From Escherichia phage Ec_Makalu_002: a stretch of 64,000 bases of DNA. The notes beneath the pieces were generated by a model. It did not search any database. It worked only from the letters and a program-made list of their open reading frames with translations, and was not told the origin of the DNA. Position 1 is the first letter of the stretch, and each line of letters starts with the position of its first letter. The DNA lies in the sequence record MN709127.1; one strand, 5' to 3'. Both the position numbers and the translations under genes were made by a program. This document shows positions 1 to 64,000 of the stretch, piece by piece.

Positions 1-2
1 AA

Positions 3-728
3 TTGCCAGAAGATATTGTGTTGAAACTTGCTGGTATATCAGAAGAGGCAAAGCGAAAACATGTATACACGGAAGAATCTAGACTGAAAATGTCGGAATC
101 ACAAAAACGTTTCATGGCTTCTCTTGATGAAGAAGAATTAAAACGTCGCCATAAGAAAAGAACTGATTCCGTTAAAGAACATTTTAGAAACTTGAGCGAT
201 GAAGAACGAGAAAGAAAGTATAAAGAACGTGGCAAGAAAATATCAAAGGCGTTAAGTAATAGATCAGAGGAAAAACTTAAATTACGAAGAGAAAGGCTTC
301 TACAAACTATAAACTCAAAGTCAGACGAAGAAAAACAAAGAATCGCCAAACTACTTTCAGATTCACAAAAACCGAAAGAAACATGGGGAAAATTTGATGA
401 GTTATATGCATTATGGATTGATCTGAATATGCCTGGTCAATATGTATTCAAGCGCGAGGCCATTAAACGTGGATACCCAGATAGGTCATATGATTACATC
501 GTTAAAGAAATGAAAAATAAGTACATAAAGGAGAATGGAAACGACATAATAAAATTAAATCCCAGAAAAAATTCTGGTGTCTGGGTATATTATGACGAAA
601 TATATAAGCTGTGGAAAGAAAATGGTATGCCTAGCGATAGAAAAACAAGAAAAATAGCGGTCGAGAATGGGTATCCCGACCAATGCTATCAAACTATAGT
701 AAAAGACTTTAAGAACTCACTTATTTAA
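3..728 (+). CDS. Homing-endonuclease-like protein, C-terminal part (5' end outside window)
   Basis: ORF open at window edge; basic NUMOD3-like repeats (TEESRLKMSESQK...) as in Seg-type endonucleases, plus two ~45-aa C-terminal repeats; catalytic N-terminus not in window. Confidence 0.45.
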   Translation: MPEDIVLKLAGISEEAKRKHVYTEESRLKMSESQKRFMASLDEEELKRRHKKRTDSVKEHFRNLSDEERERKYKERGKKISKALSNRSEEKLKLRRERLLQTINSKSDEEKQRIAKLLSDSQKPKETWGKFDELYALWIDLNMPGQYVFKREAIKRGYPDRSYDYIVKEMKNKYIKENGNDIIKLNPRKNSGVWVYYDEIYKLWKENGMPSDRKTRKIAVENGYPDQCYQTIVKDFKNSLI

Positions 729-1190
729 ACCTTTAAAACCGAACACTTTTTTTAATGTGTGTTCGGTTATGATTTTAAATTCCATATTATGTTTTTTACA
801 CAATGCTACTGCCGCTGCCCACTTTTCGGTATTTTTCGTCCACGTCCAAGCCTCCATCATATAACGCTGCTTTGTTTTAGTCGTTAATCGCTTTGGCTTT
901 TCTGGTGGTCTAGTCTCTTTGGCTGGCTTAATTTCCCATAAATGCTCTTTTCCATCATCAAACTTAACATAAACATCAACAAAATATCTGTGACGCTTAC
1001 CGTCTGTTGATGAATTGTAAGGAATTACAACGGTCTCAGATCCCCATTTAACCACATGAGGATTACGGTCACACCATTTAAAAACATGCAATTCCCAGCT
1101 TGAACGGTATGTGATTTTCCGTATATCCCCTTTATACTTTTCCTTATTCTCAGGAACATACTTGCCCTTATAAGTGTTAGATCCTCCCAT
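717..1190 (-). CDS. 4: Head completion protein gp4
   Basis: 157 aa, resembles T4 gp4 as recalled (YKGKY.PEN..KY.GD...I.YRSSWEL); ATG with GGAGG site; divergent from gene 53 as in T4. Confidence 0.7.
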   Translation of the reverse strand: MGGSNTYKGKYVPENKEKYKGDIRKITYRSSWELHVFKWCDRNPHVVKWGSETVVIPYNSSTDGKRHRYFVDVYVKFDDGKEHLWEIKPAKETRPPEKPKRLTTKTKQRYMMEAWTWTKNTEKWAAAVALCKKHNMEFKIITEHTLKKVFGFKGLNK

Positions 1191-1205
1191 TTTAGCACCC
1201 TTTAT

Positions 1206-1213
1206 TATAAATA
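1206..1213 (+). promoter_or_regulatory. T4-type late promoter TATAAATA upstream of gene 53
   Basis: Exact TATAAATA about 33 nt upstream of ATG 1246. Confidence 0.55.
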
Positions 1214-1245
1214 CATAATACTATTTATCAATTGAGGGTGCTAAA

Positions 1246-1800
1246 ATGCTCTTTTCTTTCTTCCCTGCCATAGAATACAACGGCAAGATGATTACTGACA
1301 TTGTGCGCAATTACCGCGCATATTTCAACGCAATAATTTCTGATTATAACATACAAACATATTACATTCAAGGTAGTCCACGACCGGAACAAGTTGCATA
1401 TGAAGTATACGGAAACCAGCAACTTTATTGGATCTTGCTGATGCTTAATGACGTATACGATCCGTTTCATGACTGGATCACCGATCAAGAGACAGCATAT
1501 GAATCAGCCGAACAACGATATGCAAATGTAGGAGGAAATCAAGTATTATATCACGTTGATATTGACGGAAACAAGTATTGGAATCTTACCGAATATCCGA
1601 AAGGGTCAAGCAATTGGTACGACAAAGGGGATATTCATCACCGTCATTTGCAGTTTCATGGTGCACTGTCGGCTGTAGACACACTGGAAGATGCGATCCT
1701 CCGCAATGAGGAACGACGCAAGATCAAGATCATAGATCCTACACAAATTAAACAATTTATTAACGCATTCATTCGAGAAATGGAAAAGGCTGATGTGTAA
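1246..1800 (+). CDS. 53: Baseplate wedge protein gp53
   Basis: 184 aa; position between gene 4 and gene 5 and size match T4 gp53. Confidence 0.8.
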   Translation: MLFSFFPAIEYNGKMITDIVRNYRAYFNAIISDYNIQTYYIQGSPRPEQVAYEVYGNQQLYWILLMLNDVYDPFHDWITDQETAYESAEQRYANVGGNQVLYHVDIDGNKYWNLTEYPKGSSNWYDKGDIHHRHLQFHGALSAVDTLEDAILRNEERRKIKIIDPTQIKQFINAFIREMEKADV

Positions 1801-1811
1801 GGTGATTAATT

Positions 1812-3611
1812 ATGCTAATGTTTAATAACTCCGTTAAATGGTTTACCGGAATTGTGGAAAATAGGGAAGACCCGTTAATGTTAGGCCGAGTTCAGGTCAG
1901 GATTCATGGTATACATCCTTCGCTATCCGCACACGGTGACATTCAAGGTCTTCCAACCGAAGATCTATTATGGATTACGCCAGTGCAGGATATTACTAGC
2001 GCGGCGATATCAGGTATCGGACAAAGCCCTACTGGTATTGTTGAAGGTTCAATGGTATTTGGTTTGGCCTTAGATGAACGTTATTTAAACTGCGTTATTC
2101 TGGGTACTATTGCCGGACAATATACAGAGAAACCACTCACTACAGAAGGTTTTTGCGACCCTTCTGGTGCATACCCGCGCTATATTGGTAATGATGTTAA
2201 TATTCTTGCCCGTGGCGGCATTAACCCAGAAACCGGACAAACAACAAAACCTGATAGTGTCTATATTCGAGATGAAAACACTGGAGTTGCAGTAAATCCA
2301 GACGACGAGCCATTAGATCAAATTCCGGTTGATGATAATCCTGATTTTACAATAGAAAAAATGCTGCGGGGCGATGAGGGATATCGCGAGAAATGGTATC
2401 TTGATTCAGAAGGATATCCGACAATAGGCATCGGGCATTTGATCATTTATAAGAAAACCAGTGATCTGGGTATTATCAATAATGAACTTTCTAAGCTGGT
2501 AGGGCGTGAAGTTACAAACGGAAGACTTACCGCCGAAGAAGTTAGCAAAGTATTTGCTGACGATATAGAAAAAACTCGTCGTGATATGCGCAAACATCCA
2601 CGAATTGCACCTGTCTATAATAAATGTAATGCTTCTCGTCGTATGGCATTAGAAAATATGGCGTTTCAAATGGGTGTTGGTGGATTGGGTAAATTTAAGA
2701 ATAGTCTTGCTGCAATGCTGGCGGAAGAATGGAAACAAGCCTATGATGGATTACGTCAATCAGTATGGGCTAATCAAACTCCGGGACGCTCCAGCCGTGT
2801 TTCTAAAATTATTCTTACTGGCAACTTAGAATCCTATGGCGTAATTGCTCCTAAGAAAGAGGAATCTGTTTCCGATGATCCGCGAGCACGTTTGAGAAAT
2901 GCCCGTATTGCTGCCTATAAGACGCAGAGAGCAGAAGAAGACCCAGAAGCACCGTTTACCCCACAAGACACACGAATCATGTTTAAAGAGCCTAAGAGTT
3001 CGTATTCTGCAAGATATCCATATAACCACGTATACGAATCAGAGAGCGGTCATATTATCGAGATTGATGATACTCCTTCTCATGAGCGGTATCATCGTAA
3101 ACATCCTTCTGGTACATTTGAAGAAACCAGACCGGACGGAACGAGGGTAGAAAAGATTGAAGGTGATGATTATTTGATCGTTAAGCAAGGCCGCAAAGTC
3201 AACGTTAAAGGCAATCTGCAAGTTGTTGTTGAAGGTGACGCGCAAGTTTATTATATGGGTAATGTGATGCAAACCGTTGATGGTAACGTCACTGAATTTA
3301 TTCGTGGTAATGTTAATCAGACAGTTGAAGGTACAGCTAATATGCATGTTGTCGGTGATGTTACCGCGCAACTTGACGCTAATTTGACGGCTAACGTCAA
3401 GGGCAATGCTGAATTAATGATCGAGGGTAACACTACCGAGACAATTAAAGGTAACTATGATTTAACCGTTGAAGGTAATTTTAATATGACCGTCAATGGT
3501 ACTAAATCAGATCAGGTTAATGGTGACTGGTCCCGTAATTGTGGTGCAAGCGTTAAAGATATTGCATCCGGTACAGTTAAAATTGATGGTAGCCGTATTG
3601 ATCTTGGGTGA
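1812..3611 (+). CDS. 5: Baseplate hub and tail lysozyme gp5
   Basis: 599 aa; lysozyme-like segment (YLDSEGYPTIGIGHL) and C-terminal beta-helix repeats (VEGN/VKGN/VNGT). Confidence 0.9.
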   Translation: MLMFNNSVKWFTGIVENREDPLMLGRVQVRIHGIHPSLSAHGDIQGLPTEDLLWITPVQDITSAAISGIGQSPTGIVEGSMVFGLALDERYLNCVILGTIAGQYTEKPLTTEGFCDPSGAYPRYIGNDVNILARGGINPETGQTTKPDSVYIRDENTGVAVNPDDEPLDQIPVDDNPDFTIEKMLRGDEGYREKWYLDSEGYPTIGIGHLIIYKKTSDLGIINNELSKLVGREVTNGRLTAEEVSKVFADDIEKTRRDMRKHPRIAPVYNKCNASRRMALENMAFQMGVGGLGKFKNSLAAMLAEEWKQAYDGLRQSVWANQTPGRSSRVSKIILTGNLESYGVIAPKKEESVSDDPRARLRNARIAAYKTQRAEEDPEAPFTPQDTRIMFKEPKSSYSARYPYNHVYESESGHIIEIDDTPSHERYHRKHPSGTFEETRPDGTRVEKIEGDDYLIVKQGRKVNVKGNLQVVVEGDAQVYYMGNVMQTVDGNVTEFIRGNVNQTVEGTANMHVVGDVTAQLDANLTANVKGNAELMIEGNTTETIKGNYDLTVEGNFNMTVNGTKSDQVNGDWSRNCGASVKDIASGTVKIDGSRIDLG

Positions 3612-3619
3612 GGTAATTG

Positions 3620-4186
3620 ATGGTTGAAATTCTTCCTATGAGTTCAAAATTGGAGGATATCAGCGAGCGAGAAATCTTTGAGGTGGTGTTCTCTTATAAA
3701 GCAACGCCACCGGATGCAAATACCACATACACGATTAAAGAGTTTAAGATCAGCGAGTATCGCCCTAATAAGGGCGTTACCGTTGAAGAAACTAAAATAT
3801 CTGGTGAGTATCGGGATAGTTTTTCGCTTGGCGCGGATTCTCTTAAATATATAACGAAAGATCGAATTAAAAAATCTGCCGGAAGTTTTGATGATTTACC
3901 AGATCCAACTACAGCAGATCTATATTATTTTAACGCTCCTACACGTCTACAGGAGGTTTATACTTATAAAGTAACCCTAACCTATATCCAATCTGTTTCA
4001 GAGTCTTCTGGCGGTTCCGGTGAAGGAAATAGTGGTGGTTCTAACAGTCGAGAGGGTGCTGGTGAAACTAATCCGCCTCCGGTAGTAACCGAGCACACAA
4101 TAGAGAAAGTTTATACTCAAACCGTTTTTGGAAATTGGGATGTGTGGAGTAAACAGTTAAGAGATTATGTACATAGGGGTGTTTAA
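3620..4186 (+). CDS. gp5.1-like hypothetical protein
   Basis: ORF track starts at TTG 3617; ATG 3620 has GAGG site; position after gene 5 as in T4. Confidence 0.5.
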
Positions 4187-4479
4187 TGGCTGGATTATCC
4201 TACGATAAAGCTAAAACTACAGGGCACGGAAACTACCCACCTACGGTAATTAATGCAACTCAATCTAAGGTATTTGTTGAGGGTATCCCTGTATTAGTCG
4301 AAGGAGACCCAATTACACCACATACAAAAACAACAAAACCTTATGATACACACGGGGGAACTACGGTCGCCAGTACCCCGAAAGTATTTGTTACCGGAAA
4401 GAAAGCAATTCAAATGGCAGATCGTATTAGCTGTGGCGATACCGTCGCTATGGCATCACCGAAGGTATTCATAAAATGA
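4186..4479 (+). CDS. 5.4: PAAR-repeat spike tip protein gp5.4
   Basis: 97 aa; repeated P..VFV.G motifs typical of PAAR proteins; same size and position as T4 gp5.4. Confidence 0.75.
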
Positions 4480-6380
4480 CAAAGCAAAAGATTACACAAA
4501 TTCCTGATATTTTTAATGCTGCTACATTCGATGAAATTAAAAGCGCATTAACCGACTGGATGAGAAACCAGGAAGAATTTAAAGATTTTGATTTTAATGG
4601 TGCTGGTATTAACGTATTGATGGACTTGCTCGCATATAACACTCTGTATATTCAGCAATTCGCCAACGCCGCGCTATATGAATCTTTTATCAGAACGGCA
4701 ATTAAGCGTAGTTCAGTTGTTCAAGCCGCGCAAGATTTAGGATATTTGCCAGCGAGTAAAACTAGTGCATCGACTACAATTATGTTGCATGTTTCCCATC
4801 CACGAAATCCGGCAAGTATTCGAATCCCACGAGGGACTAAATTTATTGCAAGTGTGGATCGCCAGACTTCTTACCCATTTGTTACTACAGAAGACGTTGT
4901 GAGCGTTTTAGGTTCAAATGGTTTATATACGCCTATGCTTAAAGTCGCACAAGGTCGTATTGTTCGTACAGAAATGTTATTTGATCCGAAGAAACAAATT
5001 CTGATCCGTGACCCTGATATTGACCGCGCTCAGGTTAAATTGTGGGTGGACGGTGCTGAATGGAAAGACTGGACACGAGAAAGTATTGTTAATGCAACTG
5101 GCGCAAGCAATATTTTCTATATGCGTGAAACCGTAGACGGACATACAGAAATTTTCTTTGGTGAAGGTGAATCAACCTTATCTGCGGCTGGCGGGGCGCT
5201 GGAAGCAAATTATATTGGTGGACTTAAGCCGTCAACTGGCGCTAATATTGTTATCGAATATATCAGCACTAAGGGCGCGGAAGCAAACGGTTCAGTTAAT
5301 TTCACATACGCGGATACCCTTGCATCTATCTCTATTGTTAAAATTATTGAGAATCCGACAAATGATCGTGATTATGTCGGTGCAGATGGTGGTGGTGATC
5401 CTGAATCAATCGAACGTATCCGTGAACTTGCTCCGGTAATGCGTGAATCTCAGCGTCGTTGTGTAACTGCTTCCGACTACGAGGCTTTTGTTTCTAGCCG
5501 TTTTGGTAGTATTGTTCAGGCTGTACAATGTTTCACCGACCGAGAAAAACCGGGTTATGCTTTTGTTGCTGTTAAGCCTAAATCTGGCTTGCGTTTGACA
5601 ACTGTTCAAAAAGAAGATATGCGGGATTATCTGGCAAAATATAACCTTGCCCCTATCACACCGAGCATCATTGACCCTAACTATCTGTATATTAAACAGA
5701 ATATTAAAGTTTCCTATTCAATCAATGACTTGTCAGAATCAGAGCAGTGGTTGCGCGGTGCGGTTATTGATCAGATTGATGCATATTATACCGACGAAGT
5801 GGAAATTTTTAACCAGACCTTTAGTAAGTCTAAAATGCTTGCGCGTATTGACAAAGCTGATGTATCTGTGATAGGTTCTAGTGCAGAAATCGAGATGGTG
5901 CGAGAGATCGACAACTTCTATAAAGCACCGATGGCTGGAATCAAGTTTTTAAACCAGTATAAGAGCGGAATCAAGTCTAGTTCATTCAACTTCGAAAAGG
6001 ACGACAAGCAATATCCGATCCATTATGTAAGTACAGAAATGAACAAAGAATCCGGTTTAGCTAAATTGCTGGTTGGACCTTTCCCTGTTGGTTCTGCAAT
6101 CGCTTTACCGCACTATTCCGGCACTGATTTTGATAAAGAGGTTATCGACGGTGCGGACCTATACTTTGAGGTTGGAGAGGTTCAGCATTATGACGACCTT
6201 ATTTCATGGGATCTGGGTAAACTGAATATCAATAGCGATCGCTTTACTGGTTCATATATTGAGTTGACAGCTAAACCGATTGCTGATAACATCTTTACTA
6301 AAGACGGTTCTTTGATCGTGTTTGAAAACGATCTCCGTCCTCAGTACACAACTATTAGTCTGGAGGCAATTGCTCAATGA
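4476..6380 (+). CDS. 6: Baseplate wedge protein gp6
   Basis: 634 aa; synteny and size (T4 gp6 ~660 aa). Confidence 0.8.
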
Positions 6381-9300
6381 TTAAAGCGCCTAGTGTAACT
6401 AGCTTGACAATAGAAAAATTGTCTGCTAATCAGGCGTATATCACATGGGATGACGTAGGCGAAAACTTCTTTTATTTTGTGGAGTTAGCCGAAACCAGAA
6501 CACGAGACGGGGAGATCATCCCCGTCGATGAGTTAAGCTGGGTAAACCTGGGATATACTGCCGAACAAAACTGGTTTGAGGATAAAAGCCTTTTTCCAGA
6601 ATATTATTACAAGTTTCGTGTAGCAGTAGCCGCAGAAGGATTTGAACAAAGTAAATGGGTTGAGACAGAAGAGTTTCAGACATTTAAAACAAACGCATAT
6701 AATTTTTCTATGATGCGAGAGTTCAACCTTGCAAACGAGTTTATAAAGGAAAAATTTACATACGATAATAGAGAGTATGTCAAGTTTAATACTGACCTGA
6801 TTCAAGCATCATTGATGAAGGAAGATTTTGTCTTTAGTCCTGAATATGCAAACATGACAAATATCTCAAACTACATTGTAGTTGATGAGAACTTTCATGA
6901 AATACAGGATCACATAGAAAAAGTTTGTATTGATATAAACCGCACTATGTTAGCGGAAATGAACGGTGTTTTGTACCTTTTCGAACGGTTCCAGCCGATC
7001 GTGAAAGTGTCAAATGATAAAGGTCAATCATGGAAAGCATACAAGGCTTTTAATGACCGTGTAGGCAATCCGGTTTCCCGTACATGCGTTTATCAGTCTA
7101 AAACCACTACTTACGTTTTAGGATATGATCGAATCTTTTACGGACGACAAGCGAGCGATACTCGATGGAGCGCGGACGATGTTCGATTTAGTGATGACAC
7201 GATCACTTTTGCAAAGGTTGGTGACGAGAACGATTTAGGCTTTGACGTTGAGGTCTTTGGTGTATTTTCCAGATTAACAGGGGACACCACAAAATACGCC
7301 GAAGCTATGGCGTGCAGTGATGACTATTTGTGGGTTGGTGCTAAAGATGTTATTCGCCGGATTCGTCTTAAGAATACTCCAGTTGATACCGTACAGGGTT
7401 CGCCTACGTTTGGCGAAAAAATATTCGATCCTGATGTTATCCGAGTAACAGGAAATGATAAAGCTGTCATTCAGAAAATGGATGTGATCGACGGTAAATT
7501 GCTTGTATTTGTTACTGGTGAAGTTAAACAGCGTTATCAAGATCCAACTAAACCAGAAAACGTTGTTCCGTCAGATGATGCGGGTGTATACTTAATAGGG
7601 AGTGATGGTCTGTCTTTTCAGAGAGTATTTGGCAACACTCCGCAGGAAAGGGAATATATTCAGCACGGGTTCAGTAATATGTCAACCAATGGTGATGAGG
7701 TGTTCATAAGCCATTATAATCATCACTTCGAAAGCATTTTACCTGATCCAGAAACTGCCGCAAAATATGAATTAGGCGAAGCTGTGAAATATTCTCAGGA
7801 GCCAACTTATCTAACTGATAAGAAAATACATCAAACTACTTTCAGAGCAAGTTATGATGATTTGCGTATTTGGGAGTTAGGACCGCAAGCGTATTATAAT
7901 GAGGCTGATTATACATGGATGCGTCGAAACGGTGTCCGTGTGTGGATCACAAATGATAATCGCCCGTTGGTTGTTTATCCAGAGGTTATCTATACTCAAG
8001 AAGTTGATACATCTGGCATTCTTGACCAAAACAGGGTTAACCGAGAGGTTTATGATAAGGGGACAGTGACCTGTTATCTTAACAATGTTAAATTTGAAGG
8101 GTTCAAACAATATGCATCCGGTGTAATGTTCCATAAAAACACGGGAGAGATCATTGGATTCTATCAATTTAATTATCGTGTTCGTGACCAAGTTGGTGTA
8201 TATTGGAAACCTACAAATGTAGCATTTGTTGCTGAATTACAAAATCAGGTTCGAGAGGTTCCCTGGGTTCCTGTTCATTATGACAGAGAGCAAGACCCAG
8301 ATTTACGGCCTTTACTGAATAAGATGACCCCGGATAGCTTTTTGCTTGAGAACGAAAATTTCAGAAAATTCTCTGAATATTATCTGCAATTCTTAAGTGA
8401 TGGTTCAGGAACATATTATAATAAACTAAAAAATCTGATTAAAAACAAATACCCACGCGAGCAAGATGCATATGAGTATCTTTGGCCAGAGATGAACAAA
8501 CGAAACATCTATGCAGATAAAAACAAGCGAGATGCGGTAGTAAGATTCTTCGAATCCCGCAAATCAGATTTTTATTCCACTAAGGGCGTGGAGGCTTCTT
8601 ATAAGTTCTTGTTTAAGTTACTTTATAATGAAGATGTGGAAATTGAGGTTGAATCGCAAGCCGGACTAGAGTATGATATTGTTGTTAGTTCAACGAACAT
8701 TGACGAGGATATCGTAGGTCGCACGATCTATACTCCAACCGGACGGGCTAACGTGACGTATCTTGAAAGGGAATATGAAGGTGGTCGCCTACGCTGGCGA
8801 GTAACCATTCATAACCTGATCGGGCGGTTCGAAGAAGGTCAAGTGATCAAATCAGAGAAAACAGCGTTTGAAGGGATGATCCTTGTTGGTGTACGTGGTA
8901 AAGAGTTGTTGAGTAGTTCAATCGACTATATCAACCGCTCACGAAGCCAATACACCATGAAGATTAAAAGTGCATTACCAGTTTCGCGCTATGCAAATGA
9001 TGTAATGCGATTCGTTCATCCTGTCGGCTTTGGGTTTATCGGTGTTACCCTGCTTACGATGTTCATTAACAGCGGGTTGAGCATGAAGCACACCGAGACT
9101 ATAATTCAATCTCTGAAAAATTATAAGTTTGACAGCGGATTGCCTAGCGTGTATCCTGATCGGGTGGCAGACCTTGACGTTGACGGAAACATTAAGAAAG
9201 ACCCGCTTACCGGAAAAGCATTATATTTGACTTCACCTTTAATCGGTGAAGAATTTCCGGTTCCTCCTGAATATGATCAGGAGAACAGCGAATTGTTCCA

Positions 9301-9463
9301 CGGACTTAAAGCAAGCGAACGAAGATTTGCAATGAGTCCACTGTTTGACCAGTCGGCGGTATCATTCTCTATGTTCCGTGAACTTGTAGATAAACGGTTG
9401 AAGGATAATATAGGGAATCCACGCGATCCGAAGAATCCGACACAGAGGAAAATTAATGGCTAA
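6377..9463 (+). CDS. 7: Baseplate wedge protein gp7
   Basis: 1028 aa; synteny and size (T4 gp7 ~1032 aa). Confidence 0.8.
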   Translation: MIKAPSVTSLTIEKLSANQAYITWDDVGENFFYFVELAETRTRDGEIIPVDELSWVNLGYTAEQNWFEDKSLFPEYYYKFRVAVAAEGFEQSKWVETEEFQTFKTNAYNFSMMREFNLANEFIKEKFTYDNREYVKFNTDLIQASLMKEDFVFSPEYANMTNISNYIVVDENFHEIQDHIEKVCIDINRTMLAEMNGVLYLFERFQPIVKVSNDKGQSWKAYKAFNDRVGNPVSRTCVYQSKTTTYVLGYDRIFYGRQASDTRWSADDVRFSDDTITFAKVGDENDLGFDVEVFGVFSRLTGDTTKYAEAMACSDDYLWVGAKDVIRRIRLKNTPVDTVQGSPTFGEKIFDPDVIRVTGNDKAVIQKMDVIDGKLLVFVTGEVKQRYQDPTKPENVVPSDDAGVYLIGSDGLSFQRVFGNTPQEREYIQHGFSNMSTNGDEVFISHYNHHFESILPDPETAAKYELGEAVKYSQEPTYLTDKKIHQTTFRASYDDLRIWELGPQAYYNEADYTWMRRNGVRVWITNDNRPLVVYPEVIYTQEVDTSGILDQNRVNREVYDKGTVTCYLNNVKFEGFKQYASGVMFHKNTGEIIGFYQFNYRVRDQVGVYWKPTNVAFVAELQNQVREVPWVPVHYDREQDPDLRPLLNKMTPDSFLLENENFRKFSEYYLQFLSDGSGTYYNKLKNLIKNKYPREQDAYEYLWPEMNKRNIYADKNKRDAVVRFFESRKSDFYSTKGVEASYKFLFKLLYNEDVEIEVESQAGLEYDIVVSSTNIDEDIVGRTIYTPTGRANVTYLEREYEGGRLRWRVTIHNLIGRFEEGQVIKSEKTAFEGMILVGVRGKELLSSSIDYINRSRSQYTMKIKSALPVSRYANDVMRFVHPVGFGFIGVTLLTMFINSGLSMKHTETIIQSLKNYKFDSGLPSVYPDRVADLDVDGNIKKDPLTGKALYLTSPLIGEEFPVPPEYDQENSELFHGLKASERRFAMSPLFDQSAVSFSMFRELVDKRLKDNIGNPRDPKNPTQRKING

Positions 9464-10451
9464 TGAAAATAGTGTGATCTATCGCTCAATCATTACTAGT
9501 AAATTCAGAACGGAAAAACTTCTGAATTTCTATAATTCTGTAGGCGATGGGGCAAATCAAATTACAATTTATGGAACGTTTGGACGTTCGGAGCCGTGGT
9601 CAGAAAACGAAAAAGAGGTGGGCTTTGCCCCACCTTATCCGACCGATTCAACGGCTGGTGTTGTTGACATGTGGACCCATATGATGGGGGCGGTTAAGAT
9701 TAATAAATCACTTCTTGATGCGGTTATCCCTCGTAAAGATTGGGGTGATACCGGACAGGATAACCCGCGCACATTCTTTATCAATGACATTGTTGTTGTC
9801 AACTCAGCACCATATAACCGAACTGATGTTGGTAGCGGCTGGATGGTGTATCGCGTAACCGATGTTCCTGATCGCGGTTACTGCTCGATTTCAAGCATTG
9901 ACGCTAAAGTCGAGTGTTTGAAGTTGGGCGGAAAGTGGACACCTACTCATGAATCAATCGCGCCACCTGTAGGAAAGGGCGATTCTATTGATATGGGTGA
10001 TGGGTATCGTTGGGAATATCTGTACACAATTCCACCTGATGCGGCGATCAACCGTTGCACCAATGAACATATTGTTGTACCGTTCCCCGATGAACTGCGA
10101 CAAGATCCGGCGCGCTGGGGCTACGACAATGTGATCACATGGTATAATGACTATAATCTGCTTTATCGGCTGAAAGTAGTAACTTTGCGTTTTCAGGCTT
10201 ATATGGACTCTGCGCAATTCCCAACTACCGCGTTAGTGGGTAACACTGGTTTCCGTCAGTTAAGCATTATCCTTAACCCATTGGAAAAGAAAGCACGCCC
10301 TAGCGATCCAGACGTTAAAGCGGTTCAAGATAAGTACCGTCCGCAAGACTTAGAGCCACACTCAGGAGAAATGATCTACATGGAAAACCGACAACCTATC
10401 GTTCGGTCATTAGATCAAACAGAACTTGTTTCTGTACTGTTTGAGTTCTAA
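9456..10451 (+). CDS. 8: Baseplate wedge protein gp8
   Basis: 331 aa; synteny and size (T4 gp8 334 aa). Confidence 0.8.
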   Translation: MANENSVIYRSIITSKFRTEKLLNFYNSVGDGANQITIYGTFGRSEPWSENEKEVGFAPPYPTDSTAGVVDMWTHMMGAVKINKSLLDAVIPRKDWGDTGQDNPRTFFINDIVVVNSAPYNRTDVGSGWMVYRVTDVPDRGYCSISSIDAKVECLKLGGKWTPTHESIAPPVGKGDSIDMGDGYRWEYLYTIPPDAAINRCTNEHIVVPFPDELRQDPARWGYDNVITWYNDYNLLYRLKVVTLRFQAYMDSAQFPTTALVGNTGFRQLSIILNPLEKKARPSDPDVKAVQDKYRPQDLEPHSGEMIYMENRQPIVRSLDQTELVSVLFEF

Positions 10452-10462
10452 GTGTATGATTT

Positions 10463-10496
10463 AAAAGCCAATTCGAGAGAGTTGGCTTTTTCTATT
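10463..10496 (+). terminator. Rho-independent terminator after gene 8
   Basis: Hairpin AAGCCAA/TTGGCTT followed by T-run. Confidence 0.6.
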
Positions 10497-10503
10497 TTGG
10501 GTG

Positions 10504-10531
10504 TTGACAATCTTGTCTGATAAGGTATAAT
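10504..10531 (+). promoter_or_regulatory. Sigma70-type promoter (TTGACA-16 bp-TATAAT)
   Basis: Consensus -35 and -10 hexamers; GGAGG site precedes ATG 10561. Confidence 0.6.
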
Positions 10532-10560
10532 GCTCACATCTAAACAACGGAGGATAAATT

Positions 10561-10818
10561 ATGGCACGTCGTAAATTTACAGATAATTGTGAAGCAATTC
10601 AGGTATCCCCTTGCGGTTGGGATGTGATCGCGAACGGTGAAAAGATCGGAGAGATCATCGATCATACTCATTCATCACTAGCCGATTACACCGATGAACT
10701 ATGGGAGGGTATCAACTTCATGAATGACACTAAACGATTCAAGACTATCGACGAAGCTATCTATTTTGTGTATAATCCAACTTTCGGTATGTGGACTGAT
10801 AGAAAATGGCACGCGTAA
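10561..10818 (+). CDS. Hypothetical protein (cassette gene 1)
   Basis: 85 aa; ATG with GGAGG site; first gene downstream of the sigma70-type promoter. Confidence 0.5.
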   Translation: MARRKFTDNCEAIQVSPCGWDVIANGEKIGEIIDHTHSSLADYTDELWEGINFMNDTKRFKTIDEAIYFVYNPTFGMWTDRKWHA

Positions 10819-11135
10819 ATATTAAACGGCATTATACAATGGGTAAACCAAAACATCCAATGCATAAAGTGTTTTGGGGCTTACATCTTCAAGAAAAATG
10901 GCATGATAACTATTGGTTTTGTGACCATGATAAGAAGTGGCATTCTCAAGATGAAGTTAATGCGATGATGGAACAGGGTATAAAGTTTAATTACTCTAAT
11001 TATGACCATAGCATTACTTGTATTCGAAAAATGAAACGGTTTATTCGAAAGAATCCACAATTTAAAAACTTTGTGTTCTTTATGTCTCATGTTTATTTGG
11101 GGCATAGCGTTACCGTAACAGCAAAGGTTAAATAA
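10806..11135 (+). CDS. Hypothetical Trp/His-rich protein (cassette gene 2)
   Basis: 109 aa; overlaps upstream ORF; stop overlaps next start (TAATG). Confidence 0.5.
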   Translation: MARVNIKRHYTMGKPKHPMHKVFWGLHLQEKWHDNYWFCDHDKKWHSQDEVNAMMEQGIKFNYSNYDHSITCIRKMKRFIRKNPQFKNFVFFMSHVYLGHSVTVTAKVK

Positions 11136-11974
11136 TGGCACGACTTTCCAAACAAGAACAAAAATTACACGATCGGGCAATGGAGCTAATCAATTCAGAC
11201 CGCCCATTGACATATGAAGAAAAGGAGTTTTGCTATAATAACTATCATGGAGATGGTCTAGGTGGTTCCGGTGCATTCTTTACCCCAGAGGGGCTTGCGT
11301 GGGATTTTACCATTGACGCACACTGCACCGGAAAAGTATTAGATTTGTGTGCTGGGATCGGTCGCTTATCTTTCTGTATGTTACATCGATGCAGACCAGA
11401 AAAGATCGTATGCGTCGAACTCAATCCAGAATTTTCGCGGATTGGCAAGCGACTATTACCGGAGGCAGAATGGATCACCAGCGATATATTCGAATTTGAG
11501 TCAAACGAAAAATTCGATGTGGTGATCAGCAATCCACCTTTCGGTAAAATCAATACAACCGACACAAAGGATGTATTTGAATACACAGGCGGCGAATTTG
11601 AATTTAAGGTTATGACGTTAGGCCAGAAGTTTTCCGATGTAGGTTATTTTATTGTTCCTTCTGGTTCCGCTGGGTTTGCGTATTCTGGTAGACCTTATTA
11701 TGATGGATCAGTGAAGTCTAATAAATATCTAAAGTGGAGCAAACAAACTGGTCTTGTGACTTATGCCGGATGTGGGATCGATACATCAATTTATCGCGAT
11801 GAATGGCACTGCACCAACGTTTTAACAGAAGTGGTTGAGGTTCGGTATTACGAGAAAGAAGCCGTAGAAGCGCCTAAATCGCGTCCTAACGAACAAATAG
11901 AAGAAAGTAAGGAGATTACCTTACCAGAACAGGAAAGCGAGTCTGGTACGCTCTCAGACTTGTTTGACATTTAA
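11135..11974 (+). CDS. SAM-dependent amino-methyltransferase, gamma-class-like (probable DNA N6-adenine MTase)
   Basis: Motifs FFTPEG (motif X-like), VLDLCAGIGRL (motif I), VVISNPPFG (motif IV NPPF) in that order. Confidence 0.6.
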   Translation: MARLSKQEQKLHDRAMELINSDRPLTYEEKEFCYNNYHGDGLGGSGAFFTPEGLAWDFTIDAHCTGKVLDLCAGIGRLSFCMLHRCRPEKIVCVELNPEFSRIGKRLLPEAEWITSDIFEFESNEKFDVVISNPPFGKINTTDTKDVFEYTGGEFEFKVMTLGQKFSDVGYFIVPSGSAGFAYSGRPYYDGSVKSNKYLKWSKQTGLVTYAGCGIDTSIYRDEWHCTNVLTEVVEVRYYEKEAVEAPKSRPNEQIEESKEITLPEQESESGTLSDLFDI

Positions 11975-11976
11975 TT

Positions 11977-12005
11977 AAAAGCCGTCCTTGTGGGCGGCTT
12001 TTTTG
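11977..12005 (+). terminator. Rho-independent terminator after methyltransferase gene
   Basis: Hairpin AAGCCG...CGGCTT followed by TTTTT. Confidence 0.6.
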
Positions 12006-12014
12006 TATGTATTT

Positions 12015-12022
12015 TATAAATA
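12015..12022 (+). promoter_or_regulatory. T4-type late promoter TATAAATA upstream of gene 9
   Basis: Exact TATAAATA about 28 nt upstream of ATG 12050. Confidence 0.6.
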
Positions 12023-12049
12023 ATACATCATAACATGAGGAATTAAACA

Positions 12050-12904
12050 ATGGCACAAGTTCCAAAGAAAAGAATAGACACAGGTACTGTCGGCAATCCA
12101 TCGACTGGCGATATCTTATATGATGGCGGTAATAAAATTAACGATAACTTTGATTCAATATATGACGCATTTGCTGATCAGCGGTTTAAAGACGTAGACC
12201 ACGGCGTGGGAAGAATGGTTATTCATGCAACCGGATACTATCAGAAACATCCACGTCAAAGCTACGCTGGTTCCGCTGTTGAGATTGGGAGTCTACACGA
12301 TATCGATACAACTCAAGGCGCACTTATTGCTATTCTACCTAAAGCAAAGGTCGGCGAGGGTGTTGTATTCATAAATAGTAACGGTAGCCTTTCAACGACT
12401 ACACCGCTCAATATTCGAACTCAAGCAGGTGATTCTATTAGCGGGTATTCCGGTGATGCTACAATAACACAACCATTTTCAAAAGTCACTGTTTGGTGTA
12501 CTGCCGTTGAAGGTAGTCGCGTAACGTGGCGATTGGGTATCGAAAGTATGTTTACCGATACAACAACGCCATTGGATAAAACAGTTAACGTAACTGGAGT
12601 AGCAACAAACGTTGCTATTGCCGCAAAAACAGAATACGTTTCCATCAAATTATTAACTACCGCTAGCAATACATCCGGTTCAAAAATGCGTTCAAGTGAA
12701 ACGCTACTGATGATTGATTCTAAAGCCGGAAAAGTTTATGCGACGGAATATGCAGTTTTGCAGAAGACAGAAGATGAACTATACACGGTTCGTTATTTCA
12801 TCGGTTCCGGCGATAAAGTATATGCAGAGTATAAGGCTACTGGCGAAAATATTCGTTTAGCAGTTAAAGCCGTAGACACTATTAAAATCGGGGTTGCTAC
12901 ATGA
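12050..12904 (+). CDS. 9: Baseplate wedge / long tail fiber socket protein gp9
   Basis: 284 aa; synteny and size (T4 gp9 288 aa). Confidence 0.8.
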   Translation: MAQVPKKRIDTGTVGNPSTGDILYDGGNKINDNFDSIYDAFADQRFKDVDHGVGRMVIHATGYYQKHPRQSYAGSAVEIGSLHDIDTTQGALIAILPKAKVGEGVVFINSNGSLSTTTPLNIRTQAGDSISGYSGDATITQPFSKVTVWCTAVEGSRVTWRLGIESMFTDTTTPLDKTVNVTGVATNVAIAAKTEYVSIKLLTTASNTSGSKMRSSETLLMIDSKAGKVYATEYAVLQKTEDELYTVRYFIGSGDKVYAEYKATGENIRLAVKAVDTIKIGVAT

Positions 12905-14703
12905 AACAATTAATTAATATCGGTAACGTTGTTGATGACGGTACAGGTGATTATCTAAGAAAAGGTGGTCAAAAGATTAATGACAACTTTTCTGAACTTT
13001 ATACTAAGCTGGGGGATGGTGATATCCCTCATGCATCCGGCGCGTGGAAAACTCACACACAACCAGTATTAAAACCAAATTTTGGTGATGCATGGGCGAT
13101 TAATACAACGAACAACGCTGTTTCTGTTGAATTGCCTAAAGGAAGCGCGAGTGATTATAATAAAACAATTAAACTTCGTGATGTTTGGCGCTCATGGGCT
13201 GCACATAACGTAACGTTGAAGCCAGCACAAGGTGATACCATTAAGGGATCTCCAATCGACCGTGAGTTGTATAAAGATTTCATGGATGTTGAATTGGTTT
13301 ATTGTGCGCCTGGACGTTGGGAATATGTCGAAAATAAACGAGTAGATACTATCACCACTTCCGATTTAAGCACAGTTGCCAAAGAAGTTTATATTGCAAC
13401 CGAAGGACAAACAGACTTCCCTAATGTTTTTGGTTCCAATACTTACAATATTCGAAATGTTGAAGTGTATTATCGCGGTAACTTGCTTTATTATGGCAAG
13501 GATTTAACCGATGATTCTAACTATGGTTCAATCGGTGAAAACGGTGATATTGTTCCGCTGGACGGTAAAAGCATTAAATTACGCTTCCCTTGTTCGGCTG
13601 GTGATACCATTCAAATCATAACTTATATGGACGGTATCGCATCCTTCCGGTCAAGCTATATTACTCATACAATCCGCGTTTATGAAACAGGAATGACCAC
13701 TTTGGAATCCATCCCCGGTGAAGTTTGGGTTGGTGAACTAGCTAATAAGAAAGAATTTACTAATGCTGAATTAGGTGTAAGTAAGCGAGATCTTATTAAT
13801 CCAAATTCATTTGAATTGCTGATCAACGGCACACAAATGATTAAAGCGGGTGATGCGGATTTACCTTCCTTTATTTGTGAAGGCGCTGACGGTGAAACGG
13901 AAGAAACCTGCGTACTTGCTGGCGGTCAATGGGTGGAATCTGGGGAAGATTATTCATTGATGTTCGACGAAAACAGCGTGGTGACTGGTATTAAATTATC
14001 TAAAGCACTAGATAACCGAGATACTATCACAATTCGCTGGTTTAATAATGATATCGGAACATTAATGGAATGGGACGGTGTAGGCGGTATTAAAGAAAAA
14101 GCAGATAAAATCTATCTTAATAACGAAGATGAAGTTACTCTGACAAATCGAATTGAATATACCGATTTCCAAAATCCAAGCCAAGCAACTAAACGCCCAA
14201 TGGAAGATTATACAGGTCGTGTGATGGATATCTATTCCATATTCGATATTTTCTATCCTATAGGCACAATTTATGAAAATGCGCATAACCCAGCTAACCC
14301 AGCGACCTATATGGGATTTGGTACATGGGTACGTTATGCAGAAAAAGAATTTTTAGTTGGTTGGTCTTCTGACGCAAGCGATCAAAACTTCGCACTAAAC
14401 AACAACGATCTTGATACACATGGTCAACCTACACACACCGCAGGTGGTAACGGTGGTGATGTTGCATACCAGATCAAGAAAAATATGATTCCTGAATTAC
14501 AGAGCGACGTTCGAGTTCTTGTAAAAGATGATAACGGAAATATTATCATTGGTGGTTGTCAGGTAGACCCTGATGCAGTAGGTCCAGCGTTTACCAAATA
14601 TCGAGAAGATAATGTTAAAGTTAATCAGGGAAATACCGACCCATCAATGATTGGTATTCTTCCTCCATACAGAACTGTCTATCGTTGGCTAAGGGTAGGT
14701 TAA
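12901..14703 (+). CDS. 10: Baseplate wedge protein gp10
   Basis: 600 aa; N-terminus shares GD.L.KGGQKINDNF motif with gp9; size matches T4 gp10. Confidence 0.8.
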   Translation: MKQLINIGNVVDDGTGDYLRKGGQKINDNFSELYTKLGDGDIPHASGAWKTHTQPVLKPNFGDAWAINTTNNAVSVELPKGSASDYNKTIKLRDVWRSWAAHNVTLKPAQGDTIKGSPIDRELYKDFMDVELVYCAPGRWEYVENKRVDTITTSDLSTVAKEVYIATEGQTDFPNVFGSNTYNIRNVEVYYRGNLLYYGKDLTDDSNYGSIGENGDIVPLDGKSIKLRFPCSAGDTIQIITYMDGIASFRSSYITHTIRVYETGMTTLESIPGEVWVGELANKKEFTNAELGVSKRDLINPNSFELLINGTQMIKAGDADLPSFICEGADGETEETCVLAGGQWVESGEDYSLMFDENSVVTGIKLSKALDNRDTITIRWFNNDIGTLMEWDGVGGIKEKADKIYLNNEDEVTLTNRIEYTDFQNPSQATKRPMEDYTGRVMDIYSIFDIFYPIGTIYENAHNPANPATYMGFGTWVRYAEKEFLVGWSSDASDQNFALNNNDLDTHGQPTHTAGGNGGDVAYQIKKNMIPELQSDVRVLVKDDNGNIIIGGCQVDPDAVGPAFTKYREDNVKVNQGNTDPSMIGILPPYRTVYRWLRVG

Positions 14704-14704
14704 T

Positions 14705-15349
14705 ATGATTTCGAAAACACGTTCAAAAGCTAGTGTATTTTCCAGCGATGCGGCGTTTATTTCATACGATCCAGGATCGAAAGATCCTGTTATCGGTGGT
14801 TCTCGTCCAATTGGTGGCGTTAATGTCGATCAATCAAGAAAAGGTTCCTATGTAAGCAACGTTCAATCTGCAATTGATGACCTTTATTCATTGTCAATGA
14901 TCCGAATTGGTGATGTGTTGGTTACAACCAACTCAACTCCACCACAAGCCGCAGGACAGATTGAAACTCTGTCATTTTCTGGTTCTGTTAACAATCAGCA
15001 TAATCCAGACGCAAACAAAGTATTAATTGATGTTTTGGGTTATCCATTTATTGTTGATGTTGGTTCTTCCGGCGTTTCTCTATGTGAGAAAGTAACGGAA
15101 AAATTTACCGAACTAATGAATAAAAACATTATGTTCAAAGAAGTAAAAAGAAAAGGAAGTAGCAACGACCAATTAGAAATTCATTATATCGATTCTCTTG
15201 AACACCCACCAACCGATATTAACAAGTACGGAATTACAATCACAGGAAATGTTGATTCCCCTTCCCGTGTTGGTTATGGTTCATGGTCTCGCATGGGTAC
15301 AGAAGAGAAATTTGGAACTACCCTATATTATTTCAAACGTATTGCATAA
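14705..15349 (+). CDS. 11: Baseplate wedge protein gp11
   Basis: 214 aa; synteny and size (T4 gp11 219 aa). Confidence 0.8.
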   Translation: MISKTRSKASVFSSDAAFISYDPGSKDPVIGGSRPIGGVNVDQSRKGSYVSNVQSAIDDLYSLSMIRIGDVLVTTNSTPPQAAGQIETLSFSGSVNNQHNPDANKVLIDVLGYPFIVDVGSSGVSLCEKVTEKFTELMNKNIMFKEVKRKGSSNDQLEIHYIDSLEHPPTDINKYGITITGNVDSPSRVGYGSWSRMGTEEKFGTTLYYFKRIA

Positions 15350-15360
15350 GGTGATGTATA

Positions 15361-16761
15361 ATGTCAAACAATACTATTAACCATGTAAAAGACGATGCTC
15401 AATACGTCAAGTTTAACCCTGTAAATGATTGGCCTCAAAGCATTACCAACGTACAAGCGGCTTTAGCCGCTATTAATGGCTTTGCCGTAAATGGATTACC
15501 GGACGCTACGGAAGATACAGCCGGGATCGCTGCAATCGCAACTCAGGAAGAAGTAAACGACGGGGTAGTAGACAATAAGATCGTGACTCCAAAAACACTG
15601 GCTGTTAAAATGTCACGTCCAGATGCTACAAAAGAAGTAAAAGGCATTACCCGATTTGCCACAATGGAAGAATCGCTGCAAGAGAGCAACGAGAACATGG
15701 CAATCGGTCCAGACACACTAAACCATTACTTCACCACTAAAAAGGCGTCAGAGAGCGTTCAGGGGACTATTAAGATATGTTCTCTTGAGGCGGCAAAGAT
15801 TGGCAGTGATGACACAATGGCAGTAACACCGAAAAAGATGCACACTGCCATTGCACAGATTGTACCGGGATTAATTCCAGATCAAAACACAGCAACCGAA
15901 AGCGCACAGGGTTTAGTTCAGTTAGCAACCAGTGCGCAGGTTTTACAAGGCCAGATTCGAGAAGGTTTTGCAATTAGTCCTTATGCATTTGCAAATGCTC
16001 GCGCCAATGAGAATCAGGCGGGTACTGTTAAGATCGCCAGTCAGTCACAGATGAATGCTGGTTCAGATGATACTGTAGTTGTTTCTGCTAAGAAGTTTGC
16101 AAGCACTAAGGCAACAACGTCTCAATACGGTATTGTTAAACTACGAGACACCGTAGGAAGTGAGGCTAATGCTGCACTATCAGCAAATGCTAAGGTTCTT
16201 CCTAGCACTGGCGGTACGGTAAGCGGAAACGTCTATAAAGGTTCAAACTCAGACGGCAACCAGTTTGTTACTAAAAATGAATTAGCGAATCACGCAATGC
16301 CAATTGGTGGTATTATCCTTTCTGGATTCAATGCCGACCGAGGTGACTTTCTGATCTGTAATGGTCGTTCACTGAATAAAAATCAATATCCGCAATTATT
16401 TTCTGCGATTGGTTATACCTTTGGTGGTTCAGGTGACAATTTTAACATTCCTGATATGCGCGGTTTAGTTGCTCGTGGTTGCGATCATGGAAGAAACCTT
16501 GATCCAGGTCGTCGATTTGGTTCTTATCAAGAAGACGCAATGCAGAGAATTACTGGTAAATTCCCTGTAGCTGACCGCTGGCGCGGTTGGTATGGTGGCG
16601 CATTTACTGCACAGCGCGGTCAATGGAGCACGAACTATAAAAATGGTGGGGGTGATGATTGGGGTTCTACTGTTAACTTTGACTCAGGAAGATCCGTAAG
16701 AACGGCTAACGAGACTCGCGTCAAGAGTCTGGCATTAAACTATATCATAAGGGTGCGCTAA
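15361..16761 (+). CDS. 12: Short tail fiber protein gp12
   Basis: 466 aa; N-terminus (MSNNTI.HV....YVKF) and C-terminal LNYIIRVR resemble T4 gp12 as recalled. Confidence 0.85.
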   Translation: MSNNTINHVKDDAQYVKFNPVNDWPQSITNVQAALAAINGFAVNGLPDATEDTAGIAAIATQEEVNDGVVDNKIVTPKTLAVKMSRPDATKEVKGITRFATMEESLQESNENMAIGPDTLNHYFTTKKASESVQGTIKICSLEAAKIGSDDTMAVTPKKMHTAIAQIVPGLIPDQNTATESAQGLVQLATSAQVLQGQIREGFAISPYAFANARANENQAGTVKIASQSQMNAGSDDTVVVSAKKFASTKATTSQYGIVKLRDTVGSEANAALSANAKVLPSTGGTVSGNVYKGSNSDGNQFVTKNELANHAMPIGGIILSGFNADRGDFLICNGRSLNKNQYPQLFSAIGYTFGGSGDNFNIPDMRGLVARGCDHGRNLDPGRRFGSYQEDAMQRITGKFPVADRWRGWYGGAFTAQRGQWSTNYKNGGGDDWGSTVNFDSGRSVRTANETRVKSLALNYIIRVR

Positions 16762-18530
16762 TGATTGAACAATTAAACATCCACGAGATCCCACACGTTG
16801 ACGGTGTACCAAGCGAAGGACAGCACCGTATTAATTGGATCAAGAATGGCGAATGTTTAAGCGCAGCAACGACACAGACTGGCAATGACGGGACGCTTAA
16901 CCGCGCCCCGGTTGCAATTCAAGAAAACGTTGCACGCGTAAACGAAAACGCAAAATCAACCGTCGCTAAAGTTAACGAGGTTGTAACGGCGGTTAACGAT
17001 ATTAAAACAACTTTAGGGGTAATTTCTGACGGAAGTATCATTGATGTGGTTAACCAGACTGTCGCAAAAGTTGAATCCGTCGAAGAGAACTTAGGAGAAA
17101 CAGCAAGAACTCTGCAAACAACGGTAGACGCTGTATCAGAACTTAACATCAAGATTGGTGATCGCCCCGCTGCCGATCCGAGCACAAGAACAATCTATGA
17201 TGACATTTCTTTCATCAAACAAGAAATGGGTTCTTATCCTAACTTTAATATCAATGGTTCCCCTGATGCTGGCAGTTCCGGTTCTGGCATCAAATACCGA
17301 GTTATTCAGAATACCGCAGCATTAAATGACCACGGTCGCCGAATCGTTCAGCTTGAAAACGACTGGCAAGATTCTGACGTAGGCGAGTTAACAAGACAAG
17401 TTAACAAAATGCGCAGTGAGATCGGCGACACGTCTCTTGCCACACAAGAAAATGTGTATGTTCGTCTCCGCACCAACGCAAGAAACATTGCTAACCTATC
17501 AAACGAAGTTCTAGAAGTCAAGAAAGCAATTTTGTTTGATTCAATCCCTGATATCGGGACTAAAGTCACTACGCTGGGCACTAATTATGAACTTCTAAAC
17601 AATGATGTTAATGGTGTAGATTCCGGTATTCGTCCTCGTCTTCTGGCTGTCGAGAATAAGATCGGAACGCCTCAATCGGCAGGAAGCATTGATTATCGAT
17701 TAACCAACACAGAGCGAGAATTTTTAGATCTTAAACAGGTTGTTGGTGTAAGCGGTGCTGACGGTTTGCGCGGTGAAGTTGTTCGACTTTCCAATGAGAT
17801 TGGCACTGACAGCGATCGACATACTCTAGCCGGACGTATTAAAGTTGTAGAAAACACTCAGGGTCGGTTAGAAGCAAGCGTACAGGACATGGAACAGCTT
17901 GTAGGTGATCGCGAATCAGGTTTGACCGCTGGCGTTATTAAACTATCAAGTGATATCTATGGCGATGATGGTTCAGAAGATCCATTTACTCAGAAAGGCG
18001 TGATTAAAATCGTCAAAGAGCTACAAACATCTAACGGAAACAAAGTAGATGATGTACCTGATGACGGTTTCCATTATCTTCGTAAACGCGGAGAATGGGT
18101 GCAAGTTGCATATGCTGCTGGAGCATTTAAAAATACCGCAGATATTACGGTTGAACTTGACGAACAGGATGTTTATAAACAGATTCCACTTAACGACATG
18201 GCGGCAGAAGTTAATGCTCGTCAAATGGTTAAGAGCGAATCTCTTGTTACGGTTAACGACAAAGGCTTATTCCGTTGTGATTTCCGTTGTTCTGTAAATG
18301 CGGCACATAACGCTACTTTCGTAGTCGGTATTGCTAAAAATGGTCTGATTGTACATGAGGTACGAAATGGTCATTATGGAGCTGATGATTTAATTAGCTA
18401 TTCTACCAGTGCTTTCCTAAATATTGAAAAGGGCGACCGGATCGATATTCGCATTAAGGGCGTATCCGAAGAAGCATTAGCGCAACAGCTACAAATTAAA
18501 GAGTTCCTCTTTGGAATTTCTCCGGTATAA
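16761..18530 (+). CDS. wac: Fibritin (whisker) with foldon-like segment and C-terminal extension
   Basis: 589 aa; N-terminus resembles T4 fibritin; foldon-like DDGFHYLRKRGEWVQV followed by ~140 extra residues. Confidence 0.8.
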   Translation: MIEQLNIHEIPHVDGVPSEGQHRINWIKNGECLSAATTQTGNDGTLNRAPVAIQENVARVNENAKSTVAKVNEVVTAVNDIKTTLGVISDGSIIDVVNQTVAKVESVEENLGETARTLQTTVDAVSELNIKIGDRPAADPSTRTIYDDISFIKQEMGSYPNFNINGSPDAGSSGSGIKYRVIQNTAALNDHGRRIVQLENDWQDSDVGELTRQVNKMRSEIGDTSLATQENVYVRLRTNARNIANLSNEVLEVKKAILFDSIPDIGTKVTTLGTNYELLNNDVNGVDSGIRPRLLAVENKIGTPQSAGSIDYRLTNTEREFLDLKQVVGVSGADGLRGEVVRLSNEIGTDSDRHTLAGRIKVVENTQGRLEASVQDMEQLVGDRESGLTAGVIKLSSDIYGDDGSEDPFTQKGVIKIVKELQTSNGNKVDDVPDDGFHYLRKRGEWVQVAYAAGAFKNTADITVELDEQDVYKQIPLNDMAAEVNARQMVKSESLVTVNDKGLFRCDFRCSVNAAHNATFVVGIAKNGLIVHEVRNGHYGADDLISYSTSAFLNIEKGDRIDIRIKGVSEEALAQQLQIKEFLFGISPV

Positions 18531-18536
18531 GAAATT

Positions 18537-18560
18537 AAAGGGGCGTTAAGCCCCTTTTCC
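18537..18560 (+). terminator. Rho-independent terminator after wac
   Basis: Hairpin AAAGGGGCGTTAAGCCCC followed by TTTT. Confidence 0.6.
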
Positions 18561-18576
18561 GTTTATAGGTGATATT

Positions 18577-19509
18577 ATGTCAGGATATGTAACCAATAAC
18601 CCAAGAGAATTAAAAGACGCTATTCTGCGTCGTTTAGGCGCACCAGTAATTAACGTAGAAGTCACAGAAGACCAGATTTACGATTGTATTCAGAGAGCAC
18701 TAGAACTCTATGGGGAATATCATTTCGATGGTGTGAATAAAGGATATAAAGTATTTCGTGTTAGTGCAGAGCAAGCGCAACATGGGGTATTTGATTTAAG
18801 CGATTCTGGAGTATTTGCAGTAACTAAAATAATTCGAACAAACGTAGGTAGCGCGGCTACGATGGATGGCACTGCCGTTTATCCGTGGTTTACCGACTTT
18901 CTGTTGGGTTTAGCTGGTGTAAATGGCGGTTTAGGATCTGGATGTAGTAAATTTTATGGTCCAAATGCAATGGGCGGTGATCTAGGATATTTCGAACAGC
19001 TTATGAGCTATCGAGCCACTATGCAAAATATGCTTAATCCACTGCCAGACTATTGGTATAATAGCGCAAACGGACAACTTAAGATTACAGGAAACTTCCG
19101 AGAAGGTGATCTCATTGTTGTTGAATTATATGTTAAAAGCTATGTAGACGTTCCTGATATGATCGGCGCGGTTGCTGGTTATGCTCATGCTGGAGGATGT
19201 TCTACCGCTGGCGGGATTAGCGCCGTTTATGATAATCCAACTGCTGGTTTAAGCGGGATTGTTGCTGGCATGGGACCGATCAGTGAGAACAAGCAGGGCG
19301 CATATAATAACCGTTGGGTTAAAGACATGGCAACCGCTTTCACTAAGGAGGTGTGGGGGTCCATCATGGCTAAACATCAAGGTCTGCAATTACCAGGTGG
19401 TGTCACTGTTGATGGTATCCGAATCATTGAAGAAGCACGCGCCGACATTGAGAAATTGCGACAAGAACTACTTGACTTAGATCCACCATTTGGTATACTA
19501 ATGATATAA
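18577..19509 (+). CDS. 13: Neck protein gp13
   Basis: 310 aa; synteny and size (T4 gp13 309 aa). Confidence 0.8.
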
Positions 19510-19518
19510 AATAAATAT

Positions 19519-19540
19519 GGGTATATGATAACATATACCC
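19519..19540 (+). other. Perfect 9-bp stem-loop after gene 13
   Basis: GGGTATATG-ATAA-CATATACCC; no T-run. Confidence 0.4.
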
Positions 19541-19562
19541 TATGTAATATCGGAGATACTAA

Positions 19563-20378
19563 ATGGAACATTATGTATACAAAATAACCAACAAAATAAA
19601 CGATAAGATTTATGTCGGTGTTCGGTCTTGTGATGGATTAGCCGAAGACGATACAAAATACATGGGAAGTGGAAAAATAATAAAACAAGCTATTAAACAT
19701 CATGGATTAGAAAATTTCACCAAAGAGATATTGTCAAAATTTGATAGCAGAGAAGATGCGGATAAAGAAGAGTCAAGGATTGTTACGGTTGATTTTGTCA
19801 AGAGAGAAGACACGTATAATATAGCAGAAGGCGGTGGAACTGTTTGTATGTGGAAGGTTTCTGATGAAGCAAAGATAGAAGAAATGAGAAAAAAGATCTC
19901 AGAGAAAAATACTGGAAGAAAACATACTAAAGATACAAGACAAAAGATGTCCGCATCTCAAAAGGGAAGGAAGCATACGGAAGAAACAAAAGAAAAGATG
20001 AGGCAAAATAACTTAGGAAAAGTTATTGCAGAAGAGACAAAAGAAAAGTTAAGGATGATTAATTTAGGAAAAAGACACACAGAAGAAACGCGAAGAAAAA
20101 TGTCTGATTCACATAAGGGTCTATCCTTATCCGATGAGGTGAAGGATAAGATAAGACAAAAACACACAGGACGTGTTTTTACTAAAGAATGGAGAGAAAG
20201 AATTAGCAAATCTAGAATCGGAATAACTAGCACTAGATCAAGAAGAATAAGCATCAACGGAGTGATATACAATAGCATAGGAGAAGCTGTTATAAAATTA
20301 AACGTTAAGAGAGGATTGATTGTCGGAAGACTTAAATCAAATACCGATAAAAACAAAAATTATTTCTTCGTAGATTAA
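19563..20378 (+). CDS. GIY-YIG homing endonuclease (Seg-like) with NUMOD3 repeats
   Basis: N-terminal YVYKITNKINDKIYVG...YMGSG (GIY-YIG-like); repeated HTEETKEKM/RRKMSDSHKG NUMOD3-like repeats. Confidence 0.7.
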   Translation: MEHYVYKITNKINDKIYVGVRSCDGLAEDDTKYMGSGKIIKQAIKHHGLENFTKEILSKFDSREDADKEESRIVTVDFVKREDTYNIAEGGGTVCMWKVSDEAKIEEMRKKISEKNTGRKHTKDTRQKMSASQKGRKHTEETKEKMRQNNLGKVIAEETKEKLRMINLGKRHTEETRRKMSDSHKGLSLSDEVKDKIRQKHTGRVFTKEWRERISKSRIGITSTRSRRISINGVIYNSIGEAVIKLNVKRGLIVGRLKSNTDKNKNYFFVD

Positions 20379-20384
20379 TAAATT

Positions 20385-20400
20385 GGGGGAGTATTCCCCC
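20385..20400 (+). other. Stem-loop between endonuclease gene and gene 14
   Basis: GGGGGAGTATTCCCCC. Confidence 0.35.
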
Positions 20401-20414
20401 ATTTGGAGTAACAT

Positions 20415-21155
20415 ATGTTTAACAACACTCTTTTTGCTCGCCTTGAATCGCAAAAGGATTATGAGAATACACGACAAACAGAGATTCTCAATCCTTATGT
20501 GAACTTTCACAAATATACAAATACTCAGACGTTAGCCGACGTTATGGTCGCCGAAGCTATTCAGATGCGAGGTGTAGAATTATATTACATCCCTCGTGAA
20601 TTTGTCAAACCAGATATGATCTTTGGTGAGGATGTTCAAAGCAAATTTACTAAAGCATGGAAATTTGCGGCTTATATTAACTCATTTGATGGGTATGAAG
20701 GAGCGGGTAATTTCTTCTCTAGTTTCGGGTATCAAGCTAATGATGAATTAACCATAACCATAAATCCAAATTTATTCAAACATCAAGTAGATAACCAAGA
20801 GCCTAAATCCGGTGATTTATTTTACATTCCTATGAGCAATGATTTATTTGAAATCTCATATGTAGAGCCATATCAGCCGTTTTTTCAGGCTGGCAAAAAT
20901 GCCATGCGTAAAATTATTGCAGAGAAATTCGTGTATAGCGGTGAGGAATTGCGACCAGAATTACAACGCAATGAGGGAATTAATGTTGATGAGTTTGCGG
21001 ATCTGGATCTTGCACCGATCACTAATCTGGACGGGTTAACAGATATCAACTTAGATCAGTACAAAGAAGATAAGCAATTCAGAAGCGAAGGACAAGATTT
21101 TATTGACCCATTTGACCCAATTAATGGCACTGGTTCACCTTTTGCTAATTTTTGA
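20415..21155 (+). CDS. 14: Neck protein gp14
   Basis: 246 aa; synteny and size (T4 gp14 256 aa). Confidence 0.8.
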
Positions 21156-21181
21156 TAAATACTCATAAACAAGGGGGTCAA

Positions 21182-22015
21182 ATGTTCGGTTGGCACTATA
21201 ATTCGTCAATTAGAAGGTATATTGTATTGCTGGGTAATTTATTTTCCGGCGTACAAATTAAAAGGGTGCGTAGTGACGGTGAGCGTTTTATTAAAGTTCC
21301 TATCACCTACGCAAAGAAAGAAAAATTCATGATGAGTCTGGACAAATATAACAATATCTTAAGCGAGGAAGACGTCGCAAAGGTAGAAACTATTTTACCT
21401 CGTATGTGTCTTTCTTTGATTGATATGACATACGCCCAGAACTTTAAAACCAATATTGCAAATAAGACAGTACCAAAATATACGGCTGATGGAATCAGGA
21501 GCGTAACACAATATAACCCCGTACCATATAAGTTTACTTTCGAGTTAGGGATTTATACGCGTAACGAAGATGATATGTTTCAGATAATTGAACAGATTCT
21601 TCCTTACTTCCAGCCTCATTTTAACTGTAAGATTAAAGAACTACACGGTAATGATGTATGGATTGATCGAGATATTCAGGTCACAATTAGTTCTATTACT
21701 CCAGATGAACAGGTAGGCGAAGATAAGTTTTCTCGTCGTCGTCTTGAGTGGACCATTATGTTTGAGTTCATCGGGTTTATCTATCCTCCAGCCACCGACG
21801 TTAAGGGGGAAATCAGAACGATTTATCTTGATTTTCATGCTAATTCTCGTGAATTAAATCCTAGCGGTAATTTTGAATCTGTGGATCATGAAGTTGTTAA
21901 ACGTGATGTTGAGCAAGAAGAATGGGACGGAACTATCAAAGAATCATATTCTAGTGATATTCCAATACCAGTTGCACCGACTCCACCGGGTCCACGTATT
22001 GTAAGAGAATTTTAA
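21182..22015 (+). CDS. 15: Tail sheath stabiliser / tail completion protein gp15
   Basis: ORF track starts at TTG 21152 inside gene 14; ATG 21182 has AGGGGG site and gives ~277 aa (T4 gp15 272 aa). Confidence 0.8.
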   Translation: MFGWHYNSSIRRYIVLLGNLFSGVQIKRVRSDGERFIKVPITYAKKEKFMMSLDKYNNILSEEDVAKVETILPRMCLSLIDMTYAQNFKTNIANKTVPKYTADGIRSVTQYNPVPYKFTFELGIYTRNEDDMFQIIEQILPYFQPHFNCKIKELHGNDVWIDRDIQVTISSITPDEQVGEDKFSRRRLEWTIMFEFIGFIYPPATDVKGEIRTIYLDFHANSRELNPSGNFESVDHEVVKRDVEQEEWDGTIKESYSSDIPIPVAPTPPGPRIVREF

Positions 22016-22028
22016 GAGGTAATTTATT

Positions 22029-25342
<3,314 letters not shown>

Positions 25343-25373
25343 CGATAATGCATAAAAAGATGAGGAAATTCTA

Positions 25374-27374
25374 ATGACTCTATTATCACCGGGTTTCGAA
25401 ACGAAAGAAACTACTCTCTCCACTACCATTGTGCAATCTGCGACTGGTCGCGCGGCACTGGTAGGTAAATTCCAATGGGGTCCAGCTTTCCAGATTATTC
25501 AAGTAACTAATGAAGTTGAATTAGTTAATAAATTTGGTCAGCCGGATAATAACACCGCAGACTATTTCATGAGCGGGGCTAACTTCCTCCAGTACGGTAA
25601 TGATCTGCGTGTTGTTCGTGTATTGAATAAAGAAAAAGCGAAAAACGCAACCGCACTGGCTGGTAACATCGAGTTTGAAATCACAAACGAAGGTTCAAAC
25701 TATGAAGTAGGCGATACCATCAAGATTAAACATAACCGTCAAGATATTGAAACGGCAGGTAAAGTAACTAAAGTTGATGGTGATGGTAAAGTTAAGGGCG
25801 TATTTATCCCAACTGGTAAAATTATCGCTCACGCTAAAGCAATCGGTGTATATCCAGAACTTGATGGCGGTTGGACGGCAGAGTTCACTTCTTCGTCAGG
25901 TAACGGTAGTGCGGCGCTGTCAGTAACTAAAATTGTTACTGATTCCGGTCTTCTGTTAACGGATCTGGAAACTTCCCGCGCCAATATCACAAATCAAACT
26001 TTCTTGACTAAACTCCAGAAGTATGATATGCCAGCGGTAAGCGCGATCTATGCTGGTGAGATTGGCAACTCGCTGGAAGTTGAAATTCTGGCACGTAGTG
26101 CGTTTAAGAACACTGCACCGGATCTGACCATGTATCCTTATGGTGGCGAGCGCACCGCAGCACGCAACCTGATTCCATATGCACCGCAGAATGATAATCA
26201 ATATGCATTTATTGTTCGTCGCGATGGTGTTGTGGTAGAATCCTATGTACTGTCTACTCTGAAAGGGGATAAAGACGTATACGGCAATTCTATCTACATG
26301 GACGACTTCTTTGCTCGTGGTTCTAGCCAGTACATCTATGCAACCGCTCAAGGGTGGGTAGATGGTTTCAGTGGTATTATCTCTCTTGCTGGTGGTGTTT
26401 CTGCTAACGAGGCAACGACTGGTGGAGTTGGTGCTGATCCGTTCATCGGTGCGATGATGCAAGGTTGGGATCTGTTTGCTGAACGTGAATCTATTCACGT
26501 AAACCTTCTGATCGCTGGTGCATGTGCTGGCGAAGGCGATGCGTTCTCTACCGTACAGAAACATGCTGTTTCCATCGGTGATGAGCGTCAGGATTGCTTA
26601 GTAATGGTTTCTCCGCCGCGTAGCACTGTTGTTAATATTCCGGTGACTACTGCAATTGATAATCTGATTGCATGGCGCGAAGGTTCAGGAAACTATAATG
26701 AAAACAACATGAACATTAATACCACTTACGCGGTTATTGATGGTAACTACAAATATCAGTATGACAAATACAACGACGTAAACCGTTGGGTTCCGTTGGC
26801 TGCTGATATTGCTGGTTTGTGCGCTCGTACTGATGCTGTATCCCAGCCGTGGATGAGTCCGGCAGGTTATAACCGTGGTCAGATCATGAACGTGGTTAAA
26901 CTGGCAATTGAGCCTCGCAAGGCGCACCGCGATCGTCTGTATCAGGCCGCAATTAACCCGGTGATCGGTGCTGGTGGTGAAGGGTTTATCCTGATGGGTG
27001 ATAAAACCGCTACGACTGTTCCCAGCCCGTTTGACCGCATTAACGTTCGTCGTCTGTTTAACATGCTGAAAAAGAATATCGGCGATTCAAGCAAATACAA
27101 ACTGTTTGAAAACAACGATAACTTTACTCGCGCTTCTTTCCGTATGGAGGTTTCGCAATATCTCAGCACGATTCGCTCTCTGGGCGGCATTTATGACTTC
27201 CGAGTACAATGCGACACCACGAATAACACGCCGGATGTAATTGATCGTAACGAATTTGTTGCTAGTATGTTCATCAAACCAGCAAAATCGATCAACTATA
27301 TCATGCTCAATTTCACTGCTGTTGCAACGGGTTCTGATTTTGACGAAATTATCGGTCCAGCTAACCAGGCATAA
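25374..27374 (+). CDS. 18: Tail sheath protein gp18
   Basis: 666 aa; synteny and size (T4 gp18 659 aa). Confidence 0.9.
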   Translation: MTLLSPGFETKETTLSTTIVQSATGRAALVGKFQWGPAFQIIQVTNEVELVNKFGQPDNNTADYFMSGANFLQYGNDLRVVRVLNKEKAKNATALAGNIEFEITNEGSNYEVGDTIKIKHNRQDIETAGKVTKVDGDGKVKGVFIPTGKIIAHAKAIGVYPELDGGWTAEFTSSSGNGSAALSVTKIVTDSGLLLTDLETSRANITNQTFLTKLQKYDMPAVSAIYAGEIGNSLEVEILARSAFKNTAPDLTMYPYGGERTAARNLIPYAPQNDNQYAFIVRRDGVVVESYVLSTLKGDKDVYGNSIYMDDFFARGSSQYIYATAQGWVDGFSGIISLAGGVSANEATTGGVGADPFIGAMMQGWDLFAERESIHVNLLIAGACAGEGDAFSTVQKHAVSIGDERQDCLVMVSPPRSTVVNIPVTTAIDNLIAWREGSGNYNENNMNINTTYAVIDGNYKYQYDKYNDVNRWVPLAADIAGLCARTDAVSQPWMSPAGYNRGQIMNVVKLAIEPRKAHRDRLYQAAINPVIGAGGEGFILMGDKTATTVPSPFDRINVRRLFNMLKKNIGDSSKYKLFENNDNFTRASFRMEVSQYLSTIRSLGGIYDFRVQCDTTNNTPDVIDRNEFVASMFIKPAKSINYIMLNFTAVATGSDFDEIIGPANQA

Positions 27375-27407
27375 TCAGTAAATTAGCATAGATTAAAAGT
27401 TAAGTCA

Positions 27408-27428
27408 AGCGGGGAGAAAATCCCCGCT
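27408..27428 (+). terminator. Stem-loop after gene 18 (weak terminator)
   Basis: GCGGGGAGAAAATCCCCGC; weak T-tract. Confidence 0.5.
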
Positions 27429-27447
27429 CTATTAAGGAATATCAATT

Positions 27448-27942
27448 ATGGCACTCGATTTGAATGATATTACACGCGGTTTCGAGTCTGGCGATTTTGC
27501 TCGTCCTAACCTGTTTGAAGTTGAGATCCCGTATCTGGGGCAAAACTTTAAGCTGATGTGTAAGGCTGCTACTGTCCCGGCTGCTACCGTAGAAAAAATT
27601 GCTGTAGGCTATCAAAACCGTAAAATTAACATCGCTGGCGACCGTGTATACGACGACTGGACCATCACTGTATTCAACGATGACGCACACAAGATCCGTG
27701 ATGCTATCGTTGCATGGAGCGATCAGACACATGGCACTGGTTCGGCGATCACGGGTGCAACTCCTGCACAATATAAGAAACAAGCTATTGTTCGTCAACT
27801 TAACCGTAACACCGAATCAACTAGCGAAAAAACATTGTACGGTATTTTCCCTACCAACGTTGGTGAAGTAACCCTCGATTGGGAACAAAACAACGAAGTT
27901 GAAACGTTTGAAGTTACTTTTGCTATCGATTGGGTAGAATAA
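27448..27942 (+). CDS. 19: Tail tube protein gp19
   Basis: 164 aa; synteny and size (T4 gp19 163 aa). Confidence 0.9.
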   Translation: MALDLNDITRGFESGDFARPNLFEVEIPYLGQNFKLMCKAATVPAATVEKIAVGYQNRKINIAGDRVYDDWTITVFNDDAHKIRDAIVAWSDQTHGTGSAITGATPAQYKKQAIVRQLNRNTESTSEKTLYGIFPTNVGEVTLDWEQNNEVETFEVTFAIDWVE

Positions 27943-27954
27943 ATATATTATCAT

Positions 27955-27973
27955 GCGGGGAGAAGTTCCCCGC
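27955..27973 (+). terminator. Stem-loop after gene 19, near-identical to the one after gene 18
   Basis: GCGGGGAGAAGTTCCCCGC. Confidence 0.5.
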
Positions 27974-28000
27974 CTAATTTCTCCCAATTCGAGGTGAATA

Positions 28001-29566
28001 ATGTTTAGTAGATTAAAAATGCTTGCGCGTTGGGCTGATTTTGACAACGACAAATACGAAGAACAAATTAAAGATAAAGCAGAGTCTATCGCCGCACCTA
28101 AAAACAATGATGGTGCTACGGAAGTAGAAATTAACGATAATTCACCTGCTAGCTCGTGGAACTCTCTTACCCAGCAATTTTACAGCACCGACCAGAAAAT
28201 CAGCACAACTAAGCAATTAGTTAACACATATCGCGGTTTGATGAATAACCATGAAGTCGAAAACGCTGTACAAAATATCGTTAACGATGCGATTGTATTT
28301 GAAGAAGGTCATGAAGTTGTTTCATTAAATCTTGAGGCGACTGGCTTTAGTGAATCTGTAAAAGAGCGCATTCATGAAGAATTTAAAGATCTTTTAAACA
28401 CTATCCAGTTTGATAGGCGCGGTCAGGATATGTTCCGTCGCTGGTATGTCGATTCGCGTATTTTCTTCCATAAAATCATCGGCAAAAATCCAAAAGATGG
28501 TATCATAGAATTACGCCAGCTTGATCCACGAAATCTTGAATATGTTCGCGAGATCATTACAGAAGACACACCGGAAGGTAAAATTTATAAAGCAACGAAA
28601 GAATATTTCATTTACACTGTAGGTAATAGCTCTTATTGCGCAGGTGGTCAAGTATTCTCTCCTAACAGTCGCGTTAAAATCCCGCGTAGTGCTATTACAT
28701 ACGCTCACAGCGGCTTGATGGATTGCGATGATAAATATATCATTGGTTATTTGCATCGGGCTGTTAAGCCAGCAAACCAGCTTAAATTGTTGGAAGACGC
28801 AATGGTCGTTTATCGTATCACGCGTGCACCGGAACGCCGAGTGTTCTTTATTGATACCGGAAACATGAACAACCGCAAGGCTGCACAGCACATGAACTCA
28901 GTGGCACAGTCTTTTAAAAACCGCGTTGTTTATGATGCATCGACTGGTAAACTTAAAAACCAGCAAGCAAATCTATCAATGACAGAGGACTACTGGTTAC
29001 AGCGTCGAGATGGTAAAGCAATAACCGACGTTACTACTTTACCTGGTGCATCCGGTATGAGTGATATCGATGATATTCGCTACTTTAACCGTAAATTGTA
29101 TGAAGCGTTGCGTGTACCATTGTCACGCAGTAATCTCTCCGATGCTAATATGGTGATCGGTGGTGACGGTTCAGAAATTACTCGCGATGAGTTGGAATTT
29201 TCGAAATTCATTAGAACTCTGCAATCACAGTTTTCGGAAGTATTGCGCGATCCTCTGAAATATAATCTGATTCTCAAAAATGTAATTACGGAAGATGATT
29301 GGGATCGTGAAATAAATAATATCAAGGTGGTTTTCCATCGGGACTCTTATTATACAGAAGTTAAAGACGCGGAAATTTTAGAACGTCGAATCGGTCTAAT
29401 CGAACGTATTACACCTTACATTGGTAAATATTTCTCTAACCAGACAGTGATGCGTGACATTCTGAAATATACCGATGACCAGATGGACACCGAGAAGAAA
29501 CAGATCGAAGAAGAAGCGAACGATCCGCGCTTTAAACAAACTCCCGATGAAATAGAGGATTTTTAA
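28001..29566 (+). CDS. 20: Portal vertex protein gp20
   Basis: 521 aa; synteny and size (T4 gp20 524 aa). Confidence 0.9.
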   Translation: MFSRLKMLARWADFDNDKYEEQIKDKAESIAAPKNNDGATEVEINDNSPASSWNSLTQQFYSTDQKISTTKQLVNTYRGLMNNHEVENAVQNIVNDAIVFEEGHEVVSLNLEATGFSESVKERIHEEFKDLLNTIQFDRRGQDMFRRWYVDSRIFFHKIIGKNPKDGIIELRQLDPRNLEYVREIITEDTPEGKIYKATKEYFIYTVGNSSYCAGGQVFSPNSRVKIPRSAITYAHSGLMDCDDKYIIGYLHRAVKPANQLKLLEDAMVVYRITRAPERRVFFIDTGNMNNRKAAQHMNSVAQSFKNRVVYDASTGKLKNQQANLSMTEDYWLQRRDGKAITDVTTLPGASGMSDIDDIRYFNRKLYEALRVPLSRSNLSDANMVIGGDGSEITRDELEFSKFIRTLQSQFSEVLRDPLKYNLILKNVITEDDWDREINNIKVVFHRDSYYTEVKDAEILERRIGLIERITPYIGKYFSNQTVMRDILKYTDDQMDTEKKQIEEEANDPRFKQTPDEIEDF

Positions 29567-29806
29567 ATGAAACAATTTATCGAAGCAATTAAAACTCGCG
29601 ATCTAACGCTGATCGAAAAAGAATTTGATAAGATCATGGAGGCTAAAAAAGCCCAGATCATCGAATCCCAGCGTGTCGAAATCGCATCCAGTATCATGAT
29701 CGAAGGTGAAGAAGAAAAAGACCGCGATGATGAGGAAGATATGGAAGATGAGGACGACGAAGACGAAGATCGCAAAGACGATAAAAAAGACAAAGAAGAC
29801 GAATAA
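29567..29806 (+). CDS. 67: Prohead core protein gp67 (acidic)
   Basis: 79 aa with Asp/Glu-rich C-terminus; position between 20 and 68. Confidence 0.7.
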   Translation: MKQFIEAIKTRDLTLIEKEFDKIMEAKKAQIIESQRVEIASSIMIEGEEEKDRDDEEDMEDEDDEDEDRKDDKKDKEDE

Positions 29807-29818
29807 TAGGAAGCCAAC

Positions 29819-30226
29819 ATGATTAAAGATTTTACTCCTAAAGCTGACTTAGAAACTTTTCTGCCGGAAGCACAGGAAAAATTGGACATGTTGGCTATGT
29901 TTGAGTCAGAAGAACTATTGAAAATCGTTGAAGGTATCGCCGAAGATGAGCCAGAATTGGCTGTAGCAATGTTGTCTATTATCGACGGAATTACTGTAAA
30001 CGAAGCAATGGTTAAACATGTAAACGCACGCGGGGAAGTTGCACGCAAGAAAGATCGCAAAACCCGTGAGCGTAATGCTTACATGACTACTGGCCTAAGC
30101 AAAGCTAAACGCCGTCAAATTGCCCGTCGTGCTGCAAAAACCAAACGCGCAAATCCATCTATCGAACGTCATGCGGAACGTAAGCGCAAAAAAGCAATGC
30201 GTAAACGTAAGGCGTTAGGATTATAA
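29819..30226 (+). CDS. 68: Prohead core protein gp68
   Basis: 135 aa, basic C-terminus; position upstream of protease gene. Confidence 0.7.
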   Translation: MIKDFTPKADLETFLPEAQEKLDMLAMFESEELLKIVEGIAEDEPELAVAMLSIIDGITVNEAMVKHVNARGEVARKKDRKTRERNAYMTTGLSKAKRRQIARRAAKTKRANPSIERHAERKRKKAMRKRKALGL

Positions 30227-30237
30227 CAGGAAACAAC

Positions 30238-30933
30238 ATGGAAAAGAACGAATTACTGATCGAACAATGGGGCGTTCCTTGTGCTCGCGGTAGTTCGTCA
30301 TTGCTTGAATCATTTGATGATAAGGCTACAGGAAATCTCTATATTCAAGGGATTTTCCTGCAAGCCGAAACGGTAAACCGCAATAAACGCTGGTATCCTC
30401 GCAGTGTTCTAGAAAATGCGGTTACTAAATACATACATGAACAAGTTGAGACACATCAAGCTCTAGGCGAACTTAATCACCCAGCAAGAGCAATGCCAGA
30501 TCCATCTAATGCTTGCATCATAATTGAAAAATTATGGTGGGAAGGTAATAACGTGATGGGTAAAGCCCGTGTTATTGAAGGGGATAAAGGCGCAGGTGAT
30601 AAACTTGCTGCACTGATTCGCGCTGGCTGGATTCCTGGCGTTTCCTCCCGTGGGTTGGGTCGGTTGAAAGACTCTGGTCGCGGATACAATATTGTACAGG
30701 AAGGTTTTGTGTTGACGGTTGGTGTTGATGTTGTTTGGGGTCCAAGCGCACCAGATGCGTGGGTAACTCCTGTGGTTGAGTCAACGGATATCGATTCTAG
30801 CGCGTCAGACGCACCAGAAAGTGATAAAACCGAAAAAGTGACTAACCCTACAGCCCCACAACAAAACATCGTAGAATTGAATAATAGCGCGTTTATGGCG
30901 CTCGCAGAAGCGTTATCTAAACGTTATAAATAA
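30238..30933 (+). CDS. 21: Prohead core protease gp21
   Basis: 231 aa; synteny (67-68-21-22-23) and size. Confidence 0.8.
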   Translation: MEKNELLIEQWGVPCARGSSSLLESFDDKATGNLYIQGIFLQAETVNRNKRWYPRSVLENAVTKYIHEQVETHQALGELNHPARAMPDPSNACIIIEKLWWEGNNVMGKARVIEGDKGAGDKLAALIRAGWIPGVSSRGLGRLKDSGRGYNIVQEGFVLTVGVDVVWGPSAPDAWVTPVVESTDIDSSASDAPESDKTEKVTNPTAPQQNIVELNNSAFMALAEALSKRYK

Positions 30934-30964
30934 TAACGTCGTTATCAACAAGAAGGTTATAACC

Positions 30965-31759
30965 ATGCTTAAAGAAATGCTGCTCGAAGAAGCAAAACAG
31001 ATCACCGTAGACGTTGCTCTCGATGACCTGTTTGAATCCGTCGAACTGTCGCCGGAAGTAAAAGAAAATTTTGGTACTATCTACGCTCAGGCGGTAAAAG
31101 CTAATGCTGTTGCTCTGGCAGAAAGCCACATTGAAAAAATCGCCGCTAAAGCCGATGAACTGGTAGAATCAAAGGTCGAAGAAGCACGTACCGAGATTGA
31201 AACCAAACTATACGAAGATGCAGATAAATTCCTGAATCACTTAGGCGCTAAATGGCTGGCAGAAAATAAAGAAGCCGTCACCCGTAATATTAAAGCGGAT
31301 CTGTGCGAATCCCTGATTGGTTCTCTGAAAGATGTTTTCGTTACTCACAATGTTGTAGTACCGGAAGAATCTGTAGACGTTGTTGCGGAACTTGACGAAG
31401 CACTCAAAGAAGAAAAAGAAAAAACCTCTGAACTCTTTGATGCCAAACTGCAACTTGAAAGCGAAATTCGTGGCATGAAGCGCGAACAAGCGATCAATGA
31501 AAGCACTCGTGATCTTTCCGATACTCAGAAAGAAAAAGTAACCGCGCTGATTGAAGGTCTGGAATATAGCGAAACTTTCGATAAGAAATTAACTGCAATT
31601 GTCGAAATGGTTGCTAAGAAAGAAGACAAACCAGCGAAGATTGAAGAATCACTAAATACTGATGCCGACAAGCTGAATGTTATTGCAGAAGCTGTCGAAG
31701 AATCAGAGAAAAAGGCAACTGTAGATTCCGGCGTATCCCGCTACCTGAATTTCATCTAA
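30965..31759 (+). CDS. 22: Prohead core scaffold protein gp22
   Basis: 264 aa; Glu/Lys/Ala-rich, predicted helical; upstream of major capsid gene. Confidence 0.8.
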   Translation: MLKEMLLEEAKQITVDVALDDLFESVELSPEVKENFGTIYAQAVKANAVALAESHIEKIAAKADELVESKVEEARTEIETKLYEDADKFLNHLGAKWLAENKEAVTRNIKADLCESLIGSLKDVFVTHNVVVPEESVDVVAELDEALKEEKEKTSELFDAKLQLESEIRGMKREQAINESTRDLSDTQKEKVTALIEGLEYSETFDKKLTAIVEMVAKKEDKPAKIEESLNTDADKLNVIAEAVEESEKKATVDSGVSRYLNFI

Positions 31760-31777
31760 TGTAATTCAAATCTACTT

Positions 31778-31785
31778 TATAAATA
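31778..31785 (+). promoter_or_regulatory. T4-type late promoter TATAAATA upstream of gene 23
   Basis: Exact TATAAATA about 34 nt upstream of ATG 31819. Confidence 0.65.
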
Positions 31786-31818
31786 CTTTAGGTTAACAAC
31801 AAACAAGGTTTAAAGAAC

Positions 31819-33405
31819 ATGAAAACTACCAAAGAACTGATGGAAAAATGGTCCCCGCTGCTGGAGAACGAAAAACTGCCGGAAATCGCAACTGCGTCTA
31901 AGCAGAAACTGGTTGCTAAAATTCTGGAATCTCAGGAAGCGGATTTTGCTGTAGACCCGATCTATAAGGATGAAAAAGTTGTTGAAGCATTCGGTGGCTT
32001 TATCGCAGAAGCCGAAGTTGCTGGCGACCACGGTTATGACGCATCTCAGATCGCGGCTGGTCAGACTACTGGTGCAATCACTAACGTAGGTCCGGCTGTT
32101 ATCGGTATGGTTCGCCGTGCTATTCCTAACCTGATCGCATTTGATATTTGTGGCGTTCAGCCGATGAGCACCCCGACTAGCCAGATCTTTGCAATCCGTT
32201 CTGTATACGGTCCTAACCCGCTGGCGGCTCAGGCTAAAGAAGCATTCCATCCGATGTATGCGCCTGATGCGTTCCATAGCTCTCTTGCTGCTAAAGGTGC
32301 AATTGTCGGTTCTCCGACCGGGACTCCGTTTGCTAAACTGGCAATCGGTACTCAGATTGAAGCAGGTGATATTGTACACCACACCTTCGCAGAAACTGGC
32401 ATTGCATATCTGCAAAACGTTACCGCAGAACAAGTAACCCCGACCAAAGCTGGCAGCGAGTCCGAAGATGAAGTTGTCATGAAGCTGATGGAAGAAGGTA
32501 AACTGGCTGAAATCGCTTTCGGTATGGCGACTTCCATTGCCGAAATTCAGGAAGGCTTTAACGGTTCCAGCAATAACCCGTGGGCTGAAATGTCAATGCG
32601 TATTGACAAACAGGTTGTTGAAGCGAAATCTCGCCAACTGAAAGCCCGTTACTCTATCGAAGTTGCGCAGGATCTGCGTGCTGTACACGGTATGGATGCT
32701 GACGCTGAACTGAATGCTATCCTGGCTAACGAAGTTCTGCTGGAAATCAACCGTGAAATCGTTGACGTCATCAACTTTACCGCTCAGGTTGGTAAGACTG
32801 GTATGACTCAGACCGTTGGTTCTAAAGCTGGTGTATTTGACCTGCAAGACCCGATCGATACTCGCGGTGCTCGTTGGGCTGGTGAATCCTTCAAATCTCT
32901 GATCTACCAGATCGACAAAGAAGCTGCTGAAATCGCTCGTCAGACTGGTCGCGGTGCGGGTAACTTTGTTATCGCTTCCCGTAACGTTGTAAACATTCTG
33001 GCTTCTGCTGATCAGGGTATCAGTCTTGCTATGCAGGGTGCTGCAAAAGGTCTGAATACCGACACCACTAAAGCTGTTTTCGCTGGTGTTCTGGCTGGTA
33101 AGTACAAAGTGTTCATCGACCAGTATGCTCGTCAAGACTACTTCACCGTAGGTTACAAAGGCGACAACGAAATGGATGCTGGTATCTACTATGCTCCGTA
33201 TGTTGCTCTGACTCCGCTGCGTGCAACTGACCCGCAGTCTTTCCACCCGGTTCTGGGCTTCAAGACTCGCTATGGCATCGGTATTAACCCGTTTGCAGAC
33301 AGCAAATCCCAGGCACCGTCCGCTCGCATCACCTCCGGTATGTTGAGCAAAGACAGCGTAGGTAAAAACGCATACTTCCGCCGTGTATGGGTTAAAGGTT
33401 GCTAA
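31819..33405 (+). CDS. 23: Major capsid protein gp23
   Basis: 528 aa; long identical stretches to T4 gp23 as recalled (GDHGY, MVRRAIPNLIAFDICGVQPM, SRQLKA.YSIE.AQDLRAVHGMDADAEL, YFRRV.VKG). Confidence 0.95.
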   Translation: MKTTKELMEKWSPLLENEKLPEIATASKQKLVAKILESQEADFAVDPIYKDEKVVEAFGGFIAEAEVAGDHGYDASQIAAGQTTGAITNVGPAVIGMVRRAIPNLIAFDICGVQPMSTPTSQIFAIRSVYGPNPLAAQAKEAFHPMYAPDAFHSSLAAKGAIVGSPTGTPFAKLAIGTQIEAGDIVHHTFAETGIAYLQNVTAEQVTPTKAGSESEDEVVMKLMEEGKLAEIAFGMATSIAEIQEGFNGSSNNPWAEMSMRIDKQVVEAKSRQLKARYSIEVAQDLRAVHGMDADAELNAILANEVLLEINREIVDVINFTAQVGKTGMTQTVGSKAGVFDLQDPIDTRGARWAGESFKSLIYQIDKEAAEIARQTGRGAGNFVIASRNVVNILASADQGISLAMQGAAKGLNTDTTKAVFAGVLAGKYKVFIDQYARQDYFTVGYKGDNEMDAGIYYAPYVALTPLRATDPQSFHPVLGFKTRYGIGINPFADSKSQAPSARITSGMLSKDSVGKNAYFRRVWVKGC

Positions 33406-33487
33406 TATAAGCCATTCCTGAAAAACTCCGGTCGGGTGCAATACCCGACTTATCATAAACCTTATGACAGTGTAAAGTGTTAATTCC

Positions 33488-33519
33488 AAAGGGAAGACTC
33501 GAAAGGGTCTTCCCTTTTT
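33488..33519 (+). terminator. Strong rho-independent terminator after gene 23
   Basis: 11-bp stem AAAGGGAAGAC/GTCTTCCCTTT followed by TTTTT. Confidence 0.7.
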
Positions 33520-33535
33520 GCGTATTATATCCCAT

Positions 33536-33543
33536 TATAAATA
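33536..33543 (+). promoter_or_regulatory. T4-type late promoter TATAAATA in the 23-24 intergenic region
   Basis: Exact TATAAATA; downstream target unclear. Confidence 0.5.
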
Positions 33544-33891
33544 AGGTTGCAAGCCTATATTCTATTTGGAGCGAAAATAGATACACACAACAAAGACAGG
33601 AAGATGCAGAACATCGGCGGGTTGCGATCCTAAATCCGGTGGCTATGATATGTGATTTCTTTTGATGCTGGATTTATTAAATTCCACCAATTTTCGTAGT
33701 AACTGCATGGCAAAGGGACCAATGAATGAAATGAGCGTTCATGTTGATATTGTGTTGGATAGATTTGGTAGATATACAGTTCTGGTGTATGCCGACCTTG
33801 TTATGACATTCCAGCGTGACGCTAGCGGTAATTTTTGGTTTTGGTACGCTGTTCCCTGAATTAACCCAAAATTCTCCATAAGGAGGAATGC

Positions 33892-34044
33892 ATGAGTAAG
33901 AAAGAAAACAGCTATGTTATGACTCGTAAGGAATACAACGAATTGATGTTAGCATTAGCTTATGCAATTATTCGTTCTGATCATGCAATTAATCTGGTAA
34001 ACAAAGTTAACCGTAGCGTTGATAATGTTTCTAGGAAGAAGTAA
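33892..34044 (+). CDS. Small hypothetical protein (50 aa)
   Basis: ATG preceded by AGGAGG at optimal spacing; followed by terminator hairpin; below ORF-track size cut-off. Confidence 0.4.
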   Translation: MSKKENSYVMTRKEYNELMLALAYAIIRSDHAINLVNKVNRSVDNVSRKK

Positions 34045-34053
34045 GTTTATTTT

Positions 34054-34078
34054 GGAATCCTTCGGATTCCTTTTTCTT
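34054..34078 (+). terminator. Rho-independent terminator
   Basis: GGAATCC-TTC-GGATTCC followed by TTTTT. Confidence 0.55.
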
Positions 34079-34082
34079 TTTG

Positions 34083-34090
34083 TATAAATA
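34083..34090 (+). promoter_or_regulatory. T4-type late promoter TATAAATA upstream of gene 24
   Basis: Exact TATAAATA about 38 nt upstream of ATG 34128. Confidence 0.6.
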
Positions 34091-34127
34091 TGATATATCC
34101 ATTAAGGCAAATACAGGATTCATAAAC

Positions 34128-35369
34128 ATGACTCATATTTTTACTGAACTGTTGCGGGAATCTACTTCCTCAGTAGCTAACCAGACAGCGCGACCGCAAC
34201 TATTATCATTAACTCGCGCGGTAAACAACCTGATTTTCTCTGATCTGGTAGCAATCCAGCCAACGGATCAACCAGTATCTGCATTGTACGGCCTACGTTA
34301 TCTTAATCGTGATGGTCAGATGACTTTCCGAACTGCTGCAACCTACGGTGGTGCGGTTGGTGATCGCACAGAGATTGAAGAGTTTTCAAAAGAAAAATCT
34401 TATGACGAAGGCGCACTATTCAAATCAGGCGATGTTGTATACGAAGTTGTGACCGCTGGTACAGTCGGTGAAGATGCCGCAACTCCAGAAGCTGCGATCT
34501 TTAAAGGCGTAATGACAAACAAAATTCGTTTCTATAGCGATTGTGCATCGGTAGAATACTTTGAAGATAAAAACACCGAAATTGCGTCTACCTCTATGCA
34601 GTTTGACAAGTGGCAAGTTAATGTAGGTTCTCGTAAACTGAAAACCTCGTTCACCACTGAATTAATGCAGGATCTTGAGGCAAGCCAAATCAACTCTGAA
34701 AACTCTGTAATTGATCTTCTGGCTACTGTTGCTTCCGAAGAGATCAACAAAGATATTATTCAGAAGTTGATCACTGTATCATCTCGCTATAAAATTAAAG
34801 GGATCACCCCTGATGGCGTACTTTCTCTCGTTAGCGTTCAGGATGCACCAACACAAGCGCGTGAACTTTACCGCTATGCTTGCGAGATGAGCAATCAAAT
34901 GTTGCGGACTTCCTCCTTTGCTGGTACATACGTTTTGGCGTCTTCTCGCGTGGTTGGCCTCCTGCAATCTTCCGGTTGGATGGAAGAAACCGACAATGCT
35001 CTAAGCGAAGGTCGTCTACGTTGCGGTCTGGAAGTTTACGCAGACACGACAACACCTTTCGATTATATGCTCGTTGGTTGCAAGCACATGATCGGTGATA
35101 TGGAGAGTGTCGGTTCTCTGTTCTACTCCCCATATACAGAAGCTGACGGCGCTGGCGCGTATAAGAGCGTAATTGACCCTAATAGCTTCCAGCATCATGT
35201 AGCTATTATGAATCGTTATTCACTCTCTGTCAACCCATACACATCAAAAGTTGATCAGGAAGAACACCAGGTCATCAAGGGTGACGATTGGGGTAAAATG
35301 GCTGGACGTTCAGAAATGTCCTACATTTTAGGAATCGAACTGCCACCACTTGAGATTGACAACGCTTAA
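34128..35369 (+). CDS. 24: Capsid vertex protein gp24
   Basis: ORF track starts at TTG 34080 (overlapping the late promoter); ATG 34128 gives MTHIFTELLRES..., aligning with T4 gp24 N-terminus as recalled. Confidence 0.85.
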   Translation: MTHIFTELLRESTSSVANQTARPQLLSLTRAVNNLIFSDLVAIQPTDQPVSALYGLRYLNRDGQMTFRTAATYGGAVGDRTEIEEFSKEKSYDEGALFKSGDVVYEVVTAGTVGEDAATPEAAIFKGVMTNKIRFYSDCASVEYFEDKNTEIASTSMQFDKWQVNVGSRKLKTSFTTELMQDLEASQINSENSVIDLLATVASEEINKDIIQKLITVSSRYKIKGITPDGVLSLVSVQDAPTQARELYRYACEMSNQMLRTSSFAGTYVLASSRVVGLLQSSGWMEETDNALSEGRLRCGLEVYADTTTPFDYMLVGCKHMIGDMESVGSLFYSPYTEADGAGAYKSVIDPNSFQHHVAIMNRYSLSVNPYTSKVDQEEHQVIKGDDWGKMAGRSEMSYILGIELPPLEIDNA

Positions 35370-35957
35370 CTAAATATCTAACCAAGACAAGTCAGATCCG
35401 CCCAAGATTTTTTCGACGGCGGATCTATTTTCTTGATGATATAAGTTAAAACATGGTATCCCATGTCTACGGGCAACATAAACAGCAATTCGAGTTCCTC
35501 CCGAAACGATTCCATTAACTTCTTTCGCCCAGAATATCACACAATCTACAGGATCATCAAGTGTCTCACCTAAGACTTGAGCAACATTTCTAGAAAACAG
35601 ATTTTGCATGTATAACGGTATAGAACGAGGATTATCATAAACGTGTTCTAATTCATCCATCGCCAGATTTTTTTGTTCTAAGGTTTGCCATGCAATCACA
35701 TCATGACCGTTATGCTTGTGATCATAAAACTTCCAATTTGGAATGAAAATTTTTCTATAATCTGGATCGTAATACTTCATGAAAGCATTGTCCATACCGT
35801 AAGCCCCTCCAGAATGCGCTACAACGCGATTTTCTGACAATACCCTCCCAATGGTACTAGCCATTATCAAAATGTCGCTAGGCGCTTTTCTAGAGCCTAT
35901 TAAAGCACATCTACGAAGTGGTTTTACTCCAAATAGATCTTGTAACTGGTCAAACAT
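35370..35957 (-). CDS. SLOG/DprA-like Rossmann-fold protein
   Basis: Motifs ALIGSRKAPSD and VVAHSGGAYGMD resemble the DprA/Smf-LOG nucleotide-binding core; ATG with GGAGG site. Confidence 0.5.
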   Translation of the reverse strand: MFDQLQDLFGVKPLRRCALIGSRKAPSDILIMASTIGRVLSENRVVAHSGGAYGMDNAFMKYYDPDYRKIFIPNWKFYDHKHNGHDVIAWQTLEQKNLAMDELEHVYDNPRSIPLYMQNLFSRNVAQVLGETLDDPVDCVIFWAKEVNGIVSGGTRIAVYVARRHGIPCFNLYHQENRSAVEKILGGSDLSWLDI

Positions 35958-36110
35958 AATATTTCCTCCATAGAAAGCAATATCATACTACAAGTTAATA
36001 ACAAATACAAGTATCCGCGTAGCGGAAGCGAGCACAGCGAGCAATAAAACACTTCCAGTAATTGATTAATAAATGTTCGAAACAAATTTTTATTATTCTA
36101 TAAGATAAGT

Positions 36111-36135
36111 CTTCGTTTTGATCATAATTTAATCA
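36111..36135. repeat. Direct repeat copy 1 (CTTCGTTTTGATCATAATTTAATCA)
   Basis: Identical 25-mer repeated 149 bp downstream in a region without ORFs. Confidence 0.5.
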
Positions 36136-36259
36136 TACATGTAAAAACGACACAAAAGGATATCGCTTCGCGAACTCCTACGGAGTATAACATTTGTGTT
36201 ACATTATGTGGTGATTAATAATTAATCAAAGATACATTTTCTATGTTCTAAAGATCTTT

Positions 36260-36284
36260 CTTCGTTTTGATCATAATTTAATCA
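36260..36284. repeat. Direct repeat copy 2
   Basis: Identical to 36111-36135. Confidence 0.5.
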
Positions 36285-36336
36285 AACAGTATTAATATTG
36301 TCCATATGTAAACTAAAATTATGTCAGTAATAGATA

Positions 36337-36362
36337 CAAAAAAGCCGCCCCGAAGGACGGCT
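36337..36362 (-). terminator. Minus-strand terminator after 36371..36808 gene
   Basis: Hairpin AGCCGTCCTTCGGGGCGGCT followed by T-run on minus strand. Confidence 0.5.
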
Positions 36363-36370
36363 AATGTTAA

Positions 36371-36808
36371 TTATTTGTTGATAACGATCTGATTTCGGCG
36401 AATGGTAACATTACTCTTAGAGATGATCAGATCATCCGGCACTACGTTAGTTTTGTATGGTTGGAAGCGAACAAGCATCTGATTGCGTTTAGACCCTTCC
36501 TTAATCTTGATTTCCATCTGGATATTGTTGCCTACGTGAGCAACCGCAATTTCACCTTTATTCTCATAGACCCACTTGCTGGTAACGTCTCCCGCAAAAG
36601 CCTTAATAACTTGCAATGCTTCGTCGTATGCGGTAGAGCTGTGAACTTTCAGAAGGCCAGCCGTAGCAAGACGGGAGCAGGTGATCGCCGGAGATTGCCA
36701 AACATCAACATTAATTTGCTCAATCAGAGTAACACCGCCCTGATCAACTGCTTTGAATGCTTCGAACATTGCCTTTTTCATTGCTACGTGGTTTTTACGG
36801 AATTTCAT
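36371..36808 (-). CDS. Hypothetical protein
   Basis: 145 aa ORF with ATG start; followed by terminator. Confidence 0.5.
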   Translation of the reverse strand: MKFRKNHVAMKKAMFEAFKAVDQGGVTLIEQINVDVWQSPAITCSRLATAGLLKVHSSTAYDEALQVIKAFAGDVTSKWVYENKGEIAVAHVGNNIQMEIKIKEGSKRNQMLVRFQPYKTNVVPDDLIISKSNVTIRRNQIVINK

Positions 36809-36854
36809 AATTAGTCACCTCTATTGATTAGTTATTCAGAATATTAATTACAAA

Positions 36855-37130
36855 TCAGGACATTGCCCGTTTGAATGCGTCCATTATAACAGTGTTATTT
36901 GGCTTGTCAACACGTTTTTGAACTTTATTTTTAAATTTTTTGTTTATGTGGTGTTTACGATAAACAACCTTTTCACGGCTGGCGTAAGCCTCGCGTGCAT
37001 CTTTTACCATCAACCATGCCTTAGCCGCATCTTGTCCGCTGATCCCGCCAATCTTCTTAGCAATATCAACAAAATTAAGACCGTGATCTTCGCGTAGCAT
37101 GTAAACCATTAACGCTGTTTTCTTGTCCAT
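36855..37130 (-). CDS. Hypothetical protein (possible helix-turn-helix)
   Basis: 91 aa ORF; start overlaps stop of upstream ORF. Confidence 0.45.
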   Translation of the reverse strand: MDKKTALMVYMLREDHGLNFVDIAKKIGGISGQDAAKAWLMVKDAREAYASREKVVYRKHHINKKFKNKVQKRVDKPNNTVIMDAFKRAMS

Positions 37131-37327
37131 TACTTCGCCTCATTGACGATTAACAGGATAGTGATCAGTACCGGAAACTGGATCATGACAGTACCAATAA
37201 ACCGGATAAACGCATTTTCTGACTTCCACACATGACATGCGACTAGCTGATAGACCATTGTTGCAACCAAAGCCAGAAAATACATCTCGATTGGCGTTTC
37301 TTTGATCAATCGTACAATCTCATTCAT
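37130..37327 (-). CDS. Small hydrophobic (membrane) protein
   Basis: 65 aa with two hydrophobic stretches. Confidence 0.45.
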   Translation of the reverse strand: MNEIVRLIKETPIEMYFLALVATMVYQLVACHVWKSENAFIRFIGTVMIQFPVLITILLIVNEAK

Positions 37328-37496
37328 ACTTCACCTCATACATTCATAAACACAACAACGAATAGGACAGTAACAGTTATTAAAGCCATTTTCAACCCCA
37401 TATTCATAATATTTTCTTCGCCTCACGATGACAGTAGCATGTCGATGCGTGCCATTATAGGCATCTAAATCGCTCTGTCAAGCACAAAAACAAAAA

Positions 37497-37516
37497 AGCC
37501 ACCCCGAAGGATGGCT
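37497..37516 (-). terminator. Minus-strand terminator after hoc-like gene
   Basis: Hairpin AGCCATCCTTCGGGGTGGCT followed by T-run on minus strand; sister of the 36337 hairpin. Confidence 0.5.
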
Positions 37517-37527
37517 GATAGATTTCA

Positions 37528-38730
37528 TTAATCACGAATGCGTAGAACTCGCTCTAACGTCTCTCGGTCCAGTTTATGTAACTCTTTGGAATGATACATG
37601 AAACCATTGCGAGATTCCATGCAAGTGCAATCACTATATTTTTCTTCCGCTGCCGCGATTGTCTCCAGATCTTTGGCGTACTTGCTGGTTGAATAAACTT
37701 CTCGGTTACGCCACTCTAACCCAGCCTCATTGAATTTAACAATCTCGTCAAATACCCACCATCCAATGTAGATAAATGAAGTTTTGCGCCACGGGATCGG
37801 GTGTACGTAACGAAACATTTTAACAACTTCCATTGAACATTTTCTACTTGTACTTGTTGCAACTTCTACTGTTTCATCTTCGATCTGTTGATATAGTTTA
37901 GCAACACACCAGAATTTGGCTGTGTCATCGTAAGTAGCACTCTCTTTGAACAGATGACCGTCTGGCATGATAGAAAATCCTTCCAGTGCTTCGCCGACCT
38001 CACTACCGATTAGAGTCGGTGACAGTTGTCCTTCGCGCTGCAAATACCAGTTATGTTTGATCGTCAATGTAGGCATACCGCTAGAATCGCCTACAATGTC
38101 CTCTGACACAACATAATTAAGTGAGATCTCATTACCTAGTGCCACGGTCTTTGATTCCACCACATCCTGTTCTACGTTCATTGTTGCCAGCATGATTTTA
38201 GTCGATGCGCTATCGGCTGAATCTTCCGACTCACCCCACACTTTTACAGTATACACGCCGTTTTTATCTGCTGTAAATTTTTGGATCGTAATATCCTGTG
38301 TTGTGTCTATAACTTCTTCGCCCTTACTCCAACTATAATGTAGTTCATAGTTGTCTGCTGGAGTCTTCCCACCCGAAAATTTTACTGTTGCATGTAATTC
38401 TACGTTTGTTTGTGATGATACGTAGAATTGCTGCGGTTCGGTGATATTTACGATTAATTCAGCTTCTTCCATGAGGAAAACTTCAGATTCTACTGATTCC
38501 ATCGTATCGGTATCTTGTACCGTTACTTTATAGCTACCCGCATTTTCACTTGTTGCGTCTGCTACAGTTAGCGTAGCTGTGCTATTTTCATGCGGTTGGT
38601 CGTCTTTTGTCCATGTATATGTCAAATTGCTGGGTAATGGTTCGTCACCCGCTACAGTCGCCGTTAAGGTGAAACCATCTCCAGCAAGAAAACATCTTTT
38701 GTTGGATTGTATTGATACTGTGAAAGCCAT
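37528..38730 (-). CDS. hoc: Hoc-like outer capsid protein with Ig-like domains
   Basis: 400 aa; repeated Ig-like segments (TYTWTKDD...ENAGSYKVTV, YSWSKGEE...KNGVYTVKV); position relative to gene 24 as in T4. Confidence 0.6.
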   Translation of the reverse strand: MAFTVSIQSNKRCFLAGDGFTLTATVAGDEPLPSNLTYTWTKDDQPHENSTATLTVADATSENAGSYKVTVQDTDTMESVESEVFLMEEAELIVNITEPQQFYVSSQTNVELHATVKFSGGKTPADNYELHYSWSKGEEVIDTTQDITIQKFTADKNGVYTVKVWGESEDSADSASTKIMLATMNVEQDVVESKTVALGNEISLNYVVSEDIVGDSSGMPTLTIKHNWYLQREGQLSPTLIGSEVGEALEGFSIMPDGHLFKESATYDDTAKFWCVAKLYQQIEDETVEVATSTSRKCSMEVVKMFRYVHPIPWRKTSFIYIGWWVFDEIVKFNEAGLEWRNREVYSTSKYAKDLETIAAAEEKYSDCTCMESRNGFMYHSKELHKLDRETLERVLRIRD

Positions 38731-38825
38731 ATAAAGCCACTCCCATAGAAAATCCGAATTTAATTAATTGAAATAGTTGATTGCCATCAACCAGATAACC
38801 ATTGCGAGATTCCAATACATGAGTA

Positions 38826-38990
38826 TTAGAATAGTGATGTAACGAGGCCGAAATAGTATCGATCTCGTCTTGGTATTTGTTCTGTTATAAAGTCTGCTGT
38901 ACTAACAACAATCTTTAACAGAAGTGGATGACCAACGGAGCCATAAACCGGACCTTCTGTTTGATGTAATACATTGATTTTGTTAGACAT
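38826..38990 (-). CDS. Small hypothetical protein (54 aa)
   Basis: ATG with AAGAGGA site; below ORF-track cut-off. Confidence 0.3.
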   Translation of the reverse strand: MSNKINVLHQTEGPVYGSVGHPLLLKIVVSTADFITEQIPRRDRYYFGLVTSLF

Positions 38991-39068
38991 GTAGTATCCT
39001 CTTTTAATTGCATAACGGAACTACAATTAAAATTATAACAAATATTTCACAACTTTTATCACCCAAAA

Positions 39069-39794
39069 TTACTTGAGTGTGTGGAATTGGCTATGTTTAG
39101 TCTCTCGCACCTTGACAGACCCATCGCGTTTGATATAATAGATCAGTGACTTGAGGGTGTCGTGTACATACGCGTGCGGGAAACGCTCTGGATACTTCTT
39201 CCAATCTGGAGTATTAACGATCCAGTCGAAAATCCACCACGGGCAGGAGTAGTAACCACGACCGCCACCGATCAAGCAAATGGTCGGACGGAAACCAGTA
39301 AGATCACAAAATGAATCAGTGTCATGTGCAGGAGAACGATGCTCTGCTTCGTCAGAGAAAATGTTTGCTACCGGAGATTCCACTTTAACTTCCGGTGCTT
39401 CTTCAACATCTGACTTAACTTCTTCGACCACTGGTTCAACTGCTGGAGATTCTTCTTTTGTTTCTTCAATGACGATCTCAGGTTCTTTCATTGCTTCAAC
39501 CAGAGACGGATCAACTTCGTCGAATACCACTTTATCATCTGCGGTATCTGCTGCCAGAATAAGGTCGTTAATACTGGTTCCTTCTGCCGGAGTTTCTTCT
39601 TCCATTTCGGAAGCCAGTTTAGTTAATTCGGTTTCTACGAACTCGATCATGTTCTCTAGTGATAAAGTCTTTTTGACCTTGATATCAAATTGTTTTGCAT
39701 AGTCTGCTAATTCTGTTTTAGCTGTTTTCTGTGCTTCTTTGTCGTCGGACGCCGCAATAGCGCGGAGTTCTTCGAAATATTCTTTATCAAACAT
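39069..39794 (-). CDS. Acidic hypothetical protein, possibly Inh-like
   Basis: 241 aa, acidic central region; placed next to hoc as inh is in T4; sequence identity not verified. Confidence 0.4.
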   Translation of the reverse strand: MFDKEYFEELRAIAASDDKEAQKTAKTELADYAKQFDIKVKKTLSLENMIEFVETELTKLASEMEEETPAEGTSINDLILAADTADDKVVFDEVDPSLVEAMKEPEIVIEETKEESPAVEPVVEEVKSDVEEAPEVKVESPVANIFSDEAEHRSPAHDTDSFCDLTGFRPTICLIGGGRGYYSCPWWIFDWIVNTPDWKKYPERFPHAYVHDTLKSLIYYIKRDGSVKVRETKHSQFHTLK

Positions 39795-39820
39795 GCTATT
39801 CTCCTGATTGGGGGTGTTTG

Positions 39821-39828
39821 TATAAATA
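39821..39828 (+). promoter_or_regulatory. T4-type late promoter TATAAATA upstream of uvsW
   Basis: Exact TATAAATA about 37 nt upstream of ATG 39865. Confidence 0.6.
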
Positions 39829-39864
39829 TTTGTATACTGTATTTATTGAGTGAGGCTATTCGCT

Positions 39865-41367
39865 ATGCAAGATATTAAAATTCACTTTCTGAACTACTCC
39901 CACGTTCAAATTGAATGTAGCGATTCAATTTTATTAGAAATGCGAGATTATTTTAGTTTTGAAGTCGAGGGAGCGCGGTTTCAAAAAAGATTTAAGTATG
40001 GCGGATGGGATGGGCGTATTCGTCTTTTAGATTACAATGGAAAGTTGCCAATCGGACTAACTAAAACCGTTGGTATCTTCGCTAAAAATATGGGTTATTC
40101 TGTTTGGGTAGACCCTCGCTTATTCGAGAAAGAACAGGTTACAGAAGAAGAGATCACAAAATGGTGTAACGACTTAGAATTATATTCCGGTGCTAACAGG
40201 ATCACCCCGCATTGGTATCAATCAAAGGCTGTCTTTGAAGGTATTCATCATAAACGCCGTATGTTAGTTTTGCCTACGTCCGCTGGTAAATCTGCGATTG
40301 CTTGTATGTTGTCTCGCTGGTACTTAGAGAACTACGAAGGGAAAGTGCTGATCATCGTTCCTACCACGTCTCTAGTGCTGCAAATGCGAGATGACTTTGT
40401 TGATTATCGCCAGTTTCCTTATGAAGCAATTCATACTATCATGAGCGGTACTAGTAAACACGTAGGTGATCGCCTGATCGTTGTTAGTACGTGGCAATCT
40501 GCATGTAAACAACCTCGTGAGTGGTTCCAACAATTCGGGATGGTTATTGTTGACGAATGTCACAAGGCCACGGCTAAAAACCTGCTAAACATCGTTACTG
40601 ATATGGATCATTGCCAATTTAAGATCGGTATGACTGGTTCCCCTCGTGACGGGAAAGCTAACATGATGCAGTATGTCGGGCTTTTCGGTGATATTTCTAA
40701 GATCGTGAGTATTGACCGCCTGATGGAAGAAGGTCAAGTGACAAAACTGAAAATTAACTGTCTTTTTCTTCGTTATACCGATGAGGAATGTAGCGCGGTT
40801 AAGGGGAGAGAATATGCGGAAGAGATCAAGTATATTACATCTAACCCACGACGTAATAAGTTTGCTTGCAATTTGGCGCTAAAACTCGCTAAGAAGGGCG
40901 AAAACGTATTCCTGATGTTCCGCAACACTAAGCACGGAAAACTTATGTATGATGCGTTACAGAAGGTACATGACAAGGTTTATTATATTGACGGTGGAGT
41001 TAAGACAGAAGAACGTGATGAATTTAAGAAAATGGCGGAAGGTGACACCGGGATCATTTGTGTTGCGTCTTATGGTGTGTTCTCTACTGGTGTTTCCATC
41101 AAGAACTTGCATCATGTTATTTTCGGTCATCCAGTGAAGGAATCAACCATCGTTCGTCAGAGTATCGGTCGTGCATTGCGTAAACATGGTTCTAAGGATA
41201 TTGCTACCGTTTGGGATCTTATCGATCATTTGGCGGTGAAGACAAAGAGCAAGAATGCTAAGAAACAGTTTAGTCACCTTAATTATGCTCTTAAACACGC
41301 GCTTTTGAGGATACAGCTTTACAATACCGATAAATTTGAGTATGCCACGAAAACCATCGAGATTTAA
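39865..41367 (+). CDS. uvsW: UvsW DNA helicase
   Basis: ORF track starts at GTG 39850; ATG 39865 gives MQDIKIHF...; helicase motifs LPTSAGKS (Walker A), VDECH (Walker B); strong resemblance to T4 UvsW. Confidence 0.9.
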   Translation: MQDIKIHFLNYSHVQIECSDSILLEMRDYFSFEVEGARFQKRFKYGGWDGRIRLLDYNGKLPIGLTKTVGIFAKNMGYSVWVDPRLFEKEQVTEEEITKWCNDLELYSGANRITPHWYQSKAVFEGIHHKRRMLVLPTSAGKSAIACMLSRWYLENYEGKVLIIVPTTSLVLQMRDDFVDYRQFPYEAIHTIMSGTSKHVGDRLIVVSTWQSACKQPREWFQQFGMVIVDECHKATAKNLLNIVTDMDHCQFKIGMTGSPRDGKANMMQYVGLFGDISKIVSIDRLMEEGQVTKLKINCLFLRYTDEECSAVKGREYAEEIKYITSNPRRNKFACNLALKLAKKGENVFLMFRNTKHGKLMYDALQKVHDKVYYIDGGVKTEERDEFKKMAEGDTGIICVASYGVFSTGVSIKNLHHVIFGHPVKESTIVRQSIGRALRKHGSKDIATVWDLIDHLAVKTKSKNAKKQFSHLNYALKHALLRIQLYNTDKFEYATKTIEI

Positions 41368-41372
41368 TAAAT

Positions 41373-41396
41373 AGGGGCTTTAATGCCCCTTTATTC
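41373..41396 (+). terminator. Terminator hairpin after uvsW
   Basis: AGGGGC-TTTAAT-GCCCCT followed by TT-rich tract. Confidence 0.5.
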
Positions 41397-41410
41397 TACG
41401 GAGATTAAAA

Positions 41411-41647
41411 ATGATTAGCTTTAAACGTTTTTTGGTTGAGGCCGCTATTGACGGTTTCATGAGTAAGATTTATTCTTGTAATACTATCGAGGGATTGAAT
41501 GAACTTGAGGCATATTATGAGAAGCGCAAGAAAGAAACAGAATTGAAACCTGCTGATGATATTTCGATCCGTGATGCCATCGCCGGACGCCGTAAGCAAC
41601 TGGAGGCCGACAACGAGCCAGAAGAGGAGCCGGAAGAGGATTTTTAA
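41411..41647 (+). CDS. uvsW.1: UvsW.1
   Basis: 78 aa with acidic C-terminus directly after uvsW, as in T4. Confidence 0.7.
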   Translation: MISFKRFLVEAAIDGFMSKIYSCNTIEGLNELEAYYEKRKKETELKPADDISIRDAIAGRRKQLEADNEPEEEPEEDF

Positions 41648-41650
41648 GAT

Positions 41651-41677
41651 ATAAAAAAGCCCCATCAATGATGGGGC
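41651..41677 (-). terminator. Minus-strand terminator between convergent uvsW.1 and uvsY-side genes
   Basis: Hairpin GCCCCAT...ATGGGGC with T-run on minus strand. Confidence 0.5.
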
Positions 41678-41710
41678 AAAATAAACCAATTAAAATCGGT
41701 TATCAACAAA

Positions 41711-41887
41711 TTACATTAACAGCATTGTTTGCTCTACGAGTTGTTCTTGTTCTTCGCCGTTCGCATCTTCACTAATCGAACGTTCTGTTACTAGCTGTAA
41801 GCAGTAGCCAGTGTGAACAACGCCGTTTTCTGTCTGGACGGCTAACGCATCCTCGACAGGTTGTTTACAACAAATACAGATTTTCAT
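41711..41887 (-). CDS. Small Cys-rich protein (58 aa), uvsY.-1-like position
   Basis: ATG with AGGAGG site; CICC...C pattern; below ORF-track cut-off. Confidence 0.45.
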   Translation of the reverse strand: MKICICCKQPVEDALAVQTENGVVHTGYCLQLVTERSISEDANGEEQEQLVEQTMLLM

Positions 41888-41907
41888 AAAATTCCTCCTG
41901 CATGTAT

Positions 41908-42315
41908 TTAGCGACCAGATTCCAGCATACGCAATTCTATTGCATTCTTGATCGCAAAGCCACGAGATTTAACGATATCAAGTGCGCGACCAGCGAAATC
42001 CATTACCATCTGGTAATATGCAATTTTCGTATCAAGTGGTAAGATCTCGTCATCTGCTGCCATGACAACTTTCAATTCTGATTTCTCATACTCAGCGCGA
42101 CACCAGTCATCACTACGGTTAGTGTAAAAGTCAAGACGATTTTTCATAGCCTTTTTCTTTTTAGCCTCAAGAGCAATCGTCTCTCGCTTCGCCTCGCTGT
42201 AAATCCTTAACCACTTTGAGTATACTACCGGATTATTCAGCGCCTCCCATTGCAACTTAGTCGCATCGATCTTCATGTCAGCTTCTAATTGTTCTTTCAA
42301 ATCGTTTAGGTCCAT
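41908..42315 (-). CDS. uvsY: UvsY recombination mediator
   Basis: 135 aa; matches T4 UvsY pattern as recalled (KLQ.EA.NN...YSKWL, KSRGFAIK). Confidence 0.85.
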   Translation of the reverse strand: MDLNDLKEQLEADMKIDATKLQWEALNNPVVYSKWLRIYSEAKRETIALEAKKKKAMKNRLDFYTNRSDDWCRAEYEKSELKVVMAADDEILPLDTKIAYYQMVMDFAGRALDIVKSRGFAIKNAIELRMLESGR

Positions 42316-42362
42316 AATATCCCCTTATTCACACTAAGACCTATATCATATCACACGCAAAA

Positions 42363-42761
42363 TCATTTTGCAAGTCTTATGCGTAGTTGTTCAAGATCAT
42401 CTGGGTTATCTATTACTGAAAAGTAGATTGATACTATGATTGAATTATCGTCGTACTGCGGAGTTACTTCTACTGTCAGGTTTCGGACCCGTGGTTCATA
42501 GTTTCGGATTGCCTCATTAATGTTTTTTGATAAGGTATCCACTGTCAGTGGGTTCATGTTCTCAAACAGTGATTTATTGAGGTCACATCCAAACAGTGGA
42601 TCAAATGGACGAGATCCCTTGCGAGTAGTCACGATCAGTAGAATAGAATCCTTAACCGCTTTAATTCCTATGTTCTTTTTAACGTCGTTATTCCACGATC
42701 TGGATATATTGAGATCCAAATCAGTATACATCTGATTAATTGTTGCCATGTTATACCTCAA
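42363..42761 (-). CDS. 25: Baseplate wedge protein gp25
   Basis: 132 aa (T4 gp25 132 aa); synteny. Confidence 0.8.
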   Translation of the reverse strand: MRYNMATINQMYTDLDLNISRSWNNDVKKNIGIKAVKDSILLIVTTRKGSRPFDPLFGCDLNKSLFENMNPLTVDTLSKNINEAIRNYEPRVRNLTVEVTPQYDDNSIIVSIYFSVIDNPDDLEQLRIRLAK

Positions 42762-43387
42762 AGAATTTTAAGGAAACTGGATAGACCTGATAATGAATAT
42801 ACACCAGATTCCCCGCATTCGCATTTGATCGGTACTGCCAGCGTGATTTGATTTCTTGTTAGCTCGTCGATCACTTCTTCCACTTTATCCGTGGTAAGCA
42901 TATCCAACACGCGGTCAAAGTCCTGCGCGTTCAGGTCGTCTATATTGAATTGCTGATCGCCGATCACGATATATTCGATACATGCAATTACCATCTGCAT
43001 AATATCAACATCTTCTGTAAACTTAGGTTGACGAAACTTGATTTTTACTTGTCCTAAGTCTAGAATATACGGTTCGACTTCTGGTATCTGTGTGCGTGAA
43101 ACATCAAGAGAATATACTTTCTCTTTATTGCATACACCACACACCCAAGTAGCATCAATTTTCATCTTATTGAGGCTGTGACACCATAAGAGAAGAAAAA
43201 TATATTCTGCTTCGCATTTCTCTAGCTCTAATGCATTGATCCCCGTACATTCGTATATAATCTCTATAACAACATCTGACAGCTTGCCAGTCTCTTTTGC
43301 TGCTACCAGTTTTTGAAATTCGCCGAAGGTGAAAGCACGGGCGTGTATCAACTTTTCGCCTATTTGGATCTTGAAAAAGTATTGCAT
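42758..43387 (-). CDS. 26: Baseplate hub protein gp26
   Basis: 209 aa; synteny and size. Confidence 0.75.
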   Translation of the reverse strand: MQYFFKIQIGEKLIHARAFTFGEFQKLVAAKETGKLSDVVIEIIYECTGINALELEKCEAEYIFLLLWCHSLNKMKIDATWVCGVCNKEKVYSLDVSRTQIPEVEPYILDLGQVKIKFRQPKFTEDVDIMQMVIACIEYIVIGDQQFNIDDLNAQDFDRVLDMLTTDKVEEVIDELTRNQITLAVPIKCECGESGVYSLSGLSSFLKIL

Positions 43388-43429
43388 AATAAAACACCCT
43401 TTATAAACACATAGAATTATTTAGTATTT

Positions 43430-43437
43430 TATAAATA
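43430..43437 (+). promoter_or_regulatory. T4-type late promoter TATAAATA upstream of gene 51
   Basis: Exact TATAAATA about 21 nt upstream of ATG 43458. Confidence 0.6.
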
Positions 43438-43457
43438 CCCGAAAGGGGGATTATACC

Positions 43458-44228
43458 ATGAATATTATCCGAATAAAACTACCGGAAGGTGTACAGCGAT
43501 TTAAACCATTCACGGTAAAAGATTATAGAGATTTCCTTCTGGTGTCAACTGAAATTAAGATGAATCCAGAAGAAGAACAAACTATACTGGATGAGCTACT
43601 AGAAGAAATATATCCAGACGTAGACCCTGCATTTCGTGAATATATTTTCCTGAACGTTTTTACTAGCTCAATAGGTAAAACAAAGATACCGCTTTGCTTT
43701 ACTTGCCCGACTTGCAACAAAGAAAGAAAAATGTTGCTCAACTTACAGGTCGAAGCACTAAAACCAATCGTTCTGGAGGCCGCAGGGCTTAAAATAACTT
43801 TCCGGTATGTGAAACCATCAACCGACTATGCAAAAACGTTTCTAGATGCGATAGAGCGTGTCTCTGATGGTGTTAATGATTATCTATGGACTGAATTACC
43901 GGAAGAAGTTAGAGATCAGGTTATCGATTCAATCTCATTTGCTGAATTTGAAGAAGTTGTTAAGCAGATGCACACGATCAAGATCGAACAAAAGATATCT
44001 TGCTGTGAAAGTCATGACCTGAAATACATAGGTCTTCTTCCATTATTCAAATTGTTGTTGAATCCAGATGAGTTATTCATCTTTTATCGAATAAACCATC
44101 TATTGGCAAAATCAAATTATTCTATCAGTGATCTTATGGACATGTTACCCGTCGAGAGAAACATTGCACTGACACTGGTCGAGAAAGACGTAAAAGAGGC
44201 AAACAATGCAAAGAACGGGGTTTCCTAA
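43458..44228 (+). CDS. 51: Baseplate hub assembly protein gp51
   Basis: 256 aa; divergent from gene 26 as in T4. Confidence 0.7.
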   Translation: MNIIRIKLPEGVQRFKPFTVKDYRDFLLVSTEIKMNPEEEQTILDELLEEIYPDVDPAFREYIFLNVFTSSIGKTKIPLCFTCPTCNKERKMLLNLQVEALKPIVLEAAGLKITFRYVKPSTDYAKTFLDAIERVSDGVNDYLWTELPEEVRDQVIDSISFAEFEEVVKQMHTIKIEQKISCCESHDLKYIGLLPLFKLLLNPDELFIFYRINHLLAKSNYSISDLMDMLPVERNIALTLVEKDVKEANNAKNGVS

Positions 44229-45315
44229 TGTCTCAATAAAACTTTATCAGGATTATGAGGCATTTCTAAATCATCGCTTTATAGAATTGGGTGCTACCTT
44301 TGTTACAATGACTCTGCGTGATTCGATTCGTGGGGTGAACGAAGGATTGTTGCAATTCTATGATAATAAAGCGATGCATACAAAATTAAACGGGCGGGAG
44401 ATCATTCAGATTTCGTTATCTACTGCCAACACAGATGAAGTGTTCAACCGAATCTATGGGATCTCTCATAGTAATGTAACGATTGACCAAAAATCCGACA
44501 ACATTTTAACATTCCAGTTAAAGAGCTATCACGAAACACTAAACCTTAAATTTTCTCGCGCATTGACAAATAACGCTGTTAATAACGTAACCAGTATGAT
44601 TGATGCCATCTATAAGGAAGTCCCTTTATGGAAACCAGCTATAAAAGGTGATAACGTTGTTATTCCTCGTTGTCCGTGGGTTAGTACCATAAATGACTAT
44701 ATGGATTTTGTGAGGGCATACGGGCAAAGCGTAGAAACCGAGTCTTTCGTGTATTGTTGGGAAGATTTTGATGGTATAACTATAGCCGGACACGATACAA
44801 TATTAAAAAATGAGCCAATACCAGCTATAATCTGTGAGCCTAGACTCATGGGGCAATTTATTGATATGTCACCTAATCTGATGGTTTTTAATTTCGAGTG
44901 GCAGACTAAGAGCAATGCTAAAGTTAAAAATTCATTTAACAATGTGACATACACGACTATTGATTTTGTTACTAAGCAGTATAATAAAATTGTTGTTGGT
45001 AACGGGGATAACATTGCTCATTTTGCACATGGTGGCGCTTATGGGGAGTTGACTTATAAGAATGCATTTTTGGAAGGTTCTAAACTTGCCACAATAGAAC
45101 AGTATGATTCATATGCTACCGCCGTGTGTCATGGTAATTTTTCATTGCGTCCTGGTATGGTAATTCGATTCTTTGACGAGAAGCAACAAGCACGCAATGA
45201 TTTTATTGTTGACGAAGTGGTGCATGAAATTAGCCGAGAACAATCATTAACTCACCTGTATATGATCGGTAACAGCGAAGAATTACAGGAAGTCAAATTT
45301 GAAGGTAAGATATAA
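44206..45315 (+). CDS. 27: Baseplate hub protein gp27
   Basis: 369 aa; synteny and size. Confidence 0.8.
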   Translation: MQRTGFPNVSIKLYQDYEAFLNHRFIELGATFVTMTLRDSIRGVNEGLLQFYDNKAMHTKLNGREIIQISLSTANTDEVFNRIYGISHSNVTIDQKSDNILTFQLKSYHETLNLKFSRALTNNAVNNVTSMIDAIYKEVPLWKPAIKGDNVVIPRCPWVSTINDYMDFVRAYGQSVETESFVYCWEDFDGITIAGHDTILKNEPIPAIICEPRLMGQFIDMSPNLMVFNFEWQTKSNAKVKNSFNNVTYTTIDFVTKQYNKIVVGNGDNIAHFAHGGAYGELTYKNAFLEGSKLATIEQYDSYATAVCHGNFSLRPGMVIRFFDEKQQARNDFIVDEVVHEISREQSLTHLYMIGNSEELQEVKFEGKI

Positions 45316-45833
45316 TGACAGAAACTAAACCTATGTTAAAATTTGTTGTTCCTGTAAAAACTTTAGAGATAAACGGGAAACATATCAAGATCCCAAAAAT
45401 GGGTATTAAGCAACATCGATTATTAAAAGATGTTCGTAGCTGCGATGAAACATTAAAGATTCTTCTTGATTCAATCTGCCCTGGGTTAAACGCTGCTGAG
45501 TCTGAATTGGTTATGCTTAATCTTTGTGCGTTTAATGGTAAATGTCTGGAAGAAAAAGACGGTCTTAAACTATCTGATGTGTATATTTGTACAGAAACTG
45601 AATTTGATTTAAATGGCAAAACATTTAAATTTAAAAATCCGATGTATACTTCTGACCCCATTATCGATGACGCTGATTTCTTGAGTCATCATTATCACGA
45701 TCCTAGTGTAGACTTCCATGACTTCCCAGCTTTTATTATGGATTGGGCTACAGGATTAAGAAAAACTATTGCACTGGATACGCCGGAAGGTACTATCTAT
45801 GGTGGAATTAACATATTGGATCGCCTATCATGA
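45315..45833 (+). CDS. 28: Baseplate hub protein gp28
   Basis: 172 aa; synteny and size. Confidence 0.75.
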   Translation: MTETKPMLKFVVPVKTLEINGKHIKIPKMGIKQHRLLKDVRSCDETLKILLDSICPGLNAAESELVMLNLCAFNGKCLEEKDGLKLSDVYICTETEFDLNGKTFKFKNPMYTSDPIIDDADFLSHHYHDPSVDFHDFPAFIMDWATGLRKTIALDTPEGTIYGGINILDRLS

Positions 45834-47563
45834 ATGACGCATTAACATCATTTCGCGGGATGCGCAAGGAAGCGGAAGAAAATCCGATTGATAAACTTAA
45901 CAAATTAGATAAACTTGATTCTATTGATAATTTGCAAGCCGCTACCGAATTGGTGGCGGAGACAGTAGAACAAAAATCTAATGAAGTTGTTGGTGCGGTA
46001 GAGGATAACACCGCAGCCAATGAATTAACGGCAGAGAATACACAATCTACCGCTGGCAATACCCAAAAAACTTATGAAGAATTGCAAAAACTCAATAATT
46101 TCTCTTCTCAGATGAATGAGAAATTACGTGGTTTTGGCGTTATGATGGAACGTAGATTTGGTGTTGTCAGTAAAATGGCGAGCGGTATTGGTGCGATTGA
46201 AGAAGCACTGAAAAAACCGGAACAACCGCAAACAATGCCATCACCTCAGCCAGTTTTGCCTACTGTACCGGAACAGCCTAATAATGACAACTATCAAGGT
46301 CTTCCAAAGAAAAAACCAGATGTTGATGACCGAAAGAAAAAGAACGCCACAGATAAGCGTAATGCGGATTCTATGGAGAATCTTATTAAAGTTGTTCGTG
46401 GTGGATTTAAAGAAACCATAGGAATCTCTAATAAGGTCTTAGGGATGTTATTTAAGATCACCTTAACCGCAATGGCAGAAGCCGCAAAATGGGGTGCTAT
46501 TTTGATGGGTATTGTTTTCGTCATTGATACCCTGATGGTTCATTTCAGATATTGGAGCGATTTATTCGAAACAAAATTCGATGATTTTATGGATAAGGCC
46601 GGAGAATGGGCTGGACCAATTAGTGATATTCTAACAACTATTCGTCAAGTTCGAGATTATTGGTCTAAAGGCGAATATGGAGAATTAATTAAATCTCTTG
46701 TTATGGGTATTGGTGATGCATTCTATAAAACCTTTATCCAACTTGATCGAATTATCACTACTGGTATTGCTAAAATTCTTCGCATGATTCCTGGTATGGG
46801 TGATTATGCCGATAAGTTAGAATATGGTGCTTTAAAATCTGCTGTCGCTCAAGGATATACGCCAAATGAAAGAGAACTCGAATTAATGGATAAGGTCGAG
46901 TCTGAACACGAAAAAGACAAGTATGGAGAGCGCACAGGGTGGACCGGAAAAGCCCGTGATATTGGCGAAGCTATCGGGGATTCTATTAAGGATAAAGTTA
47001 ACGAAGGTCTTGTTAGTCTGGGTTGGCGAGATCAAAAGGATGTTGACGCAGAGAAGCGACAAGAAGAATTAAAGCGCGGAGAATATGAGTCTGTTTCTGC
47101 TGAACAACGATCTGCTAGTCGTAAACTTAGAATTAAAAGTGAGGGCGCGATCAACAATATTAATGAAGTTATGGAGAATTTGAGCGGTGACTATGACAAA
47201 GAAAGAATGGGAGAGTTGAAAAAGGATATTGATGTTTACCGTGAGAAAGTTCAAGATCCTACATTAGTTGAAAGTGATCGTTCTCAGTTAGAGCGTCTTA
47301 TTGAAAAATTTGATGAGATGTATGCTGATAAAACTAAGGGTGTTGTGCAAACACAGCCAGTTCCTGCAACTGAAACGGAAACAGCAAAACAAGCGGAACG
47401 TACTGAACAAATGCAGAAACAAGCTGCAATCCAGCAACAAACGACAAATCAGACCTCAAACGTAAATAATACACAAATTGTAACAAACAATAGAACTATT
47501 AAACAGGGTGCACCAACAACTAGAATTGATGCCCCAGGTACAATTAATATGGGGAACTTTTAA
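45830..47563 (+). CDS. 29: Tail tape measure / baseplate hub protein gp29
   Basis: 577 aa; synteny and size (T4 gp29 590 aa). Confidence 0.8.
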   Translation: MNDALTSFRGMRKEAEENPIDKLNKLDKLDSIDNLQAATELVAETVEQKSNEVVGAVEDNTAANELTAENTQSTAGNTQKTYEELQKLNNFSSQMNEKLRGFGVMMERRFGVVSKMASGIGAIEEALKKPEQPQTMPSPQPVLPTVPEQPNNDNYQGLPKKKPDVDDRKKKNATDKRNADSMENLIKVVRGGFKETIGISNKVLGMLFKITLTAMAEAAKWGAILMGIVFVIDTLMVHFRYWSDLFETKFDDFMDKAGEWAGPISDILTTIRQVRDYWSKGEYGELIKSLVMGIGDAFYKTFIQLDRIITTGIAKILRMIPGMGDYADKLEYGALKSAVAQGYTPNERELELMDKVESEHEKDKYGERTGWTGKARDIGEAIGDSIKDKVNEGLVSLGWRDQKDVDAEKRQEELKRGEYESVSAEQRSASRKLRIKSEGAINNINEVMENLSGDYDKERMGELKKDIDVYREKVQDPTLVESDRSQLERLIEKFDEMYADKTKGVVQTQPVPATETETAKQAERTEQMQKQAAIQQQTTNQTSNVNNTQIVTNNRTIKQGAPTTRIDAPGTINMGNF

Positions 47564-48621
47564 TGAAAATTAGTGTTATCAATGATGCCGTTGATAGCTT
47601 TAAAGCGGGGGTTAAAACCTCCGCTGGTTTTACCTCAAAAAATAAAGGGAAAACATTAACCGCTCAATTCCCCGCTGAACGTGCTAGCGGTAATGATGCT
47701 AGCGGTTATTATATCAACGACTTATATAATAATGGTCTGTTATTCACTGCATACGATTATACATCTCGTACTACCGGATCGTTGCGTGATTTCAGGAAAA
47801 AGAAAAATGTTGCTAGTGGTTTTGGTGGTAGCGTTAATATCGCTGGTTTTGATTTAAATTTGGGTGGGAGAAATGCTGCATTTGACCGAGAGGCAATTGC
47901 TAATATTCTTCTTCCTCGTAGTCAATCTGACGTTGACGCTGCTAGCCATAAGTTTAATGATGTTGGTGAATCTGTTATTTCTCGCGGTGGTGGTACTTTA
48001 GGAGGTGCTCTTTCTAATATGGCATCTACTGCCGTTTTTGGTGGTATCGAAAGTATTACTGGTGGATATCTTGCCGATCACGGTGAACAGATTTATAATA
48101 CTGCTCGAAGCATGTATGCTGGTGCTGACGCACGAACTAAAAACTACGTATGGCATCTAACCCCACGTAGTATTGAAGACCTTCGCAATATTCTAATCAT
48201 ATACGAAACGTTTTTAGAATTGTCTTATGGTTCTAGTGGTATTTCCAGCACCGCAAAAGAATTAAAAGCGGAAGTTGATGCGTGGTATAAAAATACACTA
48301 TTGAGAAAATCCACCCCAGAGGAAGCGAAGAGAAACGATACTCTGTTTGAAGGGATCACCGATTTTCTATCAAACGTAATTACTGTATCTAACCCGACAA
48401 TATGGATGATCTCTAACTTCGGCAAGCGTACATCGTTTGAAGGGCGTAGCGATGCATTTGGTCCCGCTCAGATCTCAAGTGTACGTCTGGACAAGTCGCC
48501 TGATGGTAAGTTTAATGGCCTTGCTATTTCTCCTAACTTGCCGAGTACCTTTGTTCTGGAAGTATCATTTAGAGAGATCTTGACACTTTCCCGTGGTACT
48601 ATATTTGGGAGTGCGGCATAA
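47563..48621 (+). CDS. 48: Baseplate tail-tube cap protein gp48
   Basis: 352 aa; synteny and size. Confidence 0.8.
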   Translation: MKISVINDAVDSFKAGVKTSAGFTSKNKGKTLTAQFPAERASGNDASGYYINDLYNNGLLFTAYDYTSRTTGSLRDFRKKKNVASGFGGSVNIAGFDLNLGGRNAAFDREAIANILLPRSQSDVDAASHKFNDVGESVISRGGGTLGGALSNMASTAVFGGIESITGGYLADHGEQIYNTARSMYAGADARTKNYVWHLTPRSIEDLRNILIIYETFLELSYGSSGISSTAKELKAEVDAWYKNTLLRKSTPEEAKRNDTLFEGITDFLSNVITVSNPTIWMISNFGKRTSFEGRSDAFGPAQISSVRLDKSPDGKFNGLAISPNLPSTFVLEVSFREILTLSRGTIFGSAA

Positions 48622-49553
48622 TGTTTGATTTAAATGACTTTAACGAACAAGCCGCTAACCTTGACTTTCAGCGATCTAACTTATTCAGCGTGGCATTTGC
48701 CACCACTCCAAGTAATAAGACACAAGCGATCCTAGAAAGTATGGGCGGTGCGGTATATGATATTATACCAAATGCATTAAATGACTATTTCGGGATTACT
48801 CGTGGTGATTATACTGACGCATTAACAAATCTTGCTGTACAGGGTGTTAGGCGTGCTGTTGATTCATCCGGTGTCAAAAAGTATCTTTTAGGTGCAATGT
48901 CATCCCGCGTAGTTCAATCTCTTCTGGGGCAATTTGATGTTGGTACATATGCGCTTGACTGGTTCAATATGGCATATAAGACAAGCGGTCTTCTGGTGTA
49001 TGCTGTTAAGGTTCCAGAAAACAGATTGAATTATGAAATAGACCGCAACCACAATGCGCCAAACATTCGAATTACGGGACGTGATTTTGATCCGCTTGTA
49101 TTGAGCTTTAGAATGGACTCTAGCGCATCAAACTATAGAGCAATGCAGGATTGGGTTAACTCAGTAGAAGACCCCGTTACAGGGCTTCGTGCGCTTCCTG
49201 TTGACGTTGAAGCAGATATTCAGGTTAACTTACATAACCGAATGGGAGTTCCTCACACGATCATGATGTTTAATGGTTGTGTTCCTGTTGGTGTGAGTGC
49301 ACCGGAATTAACCTATGAAAATAACAACGAAATTACAACATTCGATGTTACTTTTGCGTATAGGACTATGCAAACTGGTGCTGTAGGAGAGCAAGCCGCG
49401 CGAGAATGGATTGAGGATAAGGCAATAAACGCAATAACAAACACTTTCGGCAACAATTTACTTGATAGTGGGTTATCTGCTGCTGGTAATGCTTTATCGC
49501 GTCTAAATGGCGTCGGTGGGCGTGTGGTGAATACTGTCACTAACTGGTTCTGA
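48621..49553 (+). CDS. 54: Baseplate tail-tube initiator gp54
   Basis: 310 aa; synteny and size. Confidence 0.8.
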   Translation: MFDLNDFNEQAANLDFQRSNLFSVAFATTPSNKTQAILESMGGAVYDIIPNALNDYFGITRGDYTDALTNLAVQGVRRAVDSSGVKKYLLGAMSSRVVQSLLGQFDVGTYALDWFNMAYKTSGLLVYAVKVPENRLNYEIDRNHNAPNIRITGRDFDPLVLSFRMDSSASNYRAMQDWVNSVEDPVTGLRALPVDVEADIQVNLHNRMGVPHTIMMFNGCVPVGVSAPELTYENNNEITTFDVTFAYRTMQTGAVGEQAAREWIEDKAINAITNTFGNNLLDSGLSAAGNALSRLNGVGGRVVNTVTNWF

Positions 49554-49560
49554 TAAGCGA

Positions 49561-49588
49561 AAGGCGGGGGACAATCCCCCGCCTTTTT
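49561..49588. terminator. Bidirectional terminator between gene 54 and the convergent minus-strand operon
   Basis: GGCGGGGG-ACAAT-CCCCCGCC followed by TTTTT; A-rich on the other side. Confidence 0.65.
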
Positions 49589-50072
49589 ATTTTGCTAAAT
49601 CATTGCAATATTTTAGTGCCTTAGTTTGAAACTCTGCGCTGTTAAGTTCTTCATAACGGTCATAATCACCGTTTAATGCTGCCTTTCTTGCTTCTTGTTC
49701 TATCTGCATGTCAGACATGATAATACAACGATCCCGCGCTTTCATCTTCTCAAGTTGTATAGACTCTTCTTGTTGCTTGCGCAATTCTTCTTGATGCTTC
49801 TTTTCTTCTCGTGCTTTCTCTTCCCGCGCTTCTTTGATTGCATCTTTGAACATCTGCGTTTGTGGTGCTAAACCAACTTTAACGCGATCCACGTCTCGAC
49901 GTTCCATTTTAGAAATAAAACATGATTCGATCTGGTCATCGCTTGCATATGCTGCTTTACATTCACGAAGCAAGAAAACCGGATCTGATTTAGCATTCAT
50001 CATAGCTTCCATGTTAGTACAACCAGTAAGCATGAATGCAGCCGCAAGACCAATCAGTTTAATCATTTTCAT
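49587..50072 (-). CDS. Predicted lipoprotein with coiled-coil region
   Basis: N-terminus MKMIKLIGLAAAFMLTGC (signal peptide with lipobox LTGC); start overlaps stop of upstream gene by 4 nt. Confidence 0.55.
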   Translation of the reverse strand: MKMIKLIGLAAAFMLTGCTNMEAMMNAKSDPVFLLRECKAAYASDDQIESCFISKMERRDVDRVKVGLAPQTQMFKDAIKEAREEKAREEKKHQEELRKQQEESIQLEKMKARDRCIIMSDMQIEQEARKAALNGDYDRYEELNSAEFQTKALKYCNDLAK

Positions 50073-50893
50073 TTAGTCACCTCACCGAAAATTGTAAATT
50101 GTCTACGATTCTCATCGCCGAAAGATTCTACTACGTCGTTTACCTTGATGCAAGTCCCGCGCGGTAAAATTACTTCACATTCGCAAGGATTCCATGCAAT
50201 AGACCCAACAACAAAACCTTTATGATCTTTTACGTCAATTACCCATGATACATTACAAGAATGTTGCATCTTTCCGGTCATTGATTCATATCGATTCTCA
50301 CAATAAAGGCTAGTGCTGTTTGAAAGCCATCCTCCAAAGATGATCGGTGTCATGCTGGTCGATACAAAGTTTTTAAAGGTAAATTCCTTATCTTCAATAA
50401 TACGCTCTATTGTCTGAATGTCAAGATGTTGACCGCGATAAAGAGTACCGTTTAACTTTTCGGTTTTATCCATGACACAATCCATCAAATCGACAATCTC
50501 TGATATCTCATCGGTCATGTCTTCTTCCCCTAAGAGAGCACCATTTACCCATTCGTATTGTTCAGACACATAATCGCAGATTGCATTATATTCTGCTGGG
50601 GTTATGTTGTTATGTTTGTAATGTTTGAATACATTATCTCCAAAATCTTCGGAATGTACTTCATACATCACATTAATGATTTTCTTGACAAATCCATAAT
50701 CTTGCGTTTCTTGCTCAAGGAAACGGATAACTTTCACGTAATCATCAAAGTTAATATGATCGCTGATCATTTCAGTGATCATGTAACCATTAATCCCCTC
50801 AATGCCATATGTTTCGATGTAATTATCCATACGTTCCATCATTGATTCGCGTGATTCTTCGGAAAGGCGAAAATCCTGTAATTTCTTGAACAT
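50069..50893 (-). CDS. ADP-ribosyltransferase, short Alt/Mod-like paralogue
   Basis: R-S-E motif triad: LYRGQ, FVSTS, ECEVILPRG; ATG with GGAGG site. Confidence 0.65.
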   Translation of the reverse strand: MFKKLQDFRLSEESRESMMERMDNYIETYGIEGINGYMITEMISDHINFDDYVKVIRFLEQETQDYGFVKKIINVMYEVHSEDFGDNVFKHYKHNNITPAEYNAICDYVSEQYEWVNGALLGEEDMTDEISEIVDLMDCVMDKTEKLNGTLYRGQHLDIQTIERIIEDKEFTFKNFVSTSMTPIIFGGWLSNSTSLYCENRYESMTGKMQHSCNVSWVIDVKDHKGFVVGSIAWNPCECEVILPRGTCIKVNDVVESFGDENRRQFTIFGEVTK

Positions 50894-50972
50894 TTTAAAC
50901 CTCCCATATAACAGAAAACGGGGCTAGTATAAAACTAGTCCCCGTTTGAGTCAACCATTATTTCTTAAAAAA

Positions 50973-53024
50973 TTACATTTTAAATTTATCCGGCATAGCG
51001 TCTACAGACACAAGATCAGCGATAAGCTGACGTAGAGTTGCCTTATCTGCTTTCTTACGTTCGGTTTTAGCTTCGGTAATGAAGCTGGAGAAAGACAGGT
51101 CAGAAGCAGGTTTAACAACACCTTCACGGATGAATGCATCACCGTCCGCGATCATCTCACCAGATTCTTGTAATGCTGCCAGTTCATTTTTGTTCATAAT
51201 ATGTGCCTCGATGTAATAAGTTTCTTGTGAATCCGTCGATGCCGTAGCACGAGTTACCGTATCAAAGGATAACACAACACCGCGAGGAAGTAAAATCTCG
51301 CATTCTTTGTAAGCAAATGCTTTGTTACCTACTGGCAATACAGGGATGTTTTCCGCGCCAGCAATGGAGAAAGCAACATTAGCGCCACCTTCACCGCGAG
51401 ATCCCGCCATAGAATCAACACCAGCAACGGCACTAGCCACGTTTGCATTCCAGCCACCAAAAATATTAGGTGCAAGGGAAGTGCTCACATAGTTTTTAAA
51501 GTAAAACGCTTTTTGCTTACGTGCAGTTTCCCACATTTGCGACCGGAAGTCCATACCACGATACAAGATAGTACCTGGATCAAGTTTAACACCATAGTTA
51601 GCAAATGCGTTATCCAGTGCATCACACATCTTGACCAATTCTTCTGGGTCTGCGATGCCTTCAAACTCTTCCAGCTTACGGTCGGTTAGGAAGTTGTTCA
51701 TATTGATGTATGCTGCATCCGCATATTCGCTCAACACAAAACCTTCCGCGCCAGGCAGATCAAGATCAATATCTGCCATCATTTCACCCATGTTGCTAGC
51801 AATTGCTTCAAACATACCGGAAGCAACATTACGCAGGGCATCGGTTTTAATCTGCGTGATGTGACTACGCAGCATTTCAGCTTTTACATCTGCTGGCATA
51901 GACTGGTCGACGCGATCCATTGCCAGGGCGGTGATCTTGTTTTCGAATACTTCCTCGCTCATGATTTCTTTTAAGCGTTTGATTGATGCTGCGATGACTT
52001 CCGCAGACAACGGATCATATTGATCCTGAACTTTTACCAGTTCGCTTACTGCATATTTTGCATCGGCTTCGCTTTCAAAAATAGTACGCATGAAACCATA
52101 GCGAGTGATAATATCACTTGTCCAGTCATTCAGAGAACGGGCGGTTGAACGTTCTAAGGCTTGACGGTCAATCAGAGTATTAAACTGTTTCTTAGGTTCT
52201 GCTTCGGTGATATCTTCTTCCGGTTTAAGATTAATTTTTTCTGGATGATTCACATAGTCGCTGTTATAGGTCGCTTGAGTTTTCAGCATTTCTTCTTTAG
52301 TCAAACGAGATTTAGCCGCTACGCGTTGTTCTGCTTCCGCGTTTCGTTCTTCTTCCGACACAAGACTAGCCGCATACGCCTCATCTTTAGTCAGAGATTC
52401 ACCAGTAGCCTTAGATACCCAGCGATCACCTAAATCACTTTCTACTTTAGTGAACAGGGATTCATCGAGTTTAATCCCTTTAATCTTATCAATCGCCATC
52501 CCGCGACGTTTGACAACAACTAAAGCGATCTTTTTGCTGGTCATTACTTCCTGCTGGAATACTTCAAACTTCGGTGTACGACGCACCAAACGCTCTATAA
52601 CGCGCTTAACCAGTTCGGTCTTACCTTTCATGCGGGATACGTTAAAACGGAACATAACAGCGTCTAATTGCGCTTTACGGGCTGTTTCCATGACCACATC
52701 AAAAGCACTTGACATAACTGCAATCGGGTTATCTCCTAGACCATTTTTAAGCTGTACAATACGACCGCTTTTGTTCATTTCGCACAGTACAACATGTGCG
52801 GTCTTGTCACCCATACGAATGATTTTAGGTGTTTTGTTGGTGAAGTTACAAAGACGGACAATCACATCTTTATCGCGTGTCTGTACTGCAAAAAGCTGTT
52901 TAGGATTCTGCTTAGGCTTTAAGCACTGTACCGGAGCAATACTGCCAAAGTTTTCTTCCTCTTCCGTCAACAGCCATTTCTCGAAAGATTCAATCATTAG
53001 ATCGTCGATTTCTAAGTTAAACAT
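50973..53024 (-). CDS. alt: ADP-ribosyltransferase Alt
   Basis: 683 aa (T4 Alt 682 aa); C-terminal R-S-E motifs LYRGMD, YVSTS, ECEILLPRG; position next to gene 54. Confidence 0.8.
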   Translation of the reverse strand: MFNLEIDDLMIESFEKWLLTEEEENFGSIAPVQCLKPKQNPKQLFAVQTRDKDVIVRLCNFTNKTPKIIRMGDKTAHVVLCEMNKSGRIVQLKNGLGDNPIAVMSSAFDVVMETARKAQLDAVMFRFNVSRMKGKTELVKRVIERLVRRTPKFEVFQQEVMTSKKIALVVVKRRGMAIDKIKGIKLDESLFTKVESDLGDRWVSKATGESLTKDEAYAASLVSEEERNAEAEQRVAAKSRLTKEEMLKTQATYNSDYVNHPEKINLKPEEDITEAEPKKQFNTLIDRQALERSTARSLNDWTSDIITRYGFMRTIFESEADAKYAVSELVKVQDQYDPLSAEVIAASIKRLKEIMSEEVFENKITALAMDRVDQSMPADVKAEMLRSHITQIKTDALRNVASGMFEAIASNMGEMMADIDLDLPGAEGFVLSEYADAAYINMNNFLTDRKLEEFEGIADPEELVKMCDALDNAFANYGVKLDPGTILYRGMDFRSQMWETARKQKAFYFKNYVSTSLAPNIFGGWNANVASAVAGVDSMAGSRGEGGANVAFSIAGAENIPVLPVGNKAFAYKECEILLPRGVVLSFDTVTRATASTDSQETYYIEAHIMNKNELAALQESGEMIADGDAFIREGVVKPASDLSFSSFITEAKTERKKADKATLRQLIADLVSVDAMPDKFKM

Positions 53025-53065
53025 TTTATATCCTCTAGTTGATAACCTATAAACCTATATTTATG

Positions 53066-53088
53066 AAAAAGGGGCTTAACACCCCCAT
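53066..53088 (-). terminator. Minus-strand terminator upstream of alt
   Basis: GGGGGTGTTAAGCCCC followed by T-run on minus strand. Confidence 0.5.
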
Positions 53089-53091
53089 TTA

Positions 53092-53304
53092 TTATAATGC
53101 ACCATCGAGCAATTGCTCTAAGGTGTATCCTGAATAGTCTTTTTCAATCAGGATATATTTTCCTACTCGTTTAATACAACCGCGCATTTCAACGTATTCT
53201 GCGTAGTTGATGGTGCGAGTTGTTCCATCTTCTAGTAAAGCAGTACCGATTTCGTTAATGCGGTCATAAGTTACGTCGGTAATGATGATTTCGATGTTAG
53301 CCAT
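53092..53304 (-). CDS. Hypothetical early protein
   Basis: 70 aa; ATG preceded by conserved AGGAG leader. Confidence 0.5.
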   Translation of the reverse strand: MANIEIIITDVTYDRINEIGTALLEDGTTRTINYAEYVEMRGCIKRVGKYILIEKDYSGYTLEQLLDGAL

Positions 53305-53340
53305 TTGATACTCCTTAGTAGTTCGTTTCGGTATGGGTGT

Positions 53341-53369
53341 ATTATGATATACACCCTCTGTTATGTCAA
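53341..53369 (-). promoter_or_regulatory. Early sigma70-type promoter (TTGACA-17-CATAAT)
   Basis: Member of the repeated promoter/leader module family. Confidence 0.5.
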
Positions 53370-53375
53370 CAACTT

Positions 53376-53555
53376 TTAGAACATTTTTGAAATTAATTCT
53401 GCTTTGATTTCGCAGAGAACATCTAAAGATTTCTCGTCACCCGCTTTTGCTGCTTCTGCTTGCATTTTTGAAATGGCTTCAATGTCAGTGCAATTATAAG
53501 CCGCTTGAACTTTAGCGATTGCGATGATTGCCGATTCGATGGTTAAGTGTTTCAT
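53376..53555 (-). CDS. Small hypothetical early protein (59 aa)
   Basis: ATG preceded by conserved leader ...AAAGGAGAATCAAAC; below ORF-track cut-off. Confidence 0.45.
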   Translation of the reverse strand: MKHLTIESAIIAIAKVQAAYNCTDIEAISKMQAEAAKAGDEKSLDVLCEIKAELISKMF

Positions 53556-53587
53556 GTTTGATTCTCCTTTCGTTTCGGTATGTGTGC

Positions 53588-53616
53588 AGTATAGGGGATC
53601 GCCGATCCCCTGTCAA
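53588..53616 (-). promoter_or_regulatory. Early promoter with palindromic spacer (TTGACA-GGGGATCGGCGATCCCC-TATACT)
   Basis: Hexamers at 17-bp spacing; the spacer is a GATC-containing hairpin. Confidence 0.6.
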
Positions 53617-53623
53617 CAACTTT

Positions 53624-54142
53624 TTAGTTATTTTTTAATTGCTCATCTTGCAATAATGCAATCACATGCTGGCGATGTTCTTCCGATTGAGGAACACCGA
53701 AAAAGTTTGTTTTGTAGAAATACTCTAATCGGTCTTCTCGTGTGCTCTCTTCCATCATGATCGCGGGTAGTCCAAGATTTCGGAAACGTCGCTTTTCTGC
53801 TGGCGTAAAATCACTGTAATACAACATAGAATCATCATTACCAGCAATGCTAAACTCATCCTTCATAAAGGAGAATATTGCGTTTAAACGCTGTTTACCG
53901 TCCACGATTTCGATCTCATAGCGAGAGCCATCATCAATCTTAGCCATTGCGATAGCACCAACCGGAAAATCATTAATCAGGTTTTCGATAAACATACGTT
54001 TGTTTTCGGTGTCCCATACCAAAGGACGCTGATAATCTGGGTTCATGTTGATATAGCCATCTTCTAACCACGCCTCATAAACAGAGATGACAAAGTTTTT
54101 AGTATTGGTATAGTAACGGCGTTTAGGCGTTAAACGGTTCAT
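53624..54142 (-). CDS. DUF262 (ParB/Srx-like, GmrSD N-terminal-type) domain protein
   Basis: YQRPLVWD ... IVDGKQRLNAI resembles the DUF262 DGQQR motif; ORF track starts at TTG 54178, ATG 54142 has AGGAGA site. Confidence 0.55.
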   Translation of the reverse strand: MNRLTPKRRYYTNTKNFVISVYEAWLEDGYINMNPDYQRPLVWDTENKRMFIENLINDFPVGAIAMAKIDDGSRYEIEIVDGKQRLNAIFSFMKDEFSIAGNDDSMLYYSDFTPAEKRRFRNLGLPAIMMEESTREDRLEYFYKTNFFGVPQSEEHRQHVIALLQDEQLKNN

Positions 54143-54143
54143 G

Positions 54144-54476
54144 TTATAGTCTCCTGAATGGATCATCACGTAAATCAATATCTTTTAAGAACTCATCCCA
54201 TGAATGGCGGATAATGTTCTTAATTCTCCAGATAAGCGCAGGGATTGAACGCTCTCCCATCTGGAAGTAAGGATCATATGATCCATATGCCCAATATGCT
54301 ACTACAATTCCACAATCGGCGCAATAATATTCTATTTCACTTGCTGGCGACCAAAGTCCATCAATATGATCACGGATCTTGCTTTCGATGTTATGGCTAT
54401 GGCAATCAGGGCAACGGATGCAATGACCTTGTTTATCGTAATTTGACGTTAGCGAATACTTAAACAATCTCATCAT
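54144..54476 (-). CDS. Zinc-ribbon protein
   Basis: CIRCPDCHSH ... YCADCG (paired CxxC); start overlaps stop of upstream gene (ATGA). Confidence 0.5.
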   Translation of the reverse strand: MMRLFKYSLTSNYDKQGHCIRCPDCHSHNIESKIRDHIDGLWSPASEIEYYCADCGIVVAYWAYGSYDPYFQMGERSIPALIWRIKNIIRHSWDEFLKDIDLRDDPFRRL

Positions 54477-55189
54477 AGATCCTTATTGGCTTCAAATACT
54501 GCCTTTGCGAATCCTCGCGGGGTAAGTGACCTGATAGTCTTTGTTCTGGTTCCTTTCCCGCCTAGCTTAGAATGCTGTTTACTGTACCCTTTATTAATCT
54601 GCAACGGTTTCTTTTCTGGCATTATAAAGCCTTGTCCGGTCCATAAGCAAGTCTTTTTCGGGTACATATCACGGGCGGCAATATACTCAGGAAACGTAGG
54701 ATGCTTATCATCTTCCGGCAAATAACCGCCATATTCCCACGGATGGAACATGTAATCAGGCTTACGCCACATGCTAGAGATAACGCTTACAGGATTCTCT
54801 ATCATGTAGGGAACTCCTAGCCATTCACCCAAATAAGCGGTTATTTTAGCTGCCCTTACATCATGAACTTGAATTAATGGTCCTTGTTCTCGTTTCTTTC
54901 GTTCAAAGTGCGCAGCGCCACTAACAGCTAAATTGGTGCATGGTGGGAATGCAAAGATAATATCCGGTTTCCCCCATTCAAGGTCCATTGCTCTTTCCAG
55001 CCAATTTAAATCAATCCATGTGTTTACATATGTAATGTTTGGATGTTCAAATCGGGTATTATATTTTTTGTATGTACCGTGGTCGCCATCGTCAGCATTA
55101 AAGCAGATCACCTTATGACCTGCTTTAGCCCATTCTAACCCCATTATCCCCGATCCGTCAAAGTTGCAGAATATTAATTTTTGTTTCAT
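54473..55189 (-). CDS. Compact C5-cytosine methyltransferase-like protein
   Basis: FDGSGIMG (motif I-like), FPPCTNLAVSG (PC motif IV), MIENPV (ENV motif VI), RSLTPRGFAKAV (RxLTPRE-like); 238 aa. Confidence 0.55.
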   Translation of the reverse strand: MKQKLIFCNFDGSGIMGLEWAKAGHKVICFNADDGDHGTYKKYNTRFEHPNITYVNTWIDLNWLERAMDLEWGKPDIIFAFPPCTNLAVSGAAHFERKKREQGPLIQVHDVRAAKITAYLGEWLGVPYMIENPVSVISSMWRKPDYMFHPWEYGGYLPEDDKHPTFPEYIAARDMYPKKTCLWTGQGFIMPEKKPLQINKGYSKQHSKLGGKGTRTKTIRSLTPRGFAKAVFEANKDL

Positions 55190-55431
55190 ATACGCCCCTT
55201 TAACCCAACACAGATTTTAGAAGGTTCTTTGCCGTGCCACATTAAGTAAATTCCGTTAATGCGTCCTTGTTTTGTATATGATTCTTTTCTGATCTTCTTA
55301 TAGTGTCGTGCTTCCTCAGCCGATTGTTTAGAATGTCGATCATAAAGGAAGAGGAACAAAGGCCAACCATTAGCGGCCTTAATGCAGTTATTCAAAAATT
55401 CCTTATTTCGTTTAATTAATTTTCTTTTCAC
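55186..55431 (-). CDS. Hypothetical basic protein
   Basis: 81 aa; apparent GTG start overlapping upstream stop (GTGA); no in-frame ATG nearby. Confidence 0.45.
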   Translation of the reverse strand: MKRKLIKRNKEFLNNCIKAANGWPLFLFLYDRHSKQSAEEARHYKKIRKESYTKQGRINGIYLMWHGKEPSKICVGLKGRI

Positions 55432-55679
55432 GCTGCCCCCATTGGTTTGATAGTAACAGAATCTAAAAGACCTTTGTTAGCCAGTTCGCGGCAAGTTTTC
55501 AGATCCGCAACTTCCCAGCCAGCCGCAATAAGGTTATCAATGAGGCTGTTAGCAACTTCTTCGCTCATGAAAGAGCACTGTTTGCCGATGGTGTAGCGTA
55601 CACGCTGTAATTTCAGTTTACGGAAGCCTTTAACGTTCAGGTCTTTAGCGATTTTCTTTGCGGTTTCGATGTTAGCCAT
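55428..55679 (-). CDS. Hypothetical early protein (first gene of five-gene operon)
   Basis: 83 aa; ATG preceded by TTAGGAGAATCAAAC leader and promoter module. Confidence 0.5.
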   Translation of the reverse strand: MANIETAKKIAKDLNVKGFRKLKLQRVRYTIGKQCSFMSEEVANSLIDNLIAAGWEVADLKTCRELANKGLLDSVTIKPMGAA

Positions 55680-55719
55680 TGTTTGATTCTCCTAAGTGGT
55701 ATCTCGTCTTGATGGTTGT

Positions 55720-55748
55720 ATTGTAGGGGAGTTATCCTCCCCTGTCAA
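55720..55748 (-). promoter_or_regulatory. Early promoter with palindromic spacer (TTGACA-GGGGAGGATAACTCCCC-TACAAT)
   Basis: Hexamers at 17-bp spacing; spacer forms a hairpin. Confidence 0.55.
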
Positions 55749-55762
55749 CACTTTTTATAAAA

Positions 55763-55930
55763 TTATTTGTTAATTTCTGGTGCGTTGCTAGGATAGTAAC
55801 CTTCTTTAACTCCGAGGTATTTCGCAACCATCCCTACAATCTTCTGTGCTACTACAATGTCAAATTTCAGATAATCTTCGCCGTGGGTTTCAATGATATA
55901 TGCTTCACATGCTGCTTTAGTCTCGAACAT
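55763..55930 (-). CDS. Small protein (55 aa), duplicated gene copy A
   Basis: MFETKAACEAYIIETHGEDYLKFDIVVAQKIVGMVAKYLGVKEGYYPSNAPEINK; near-identical to 59046..59213. Confidence 0.5.
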   Translation of the reverse strand: MFETKAACEAYIIETHGEDYLKFDIVVAQKIVGMVAKYLGVKEGYYPSNAPEINK

Positions 55931-55963
55931 TTTGATTCTCCTATTTCGTTTCGGTATGTGTGT

Positions 55964-55992
55964 ATTATAGGGGATCTCCCGATCCCCGTCAA
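55964..55992 (-). promoter_or_regulatory. Early promoter with palindromic spacer (TTGACG-GGGATCGGGAGATCCCC-TATAAT)
   Basis: Hexamers plus GATC-containing hairpin spacer. Confidence 0.55.
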
Positions 55993-56006
55993 CAACTTTT
56001 TTAAAA

Positions 56007-56288
56007 TTATTCGTGATTAGTTTCGATATTGTGCATTTTGCACCAGTTCAGCCAATCGCCAAGATCTTGATAGTTGATGCTTTTATCTGCTGCCATCGTT
56101 TTTGTCTTGATACCCATATGTGCGTTATGAGTAAGCATTTTTACAGTGAACTCAATTTTATCGCCTTTAGCTTTAACATCAACCAGTTTGGTCCACTGGC
56201 TACCAGCACCGCGAATGTTCATACCAACGATGTTTCCGATGTATGCTTCTTTGTTGTTCAGGATTTCGGTTGCTTTGATGAATTTCAT
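56007..56288 (-). CDS. Hypothetical early protein
   Basis: 93 aa; ATG behind conserved leader. Confidence 0.5.
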   Translation of the reverse strand: MKFIKATEILNNKEAYIGNIVGMNIRGAGSQWTKLVDVKAKGDKIEFTVKMLTHNAHMGIKTKTMAADKSINYQDLGDWLNWCKMHNIETNHE

Positions 56289-56321
56289 TTTTGATTCTCC
56301 AGTTCGTTTCGGTATGGGTGT

Positions 56322-56350
56322 ATTATGCTATGTTCTTACTTTGGTGTCAA
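56322..56350 (-). promoter_or_regulatory. Early promoter (TTGACA-17-CATAAT)
   Basis: Repeated module; non-palindromic spacer. Confidence 0.55.
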
Positions 56351-56358
56351 CAACTTTT

Positions 56359-56628
56359 TTAGATATTTTCAGAAATAAATTTTAAAACTTGACGTAAATG
56401 TTTCTCATCTTTGATAGTCGCCGGAAGTTCTTCTTTTACTTCCTGTGCAAGATAGATATTTCCGTTCCAAGTGAAAGACCCGTCTTCGTTTACGCGATAG
56501 CTGAACATCCATTCGCAATCATTTTCGATTTCATATACACACAGAAGGGTGTAATCTTCAAAGCTATTGATTTCAAGGTCGAAGCCGTGGCGTTTTGCAA
56601 AGTTGGTAGTGGTTTTAGTCAGTGCCAT
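56359..56628 (-). CDS. Hypothetical early protein
   Basis: 89 aa; ATG behind conserved leader. Confidence 0.5.
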   Translation of the reverse strand: MALTKTTTNFAKRHGFDLEINSFEDYTLLCVYEIENDCEWMFSYRVNEDGSFTWNGNIYLAQEVKEELPATIKDEKHLRQVLKFISENI

Positions 56629-56668
56629 TGTTTGATTCTCCTAAGTGGTATCTCGTTTCGATGGGTGT

Positions 56669-56698
56669 ATTATGCTATAGGCGTGATCAGGTGTCAAT
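56669..56698 (-). promoter_or_regulatory. Early promoter (TTGACA-18-CATAAT)
   Basis: Repeated module. Confidence 0.5.
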
Positions 56699-56722
56699 GC
56701 CTTTTTTAAAATTTTATGCAAT

Positions 56723-56747
56723 AAAAAAGCCGACACTAAGGTCGGCT
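56723..56747 (-). terminator. Minus-strand terminator after paralogue P1
   Basis: AGCCGACCTTAGTGTCGGCT followed by TTTTTT on minus strand. Confidence 0.55.
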
Positions 56748-56754
56748 AATAAAA

Positions 56755-57063
56755 TCATTTAGACAAATAATCATTCAGTGCAATCCGGTCGGCATGTTCC
56801 GGCGTTACATCAATCGCAATCACTTTAACGCGTGCTTTCTTGCGACCTGGGTTTTCTCGTAACCAGTGCTCATGACCGTGAACATTTTTATACTGCGATG
56901 CTTCTTCGAAGGTACGGATCGGACCAGGGTAATCAGCGTAAAGGATCTCTAGGTCATCGGTGATGTAAAAATATACGTTGTAATTACTGTTCTCTAGCTT
57001 AAGCAGAGACTTTCGGAACATTGGGAGATTTTCGCGGGTAAATTCAAAAGTAATATCTTTCAT
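56755..57063 (-). CDS. HxHW-family paralogue P1
   Basis: ATG 57063 with GAGGA site (ORF-track start 57210 overlaps upstream gene); motifs YFYITDDLEI, HGHEHW, VIAIDV. Confidence 0.5.
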   Translation of the reverse strand: MKDITFEFTRENLPMFRKSLLKLENSNYNVYFYITDDLEILYADYPGPIRTFEEASQYKNVHGHEHWLRENPGRKKARVKVIAIDVTPEHADRIALNDYLSK

Positions 57064-57085
57064 AGTATTATCCTCAATAGTTGGA

Positions 57086-57107
57086 TGAAAAGGGGGCTTA
57101 ACGCCCC
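57086..57107 (-). terminator. Minus-strand terminator
   Basis: GGGGCGTTAAGCCCCC followed by TTTT on minus strand; same hairpin core as the wac terminator. Confidence 0.5.
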
Positions 57108-57112
57108 ATATA

Positions 57113-57400
57113 TTAAAACAGTCCTTCCTGTACACCGTAGTAGAGTTCGTCGCTGATAATTTCATTAATGCGACGGTGTGCATATTCCTGATTTGCGAAG
57201 TTGTCAGCAAGTTCTACTTTAGTTTCACCGTCATGAGTCCATTTAGTGATAACTTTACCATCTGCAAATTTGAAGTTGAACTCTTTAGCTACTGCATCGC
57301 GTACCAGACGTGCGAACTTGTTGTTACGGATTGCATTATCGGTTTCGTGTGCAGCGTGAGCAAATTTGTTAACTTTCAGAGTGATAGTGATGTATGCCAT
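57113..57400 (-). CDS. Hypothetical early protein
   Basis: 95 aa; ATG behind conserved leader. Confidence 0.5.
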   Translation of the reverse strand: MAYITITLKVNKFAHAAHETDNAIRNNKFARLVRDAVAKEFNFKFADGKVITKWTHDGETKVELADNFANQEYAHRRINEIISDELYYGVQEGLF

Positions 57401-57446
57401 AATTTGATTCTCCTAGTTAGAAAGTGTATCTCGTTTCGATGGGTGT

Positions 57447-57475
57447 ATTATGCTATACACCCGATCTTATGTCAA
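57447..57475 (-). promoter_or_regulatory. Early promoter (TTGACA-17-CATAAT)
   Basis: Repeated module. Confidence 0.55.
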
Positions 57476-57483
57476 CACTTTTT

Positions 57484-57762
57484 TTATAAAATAATTTTTT
57501 GATATTTTTCTATGATGTTTGTGTAATCCACATCAACCGCTATCACCGTTGCTTCGAATCCACCGTTTAGCCAATGGCTATGGTCATGATCGTGAAAGAA
57601 ACCAAGACCAGTACGAAGACCTTCTTTATATTCGGCGCGTACATTTAGATCATCATCGATAAACAGATAAAACCATGAATTTTTACTAGGATTGATGATA
57701 CAACCTTTCAGATTAGGGAGAATATCACGACTAAGAATAAACTTATCACCTACTTTGAACAT
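57484..57762 (-). CDS. HxHW-family paralogue P2
   Basis: ORF track starts at GTG 57777; ATG 57762 with GAGGA site; motifs FYLFIDDDLNV, HDHDHSHW, VIAVDV. Confidence 0.5.
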   Translation of the reverse strand: MFKVGDKFILSRDILPNLKGCIINPSKNSWFYLFIDDDLNVRAEYKEGLRTGLGFFHDHDHSHWLNGGFEATVIAVDVDYTNIIEKYQKIIL

Positions 57763-57766
57763 AATA

Positions 57767-58087
57767 TTAGTCCTCACTTATAAGGTCAAACCAATTGTTT
57801 TTCGCATAATGCTTAATGCGTGCTTGATCTGCTTCCGCTGGTGATAGATTCCATGCAACCACTACAACTTCTGACGCGTCGTCATCCGTTTCTGATACCC
57901 AATGATTGTGATTCATACAGTTATTTGCGATCGAGTGAGCAAATGATTTCATCACTGGAGACGTATAATCATAGTAACGGATTTTCAGATTTTCATCAAC
58001 ATACAAGTAGATCGTATAAGGTTTATATTCAGTAACCAGTAACAGACAGTTACGCAATTCTGGGAAAATCTTTTTAGTTAATTTCAT
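57767..58087 (-). CDS. HxHW-family paralogue P3
   Basis: ATG 58087 one nt after upstream stop, GAGGA site; motifs YLYVDENLKI, NHNHW. Confidence 0.5.
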   Translation of the reverse strand: MKLTKKIFPELRNCLLLVTEYKPYTIYLYVDENLKIRYYDYTSPVMKSFAHSIANNCMNHNHWVSETDDDASEVVVVAWNLSPAEADQARIKHYAKNNWFDLISED

Positions 58088-58088
58088 T

Positions 58089-58307
58089 TTATAATCCTCG
58101 GTCGCGGCTATAGTACACGGTACGCCATACAATTTCATGTTTCGTGTCGCTCCAGCACACGATCTCATTTACTCTTAAATCTTTGTTATCAACAAAAGAT
58201 GAACATTGTGACGCTTCTTTCATCATTTTATCTGCTGTTTTCTCATCAAATACAGCACAGATTTCTTTATACACTCGATAATCTTTGAATTGACTCTGGA
58301 TACCCAT
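58089..58307 (-). CDS. Hypothetical protein, tandem paralogue of 58267..58524
   Basis: Shares SQFKDYRVYKEI...MMKEASQC with upstream neighbour; start uncertain (58307 or 58319). Confidence 0.4.
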   Translation of the reverse strand: MGIQSQFKDYRVYKEICAVFDEKTADKMMKEASQCSSFVDNKDLRVNEIVCWSDTKHEIVWRTVYYSRDRGL

Positions 58308-58524
58308 AATTAACACCATTCCAACCAATTGTTTTTGAGAAAACGTTTATCCACTGTTGAGTGTAGCATGTTTCTTTCCATGATACAATACGAGTAGAAT
58401 AATGGTTTTTGTTTCCAGAAAAGGACGGGCATTTTGATGCATCTTCCATCATCTTTTCGGCGAACTCCGCGTCATATACCCGCAGGATCTGTTGATATGC
58501 TTTATAATCTTTAAATTTGCTCAT
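58267..58524 (-). CDS. Hypothetical protein, tandem paralogue of 58089..58307
   Basis: SKFKDYKAYQQI...MMEDASKC; ATG start. Confidence 0.45.
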   Translation of the reverse strand: MSKFKDYKAYQQILRVYDAEFAEKMMEDASKCPSFSGNKNHYSTRIVSWKETCYTQQWINVFSKTIGWNGVNYGYPESIQRLSSV

Positions 58525-58789
58525 AATTGTTAACTACCTTATCAGCTTCTTTTATTGTTTTTACATCAACTGCGATAATCCGTAAAGGTTCGTCGAAGGT
58601 CCACCAGTGGTCATGAATATCAGCTTGTGATTTATCACCAAAGGAATCACGAATATCATTTTTACATTTATAGCTAATATGGCCTTCATAGTCAACATAA
58701 AGGTAATTATCGAAAATCGGCGTTTTTAAGATCATACCGAAAAATCTTTCTTTGTGTGTCTTATCAAGTGTTGCAGTAATTCGCATCAT
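58511..58789 (-). CDS. HxHW-family paralogue P4
   Basis: Motifs YLYVDYEGHI, HDHWW, IIAVDV. Confidence 0.5.
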   Translation of the reverse strand: MMRITATLDKTHKERFFGMILKTPIFDNYLYVDYEGHISYKCKNDIRDSFGDKSQADIHDHWWTFDEPLRIIAVDVKTIKEADKVVNNYEQI

Positions 58790-58801
58790 AATATATTCCT
58801 C

Positions 58802-58981
58802 TTAGAAAGGGATGGTCATTTCTTGAGCTTGTACATTCTCGTTAGGATTAAACTTCATCCAACCGATATTGTCTACCAGCATATGTACATTTTTATCATA
58901 TCCTACGTGAGTAGTCAACACTAAATGTGCTTTACCTTCAACGATGATTTCCATGTACTTCTGAACTTCGATAGCTTTCAT
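58802..58981 (-). CDS. Small hypothetical early protein (59 aa)
   Basis: ATG behind conserved leader and promoter; below ORF-track cut-off. Confidence 0.4.
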   Translation of the reverse strand: MKAIEVQKYMEIIVEGKAHLVLTTHVGYDKNVHMLVDNIGWMKFNPNENVQAQEMTIPF

Positions 58982-59013
58982 TTTGATTCTCCGTTTGTTG
59001 TCTTGATGGGAGT

Positions 59014-59042
59014 ATCTTACTACTCCCTTTAATCATTGTCAA
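59014..59042 (-). promoter_or_regulatory. Early promoter (TTGACA-17-TAAGAT) with hairpin overlapping -10
   Basis: GGGAGTA...TACTCCC inverted repeat spans the -10 region. Confidence 0.5.
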
Positions 59043-59045
59043 CTA

Positions 59046-59213
59046 TTATTTGTTAATTTCCGGTGCGTTGCTCGGATAGTAACCTTCTTTAACACCCAGA
59101 TATTTTGCAACCATTCCGGTGATCTTCTGTGCTACTACGATATCGAATTTCAGGTAGTCTTCACCGTGGTTTGCTACAATGTATGCTTCGCATTCTGCTT
59201 TAGTCTGGAACAT
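59046..59213 (-). CDS. Small protein (55 aa), duplicated gene copy B
   Basis: MFQTKAECEAYIVANHGEDYLKFDIVVAQKITGMVAKYLGVKEGYYPSNAPEINK; ORF-track N-terminal extension runs through the promoter leader. Confidence 0.5.
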   Translation of the reverse strand: MFQTKAECEAYIVANHGEDYLKFDIVVAQKITGMVAKYLGVKEGYYPSNAPEINK

Positions 59214-59247
59214 TTTTGATTCTCCTATATCTCGTTGGTATGTGTGC

Positions 59248-59276
59248 ATTATAGGGGATCGGTGATCCCCTGTCAA
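59248..59276 (-). promoter_or_regulatory. Early promoter with palindromic spacer (TTGACA-GGGGATCACCGATCCCC-TATAAT)
   Basis: Consensus hexamers, 17-bp GATC-hairpin spacer. Confidence 0.6.
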
Positions 59277-59283
59277 CAACTTT

Positions 59284-59580
59284 TTATGATTTTTCTTTAT
59301 ATGCGTATTGAATAAATTGGTCCGCCACTTCGTCGGCTTTTTCGGGTTTGACTTCTGACGCCAGGACAATAGCTAGATCGGTTTCGTCGTTCCCGTCATA
59401 CCAATGATTATGAGTGTCTTTTTCTTTGATATAGAATGAGTCATTTGGAGTTGGACGACAATATACGTCTAAATTCTCGTCGATGTAAAAGATCCAATCT
59501 TCATAAAGAATAACCGTATTAGCAAGGTTCTTATTACCTTCAACGAAAGGTTCGGTTACAAACAAATCAGTACGTTCCAT
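59284..59580 (-). CDS. HxHW-family paralogue P5
   Basis: Motifs IFYIDENLDV, HNHW. Confidence 0.5.
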   Translation of the reverse strand: MERTDLFVTEPFVEGNKNLANTVILYEDWIFYIDENLDVYCRPTPNDSFYIKEKDTHNHWYDGNDETDLAIVLASEVKPEKADEVADQFIQYAYKEKS

Positions 59581-59595
59581 AGTATTTTCCTCAAA

Positions 59596-59757
59596 TTAAG
59601 AAAAAGCGTTGAAAACAACCGCCAACACAACTACGTTAGCGATAAGGCTTAAAAAGCATTTCTTGAAACTTTCAGTGCAGATACCAATACTGGCAGGAAT
59701 TACACCGATCACGATAGCATAAAGAATAACTGCGATTTCTTGAAATACACCGTTCAT
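59596..59757 (-). CDS. Small hydrophobic protein (53 aa)
   Basis: Largely hydrophobic sequence; ATG with GAGGA site; below ORF-track cut-off. Confidence 0.4.
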   Translation of the reverse strand: MNGVFQEIAVILYAIVIGVIPASIGICTESFKKCFLSLIANVVVLAVVFNAFS

Positions 59758-59814
59758 AATATTATCCTCAAAGTATGGGAGAGTGTTACCCCTCCCGATG
59801 ATTGTTATATTGCA

Positions 59815-60147
59815 TCACACAAAATGGCGTGTCAATGCTTCTTTTGCGGTTCCGCTAAGATTCTCGATCTCTCCTGGCATAACATCAACCGCCAGAACTT
59901 CTACAACATCCTCTGTTCCTAACCAGTGAGTATGACCTTTGTAGAACTTGATGCCCATATTGCCTTCTTCGTCCCATTTAACGCCCCATTTAACGTTATC
60001 ACTAGCCCACCACACATCACCGTCGATAAAGTTGATGTAAAGCACACTACGCCACATTGAATTAGTTACTTTCAATACCGCGCCTTTCATCTCTTCCACG
60101 GTGTGGTCTTCCATTTTGAAGACCTCGCCTACCTGAACTTTTGCCAT
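59815..60147 (-). CDS. HxHW-family paralogue P6
   Basis: Motifs LYINFIDGDV, GHTHW, VLAVDV. Confidence 0.5.
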   Translation of the reverse strand: MAKVQVGEVFKMEDHTVEEMKGAVLKVTNSMWRSVLYINFIDGDVWWASDNVKWGVKWDEEGNMGIKFYKGHTHWLGTEDVVEVLAVDVMPGEIENLSGTAKEALTRHFV

Positions 60148-60164
60148 TTAGTCACCTCTCTTTA

Positions 60165-60344
60165 TTACATAACAATCACGCCAGCCGTTGAAAGTTGATG
60201 TTTCAACTGAGCATTTTCTGCTACTGTCAAATCAATGATTTCTTGTGACGCTGCAATCATATAGCCATTGGTGATATTGTTTTGCATCAGTTCAATGGTT
60301 TCTTCGTTGTAGCGGATTTTAGCGATGATTTCGTTGAAGTTCAT
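60165..60344 (-). CDS. Hypothetical early protein (59 aa)
   Basis: ATG 60344 behind conserved leader; ORF-track start 60380 lies inside the -10 element. Confidence 0.45.
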   Translation of the reverse strand: MNFNEIIAKIRYNEETIELMQNNITNGYMIAASQEIIDLTVAENAQLKHQLSTAGVIVM

Positions 60345-60378
60345 GTTTGATTCTCCTAGTTCGTTTCGGTATGTGTGC

Positions 60379-60408
60379 ATTATAGGGGATCTCCCGACCC
60401 CCTGTCAA
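60379..60408 (-). promoter_or_regulatory. Early promoter with palindromic spacer (TTGACA-GGGGGTCGGGAGATCCCC-TATAAT)
   Basis: Consensus hexamers, 18-bp hairpin spacer. Confidence 0.6.
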
Positions 60409-60421
60409 CAACTTTTTTGAA

Positions 60422-60898
60422 TTATTTTTCTTGATGCTCGCGCTCGTACTTTTCGAAATAAAATTCTACTGGCTGATCGTGGATTGAAAGCAAGCCAAAG
60501 CGTTTAGCCGCACGTAATCCCATGTTACGTTGAATGTACTTCTGGAAGTTCTCGCGTATACACTTACGCCAGTATTCTAAGCCCATACAGCTTTTGTAAA
60601 GATTGCATTGCACACAAGCCGGATTCATGTTGTCAAGTATATCGTGCTCCGGTTTATGCATTCCTACAACCTTATACTTCCACGACCCATCATCATTACG
60701 GGCAATTCGTCCATTTTCATCATAGACTACTTTTGAGCGTCGCAATACTGGTTTGATGTGGTCTGCGTGCCAGCGATCCCCTAGTTCCTCGCCACAATAG
60801 GCACAACGTCCACCGTATTTCATTTTCAGGATCTGGCGTTGCTCTTTCTTTGACAATTTTTTAGGTTTAGGGGCTTTCGCCCCTTCATTATCACACAT
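60422..60898 (-). CDS. HNH endonuclease
   Basis: CAYCG ... WHADHIKP ... N ... CVQCN (HNH zinc-finger nuclease signature); start overlaps 3' end of ligase gene. Confidence 0.7.
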   Translation of the reverse strand: MCDNEGAKAPKPKKLSKKEQRQILKMKYGGRCAYCGEELGDRWHADHIKPVLRRSKVVYDENGRIARNDDGSWKYKVVGMHKPEHDILDNMNPACVQCNLYKSCMGLEYWRKCIRENFQKYIQRNMGLRAAKRFGLLSIHDQPVEFYFEKYEREHQEK

Positions 60899-62393
60899 CG
60901 AATACCTCTTTTACTGTATTTGCAGTGGTCTTGTCGTAGCGAATACGTTTGATGATTGGGAGAAATAAAGAGAACTCCGGTTCATCTTCTTTACGTGATT
61001 TGCTGCGGATATATCCGTTGCATGTCATCTCAATGACTTTTCCAATCAGGTTATGACGGTCAGCCCATAACATTTCTCGGTCAAGTTCATTTCGACGATC
61101 GAACGGAATTACACGTTCAATACCATCATCACCTTTTTCGGTTGTGGTGTCTGTCAATCCCGATCCGGTGTTAGTCATCATTCGTCCGCACGCACTACGG
61201 ACAGTAAAACCGCCTACCTTGTTAGGTTCTTTACTGTGCGGATATACATCAACAATTTCCGCGTCGAAGTCAATCACTTCTTTAAATTTAACCTGGTCTT
61301 TACTGCGACGATCTTCAAATACACCATGTAAATTTTTAAGGATAATACCTTCTAATCCCATGTTGACATAACGATGATATACTTCGCGAGCTTCATCGAT
61401 ATTGTTAACTACAGTATTTTCGATTATCTGAACACGAGGATCGTTAAGTTCTTCAACAATCTGTTTTAGTTCTTCGAATCGATCTTTATATTGCTTCGTT
61501 GCTTTCTCGTTTCCGTAATACACATCACGGTCGATAACATCCCAGACAGTGTAAACAATACATTGGGCTTCTTCTTTTGGAATAGTTCCTTTCAGTGATT
61601 TGTTGAGGATACCATTTCCGGTCTGACGGTCTGCAACAACGGATTCTTTCACTGCTTCCGCTACTGGCGTTAATGGCATTTCCTCTTCTTCAAATATCCA
61701 TGATAGAGTACCATCATAAACGCTCTCAACGAAGTTCTGCGCTGGTGTTTGAGAAAGGGTAGGCATATATACCAACTCACCATCTAAAACAATTCCACGG
61801 CCTCGTAGACGCTCTAAAACAGCAAACAAATCATCCAGCCCCTGATAGGTATTACCTGAACGGGTATAGATTGCTAATGTTTCTCCGTCAATATCAGCCA
61901 TACCACGAGCGCCATCGCTTTTAAGTTGTGCATACGCCGGATATTTGATATTGGCAATAGTCTTATCAGAACATGACGATGCAAGGTGGCACGGCTGCTG
62001 AGGAATCAGCTTCTTCCATACCTTGTTTGCGGTGGTAGCGGAACAACCGCATTCCAGATCACGATTCAGGACCATCATTGCAACTTTAGCATCATCTTCT
62101 GACAAGCAAGTCAGAGTATCGGTAACTAGCTGTAATGCAGCATTACCAGTTACTTGACGCGTGGCAAGTTTATTTTTAAAGACCTGTAATGCACCGGATA
62201 AAGACAATACAGACGAATAGCGAGACGGTTTATCGTATTTCTTTACGCCAAACGTAACCTGCTTGCAATATGCCAGATAAAAGCATTCTTTCAGCGTTTC
62301 ATTGCTTGCAGATTCTTTCAGGATCTTTTCTTTCAGCGATGTTTTGTCAGTAGCTGCAAGCTGATTAATGATATTAAGAATTGACATTTTCAC
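60891..62393 (-). CDS. 30: ATP-dependent DNA ligase gp30
   Basis: 500 aa; adenylation motif I YAQLKSDGAR (KxDG); size close to T4 gp30. Confidence 0.85.
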   Translation of the reverse strand: MKMSILNIINQLAATDKTSLKEKILKESASNETLKECFYLAYCKQVTFGVKKYDKPSRYSSVLSLSGALQVFKNKLATRQVTGNAALQLVTDTLTCLSEDDAKVAMMVLNRDLECGCSATTANKVWKKLIPQQPCHLASSCSDKTIANIKYPAYAQLKSDGARGMADIDGETLAIYTRSGNTYQGLDDLFAVLERLRGRGIVLDGELVYMPTLSQTPAQNFVESVYDGTLSWIFEEEEMPLTPVAEAVKESVVADRQTGNGILNKSLKGTIPKEEAQCIVYTVWDVIDRDVYYGNEKATKQYKDRFEELKQIVEELNDPRVQIIENTVVNNIDEAREVYHRYVNMGLEGIILKNLHGVFEDRRSKDQVKFKEVIDFDAEIVDVYPHSKEPNKVGGFTVRSACGRMMTNTGSGLTDTTTEKGDDGIERVIPFDRRNELDREMLWADRHNLIGKVIEMTCNGYIRSKSRKEDEPEFSLFLPIIKRIRYDKTTANTVKEVFDV

Positions 62394-62853
62394 CTCGTTT
62401 TGTTAAACGTTCACGAATATCGTTTAGGATACTACAAAATTCCGATTCGGTCAATATGGTCTTTAACGGATCAGTTCCACCTATGCTATGACGCAATTTC
62501 TTATTTCCGGTAGCGAGCAATGCTTTACAAAAATCTGGGTTATTTCGTGCCATCGTAACAAATGCCAGATGTACCAGTCTGTAATAATGCTCACTCATTC
62601 GATGAATCGGGCGACCCTGAAAATATAGCATGTGATTCTCTATCTTTTCAGTCCTTCCGGTTCTTTTTGCTTTGCAGCCGTGCATCAAAAAGATTTCTCT
62701 TTGTCTCTGAGGGTTCTTAAATCTTAGCCCCTGTAAAAATCCTTCTGTGCTGTTAATATCGCAACCAAATAGACGGAATGGCCTTTTATTGAAATTACTC
62801 AACTCGCCAGATGGATAAGGTCCACCCGCATAGATATCAATTTCAGAAGTCAT
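62374..62853 (-). CDS. NADAR (YbiA-like, DUF1768) domain protein
   Basis: GELSNF...STEGFLQGLRF and ALLATGNKKLRH parallel E. coli YbiA FSNF...TSEHYFQAQKF and ALLLAT..KLVEH as recalled. Confidence 0.6.
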   Translation of the reverse strand: MTSEIDIYAGGPYPSGELSNFNKRPFRLFGCDINSTEGFLQGLRFKNPQRQREIFLMHGCKAKRTGRTEKIENHMLYFQGRPIHRMSEHYYRLVHLAFVTMARNNPDFCKALLATGNKKLRHSIGGTDPLKTILTESEFCSILNDIRERLTKRGENVNS

Positions 62854-63007
62854 TGAAACTAATCTCGCTAATCAGAGAGAACGGATCATAATCGTCATGA
62901 GGAATATCGATAGTAATCGAGTGAGGATTTACCCATACACCAAACTGGTCTTCTTCGGTGAATACTTCGGTATGGATTTCGTGGATGTTTACATTCATAG
63001 TTTTCAT
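62843..63007 (-). CDS. Small hypothetical protein (54 aa)
   Basis: ATG-initiated ORF overlapping the NADAR gene start; weak ribosome site. Confidence 0.3.
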   Translation of the reverse strand: MKTMNVNIHEIHTEVFTEEDQFGVWVNPHSITIDIPHDDYDPFSLISEISFNDF

Positions 63008-63051
63008 AATAAAAATTCCTTAATAATCAATAACTTACAAAATCATATAGC

Positions 63052-63079
63052 CAAAATATAGGCGGGATTATTTCCCGCC
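63052..63079 (-). terminator. Minus-strand terminator after gene 31
   Basis: GGCGGGAAATAATCCCGCC followed by T-rich tract on minus strand. Confidence 0.5.
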
Positions 63080-63090
63080 GTTTAAACTCA

Positions 63091-63414
63091 TTAACCGTAA
63101 ACTACCACAATATTCTGTTTGTGTGTTACAGTCCATTTCAGGTCGATCTCTTCTTCCTTCTTAACGCCGTTAATAACGTCTGGATGAGGAACTTTATTCA
63201 TCTTGCCGTGTGGCAGTAGAACAGTTTTACCCAGCAATTCTTTATCTACAGTTTCACCAATATCAATAATCTTACCTACCAGCGGAATCTCGCCCATAGT
63301 GCGCTTTTGCTCAATAATGATCCCCATAGAGCTTTTTACTTCGGTTCCTGCGCTTTCTGCTTTAGCTTCGATAATTACATAATCACCAAGTGCTTTAGGA
63401 GTTTTAACGGTCAT
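63091..63414 (-). CDS. 31: Head assembly co-chaperonin gp31 (GroES-like)
   Basis: 107 aa; resembles T4 gp31 as recalled (GDYVI...; VPHP); GAGG site. Confidence 0.8.
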   Translation of the reverse strand: MTVKTPKALGDYVIIEAKAESAGTEVKSSMGIIIEQKRTMGEIPLVGKIIDIGETVDKELLGKTVLLPHGKMNKVPHPDVINGVKKEEEIDLKWTVTHKQNIVVVYG

Positions 63415-63454
63415 AATTTCTTACCTCTTCAAATCAATACAGTTTAATGATGAA

Positions 63455-63775
63455 TTATTTATAAATTTCGACGATCTGCGCTGGAGTCAGCCCGTCTACA
63501 TTAATCAGACTATCAAGCCCAAAACTACGGAAACCTTCAACTGCAATTTCATATACTGGCAAAGATGTTTCTGATTCTTTACGCGGTTTTTCTACATTAG
63601 GAACTAACCACTTTTCGTATGTTTCAAAAGGCATCAGTGCCGGATCTCGCGTGGCGATCATCTCGCGGACAGTACCATCTTTCTTAGTAAACTGCAAAGA
63701 GTGAGTACCGACCGAAAACATTTTCTTTAGTGCTTCACGAAGTGCGATAATATCAATTTGTTCAGTCATTATCAA
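63455..63775 (-). CDS. Hypothetical protein (31.1 position)
   Basis: 106 aa between cd and gene 31. Confidence 0.5.
   Translation of the reverse strand: MIMTEQIDIIALREALKKMFSVGTHSLQFTKKDGTVREMIATRDPALMPFETYEKWLVPNVEKPRKESETSLPVYEIAVEGFRSFGLDSLINVDGLTPAQIVEIYK
63456..63463 (-). promoter_or_regulatory. T4-type late promoter (TATAAATA on minus strand) upstream of gene 31
   Basis: Plus-strand TATTTATA about 42 nt upstream of the gene 31 ATG. Confidence 0.5.
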
Positions 63776-64000
63776 TACCCTTCAAATCAGTCAGTAATGC
63801 TTTTGGAATACGCGTAACCGTAATGTCGGCTTTATCCAAAATATCAGCCCAATCACGCCCACCATTTCGATCATATGTGTCGCAATAGTATAGATGTTTA
63901 ATTCCACTGTTTGCAATTGCTTTAGCGCAATCTGGACACGGTGAAGCCGTACACCACATACTAGCTCCTTCAATCGATACACCGCTACGGGCAGCAAACA
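63762..64000 (-). CDS. cd: dCMP deaminase, C-terminal part (5' end outside window)
   Basis: SPCPDCAKAIANSGIK zinc-binding PCxxC motif of cytidine/dCMP deaminases; reading frame continues to window edge. Confidence 0.75.
   Translation of the reverse strand, partial: FAARSGVSIEGASMWCTASPCPDCAKAIANSGIKHLYYCDTYDRNGGRDWADILDKADITVTRIPKALLTDLKGIDND

What the first reader, a model, noticed from the sequence alone, without database searches (positions are those of the whole stretch)
33406..34127. Gene 23 to gene 24 interval carries its own late promoter, a 50-aa ORF and two terminators
After the strong gene 23 terminator (33488-33519) comes a TATAAATA promoter (33536-33543), about 350 bp with only weak ORFs (33662-33859 in the ORF track has no ribosome site), then a 50-aa ORF with a near-perfect AGGAGG site (33892-34044), a second terminator and the gene 24 late promoter. 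The region also holds a perfect hairpin GTCGGGT-GCAAT-ACCCGAC (33429-33447). I cannot tell from sequence whether this is a small late protein, a leader or small RNA, or a decayed insertion.
Basis: seen in the sequence. Interest (0 to 1): 0.4.

Follow-up and report, generated by a model that had tools for sequence, protein, structure and literature searches.

The report
Gene-loss scar and small late gene
The gap between the two capsid genes of this RB49-like phage holds the decayed leftovers of a three-gene, fibre-like late operon that some relatives still carry whole, followed by that operon's last gene, a 50-residue helical protein that selection still preserves. This is ordinary gene loss, but it explains the odd anatomy.

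Summary

The window is a Krischvirus (RB49 group). Six isolate genomes and more than 15 metagenomic contigs carry a roughly 3.4-kb late operon between gene 23 and gene 24. Its order is P-late, then genes of 102, about 570 and about 309 aa, then a 50-aa gene and a terminator.

The window and 52 of 58 database relatives retain only these parts:
- the promoter, 5'UTR and first three codons of the 102-aa gene, with the start codon changed from ATG to ATA;
- a frameshifted 130-nt piece of the 570-aa gene;
- the last 50 or so codons of the 309-aa gene.

So the "350 bp with weak ORFs" is a two-deletion scar. Among relatives it is full of indels whose lengths are not multiples of three.

The 50-aa ORF is a genuine gene. 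It is intact in all 58 genomes. Its dN/dS is 0.14, the same as gp23. It has no indels, where about 6 would be expected at the remnants' rate. It is predicted to be a single heptad-repeat helix. The family is confined to this phage group, and its function is unknown.

Nothing supports a small RNA. The finding is ordinary and of low to moderate interest.

The parts
31819..33405 (+). Gene 23 (major capsid protein, 528 aa); left border of the interval
   Evidence: ORF list. Annotated as major capsid protein in relatives. Pfam Gp23 in homologous loci.
33431..33449 (+). Conserved stem-loop (7-9 bp, loop GCAAU) between the gene 23 stop codon and its terminator; role unknown, possibly a 3'-end stabiliser for gene 23 mRNA
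   Evidence: Energy -13.1 kcal/mol, z -3.9. The loop is invariant, and two base pairs changed on both sides in the metagenomic lineage (C-G to T-A, T-A to C-G). It is absent in L035-L037. The T run on the minus strand is not conserved.
33488..33522 (+). Intrinsic terminator of gene 23 (13-bp stem plus U run)
   Evidence: Energy -20.9 kcal/mol, z -5.2. The stem is kept with compensatory changes in JK32, L014, L020 and L035. A terminator after gene 23 is predicted in all six T4-like genomes compared in PMC1524935.
33536..33543 (+). T4-type late promoter box TATAAATA of the ancestral 4-gene operon; inferred transcription start near 33549
   Evidence: Exact motif. Invariant in 9 divergent lineages, together with the following AAGGTTGCAAGCCTATATTCTA. 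It lies 45 nt before the former start codon, the same geometry as the other 9 copies in the window. The start-site position is inferred from the -13 to -6 rule for T4 (PMC1524935).
33544..33589 (+). Relict 5'UTR, Shine-Dalgarno site (GGAG, 33568-33571) and first three codons of the lost 102-aa gene; its start codon is now ATA (33581-33583). Deletion junction 1 lies at about 33589/33590
   Evidence: Aligns with Brandy L009 3223-3293, where ATG CAC ACA begins the 102-aa ORF. ATA is shared by all 15 short forms examined.
33590..33720 (+). Remnant A: frameshifted internal fragment (about codons 400-440) of the lost ~570-aa fibre-like gene
   Evidence: 79-81% identical to Brandy L009 4778-4938. blastx matches to residues 405-412, 416-425 and 427-438 fall in three different frames. 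Nucleotide diversity 0.050 and six indel events (1, 1, 2, 13, 22, 1 nt) among 15 short forms.
33721..33739 (+). Deletion junction 2: a 19-nt imperfect repeat (AATGA..AAAT.AGCGTT) found in both the 570-aa gene and the 309-aa gene of long forms
   Evidence: This stretch aligns with both L009 4920-4938 and L009 6118-6136. The crossover lies at the shared AGCGTT.
33740..33879 (+). Remnant B: the last 50 or so codons of the lost ~309-aa coiled-coil/beta-sandwich gene. The '65-aa weak ORF' at 33662-33859 runs through remnants A and B
   Evidence: 54% identical to residues 260-309 of the G2248 protein and 90-93% nucleotide identity to Brandy and L013. A +1 T shifts the frame before the native stop. 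The open frame measures 35-65 aa, with three different C-termini, in 15 relatives. Five indel events of 12, 4, 11, 1 and 1 nt.
33880..33886 (+). Shine-Dalgarno site AAGGAGG of the 50-aa gene. In long forms it overlaps the stop codon of the 309-aa gene
   Evidence: A Shine-Dalgarno-like element is present in all lineages. It can pair with UUCUCC immediately upstream.
33892..34044 (+). 50-aa protein gene (RB49p162 / PHROG 16600 family): last cistron of the ancestral late operon. Predicted to be a single basic heptad-repeat alpha-helix
   Evidence: Intact in all 58 Krischvirus records. dN/dS 0.14. 12 synonymous against 11 nonsynonymous variable states, P = 4e-4 against neutrality. No indels and 3 of 150 sites segregating, against 41 of 309 in the remnants. 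AlphaFold2 helix 12-49, pLDDT 86.6. Heptad a/d positions hydrophobic in 9 of 10 cases; no transmembrane segment.
34054..34079 (+). Intrinsic terminator of the operon (7-bp stem, loop UUC, U run)
   Evidence: -9.2 kcal/mol, z -3.95. The stem is kept with compensatory changes in JK32, L035 and L034. Annotated as a terminator in Makalu_001, GEC-3S and G2248.
34083..34090 (+). Late promoter box TATAAATA of gene 24
   Evidence: Conserved in all lineages aligned.
34128..35369 (+). Gene 24 (capsid vertex protein, 413 aa); right border of the interval
   Evidence: Start ATG at 34128 checked. Annotated as the vertex protein in relatives.

Best explanation
The interval is the shrunken remains of a late operon.

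Ancestral state. This state still exists in phages G2248, Brandy, UPWr_E1, SSG23, SFHK24 and JK32, and in gut-metagenome lineages. Gene 23 and its terminator were followed by a gp55-type late promoter that drove four genes: 102 aa, about 570 aa, about 309 aa and 50 aa. A terminator closed the operon, and gene 24 followed with its own late promoter. The 570-aa protein has a collagen-like stretch. The 309-aa protein is a coiled-coil stalk with a beta-sandwich head.

Gene loss. In the lineage of RB49, GEC-3S, Phi1, JSE and this window, two deletions at short repeats removed about 2.7 kb. They left the promoter, the 5'UTR, three codons of gene 1, a scrap of gene 2 and the tail of gene 3. These scraps have since decayed freely.

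What survives. The fourth gene is still kept by purifying selection. It encodes a small basic helix with a continuous heptad repeat, so it probably forms an oligomeric coiled coil.

Inferred, not shown. Late in infection the relict promoter starts an RNA of about 530 nt near 33549. Its first 343 nt are a functionless pseudogene leader. Ribosomes load at AAGGAGG and make the 50-aa protein, and the RNA ends at the 34054 terminator.

The role of the protein is not known. Because it outlived the three fibre-like genes, it most likely acts in virion morphogenesis, or as a minor virion component, independently of them.
For: Identity of the phage: 57 Krischvirus records match at 90-99%.

The long form exists and is intact.
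- Annotations of Brandy, G2248 and JK32.
- 12 of 12 metagenomic loci found with two variants of the 50-aa protein.
- One IMG/VR contig.
- The most divergent homologues, at 47-57% identity, show the same gene order.

The window is a mosaic of pieces of the long form.
- 33300-33589 matches L009 3018-3293.
- 33590-33739 matches L009 4778-4938.
- 33721-34250 matches L009 6118-6649.
- The start codon ATG is ATA in the window.
- The fragments match the intact proteins in shifted frames.
- Both junctions lie at short repeats.
- All 15 short forms share both junctions.

The cassette has not moved elsewhere. Full-length 309-aa and 570-aa homologues occur in only 6 of 50,697 phage records. 48 short forms hold only the C-terminal fragment, each at a single place.

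The scraps are decaying.
- Nucleotide diversity is 0.023-0.050.
- There are 11 indel events, and the remnant ORF varies from 35 to 65 aa with three different ends.

The 50-aa gene is under selection.
- dN/dS is 0.14 at dS 0.24-0.36, against 0.13-0.27 for gp23 in the same genome pairs.
- Compared with JK32, synonymous sites are saturated while dN is 0.285.
- Variable states split 12 synonymous to 11 nonsynonymous, P = 4e-4.
- It has no indels, where 5.8 are expected at the remnants' rate (P = 0.003). Segregating sites are 3 of 150 against 41 of 309 (P = 3e-5).

Regulatory elements are conserved, with compensatory changes in the stems. The promoter geometry matches the other late promoters in the window.

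Protein shape.
Against: - No expression data exist for this locus in any Krischvirus that I could find. Promoter use, read-through of the gene 23 terminator and translation are therefore all inferred.
- Within the short forms the promoter box is no better conserved than the neighbouring neutral DNA. JSE and phiS carry CATAAATA, so the relict promoter may not be essential.
- Within the short forms the only three changes in the 50-aa ORF are nonsynonymous, with none at third codon positions. This does not look like classic purifying selection, although the numbers are tiny.
- Remnant A is only 79-81% identical to the closest long form, while the flanks are 91-98% identical. The true parental allele is therefore not in hand.
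- The Shine-Dalgarno site can pair with UUCUCC upstream. Without an upstream translating ribosome, this pairing might lower translation.
Confidence: 0.85

Rival explanations
1. The 50-aa protein is a dedicated assembly chaperone or partner of the lost fibre-like proteins, in the manner of the small genes that follow fibre genes in T4, lambda or Mu. In this phage it would be a functionless relic that has simply not yet decayed.
For: It is always the cistron immediately after the 309-aa (or, in JK32, the 614-aa) coiled-coil gene. Its Shine-Dalgarno site overlaps that gene's stop codon. It is a coiled-coil-type helix. Within the short forms its only changes are nonsynonymous: E14K, E17K and L35M.
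Against: In the same 15 genomes the adjacent remnants collected 11 indels and 41 segregating sites. The ORF has no indels and 3 segregating sites (P = 0.003 and 3e-5). It is intact and full-length in all 52 short-form records. No Pfam, NCBIfam or PHROG chaperone family matches it.
Confidence: 0.1
2. The short form is ancestral. The long form arose by insertion of a mobile cassette, and the window's weak-ORF stretch is a decayed copy of such an insertion. This would parallel the homing-endonuclease gene segD that sits between genes 23 and 24 in T4.
For: The gene 23-gene 24 gap is a known site of optional DNA in T4. This point (segD) rests on my own knowledge and was not tested here. Gene content at this locus differs between close relatives.
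Against: - Long forms occupy every deep branch: JK32, L035-L038, L034, L014-L025 and G2248. Short forms make up one tight cluster that shares both junctions.
- The short form keeps the cassette's own promoter, 5'UTR, Shine-Dalgarno site and first three codons, plus an internal scrap and the 3' end. Only deletions can produce this pattern.
- The cassette proteins have no endonuclease, transposase or integrase domain.
- The cassette evolves under the same late promoter and terminator frame in all lineages.
Confidence: 0.04
3. The interval encodes a small regulatory RNA or a structured leader that controls the 50-aa gene or gene 24.
For: A 343-nt untranslated leader lies between a late promoter and the ORF. 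There is a local hairpin that includes the Shine-Dalgarno site.
Against: - No Rfam family matches at E <= 1.
- The predicted 532-nt transcript folds no better than shuffled sequence (z = +0.57; 68 of 100 shuffles fold as well).
- The leader carries deletions of 13, 22 and 85-99 nt and many small indels among close relatives.
- Gene 24 has its own conserved promoter behind a conserved terminator.
Confidence: 0.03
4. The 65-aa ORF (33662-33859), or the other small ORFs that some annotators call here (33477-33665 and the 42-62-aa 'hypothetical proteins' of relatives), are real genes.
For: They are annotated in many GenBank records. One of them even has its own PHROG, 20809.
Against: - There is no ribosome-binding site.
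- The frame, start and stop differ from phage to phage: 35-65 aa, three different C-termini, and indels of 1, 4, 11 and 12 nt.
- The conserved part is simply the C-terminus of the intact 309-aa protein.
- ORF 33477-33665 runs across the gene 23 terminator and the promoter.
Confidence: 0.03

Closest known systems
RB49p162 / phi1 ORF162 / JSE EpJSE_00167 hypothetical proteins (PHROG 16600, unknown function)
   Same: The same gene. It is 98-100% identical, at the same place between gene 23 and gene 24. The PHROG match has E = 1.5e-38 over the full length.
   Different: Nothing differs in sequence. What is added here is evidence that it is selected, that it is the last cistron of a larger operon, and a predicted shape. 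No paper in the library mentions these locus tags.
T4-type late transcription unit (gp55/gp33/gp45-dependent TATAAATA promoter, intrinsic terminator)
   Same: TATAAATA box, with Shine-Dalgarno site and start codon 30-47 nt downstream and a hairpin plus U run at the end. The consensus and its -13 to -6 position come from PMC1524935 and PMC2988020.
   Different: The first cistron served by this promoter is dead. The RNA therefore begins with a 343-nt pseudogene leader, which is unusually long for a T4-type late mRNA.
Optional DNA between genes 23 and 24 in T4 (segD homing-endonuclease gene); from my own knowledge, not tested here
   Same: The same intergenic position holds non-core, variable gene content.
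   Different: The Krischvirus cassette has no endonuclease domain. It is late-transcribed, it looks structural, and it appears to be ancestral rather than invasive.
Indel-driven plasticity of RB49/phi1 genomes (PeSL cassettes, Arbiol et al. 2010, PMC2839356)
   Same: Close relatives differ by the presence or absence of whole genes of unknown function.
   Different: That mechanism involves repeated early-promoter stem-loops in early regions. This locus is in a late region. The junctions show only a CACA microhomology and a 19-nt imperfect repeat. The paper does not mention the locus. I did not search the junctions for PeSL repeats specifically.
Small genes downstream of phage fibre genes that act as fibre assembly factors (T4 gp57A and gp38, lambda/Mu/P2 Tfa); a resemblance recalled from knowledge
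   Same: A small late gene placed directly after a coiled-coil/beta-sandwich fibre-like gene, with an all-helical prediction.
   Different: There is no sequence-family match. It is kept after the fibre-like genes were lost, which a dedicated chaperone would not be.

Membership tests
T4-type late promoter | Exact or near-exact TATAAATA box | tested here: met
   Present at 33536-33543 and 34083-34090. Consensus as given in PMC1524935.
T4-type late promoter | Placed a few tens of nt upstream of a late gene's Shine-Dalgarno site and start codon | tested here: met
   It lies 45 nt before the former start codon of the 102-aa gene, with GGAG at 33568-33571. The other nine copies lie 30-47 nt before a Shine-Dalgarno site plus ATG. 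The start codon itself is now ATA.
T4-type late promoter | Conserved in diverged relatives | tested here: met
   Invariant in 9 lineages whose flanks are 74-79% identical. Within the short forms its conservation cannot be told apart from neutral, and JSE and phiS carry CATAAATA.
T4-type late promoter | gp55-dependent initiation late in infection | not testable with these tools
   No transcript data were found for any Krischvirus.
Intrinsic (rho-independent) terminator | G+C-rich stem-loop followed by a U run, more stable than chance | tested here: met
   33488-33522: -20.9 kcal/mol, z -5.2. 34054-34079: -9.2 kcal/mol, z -3.95.
Intrinsic (rho-independent) terminator | Stem maintained by compensatory change across relatives | tested here: met
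   Both stems differ in sequence but still pair in JK32, L014, L020, L034 and L035. This was judged by eye from the alignment; no formal covariation statistic was run.
Protein-coding gene (the 50-aa ORF) | Open frame, start codon and Shine-Dalgarno site kept in all relatives | tested here: met
   58 of 58 phage records plus all metagenomic loci encode 49-50 aa, and a Shine-Dalgarno-like site is present in all.
Protein-coding gene (the 50-aa ORF) | Excess of synonymous over nonsynonymous change | tested here: met
   dN/dS 0.14. 12 synonymous against 11 nonsynonymous variable states, where 19% synonymous is expected under neutrality (P = 4e-4).
Protein-coding gene (the 50-aa ORF) | Detected peptide or ribosome footprints | not testable with these tools
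   No proteomic or ribosome-profiling data were found.
Pseudogene remnant / deletion scar | Sequence homology to intact genes at the same locus in relatives | tested here: met
Pseudogene remnant / deletion scar | Loss of start codon, frameshifts and truncation | tested here: met
   ATG changed to ATA. Remnant A matches the intact protein in three frames. Remnant B has a +1 T before the native stop.
Pseudogene remnant / deletion scar | Neutral-like accumulation of substitutions and out-of-frame indels among relatives | tested here: met
   Nucleotide diversity is 0.023-0.050, against 0.0037 in the neighbouring ORF. There are 11 indel events, most with lengths not a multiple of 3.
Known RNA family (Rfam 15) | Covariance-model match | tested here: not met
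   No match at E <= 1 in 33000-34600 on either strand.
Phage fibre assembly chaperones (gp57A, gp38/Tfa type) | Sequence-family match | tested here: not met
   No Pfam, NCBIfam or functional PHROG match for the 50-aa protein.
Phage fibre assembly chaperones (gp57A, gp38/Tfa type) | Co-occurrence with, and dependence on, its fibre gene | tested here: not met
   It is adjacent to the fibre-like gene in long forms, but it is retained under constraint in 52 genomes that lack that gene.
Homing endonuclease or other mobile element (segD-like occupant of the gene 23-24 gap) | Endonuclease, transposase or integrase domain in the cassette | tested here: not met
   Pfam finds only coiled-coil-type matches and weak noise. 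NCBIfam finds none.
Anti-phage defence or counter-defence cassette | Match to PADLOC models beyond low-complexity or coiled-coil similarity | tested here: not met
   Only weak coiled-coil hits (JetC or LmuB arms) for the JK32 614-aa protein, and one 14-bit Cas6 chance hit.
Phage fibre / receptor-binding protein (the lost 309-aa and 570-aa genes) | Fibre-like architecture and similarity to known fibres | tested here: inconclusive
   - 309-aa model: helix 27-117 plus a beta-sandwich at 136-290, pLDDT 74.
- PDB search: no hit at E <= 0.001. The weak hits include the adenovirus fibre knob.
- BFVD search: an Edwardsiella phage protein at E = 4e-6, plus weak receptor-binding, tail-fibre and coiled-coil-fibre hits.
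- 570-aa protein: a Gly-X-Y run, weak tail-fibre PHROG matches and a faint XkdV_N match.

The most novel reading that the evidence does not exclude
The intact four-gene cassette (102, 570, 309 and 50 aa) between genes 23 and 24 is an undescribed accessory fibre or decoration module of Krischvirus virions that affects host range. For example, it might underlie the unexplained ability of Brandy49 to infect O-antigen-producing strains without binding O antigen (PMC9569957).

Under this reading the 50-aa coiled-coil protein is a general virion adaptor or assembly factor. It might act at the gp24 vertex, whose gene it always precedes. That role would explain why it alone survives in RB49-type phages propagated on rough laboratory strains.
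Probability: 0.15. Interest if true: 0.55.

Novelty: new member of a known kind. Interest (0 to 1): 0.3.

Why it matters
- **Annotation.** The finding cleans up the annotation of more than 50 Krischvirus genomes. The 42-62-aa 'hypothetical proteins' called upstream of the 50-aa gene, and PHROG 20809, which is built from them, are pseudogene fragments. The 50-aa gene is real.
- **Promoter prediction.** A perfect late promoter can be a relic whose first cistron is dead. This is worth keeping in mind when promoters are predicted from motifs.
- **A lead for phage-therapy work.** A conserved, late-transcribed, fibre-like operon is present in a minority of RB49-like phages and in abundant gut-metagenome lineages, and it has no described function. 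RB49-like phages are used therapeutically, and host range differs between carriers and non-carriers of the operon. That correlation is anecdotal.

Tried and rejected
- **Rfam scan** of the interval at E <= 1: nothing.
- **Fold of the predicted 532-nt transcript:** not more stable than shuffles.
- **IMG/VR scan with the 50-aa protein:** only 2 loci.
- **Word-indexed protein search:** only relatives at 88% identity or more. The exhaustive HMMER search of 1.84 billion representatives found just 4 clusters, so the family is confined to this phage group and no functional homologue exists.
- **PDB sequence searches** for the three cassette proteins: nothing.
- **Pfam, NCBIfam and PADLOC:** only coiled-coil noise.
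- **Foldseek on the 309-aa model:** no convincing PDB match.
- **Fold search of the 50-aa model:** not run, because a single helix gives meaningless matches.
- **Literature:** no paper mentions the locus tags. I found no Krischvirus transcriptome or virion proteome. The RB49/phi1 comparison paper does not cover this locus. The SSG23 and Brandy49 papers do not discuss the cassette.
- **Sigma-70 promoter scan:** 5 sites against 3.8 expected, so not informative.
- **Minus-strand terminator reading of the 33431 hairpin:** rejected, because its T run is not conserved.
- **Two errors of my own, both corrected:**
  - In one search I placed the gene 24 start at 34129 instead of 34128. This produced a false signal of excess nonsynonymous variation in gp24, corrected.
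  - The gp24 dN/dS failed for the same reason and is not used.
Full report
**1. What the window is**

The region matches 57 Krischvirus (RB49-like, T4-type) phage genomes at 90-99% identity and is identical to none of them. Gene 23 (major capsid protein) is 31819-33405. Gene 24 (vertex protein) is 34128-35369. The finding therefore covers the complete gene 23-gene 24 intergenic interval.

**2. Checking the observation**

Every element is present.

- **Hairpin.** GTCGGGT-GCAAT-ACCCGAC lies at 33431-33449, 2 nt to the right of the coordinates given. Its energy is -13.1 kcal/mol, z = -3.9.
- **Gene 23 terminator.** A 13-bp stem at 33488-33517 followed by a T run: -20.9 kcal/mol, z = -5.2.
- **Second terminator.** 34054-34070 followed by a T run: -9.2 kcal/mol, z = -3.95.
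- **TATAAATA boxes.** They sit at 33536 and 34083. The window has 10 copies, against 5.8 +/- 2.6 in shuffles, so the count alone is not significant. All ten, however, lie 30-47 nt upstream of a Shine-Dalgarno site and a start codon. The one exception is 33536, where the codon in that position is ATA.
- **The 50-aa ORF.** It runs 33892-34044 and has AAGGAGG 5 nt upstream.
- **The weak ORF.** 33662-33859 starts with TTG and has no ribosome-binding site.

**3. The key result: the interval is a deletion scar**

Relatives fall into two forms.

- **Short form.** 52 of 58 database records have an interval of 627-741 nt, like the window.
- **Long form.** Six records (G2248, Brandy, UPWr_E1, SSG23, SFHK24, JK32) have about 3.4 kb or more.

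The long form reads as follows:

- gene 23 and its terminator;
- TATAAATA;
- a 102-aa gene;
- a gene of about 570 aa;
- a gene of about 309 aa;
- in JK32 only, an extra 614-aa coiled-coil gene;
- the 50-aa gene and its terminator;
- TATAAATA and gene 24.

All 12 metagenomic contigs retrieved through two variants of the 50-aa protein carry the intact long form. So do one IMG/VR contig and the contigs of the most divergent homologues known.

The window aligns with Brandy in three collinear pieces:

| Window | Brandy (L009) | Content |
|---|---|---|
| 33300-33589 | 3018-3293 | End of gene 23, terminator, promoter, 5'UTR, Shine-Dalgarno site, first three codons of the 102-aa gene |
| 33590-33739 | 4778-4938 | Interior of the 570-aa gene; 81% identity |
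| 33721-34250 | 6118-6649 | Last ~160 nt of the 309-aa gene, the 50-aa gene, gene 24 |

Further details point to deletion followed by decay.

- The start codon of the 102-aa gene is ATG in all long forms and ATA in all short forms.
- Remnant A matches the 570-aa protein at residues 405-438 in three different reading frames.
- Remnant B matches residues 260-309 of the 309-aa protein. A +1 T shifts its frame before the native stop.
- Junction 1 has a CACA microhomology. Junction 2 lies in a 19-nt imperfect repeat present in both parental genes.
- All 15 short forms examined share both junctions, so the loss happened once.
- The JSE group has lost a further 85-99 nt, the Phi1 group 22 nt, and the window itself 13 nt.
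- Short-form genomes have no second copy of the cassette elsewhere.

**4. Decay against constraint**

Across 15 short-form genomes:

| Segment | Nucleotide diversity | Indel events | Segregating sites |
|---|---|---|---|
| Remnants A and B | 0.050 and 0.023 | 11 (1, 1, 2, 13, 22, 1, 12, 4, 11, 1, 1 nt) | 41 of 309 columns |
| 50-aa ORF | 0.0037 | 0 in the coding sequence (5.8 expected at the remnants' rate, P = 0.003) | 3 of 150 (P = 3e-5) |

The remnant 'ORF' varies from 35 to 65 aa and has three different C-termini. This explains why annotators call it inconsistently. It also explains why PHROG 20809 matches only the C-terminus of the intact 309-aa protein.

Between the window and the long-form lineages, the 50-aa gene has dN/dS = 0.14 at dS 0.24-0.36. 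gp23 shows 0.13-0.27 in the same genome pairs. Compared with JK32, synonymous sites are saturated while dN is 0.285. Over 32 sequences there are 12 synonymous and 11 mostly conservative nonsynonymous variable states. Neutrality predicts 19% synonymous, giving P = 4e-4. The ORF is therefore a protein-coding gene under purifying selection, and it has remained constrained since the other three genes were lost.

**5. Regulatory elements**

In lineages whose intergenic DNA is only 74-79% identical to the window:

- both TATAAATA boxes are invariant;
- the 22 nt after the first box are nearly invariant;
- both terminators keep their stems through compensatory changes.

The 33431 hairpin keeps its GCAAU loop. 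It has two double-sided pair changes in the metagenomic lineage and is missing in one lineage.

By the T4 rule that the box occupies -13 to -6 (PMC1524935), transcription would start near 33549. The resulting RNA would be about 531 nt long, with a 343-nt leader. That leader shows no excess structure (z = +0.57), matches no Rfam family and is riddled with indels among relatives. It is a passive relic, not an RNA element.

**6. What the proteins look like**

*The 50-aa protein*
- AlphaFold2 predicts one helix at residues 12-49, pLDDT 86.6.
- A continuous heptad runs from Y15 to V46, with 9 of 10 a/d positions hydrophobic.
- It has no transmembrane segment and a net charge of +5.
- Invariant residues across all known homologues are Y8, T11, K13, Y15, L18, L20, A21, Y24, I26, S29, K38, S42 and N45.
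- The family comprises only 4 clusters at 50% identity among 1.84 billion representatives. It has no Pfam or NCBIfam model and only an 'unknown function' PHROG.

*The lost genes*
- The 309-aa protein is modelled as a 90-residue helix plus a beta-sandwich head, pLDDT 74. It has weak fold similarity to fibre knobs, receptor-binding proteins and coiled-coil fibres, and no convincing PDB match.
- The 570-aa protein has a Gly-X-Y run and weak tail-fibre matches.
- Both families are confined to this phage group.
- 'Fibre-like virion proteins' is therefore an inference, not a demonstration.

**7. Mechanism: shown and inferred**

*Shown*
- Homology of the scraps to intact genes.
- The deletion junctions.
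- The dead start codon.
- Neutral decay of the scraps.
- Purifying selection on the 50-aa gene.
- Conservation of the promoters and terminators.

*Inferred*
- Late transcription from 33536.
- Translation from AAGGAGG.
- Termination at 34054.
- The coiled-coil nature of the product.

*Unknown*
- The role of the product. Its survival after the loss of its three neighbours argues against a dedicated chaperone. I favour an independent role in morphogenesis or as a minor virion component, with low confidence.

**8. Comparison and novelty**

The ORF is already annotated as a hypothetical protein (RB49p162 and its orthologues). The terminator after gene 23 and the late promoters are standard T4-type features (PMC1524935, PMC2988020).

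I found no description of the cassette or of the scar. This is a new instance of a familiar process, gene loss with pseudogene remnants, together with confirmation of a small orphan gene.

Its interest is low to moderate. The one lead of wider interest is the undescribed fibre-like late operon in long-form Krischviruses and gut-metagenome lineages.

Noticed in passing
L010 3245-6380 (G2248); L009 3285-6442 (Brandy); L011 3898-8948 (JK32); L014-L025, L035-L038: A conserved late operon of 102-, ~570-, ~309- and 50-aa genes lies between genes 23 and 24. The proteins look fibre-like (Gly-X-Y run; coiled-coil stalk plus beta-sandwich head). All families are confined to Krischvirus-like phages and none has a described function. 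The operon is present in 6 of 58 isolates but in all metagenomic contigs retrieved.
   Followed up: partly
window 33740-33879 and the equivalent stretch in relatives: PHROG 20809 (a 45-aa profile, 'unknown function') matches residues 261-302 of the intact 309-aa protein at E = 2e-20. The PHROG appears to be built from pseudogene-fragment ORFs annotated in short-form genomes.
   Followed up: partly
L009 3601-5330 (Brandy): The ~570-aa gene is split into overlapping 250-aa and 327-aa ORFs in Brandy, and tblastn recovers it in two pieces. This is either a frameshift (the beginning of decay) or a sequencing error. Brandy49 is reported to have an unusually broad host range by an unexplained mechanism (PMC9569957).
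   Followed up: no
L011 6922-8766 (JK32): JK32 has an extra 614-aa gene, almost entirely coiled coil and annotated as 'tropomyosin-like', inserted between the 309-aa gene and the 50-aa gene.
   Followed up: partly
window 33892-34041: Within 15 short-form genomes no third codon position of the 50-aa ORF varies (0 of 50), against 32 of 299 in the flanking gp23 and gp24 segments (P ~ 0.004). Yet there are three nonsynonymous changes (E14K, E17K, L35M). At greater divergence the ORF's dS is normal. This could be a local sweep, recombination or chance; it is unexplained.
   Followed up: partly
window 33431-33449: The stem-loop between the gene 23 stop codon and its terminator has an invariant GCAAU loop and two compensatory base-pair changes in a diverged lineage. 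It is absent in L035-L037. Its role is unknown. The minus-strand 'terminator' reading is not conserved.
   Followed up: partly
window 33873-33888; L009, L010, L035 equivalents: The Shine-Dalgarno site of the 50-aa gene (GGAGGA) can pair with UUCUCC just upstream, with the stop codon of the 309-aa gene in the loop. This suggests translational coupling in long forms and possibly reduced translation in short forms.
   Followed up: no
L007 (JSE) and L029 (phiS), aligned to window 33536 and 33585-33679: JSE and phiS carry CATAAATA instead of TATAAATA at the relict promoter. The JSE group, which also includes 011D4 (box intact), has lost a further ~85-99 nt of remnant A. This hints that the relict promoter may be dispensable.
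   Followed up: no
window 33590-33720: Remnant A is only 79-81% identical to the closest long form (Brandy), while the flanking segments are 91-98% identical. Either it decays faster, or the short form descends from a different cassette allele that has not been sampled.
   Followed up: no
window 34128-34577: Among short forms the first 150 codons of gp24 vary almost as much at first and second codon positions (11 of 300 sites, nucleotide diversity 0.012) as at third positions (11 of 150 sites, 0.019). gp23 is far more constrained (3 of 298 against 21 of 149). The N-terminal part of gp24 appears to be weakly constrained.
   Followed up: no

Follow-up and report, generated by a model that had tools for sequence, protein, structure and literature searches.

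A stand-alone DprA-clade SLOG protein encoded beside gene 24 of a Krischvirus genome and its possible part in counter-defence

The 64,000-nucleotide stretch of Escherichia phage Ec_Makalu_002 DNA analysed here (sequence record MN709127.1; hereafter the window) carries, as can be stated with high confidence, a real gene for a stand-alone SLOG domain of the DprA clade, which retains an intact nucleotide pocket and has no LOG catalytic residue. The function that we favour for its product, at a probability of roughly 35%, is that of a non-catalytic binder of ssDNA or of ADP-ribosylated DNA, serving counter-defence. Both the protein and its family, phrog_768, have already been annotated and their genomic context has been published, and a literature search returned no experimental work on phrog_768. 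The family is among the most widespread of the experimentally uncharacterized accessory families of phages, being present in more than 1300 sequenced phages and also in conjugative plasmids, and its carriers include therapeutic phages of Klebsiella, Pseudomonas, Acinetobacter and E. coli. The features of the locus are as follows.

35370..35957, minus strand: coding sequence of the DprA-like protein, 195 aa, ATG to TAG, a single-domain DprA-clade SLOG (phrog_768), from the ORF list and a profile match
34080..35369, plus strand: ORF of gene 24, for the capsid vertex protein, which converges on the DprA-like gene
35965..35969, minus strand: Shine-Dalgarno sequence GGAGG, read from the sequence, 7 nt 5' of the ATG at 35957-35955
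35982..36010, minus strand: promoter-like element TTGTAT-17 nt-TATGAT with a GC-rich block before it, recognized from the sequence and from its conservation in a divergent relative (locus L087)
about 36335..36362, minus strand: predicted strong intrinsic terminator, AGCCGTCC-TTCG-GGGCGGCT and a T-run, which ends the upstream hoc-side operon

A preliminary description of the window had placed a minus-strand ORF of 195 aa at 35370-35957, with its stop codon abutting that of gene 24, and examination of the ORFs bore this out: the TAG occupies positions 35372-35370 and the gene 24 stop ends at 35369, leaving no spacer between them, the GGAGG ribosome-binding site is in place, and the two peptides quoted in that description, ALIGSRKAPSD and VVAHSGGAYGMD, correspond to residues 18-28 and 45-56. 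Its statement that T4 encodes rnlB and small ORFs at the same site was also accurate, the T4 order being 24> <rnlB <24.2 <24.3 <hoc. A 4.5-kb segment surrounding the DprA-like gene matched 58 Krischvirus records at 90-99% identity, and by this sequence similarity the window is assigned to a T4-like phage of the genus Krischvirus (RB49-type). The counterpart in Krischvirus RB49 is 100% identical at the amino acid level, and those in other Krischvirus genomes are 93-99% identical. Comparison with the 87%-identical copy in L087 reveals purifying selection (dN/dS of 0.11 at a dS of 0.76). Identity among RB49 and other Krischvirus genomes, the wide occurrence of homologues and the low dN/dS together argue against a chance ORF.

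Two other reading frames at this locus deserve comment. The gene 24 ORF, as listed, opens with TTG at 34080; since a late-promoter box TATAAATA is situated at 34083-34090, translation probably begins instead with the ATG at 34128, at residue 17 of the ORF as listed. A 53-aa ORF with a TTG start (35924-36085, minus strand) overlaps the beginning of the DprA-like gene and was rejected as spurious, as a 140-nt insertion disrupts it in L087; it is carried as a CDS annotation in Shigella phage SFHK24, which is probably an annotation artefact.

In PHROGs the protein gave a full-length match to phrog_768 ("DprA-like DNA recombination-mediator protein") with an E-value of 1.2e-60 and 205 bits, residues 15-187 being aligned to profile positions 4-181 of 191. 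The sole Pfam match was to DprA (PF02481), with 22.3 bits, under the cut-off of 29.6, and over residues 15-60 only; NCBIfam TIGR00732 scored 14.4 bits, below its cut-off of 191. The preliminary description had proposed a resemblance to the DprA/Smf and LOG core. The SLOG/DprA-like fold is upheld by the phrog_768 match and by the presence of the pocket motifs; profile searches with DprA, LOG and YpsA gave the sub-threshold DprA match, a lower score for YpsA, and, for Pfam LOG (PF03641), no match even at an E-value of 10 or less. The DprA-like assignment stands, while a LOG-type hydrolase is not supported, the PGGxGTxxE motif being absent.

The predicted structure exhibits a three-layer α/β Rossmann-like fold matching that of the solved SLOG members, with DprA structures as its closest matches. 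In a structure search of BFVD, true relatives scored TM 0.6-0.79, and SLOG proteins of the YspA/DUF2493 type formed a second tier at about 0.45. Compared with DprA/Smf (PF02481; structures from H. pylori, S. pneumoniae and R. palustris), the phage protein comprises one domain of 195 aa, with no SAM or C-terminal winged-helix domain detected in it; it scores under the Pfam and TIGRFAM cut-offs, its sequence alignment to DprA covers the N-terminal half only, and it possesses a helical insert particular to the family, about 40 residues long (74-115, of low pLDDT), and the invariant residues Q127 and N171. Besides, it comes from a lytic phage and not from a competence regulon. As judged from its sequence, it is best regarded as a divergent single-domain sister of the DprA domain and as neither a DprA orthologue, because the SAM and C-terminal domains are absent and the scores lie under the curated cut-offs, nor a LOG-type enzyme. 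A tblastn search found homologues in 1354 records of phages whose hosts belong to many genera, and a profile search of 1.84 billion representatives retrieved 4319 clusters (at 50% identity) with E ≤ 0.001, 2731 of them with E ≤ 1e-10; the best 150 of the 4319 are mostly stand-alone proteins of about 180 aa. No family member was found in the first 50 kb of phage 9g.

The pocket of the protein is made up of the following elements.

Residues of the 195-aa protein, pocket motifs: G21-S22-R23; S49-G50-G51-A52-x-G54-x-D56; P73; L120-x-x-R123-N124-x-x-Q127; G153-G154-T155

Conservation was read from an alignment of 35 diverse family members, in which G21-S22-R23, P26, S49-G50-A52-G54-D56, P73, R123-N124, Q127, G153-G154-T155, A158, A162 and N171 are invariant or nearly so; R123 is invariant, N124 is conserved in at least 90%, and G51 is mostly Gly yet remains under the 90% cut-off. 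Q127 and N171 are invariant residues specific to this family, and the glycine-rich nucleotide-binding loops of the SLOG superfamily are present. The structure of Helicobacter pylori DprA with ssDNA, reported by Wang et al. 2014, defined two signatures of the base-accepting pocket, G-S/T/A-R and F/L/Y-x-x-R-N/D, and the same authors gave P-G-G-x-G-T-x-x-E as the signature of LOG (PMC3950713). The first of the pocket signatures is found in the phage protein as G21-S22-R23, which the profile alignment places on G50-T51-R52 of HpDprA, so that R23 falls on R52. The second is found as L120-F-S-R123-N124, inside a predicted helix (115-129); we infer its structural equivalence to F140-N144 of HpDprA from the order of the motifs and not from a residue-level superposition. 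The region of the LOG loop, on the other hand, reads S-G-G-T-R-I-A-V-Y (GGTRIA), with the near-invariant Ala158 at the position of the catalytic Glu. With the motif PGGxGTxxE missing, a LOG-type hydrolase is not supported, and the protein differs in the same respect from the phosphoribohydrolases LOG and PpnN. Because the DprA pocket is kept and the LOG catalytic Glu is absent, a binder is a better description than a LOG-type hydrolase. The pocket motifs cannot separate a ligand in ssDNA from a soluble one, since other SLOG families bind mononucleotides with the same residues. The RB49 protein has a pI of 6.4 and is not basic.

The neighbourhood of the family was surveyed by clustering 2094 ORFs with BLAST, drawn from 100 loci and the window segment, and in this survey no conserved partner proved universal across lineages; the only recurrence was that of rnlB, within T4-like phages. 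Related loci gathered with two sub-alignments of family members were also searched for Macro, NADAR and DUF4326 domains, using home-made HMMs on the six-frame translations of 83 bacterial or plasmid loci and 96 viral loci. The six-frame search replaced ORF calling in the bacterial loci, where the anchor gene was recovered in 39 of 83, probably on account of spurious ORFs in GC-rich DNA. A Macro, NADAR or DUF4326 domain lies at most 6 kb away in 22 of the 83 bacterial or plasmid loci and in 14 of the 96 viral ones, a linkage of 15-27%; 45 of the 46 hits share the strand of the SLOG gene, 11 either form a fusion with that gene or lie immediately beside it, and in one locus (L060) the order is Macro, NADAR, DUF4326::SLOG. 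This is a recurrent association, counted over the loci as they were gathered, and not a measured enrichment. The best 150 representatives of the 4319 clusters include five fusions to NADAR, one to DUF4326 and one to RecJ, and other loci supply further DUF4326 and Macro fusions and a polyvalent-type protein of 1581 aa. Plasmid copies of the gene are found among genes for SSB, RdgC, SRAP, ImmA/IrrE and SocA. In their survey of viral SLOG domains, Iyer et al. 2022 noted fusions to Macro, NADAR and DUF4326 (PMC9503650); the phage protein is a member of this assemblage (PHROG 768), and the stand-alone habit and the fusions of its family confirm that survey. The copy in the window has neither a fusion nor a close linkage of this kind, and no Macro or DUF4326 domain was detected in the 64 kb. 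The only NADAR in the window is a homologue of gp30.3/AdfN at 62377-62871 on the minus strand (Pfam Phage_30_3 of the NADAR superfamily, E 6e-39), 27 kb off; gp30.3/AdfN is the DNA de-ADP-ribosylase through which T-even phages withstand DarTG1.

Among the fusion proteins, two giants of about 1480 aa (P0017 and P0019) combine the DprA-like SLOG with further SLOG domains (YAcAr and LDcluster4) and with a NADAR at the C terminus, and the 1581-aa multi-domain protein (L075:5266-10011) also carries a DprA-like SLOG domain; all three have the appearance of polyvalent proteins, a type that certain phages and conjugative elements transfer together with their DNA. In a 452-aa fusion (L076:5968-7326), the segment that joins the SLOG domain to the DUF4326 domain (FVFGSNLAGRHGKGAA...) looks similar, on inspection by eye, to a separate protein of 132 aa encoded by a neighbouring (-1/+1) ORF in one of the viral loci. 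The latter matches Pfam DUF7831 (E 1e-27), which may belong, as a member not yet described, to the ADP-ribose-linked gene set.

We propose that the ligand would be a nucleotide flipped out of ssDNA, as in Helicobacter pylori DprA, and possibly an ADP-ribosylated one. The protein, apparently expressed from its own sigma-70-type promoter, would coat or mark the ssDNA generated during replication and recombination of the phage, and the ssDNA marked in this manner would be protected or passed on to repair enzymes. The best candidate partners are the de-ADP-ribosylating enzymes found fused to relatives, namely NADAR (the AdfN/gp30.3 homologue 27 kb away, a candidate for a partner in trans), Macro and DUF4326; these would act against DarT-type toxins of the host, which attach ADP-ribose to ssDNA. 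This proposal draws support from the near-invariance, among the 35 members, of both ssDNA motifs of Wang et al. 2014, from the fusions with NADAR, DUF4326, RecJ and Macro, whose substrates are ssDNA or ADP-ribosylated DNA, from the same-strand neighbourhood of Macro, NADAR and DUF4326, and from the surroundings of the plasmid copies. NADAR strips ADP-ribose from guanine in DNA, and T4 gp30.3 (AdfN) defeats DarTG1 (PMC11543638, PMC11825919). Binding to both ssDNA and RecA is known for ShosA, which is likewise DprA-like (PMC12961424).

A broader proposition, which we consider doubtful, is that the stand-alone DprA-like SLOGs of phages and plasmids represent a novel kind of counter-defence protein, which reads ADP-ribosylated or otherwise damaged bases in ssDNA by means of the DprA base-flipping pocket. 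Such proteins would cover the DNA and so protect it, bring hydrolases of the NADAR or Macro type to it, or remove adducts that are beyond the reach of those hydrolases. That NADAR and Macro free DNA of ADP-ribose and overcome DarTG defences is a recent finding; if the proposition were true, it would extend the resistance of phages to DNA-modifying toxins of the DarT type. If the DprA-like module were the part that targets DNA or reads adducts, this would account for a frequently seen combination of genes and provide one more predictor of phage host range. RB49 offers a convenient model, with a gene that is apparently monocistronic, non-essential in relatives such as T4, and located apart from AdfN.

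The main rival to a binder of ssDNA or ADP-ribosylated DNA, in our judgement somewhat improbable, is a sponge or degrader of a soluble signal or toxin derived from NAD+ or ADP-ribose (cADPR isomers, ADPR-1''-P or others). Iyer, Burroughs, Anantharaman and Aravind (2022) proposed that viral SLOGs, which are experimentally uncharacterized, sense or cleave soluble ADP-ribose derivatives (PMC9503650). Hydrolysis by the phage protein would, however, need another mechanism, as a near-invariant Ala replaces the LOG Glu in GGTRIA. The same authors assigned viral SLOGs mainly to a YpsA-like clade, whereas here DprA is closer than YpsA, the LOG catalytic motif is missing, and the closest structures and the sole Pfam match all point to DprA, a DNA binder. 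The premise that the ligands are soluble only is weakened by the finding that NADAR and Macro act on DNA adducts, and the fusion to RecJ, together with the helicase, HNH and exonuclease fusions described by Iyer et al. 2022, directs attention to nucleic acids. The SLOG sensor ThsA of type I Thoeris also differs from the phage protein, which lacks a fused effector and whose gene belongs to the phage and not to the host. It is less probable, and on the whole unlikely, that the protein is a classical recombination mediator, which would bind ssDNA and load UvsX or RecA, aiding recombination-dependent replication or double-strand-break repair. DprA is the best match to its fold and both ssDNA motifs are kept; phage DprA/Smf has been suggested as an extra ssDNA-binding protein by Iyer et al. 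2021 (PMC7824862); one plasmid copy adjoins rdgC and another lies 5.6 kb from ssb; and in phage DruSM1, deletion of a DNA ligase gene or of a different SLOG gene sensitizes the phage to nuclease-armed Avs, an indication that repair may serve as counter-defence. Nevertheless, the SAM and C-terminal domains of DprA are absent, with no indication that the interfaces for dimerization and RecA are conserved, T4-type phages already use UvsY for that job, and T4 itself lacks the gene, which is hence dispensable for recombination of the T4 type. The links to Macro, NADAR and DUF4326 would be left unexplained as well.

Very improbable, in our view, is an orphan antitoxin mimic directed against ShosTA or PsyrTA/RqlHI, whose antitoxins are DprA-like, by analogy with AdfN, which mimics the DarG1 antitoxin. 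PADLOC did give weak N-terminal matches to PsyrA and ShosA, but they span residues 15-61 only, a motif common to all DprA-like proteins, and ShosA scores below plain DprA. The phage protein lacks both the SAM domain and helix α14, which ShosA needs for stability and dimerization, and shares with these antitoxins only the generic N-terminal motif. It also differs from them in having no adjacent toxin gene: its neighbours are gene 24 and small phage ORFs, with no PRTase or RecQ-like toxin gene beside it. Moreover, ShosTA has been reported to be active on T7 and lambda and not on T-even phages. The least probable of the explanations considered is an accessory factor of RNA ligase 2 in the repair of RNA (tRNA), which would bind the RNA substrate or handle NAD+/ADPr by-products. 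In most T4-like relatives the DprA-like gene does directly follow rnlB, which encodes RNA ligase 2, with gaps of -4 to +19 nt, and the pair, usually located beside gene 24, has been kept together in Slopekvirus in spite of its move to another site. The link is nevertheless limited to Straboviridae, other lineages having no adjacent Rnl2 save for two weak distant matches, and the adjacency appears, on comparison of the loci, to be largely inherited synteny. In addition, RB49 has the DprA-like gene with neither rnlB nor a remnant of it in the 64-kb window, and T4 has rnlB without the DprA-like gene; because each of them keeps one gene alone, the two are separable.

As to the arrangement of the pair, rnlB is located upstream of the DprA-like gene in L002, L003, L088, L092, L098 and L099, and its stop codon often overlaps the start codon of that gene. 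The two are separated by a gene for an HNH endonuclease in certain Slopekvirus copies (L003, L089), and in Moonvirus CF1 rnlB is broken into two ORFs.

The sole phage SLOG for which we found a published knockout phenotype is ORF83 of DruSM1, annotated as "Smf/DprA", whose deletion in a knockout library sensitizes the phage to AVAST type III. Like the protein studied here, ORF83 (of the CAjan gp82 type) is a phage SLOG of small size that stands alone and has R-N and G-G-x-G-T in its pocket. Its type was read from CAjan gp82, in which the cited residues R89, N90, T112 and D114 match exactly; CAjan gp82, of about 130 aa, belongs to Pfam YAcAr (PF10686, E 2e-18). The window protein has no match to PF10686, hhalign of its family profile against CAjan gp82 returned a probability of 1.8%, and the YspA/DUF2493 tier of the BFVD search, at a TM of about 0.45 against 0.6-0.79 for the true relatives, sets the ORF83 type apart. 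Since ORF83 thus belongs to a different SLOG family, transfer of its anti-AVAST III phenotype to the phrog_768 protein is ruled out.

The DprA-like gene is probably monocistronic and early, with a predicted sigma-70-type transcript of its own. The TTGTAT-17 nt-TATGAT element is kept in L087 despite differing flanks, although L087 adds 140 nt before the start codon, and the terminator at 36335..36362 separates the hoc-side operon from the DprA-like gene. No late-promoter box of the T4 type (TATAAATA) was found near the gene on the minus strand. The gap of 413 nt upstream of the gene (35958-36370, minus strand), unusually long for a T4-like genome, contains no credible ORF. A remnant of rnlB was sought there by tblastn, which gave none anywhere in the 64-kb window, and a structured RNA was likewise rejected (Rfam matches far under threshold and a fold z-score of -1.08).

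The same gap contains an exact direct repeat of 26 nt, TGATTAAATTATGATCAAAACGAAGA (minus strand, 36284-36259 and 36135-36110, 149 nt apart), which is absent from the rest of the window. Its spacing is the same in three close Krischvirus loci, and one degenerate copy is present in L087. Either copy would begin a tiny ORF (MIKTK...), and the conserved block that separates them includes two palindromes, TTCGCGAA and GATATC. Farther upstream on the minus strand, the 145-aa ORF at 36371-36808 has no family match, and the 91-aa ORF at 36855-37130 encodes a DUF2774 protein (E 7e-29). Promoters that match the sigma-70 consensus perfectly, TTGACA-16 nt-TATAAT, occur twice on this strand, one at 37481-37454, after the hoc terminator, and the other at 36910-36883, inside the DUF2774 ORF and ahead of the 145-aa ORF.

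What the first reader, a model, noticed from the sequence alone, without database searches (positions are those of the whole stretch)
35958..36370. 413-bp ORF-free interval containing two identical 25-bp direct repeats
Between two minus-strand genes there is no ORF of meaningful length on either strand, yet the interval contains CTTCGTTTTGATCATAATTTAATCA twice (36111-36135 and 36260-36284), each in a similar local context, and ends with a terminator hairpin. Candidate functions are a small RNA, a pair of protein-binding sites, or the footprint of an excised mobile element.
Basis: seen in the sequence. Interest (0 to 1): 0.4.

Follow-up and report, generated by a model that had tools for sequence, protein, structure and literature searches.

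The report
Tandem conserved control modules in phage spacer
The two identical 25-base repeats are one arm of two tandem copies of an AT-rich, palindrome-like module that all relatives of this RB49-type coliphage keep between two genes; it is most likely a duplicated transcription-control region, conserved but not experimentally explained.

Summary
CTTCGTTTTGATCATAATTTAATCA occurs exactly twice, at 36111-36135 and 36260-36284, where chance predicts none. The window is a Krischvirus (an RB49/phi1-type T4-like coliphage). The interval is the spacer between ORF165 and the DprA-like ORF164, both on the minus strand.

The 25-mers are the upstream arms of two ~73-bp AT-rich, imperfectly palindromic units, U1 (36212-36284) and U2 (36063-36135). 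Each unit is followed by small GC hairpins. This layout, with 2-3 units, is kept in every relative found, down to 50% protein identity, and the hairpins show compensatory base changes. Among 15 close Krischviruses the unit centres and hairpins are invariant, the spacers between them are hypervariable, and the 25-mers are intermediate.

The units occur nowhere else in 114 kb of genome. They match no Rfam family or tRNA, and they are not members of the phage's stereotyped early-promoter (PeSL) family.

My best reading (about 0.4) is a minus-strand control region: terminator, two weak promoter-like modules with stem-loops, then a conserved proximal promoter and ribosome-binding site for ORF164. 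Small-RNA genes, an origin-like binding array and antisense promoters are not excluded. An excision footprint is rejected.

The parts
36371..36808 (-). ORF165 (phi1p165 / RB49ORF165c), 145 aa of unknown function; the gene upstream of the interval
   Evidence: ORF and annotation. No Pfam match; PHROG 15652, function unknown. The AF2 model (pLDDT 81) matches no PDB fold and only uncharacterised proteins of T4-like phages in BFVD.
36343..36362 (-). Intrinsic terminator of ORF165: AGCCGTCC-UUCG-GGGCGGCU followed by UUUUUUGU
   Evidence: Terminator scan. Annotated as a terminator in Makalu_001 and G2248. TransTerm site 97821-97838 in RB49. Near-copies occur elsewhere in the window.
36212..36284 (-). 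Unit 1 (U1), a ~73-bp AT-rich imperfect palindrome: left arm (the 25-mer), invariant centre containing TAGAAC (36245-36250), and a right arm that is the 17-bp palindrome TGATTAATTATTAATCA
   Evidence: Repeat families D1 and I5. nhmmer with the unit profile gives E = 6e-15. Unit alignment. The centre 36229-36259 has 0 of 31 variable columns among 15 genomes.
36260..36284 (-). It comprises the near-palindromic 17-mer O_L (36268-36284) plus 8 nt, and contains the -35-like hexamer ATGATC (36269-36274)
   Evidence: 3 of 25 columns vary among 15 Krischviruses.
36212..36228 (.). O_R, the perfect 17-bp palindrome TGATTAAT-A/T-ATTAATCA; the best-conserved sequence block of the unit across lineages
   Evidence: The only exact match to TGATTAANNNTTAATCA in the window; 5 matches at up to 2 mismatches against 0.93 expected, 3 of them in this interval. 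81% of half-site pairs are Watson-Crick across 14 distinct copies.
36174..36186 (-). HP-a, mini-hairpin ACTCC-GTA-GGAGT (GNA triloop on the minus strand)
   Evidence: Present in all lineages with changed stems: AATCC/GGATT, ATGCC/GGCAT, CATGCC/GGCATG. Covariation. 0 of 24 variable columns for HP-a plus HP-b.
36163..36173 (-). HP-b, mini-hairpin TCGC-GAA-GCGA (GCGAAGC core)
   Evidence: RNAalifold pair 27-35 is U-A in 4 sequences and C-G in 3.
36063..36135 (-). Unit 2 (U2), the second copy of the module: the 25-mer, a centre containing TATAGAAT (36095-36102), and a degenerate right arm TTTGTTTCGAACATTTATTAATCA (36063-36086)
   Evidence: Families D1 and I1. nhmmer E = 6e-13. 36063-36110 has 1 of 48 variable columns.
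36111..36135 (-). Copy 2 of the 25-mer
36028..36042 (-). Conserved direct repeat GCTCGC-TGT-GCTCGC (the 'GCTCGC box'); role unknown
   Evidence: Kept as GCTCGCTTTGCTCGC (L005, L146) and GCTCACTGCGTTCGC (L022, L024).
36014..36026 (-). HP-c, hairpin TCCGC-TAC-GCGGA followed by a T-rich stretch; a weak terminator or attenuator candidate immediately upstream of P3
   Evidence: Terminator-like site. Two stem pairs covary across 6 lineages: U-A/C-G/G-C/A-U and C-G/G-C/A-U. 0 of 13 variable columns.
35982..36010 (-). P3, the proximal sigma70-like promoter candidate TTGTAT-17-TATGAT for ORF164
   Evidence: PWM 7.7 bits. The same position and 17-nt spacing hold in relatives: TTGTTT-17-TATAAT in L146 (read); TTGTTT-17-TATGAT in L005, TTGATT-17-TATAGT in L022 and TTGTGT-17-TATAAT in L024.
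35955..35969 (-). Shine-Dalgarno GGAGG (35965-35969) and the ATG of ORF164
   Evidence: Sequence; ribosome-binding site annotated in Makalu_001.
35370..35957 (-). ORF164, DprA-like (SLOG-type) protein of 195 aa; the gene downstream of the interval
   Evidence: PHROG 768 at 1e-60. Pfam DNA_processg_A match below threshold. RefSeq annotation.

Best explanation
**What it is.** The interval is a clade-specific composite transcription-control region read on the minus strand, in the same direction as the flanking genes. In order, it contains:
- the strong UUCG terminator of ORF165;
- two tandem copies of a ~73-bp AT-rich, dyad-symmetric module, U1 and U2;
- small covarying GC stem-loops after each module (HP-a and HP-b after U1; the GCTCGC box and HP-c after U2);
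- a conserved weak proximal promoter (P3) and ribosome-binding site for the DprA-like ORF164.

**Role of the 25-mer.** It is the upstream arm of each module. It supplies an AT-rich UP-like stretch and a -35-like hexamer ((A/T)TGA(T/A)C). The invariant unit centre, 17 nt further on, carries a TATAAT-like element, so transcripts would start inside the unit. They would either stop at the stem-loops, giving short leader or sRNA-like RNAs, or read on towards ORF164.

**Origin of the perfect identity.** The identity of the two 25-mers in this phage is most simply a short patch of homogenisation (gene conversion) between old tandem paralogues.

**Shown versus inferred.**
- Shown: the anatomy, its conservation, hairpin covariation, mosaic constraint, and the fact that the units are specific to this locus.
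- Inferred: promoter activity, strand, and the fate of any transcripts.
For: 1. **Architecture is conserved.** The terminator, 2-3 units, mini-hairpins, P3 and SD are present in all 58 Krischvirus records. They are also present in metagenomic relatives whose ORF164 or ORF165 proteins are 93, 89, 88, 87, 70, 59, 57 and 50% identical, although these phage genomes are otherwise tightly packed.
2. **Promoter geometry.** A TATAAT-like hexamer lies 17 nt after the (A/T)TGA(T/A)C hexamer in most units. It is a perfect TATAAT in L021_U1, L022_U1, L026_U1 and L026_U2, and TATAGT in L146_U2. L026_U1 reads TTGAAC-17-TATAAT at 12.3 bits, the best site in that spacer.
3. **Constraint is mosaic.** Among 15 close genomes the unit centres have 0/31 and 1/48 variable columns, HP-a plus HP-b 0/24 and HP-c 0/13. 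The spacers have 20/54 and 11/26. Each conserved block runs from a unit centre downstream through the hairpins, as expected for a transcribed element with its promoter core.
4. **Hairpins covary**. On the minus strand they carry GNA loops and are followed by T-rich tracts.
5. **P3 keeps its position.** Position, 17-nt spacing and the key -12T, -11A and -7T bases are kept in five lineages.
6. **The setting fits.** A terminator followed by a promoter and stem-loops is the logic described for PeSL cassettes in phi1/RB49 (PMC2839356).
7. **A natural variant moves toward consensus.** In G2248/PHB13 the U1 hexamer ATGATC becomes GTGACC, closer to TTGACA.
Against: - **Weak hexamers in this phage.** U1 has ATGATC-18-TAGAAC, with no T at -7. 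U2 has ATGATC-17-TATAGA, or TAGAAT at a 19-nt spacing. No unit register reaches the 5-bit listing threshold, against 13-16.6 bits for this phage's genuine early promoters.
- **Not predicted before.** Nolan et al. predicted no early promoter in the equivalent RB49 interval 97435-97847.
- **Conservation exceeds promoter needs.** It extends to the 17-bp palindrome O_R and the GCTCGC box.
- **Hexamers on the other strand.** In relatives there are equally good or better sigma70-like pairs on the opposite strand: TTGATG-17-TATAAT in L021, TTGATT-16-TATAAT in L005 and TTGATC-17-TATATT in L022.
- **Fold signal favours the plus strand.** The RNA-fold z-score of the region is -3.3 on the plus strand and -1.2 on the minus strand.
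- **No direct evidence.** No transcript data could be found.
Confidence: 0.4

Rival explanations
1. **Two tandem paralogous small non-coding RNA genes on the minus strand.** Each unit centre would start an RNA of about 85-95 nt. The U1 RNA would run from about 36240 to 36145: the O_R hairpin, HP-a, HP-b and a U-rich tail. The U2 RNA would run from about 36090 to 36000: the right arm, the GCTCGC box, HP-c and a U-rich tail. Both would act in trans or as cis leaders. This overlaps with the best explanation and differs in saying the RNAs themselves are the product.
For: - Conserved blocks of about 100 and 150 nt are bounded by hypervariable spacers.
- The hairpins covary.
- T-rich tracts follow HP-b and HP-c.
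- P3 already provides ORF164 with a promoter, so the upstream 300 nt need another purpose.
Against: - No Rfam match.
- The promoters are weak or non-canonical.
- HP-b and HP-c have 4-5 bp stems and are poor intrinsic terminators.
- No consensus structure emerges beyond the mini-hairpins.
- The minus-strand fold z-score is only -1.2.
Confidence: 0.2
2. **A DNA-level element.** The units would form an iteron-like array of binding sites (17-bp palindromes of the form TGRTTAAT-N-ATTAAYCA, two per unit) for an unidentified dimeric phage or host protein. The array could act as operators or as part of a replication origin or recombination hot spot. In the origin version, the AT-rich centres unwind and the stable GNA-loop mini-hairpins form on the displaced strand.
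For: - There are 2-3 direct repeats, each with internal dyad symmetry, and the copy number varies.
- The palindrome O_R is the best-kept block, with symmetric changes A-T / G.T / G-C at one half-site pair.
- The motif is enriched only here.
- Units are homogenised within genomes: 87% in L005, 70% in L022 and 68% in L026, against 61% or less between lineages.
- Dyad symmetry is kept while the sequence drifts (L026 versus L022).
- From my own knowledge: GCGAAGC-type triloop hairpins are unusually stable as DNA; RB49-type phages lack the MotA-dependent promoters used by T4 origins.
Against: - No candidate binding protein: ORF165 has no DNA-binding fold match and gp24.3/DUF2774 has no informative match.
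- There are no other sites in the genome that would suggest a regulon.
- The left palindrome O_L is only 60% paired.
- No replication data exist, and no origin is known at this map position in T4.
Confidence: 0.15
3. **The units are plus-strand (antisense) promoters.** The -35 would be TTGATC, the reverse complement of GATCAA inside the 25-mer. The -10 would lie in the conserved block to the left of each unit (minus strand ATTATACT, plus strand AGTATAAT). These would drive RNAs antisense to the 3' end of ORF165 (from U1) and across the hairpin region (from U2).
For: - Good matches in relatives are scored: TTGATG-17-TATAAT in L021_U1 (11.4 bits), TTGATT-16-TATAAT in L005_U2, TTGCTT-16-TATAAT in L005_U1 and TTGATC-17-TATATT in L022_U1.
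- Further matches read directly from the sequences: L146_U2, L168_U1/U2 and L148.
- The plus-strand RNA fold z-score is -3.3.
Against: - In the window and all Krischviruses the -10 is TATTAA (U1) or GTAAAA (U2), without the key T at -7.
- The site is absent in L026 and in L022_U2.
- The terminator hairpin has a C.A mismatch and no U-tract on this strand.
- The GNA loops and T-tracts of the hairpins favour the minus strand.
Confidence: 0.1
4. **A largely functionless relic.** An old tandem duplication of a former promoter cassette would persist by chance, with only P3, the SD and the terminator in use. The identical 25-mers would be a recent gene-conversion patch.
For: - The spacer as a whole diverges about 5-6 times faster than the coding flanks among close relatives: 97.6% identity against about 99.5% for phi1.
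- The promoter hexamers are degenerate in this lineage.
- The whole-unit hairpin is weak here, with z about -1.7.
Against: - Unit centres and hairpins are invariant while adjacent spacers reach 37-39% variable columns.
- Hairpin stems covary.
- A gap of about 326-600 nt with the same order of parts survives to 50% protein identity in compact genomes with very active recombination, which should delete direct repeats.
Confidence: 0.1

Closest known systems
PeSL cassettes (promoter-early stem-loops) of phi1/RB49 and other T4-like phages (Arbiol et al. 2010, PMC2839356; Comeau et al. 2014, PMC4122927)
   Same: - Same phage group.
- Intergenic, placed between the stop codon and terminator of one gene and the SD and start of the next.
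- AT-rich, combining promoter-like hexamers with stem-loops.
- About 100 bp of conserved sequence.
- Located in a plastic region near hoc.
- HP-c followed by P3 fits the PeSL subclass in which the stem-loop lies just upstream of the -35.
   Different: - The units lack the family's signature: aaaaaGTTG-TTGACA-[G/C stem-loop]-TATAAT-gCACACATaCCGAAACGA.
- No unit register reaches 5 bits, against 13-16.6 bits for real PeSLs.
- They are not dispersed: only two copies in 114 kb.
- They are tandem with no gene between them.
- They were not predicted as early promoters in RB49.
Phage replication origins built from promoters plus AT-rich DNA (T7 primary origin with tandem promoters 1.1A/1.1B; T4 oriF/oriG with a promoter plus unwinding element), and lambda-type iteron origins (own knowledge)
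   Same: - Tandem promoter-like elements and AT-rich segments.
- Direct repeats with internal dyad symmetry.
- Specific to one locus.
   Different: - No initiator or replication data.
- Only 2-3 repeats, spaced about 150 bp apart.
- Not at a map position known as an origin in T4.
- Nothing was tested beyond sequence.
Symmetric, bidirectional bacterial promoters, in which AT-rich dyad symmetry gives -10 elements on both strands (own knowledge of Warman et al. 2021)
   Same: - Dyad-symmetric, AT-rich core.
- Plausible hexamers on both strands.
   Different: The hexamers are weak in this phage, and no transcription start data exist.
GNA-triloop mini-hairpins such as d(GCGAAGC) (own knowledge of Hirao and co-workers)
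   Same: - HP-b contains GCGAAGC exactly.
- HP-a is CC-GNA-GG.
- The loops stay GNA on the minus strand in all lineages.
   Different: Whether they form in DNA or RNA here, and whether that matters, is unknown.

Membership tests
PeSL (promoter-early stem-loop) cassette | Promoter identical or near-identical to the sigma70 consensus (TTGACA / TATAAT) | tested here: not met
   No register inside U1 or U2 reaches 5 bits, and P3 scores 7.7 bits. Genuine PeSL promoters in the same genome score 13-16.6 bits, and nearly all carry TTGACA or a one-base variant.
PeSL (promoter-early stem-loop) cassette | Stable stem-loop associated with the promoter | tested here: inconclusive
   HP-a, HP-b and HP-c exist and covary. 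However, their stems are 4-5 bp, without the poly-G/poly-C tracts typical of PeSLs.
PeSL (promoter-early stem-loop) cassette | Member of a dispersed repeat family (about 50 copies per genome) sharing about 100 bp of sequence | tested here: not met
   The unit profile finds only U1 and U2 in the window plus 50 kb of Makalu_001. BLAST of the interval against the window shares only the terminator.
PeSL (promoter-early stem-loop) cassette | Intergenic position between an upstream stop and a downstream SD/ATG, in a plastic region | tested here: met
   The region near hoc is noted as plastic. A homing-endonuclease-like gene is inserted here in L171.
Intrinsic (rho-independent) terminator (hairpin 36343-36362) | GC-rich stem-loop followed directly by a T-run, downstream of a stop codon on the same strand | tested here: met
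   8 pairs (6 G-C), a UUCG loop and TTTTTTGT on the minus strand, 8 nt after the ORF165 stop. Independently annotated.
Small RNA gene | Own promoter, own terminator, and conserved sequence or structure | tested here: inconclusive
   There are conserved blocks and covarying mini-hairpins. The promoter and terminator are weak, and there is no Rfam match.
Small RNA gene | A discrete transcript is made | not testable with these tools
   No transcriptome of an RB49-type phage was found in the paper library.
Iteron-type origin or operator array | Several direct repeats with dyad symmetry next to AT-rich DNA | tested here: met
   2-3 units per genome, each an imperfect palindrome with an AT-rich centre.
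Iteron-type origin or operator array | A cognate sequence-specific binding protein, or replication initiation at the site | not testable with these tools
   The neighbouring proteins gave no DNA-binding fold or family.
MITE / excision footprint of a mobile element | Dispersed copies, target-site duplication, and presence/absence polymorphism between relatives | tested here: not met
   There are no other copies. The element is present in all relatives at the same place. The repeat is part of a longer, old tandem duplication.
Known RNA families / tRNA | Match to an Rfam covariance model or a tRNA fold | tested here: not met
   The best Rfam E-values are 0.18-0.2, far below gathering scores, and all fall over the terminator. 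ARAGORN finds nothing.

The most novel reading that the evidence does not exclude
The tandem units would not be ordinary promoters. They would be either a lineage-specific origin-like or iteron array, or a pair of phage small-RNA genes. In the first case, palindromic 17-mers bind an unknown dimeric protein, the AT-rich centres unwind, and GNA-loop mini-hairpins form on the displaced strand. That would replace the MotA-dependent origins that RB49-type phages cannot have. Either reading would be the first such element defined for the Krischvirus group.
Probability: 0.25. Interest if true: 0.6.

Novelty: new variant of a known kind. Interest (0 to 1): 0.35.

Why it matters
- **An unexplained gap in well-studied phages.** RB49/phi1-type phages are used in phage therapy and as a comparison point for T4. 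Their regulation after the early phase is poorly understood, because they lack MotA-type middle promoters. In these phages genes usually abut, yet a spacer of roughly 330-600 nt has kept the same ordered set of parts for a long evolutionary time and appears in no published promoter or PeSL list.
- **If it is a control region.** It would show a second, locus-specific type of promoter and stem-loop cassette, and a way to express the DprA-like gene independently of the upstream operon.
- **If it is an origin-like array or sRNA pair.** It would give a first handle on replication initiation or RNA regulation in this group.
- **Practical use.** The invariant blocks (36229-36259, 36162-36185, 36063-36110 and 36014-36026) are precise targets for deletion and reporter experiments.

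Tried and rejected
- **Rfam and tRNA.** Scans of the region found nothing.
- **Dispersed copies.** An exact 20-mer scan of IMG/VR found only two Krischvirus contigs.
- **Uninformative scans.** The 16-mer TTCGCGAAGCGATATC and the 14-mer TGATCAAACGTCAT mostly gave chance hits.
- **MITE or footprint.** Rejected for lack of other copies.
- **ORF165 as a winged-helix regulator.** I guessed this from its sequence. It has no Pfam match and no PDB fold match; its only structural relatives are uncharacterised T4-like phage proteins.
- **gp24.3/DUF2774 as an HTH protein.** No informative PDB sequence match.
- **Whole-unit RNA hairpin.** Significant only in some lineages (L022, L026_U1, L021) and not in the window (z = -1.7 and -1.8), with no consistent strand bias.
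- **G.T versus A.C mismatch asymmetry in the 17-mers.** The count is 23 against 10, but most cases are inherited, so it is not decisive.
- **Long-range pairing of HP-b with the GCTCGC box.** Reading the sequences, I saw no covariation.
- **IHF, DnaA, ArgR and H-NS consensus sites.** I compared these by eye from memory. None fits well and none was tested further.
- **Late-promoter TATAAATA.** By eye it is not consistently present.
- **Literature.** A search for RB49 or Krischvirus transcriptomes found nothing usable. The RB49 genome paper (PMC135041) is not held.
- **More relatives.** Scans of metagenome and viral contigs with the ORF165 alignment added only close relatives. No cultured phage is closer to L022 or L026 than about 67%.
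Full report
**Identity of the window and the interval.** The window is a Krischvirus, an RB49/phi1/GEC-3S-type T4-like coliphage. The 1.4 kb around the finding is 99.8% identical to Escherichia phage Ec_Makalu_001 and 98.5-99.4% identical to the other records listed. The interval 35958-36370 is the spacer between two minus-strand genes. ORF165 (36371-36808) is a 145-aa protein of unknown function. ORF164 (35370-35957) is a 195-aa DprA-like protein. The locus lies between head vertex gene 24 on the plus strand (its longest ORF is 34080-35369) and hoc (37528-38730).

**Check of the observation.** The 25-mer occurs exactly at 36111-36135 and 36260-36284 and nowhere else in the window, even with 3 mismatches; shuffles gave none. 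Identity extends to 26 nt. The block lies inside a 77-nt direct repeat of 73% identity with a 149-nt period, and each copy is one arm of an imperfect inverted repeat (families D1, I1 and I5). The only sizeable ORF in the gap is a 53-aa TTG ORF that runs into ORF164. The hairpin at 36343-36362 is a minus-strand intrinsic terminator with a UUCG loop and a T-run, 8 nt after the ORF165 stop. Others have annotated it as such. It therefore opens the interval in the direction of transcription rather than closing it.

**Anatomy on the minus strand (coordinates).**
- Terminator, 36362-36343.
- Variable spacer.
- Unit 1, 36284-36212. Its parts are the 25-mer with the near-palindromic 17-mer O_L, a centre containing TAGAAC, and the perfect 17-bp palindrome O_R, TGATTAATTATTAATCA.
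- Mini-hairpins HP-a (ACTCC-GTA-GGAGT, 36186-36174) and HP-b (TCGC-GAA-GCGA, 36173-36163).
- T-rich variable spacer.
- Unit 2, 36135-36063. Its parts are the 25-mer, a centre containing TATAGAAT, and a degenerate right arm.
- Direct repeat GCTCGC-TGT-GCTCGC, 36042-36028.
- Hairpin HP-c (TCCGC-TAC-GCGGA, 36026-36014).
- P3, TTGTAT-17-TATGAT, 36010-35982.
- GGAGG, then the ATG at 35957.

**Conservation.**
- The spacer is present at 94.7-99.8% identity in all 58 Krischvirus records.
- Searches with the ORF164 and ORF165 proteins gave more distant relatives from metagenomes. Their contigs were fetched.
- All complete examples keep an ORF-free gap of about 326-600 nt between the two genes, with the same order of parts: a UUCG-type terminator, two units (three in L021), GNA-loop mini-hairpins, the GCTCGC box, HP-c, P3 and the SD. 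This holds down to 50% ORF164 identity (L026).
- In Proteus phage phiP4-3 (Bragavirus) the DprA-like gene also sits next to gene 24, but without such a spacer. The module is therefore specific to the Krischvirus-like clade.

**Age of the duplication.** The duplication predates these lineages, because the different contexts of U1 and U2 are shared across them. In several genomes the two units are nevertheless more alike than either is to any unit elsewhere: 87% in L005, 70% in L022 and 68% in L026, against 61% or less between lineages. This indicates local homogenisation. In the window lineage the units are only 62% identical overall, apart from the perfect 26-nt block. That block is not perfect in G2248/PHB13 or L025, and the corresponding sequences are quite different in L146. 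The exact repeat is therefore most simply a short conversion patch inside an old tandem duplication.

**Constraint.**
- Among 15 close Krischviruses, variable columns number 0/31 and 1/48 in the unit centres, 0/24 in HP-a plus HP-b, and 0/13 in HP-c.
- The two spacers have 20/54 and 11/26 variable columns; each 25-mer has 3/25.
- The hairpins are supported by compensatory changes. HP-b pair 27-35 is U-A in 4 sequences and C-G in 3. HP-c has two pairs with three or four pair types each. HP-a stems read ACTCC/GGAGT, AATCC/GGATT, ATGCC/GGCAT and CATGCC/GGCATG in different lineages.
- The interval therefore contains several elements under selection. The best-constrained ones are not the 25-mers.

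**What it is not.**
- No Rfam family reaches anywhere near threshold, and there is no tRNA.
- A profile of the unit finds only U1 and U2 in the window plus 50 kb more of the genome.
- The palindromic 17-mer motif is enriched only in this spacer.
- The element is therefore neither a dispersed repeat nor a MITE, and an excision footprint is not supported.
- It is also not a member of the PeSL family described for phi1/RB49. Genuine early promoters here are stereotyped: aaaaaGTTG-TTGACA-[GGGGATC..GATCCCC]-TATAAT-gCACACATaCCGAAACGA..GGAGAATCAAA-ATG. They score 13-16.6 bits on my sigma70 matrix. No register inside the units reaches 5 bits, the best site anywhere in the spacer scores 9.0, and the units share none of those blocks.
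- Nolan et al. predicted no early promoter in the equivalent RB49 interval. Their nearest is Pe:98401, which corresponds to window 36910-36883, inside gene 24.3.

**Promoter-like signals.**
- *Minus strand, inside the units.* A TATAAT-like hexamer lies 17 nt after an (A/T)TGA(T/A)C hexamer that forms the end of the 25-mer. It is a perfect TATAAT in L021_U1, L022_U1, L026_U1 and L026_U2, and TATAGT in L146_U2. In the window it is TAGAAC (18-nt spacing) in U1 and TATAGA/TAGAAT in U2.
- *Plus strand.* TTGATC, the reverse complement of part of the 25-mer, lies 16-17 nt from a TATAAT formed by a conserved block to the left of each unit. This is good in L005, L021_U1 and L022_U1 and, read directly from the sequences, in L146_U2, L168 and L148. 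In the window it is TATTAA (U1) or GTAAAA (U2).
- *P3.* This is the only site kept in position, spacing and key bases across lineages, apart from L026, which keeps only a -10-like TATAGT.
- *Strand evidence conflicts.* The GNA loops, the T-tracts after the hairpins, the gene orientation and the extent of the conserved blocks point to the minus strand. The RNA-fold z-score is better for the plus strand (-3.3 against -1.2). The whole-unit hairpin is significant only in some lineages.

**Neighbouring proteins.**
- ORF165 has no Pfam family.
- Its confident AF2 model (pLDDT 81) matches no PDB fold. It matches only uncharacterised proteins of other T4-like phages.
- gp24.3 is DUF2774, with no informative PDB match.
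- No candidate binding protein for the palindromes could be named.

**Interpretation.** I commit, at about 0.4, to a duplicated minus-strand transcription-control region: terminator, two weak or regulated promoter-like modules with following stem-loops, then P3 and the SD for ORF164. In logic it resembles PeSL cassettes, but it is a separate, locus-specific sequence family.

The alternatives that remain open are:
- the short transcripts are themselves the product, as sRNAs (0.2);
- the units act at the DNA level as a binding array or origin-like element (0.15);
- the units are antisense promoters (0.1);
- most of the spacer is a relic (0.1).

The anatomy, conservation, covariation and mosaic constraint are shown. 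Promoter activity, strand and the fate of any transcripts are inferred. Transcript mapping in infected cells would decide between these readings.

**Novelty.** I found no description of this element. The published RB49 promoter list has nothing in this interval. The main text of the PeSL paper does not mention ORF164 or ORF165, and its supplementary files are not held. I rate it a new variant of a known kind of phage intergenic regulatory cassette, of moderate interest.

Noticed in passing
window 11980-12013, 37490-37516, 56723-56750 (and 36343-36362): The UUCG-loop terminator after ORF165 belongs to a small family of near-identical terminator hairpins scattered through the window.
   Followed up: partly
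window minus strand, about 50.4-60.4 kb, plus 37481 and 36910: There is a dense series of highly stereotyped early promoters (PeSLs). Their form is aaaaaGTTG-TTGACA, a G/C stem-loop between -35 and -10, TATAAT/CATAAT, a conserved leader gCACACATaCCGAAACGA and the SD GGAGAATCAAA. One 12/12 consensus promoter (36910-36883) lies inside the coding sequence of gene 24.3.
   Followed up: partly
L171 1639-2547 (logan SRR21291472_17602): In one relative, a gene split into 197-aa and 73-aa ORFs is inserted between the ORF165 stop and the UUCG terminator. It has zinc-finger-like repeats and a GIY-YIG-like motif, so it looks like a homing endonuclease. This shows that the locus is a site of gene insertion.
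   Followed up: partly
L005 2270-2440: This relative has about 170 extra bases between P3 and the ORF164 start, with an apparent long hairpin (GATACCCTAAAA ... TTTTAGAGGGTAT).
   Followed up: no
window 36371-36808 (ORF165): The confident AF2 model has no PDB fold match. It resembles uncharacterised proteins of other T4-like phages (Erwinia Cronus, Citrobacter CF1, Enterobacter CC31 '24.3', Proteus phiP4-3), so it belongs to a widespread family of unknown function at this locus.
   Followed up: partly
window 35924-36085 (minus): A 53-aa TTG ORF covers HP-c and P3 and overlaps the ORF164 start. A few GenBank records, such as SSG23, annotate it as a hypothetical protein. It is probably a spurious call.
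   Followed up: no
window 36028-36042: A conserved direct repeat, GCTCGC-N3-GCTCGC, lies just before HP-c. It is kept in most lineages (L005, L146, L022, L024) and is unexplained. It partly mirrors the GCGAAGCGA of HP-b, but no covariation between the two was seen.
   Followed up: partly
L150 (Ec_Makalu_001) 47500-47720, outside the window: This is another ORF-free stretch of about 220 nt, upstream of a terminator and a PeSL promoter. It is unrelated in sequence to the units studied here.
   Followed up: no
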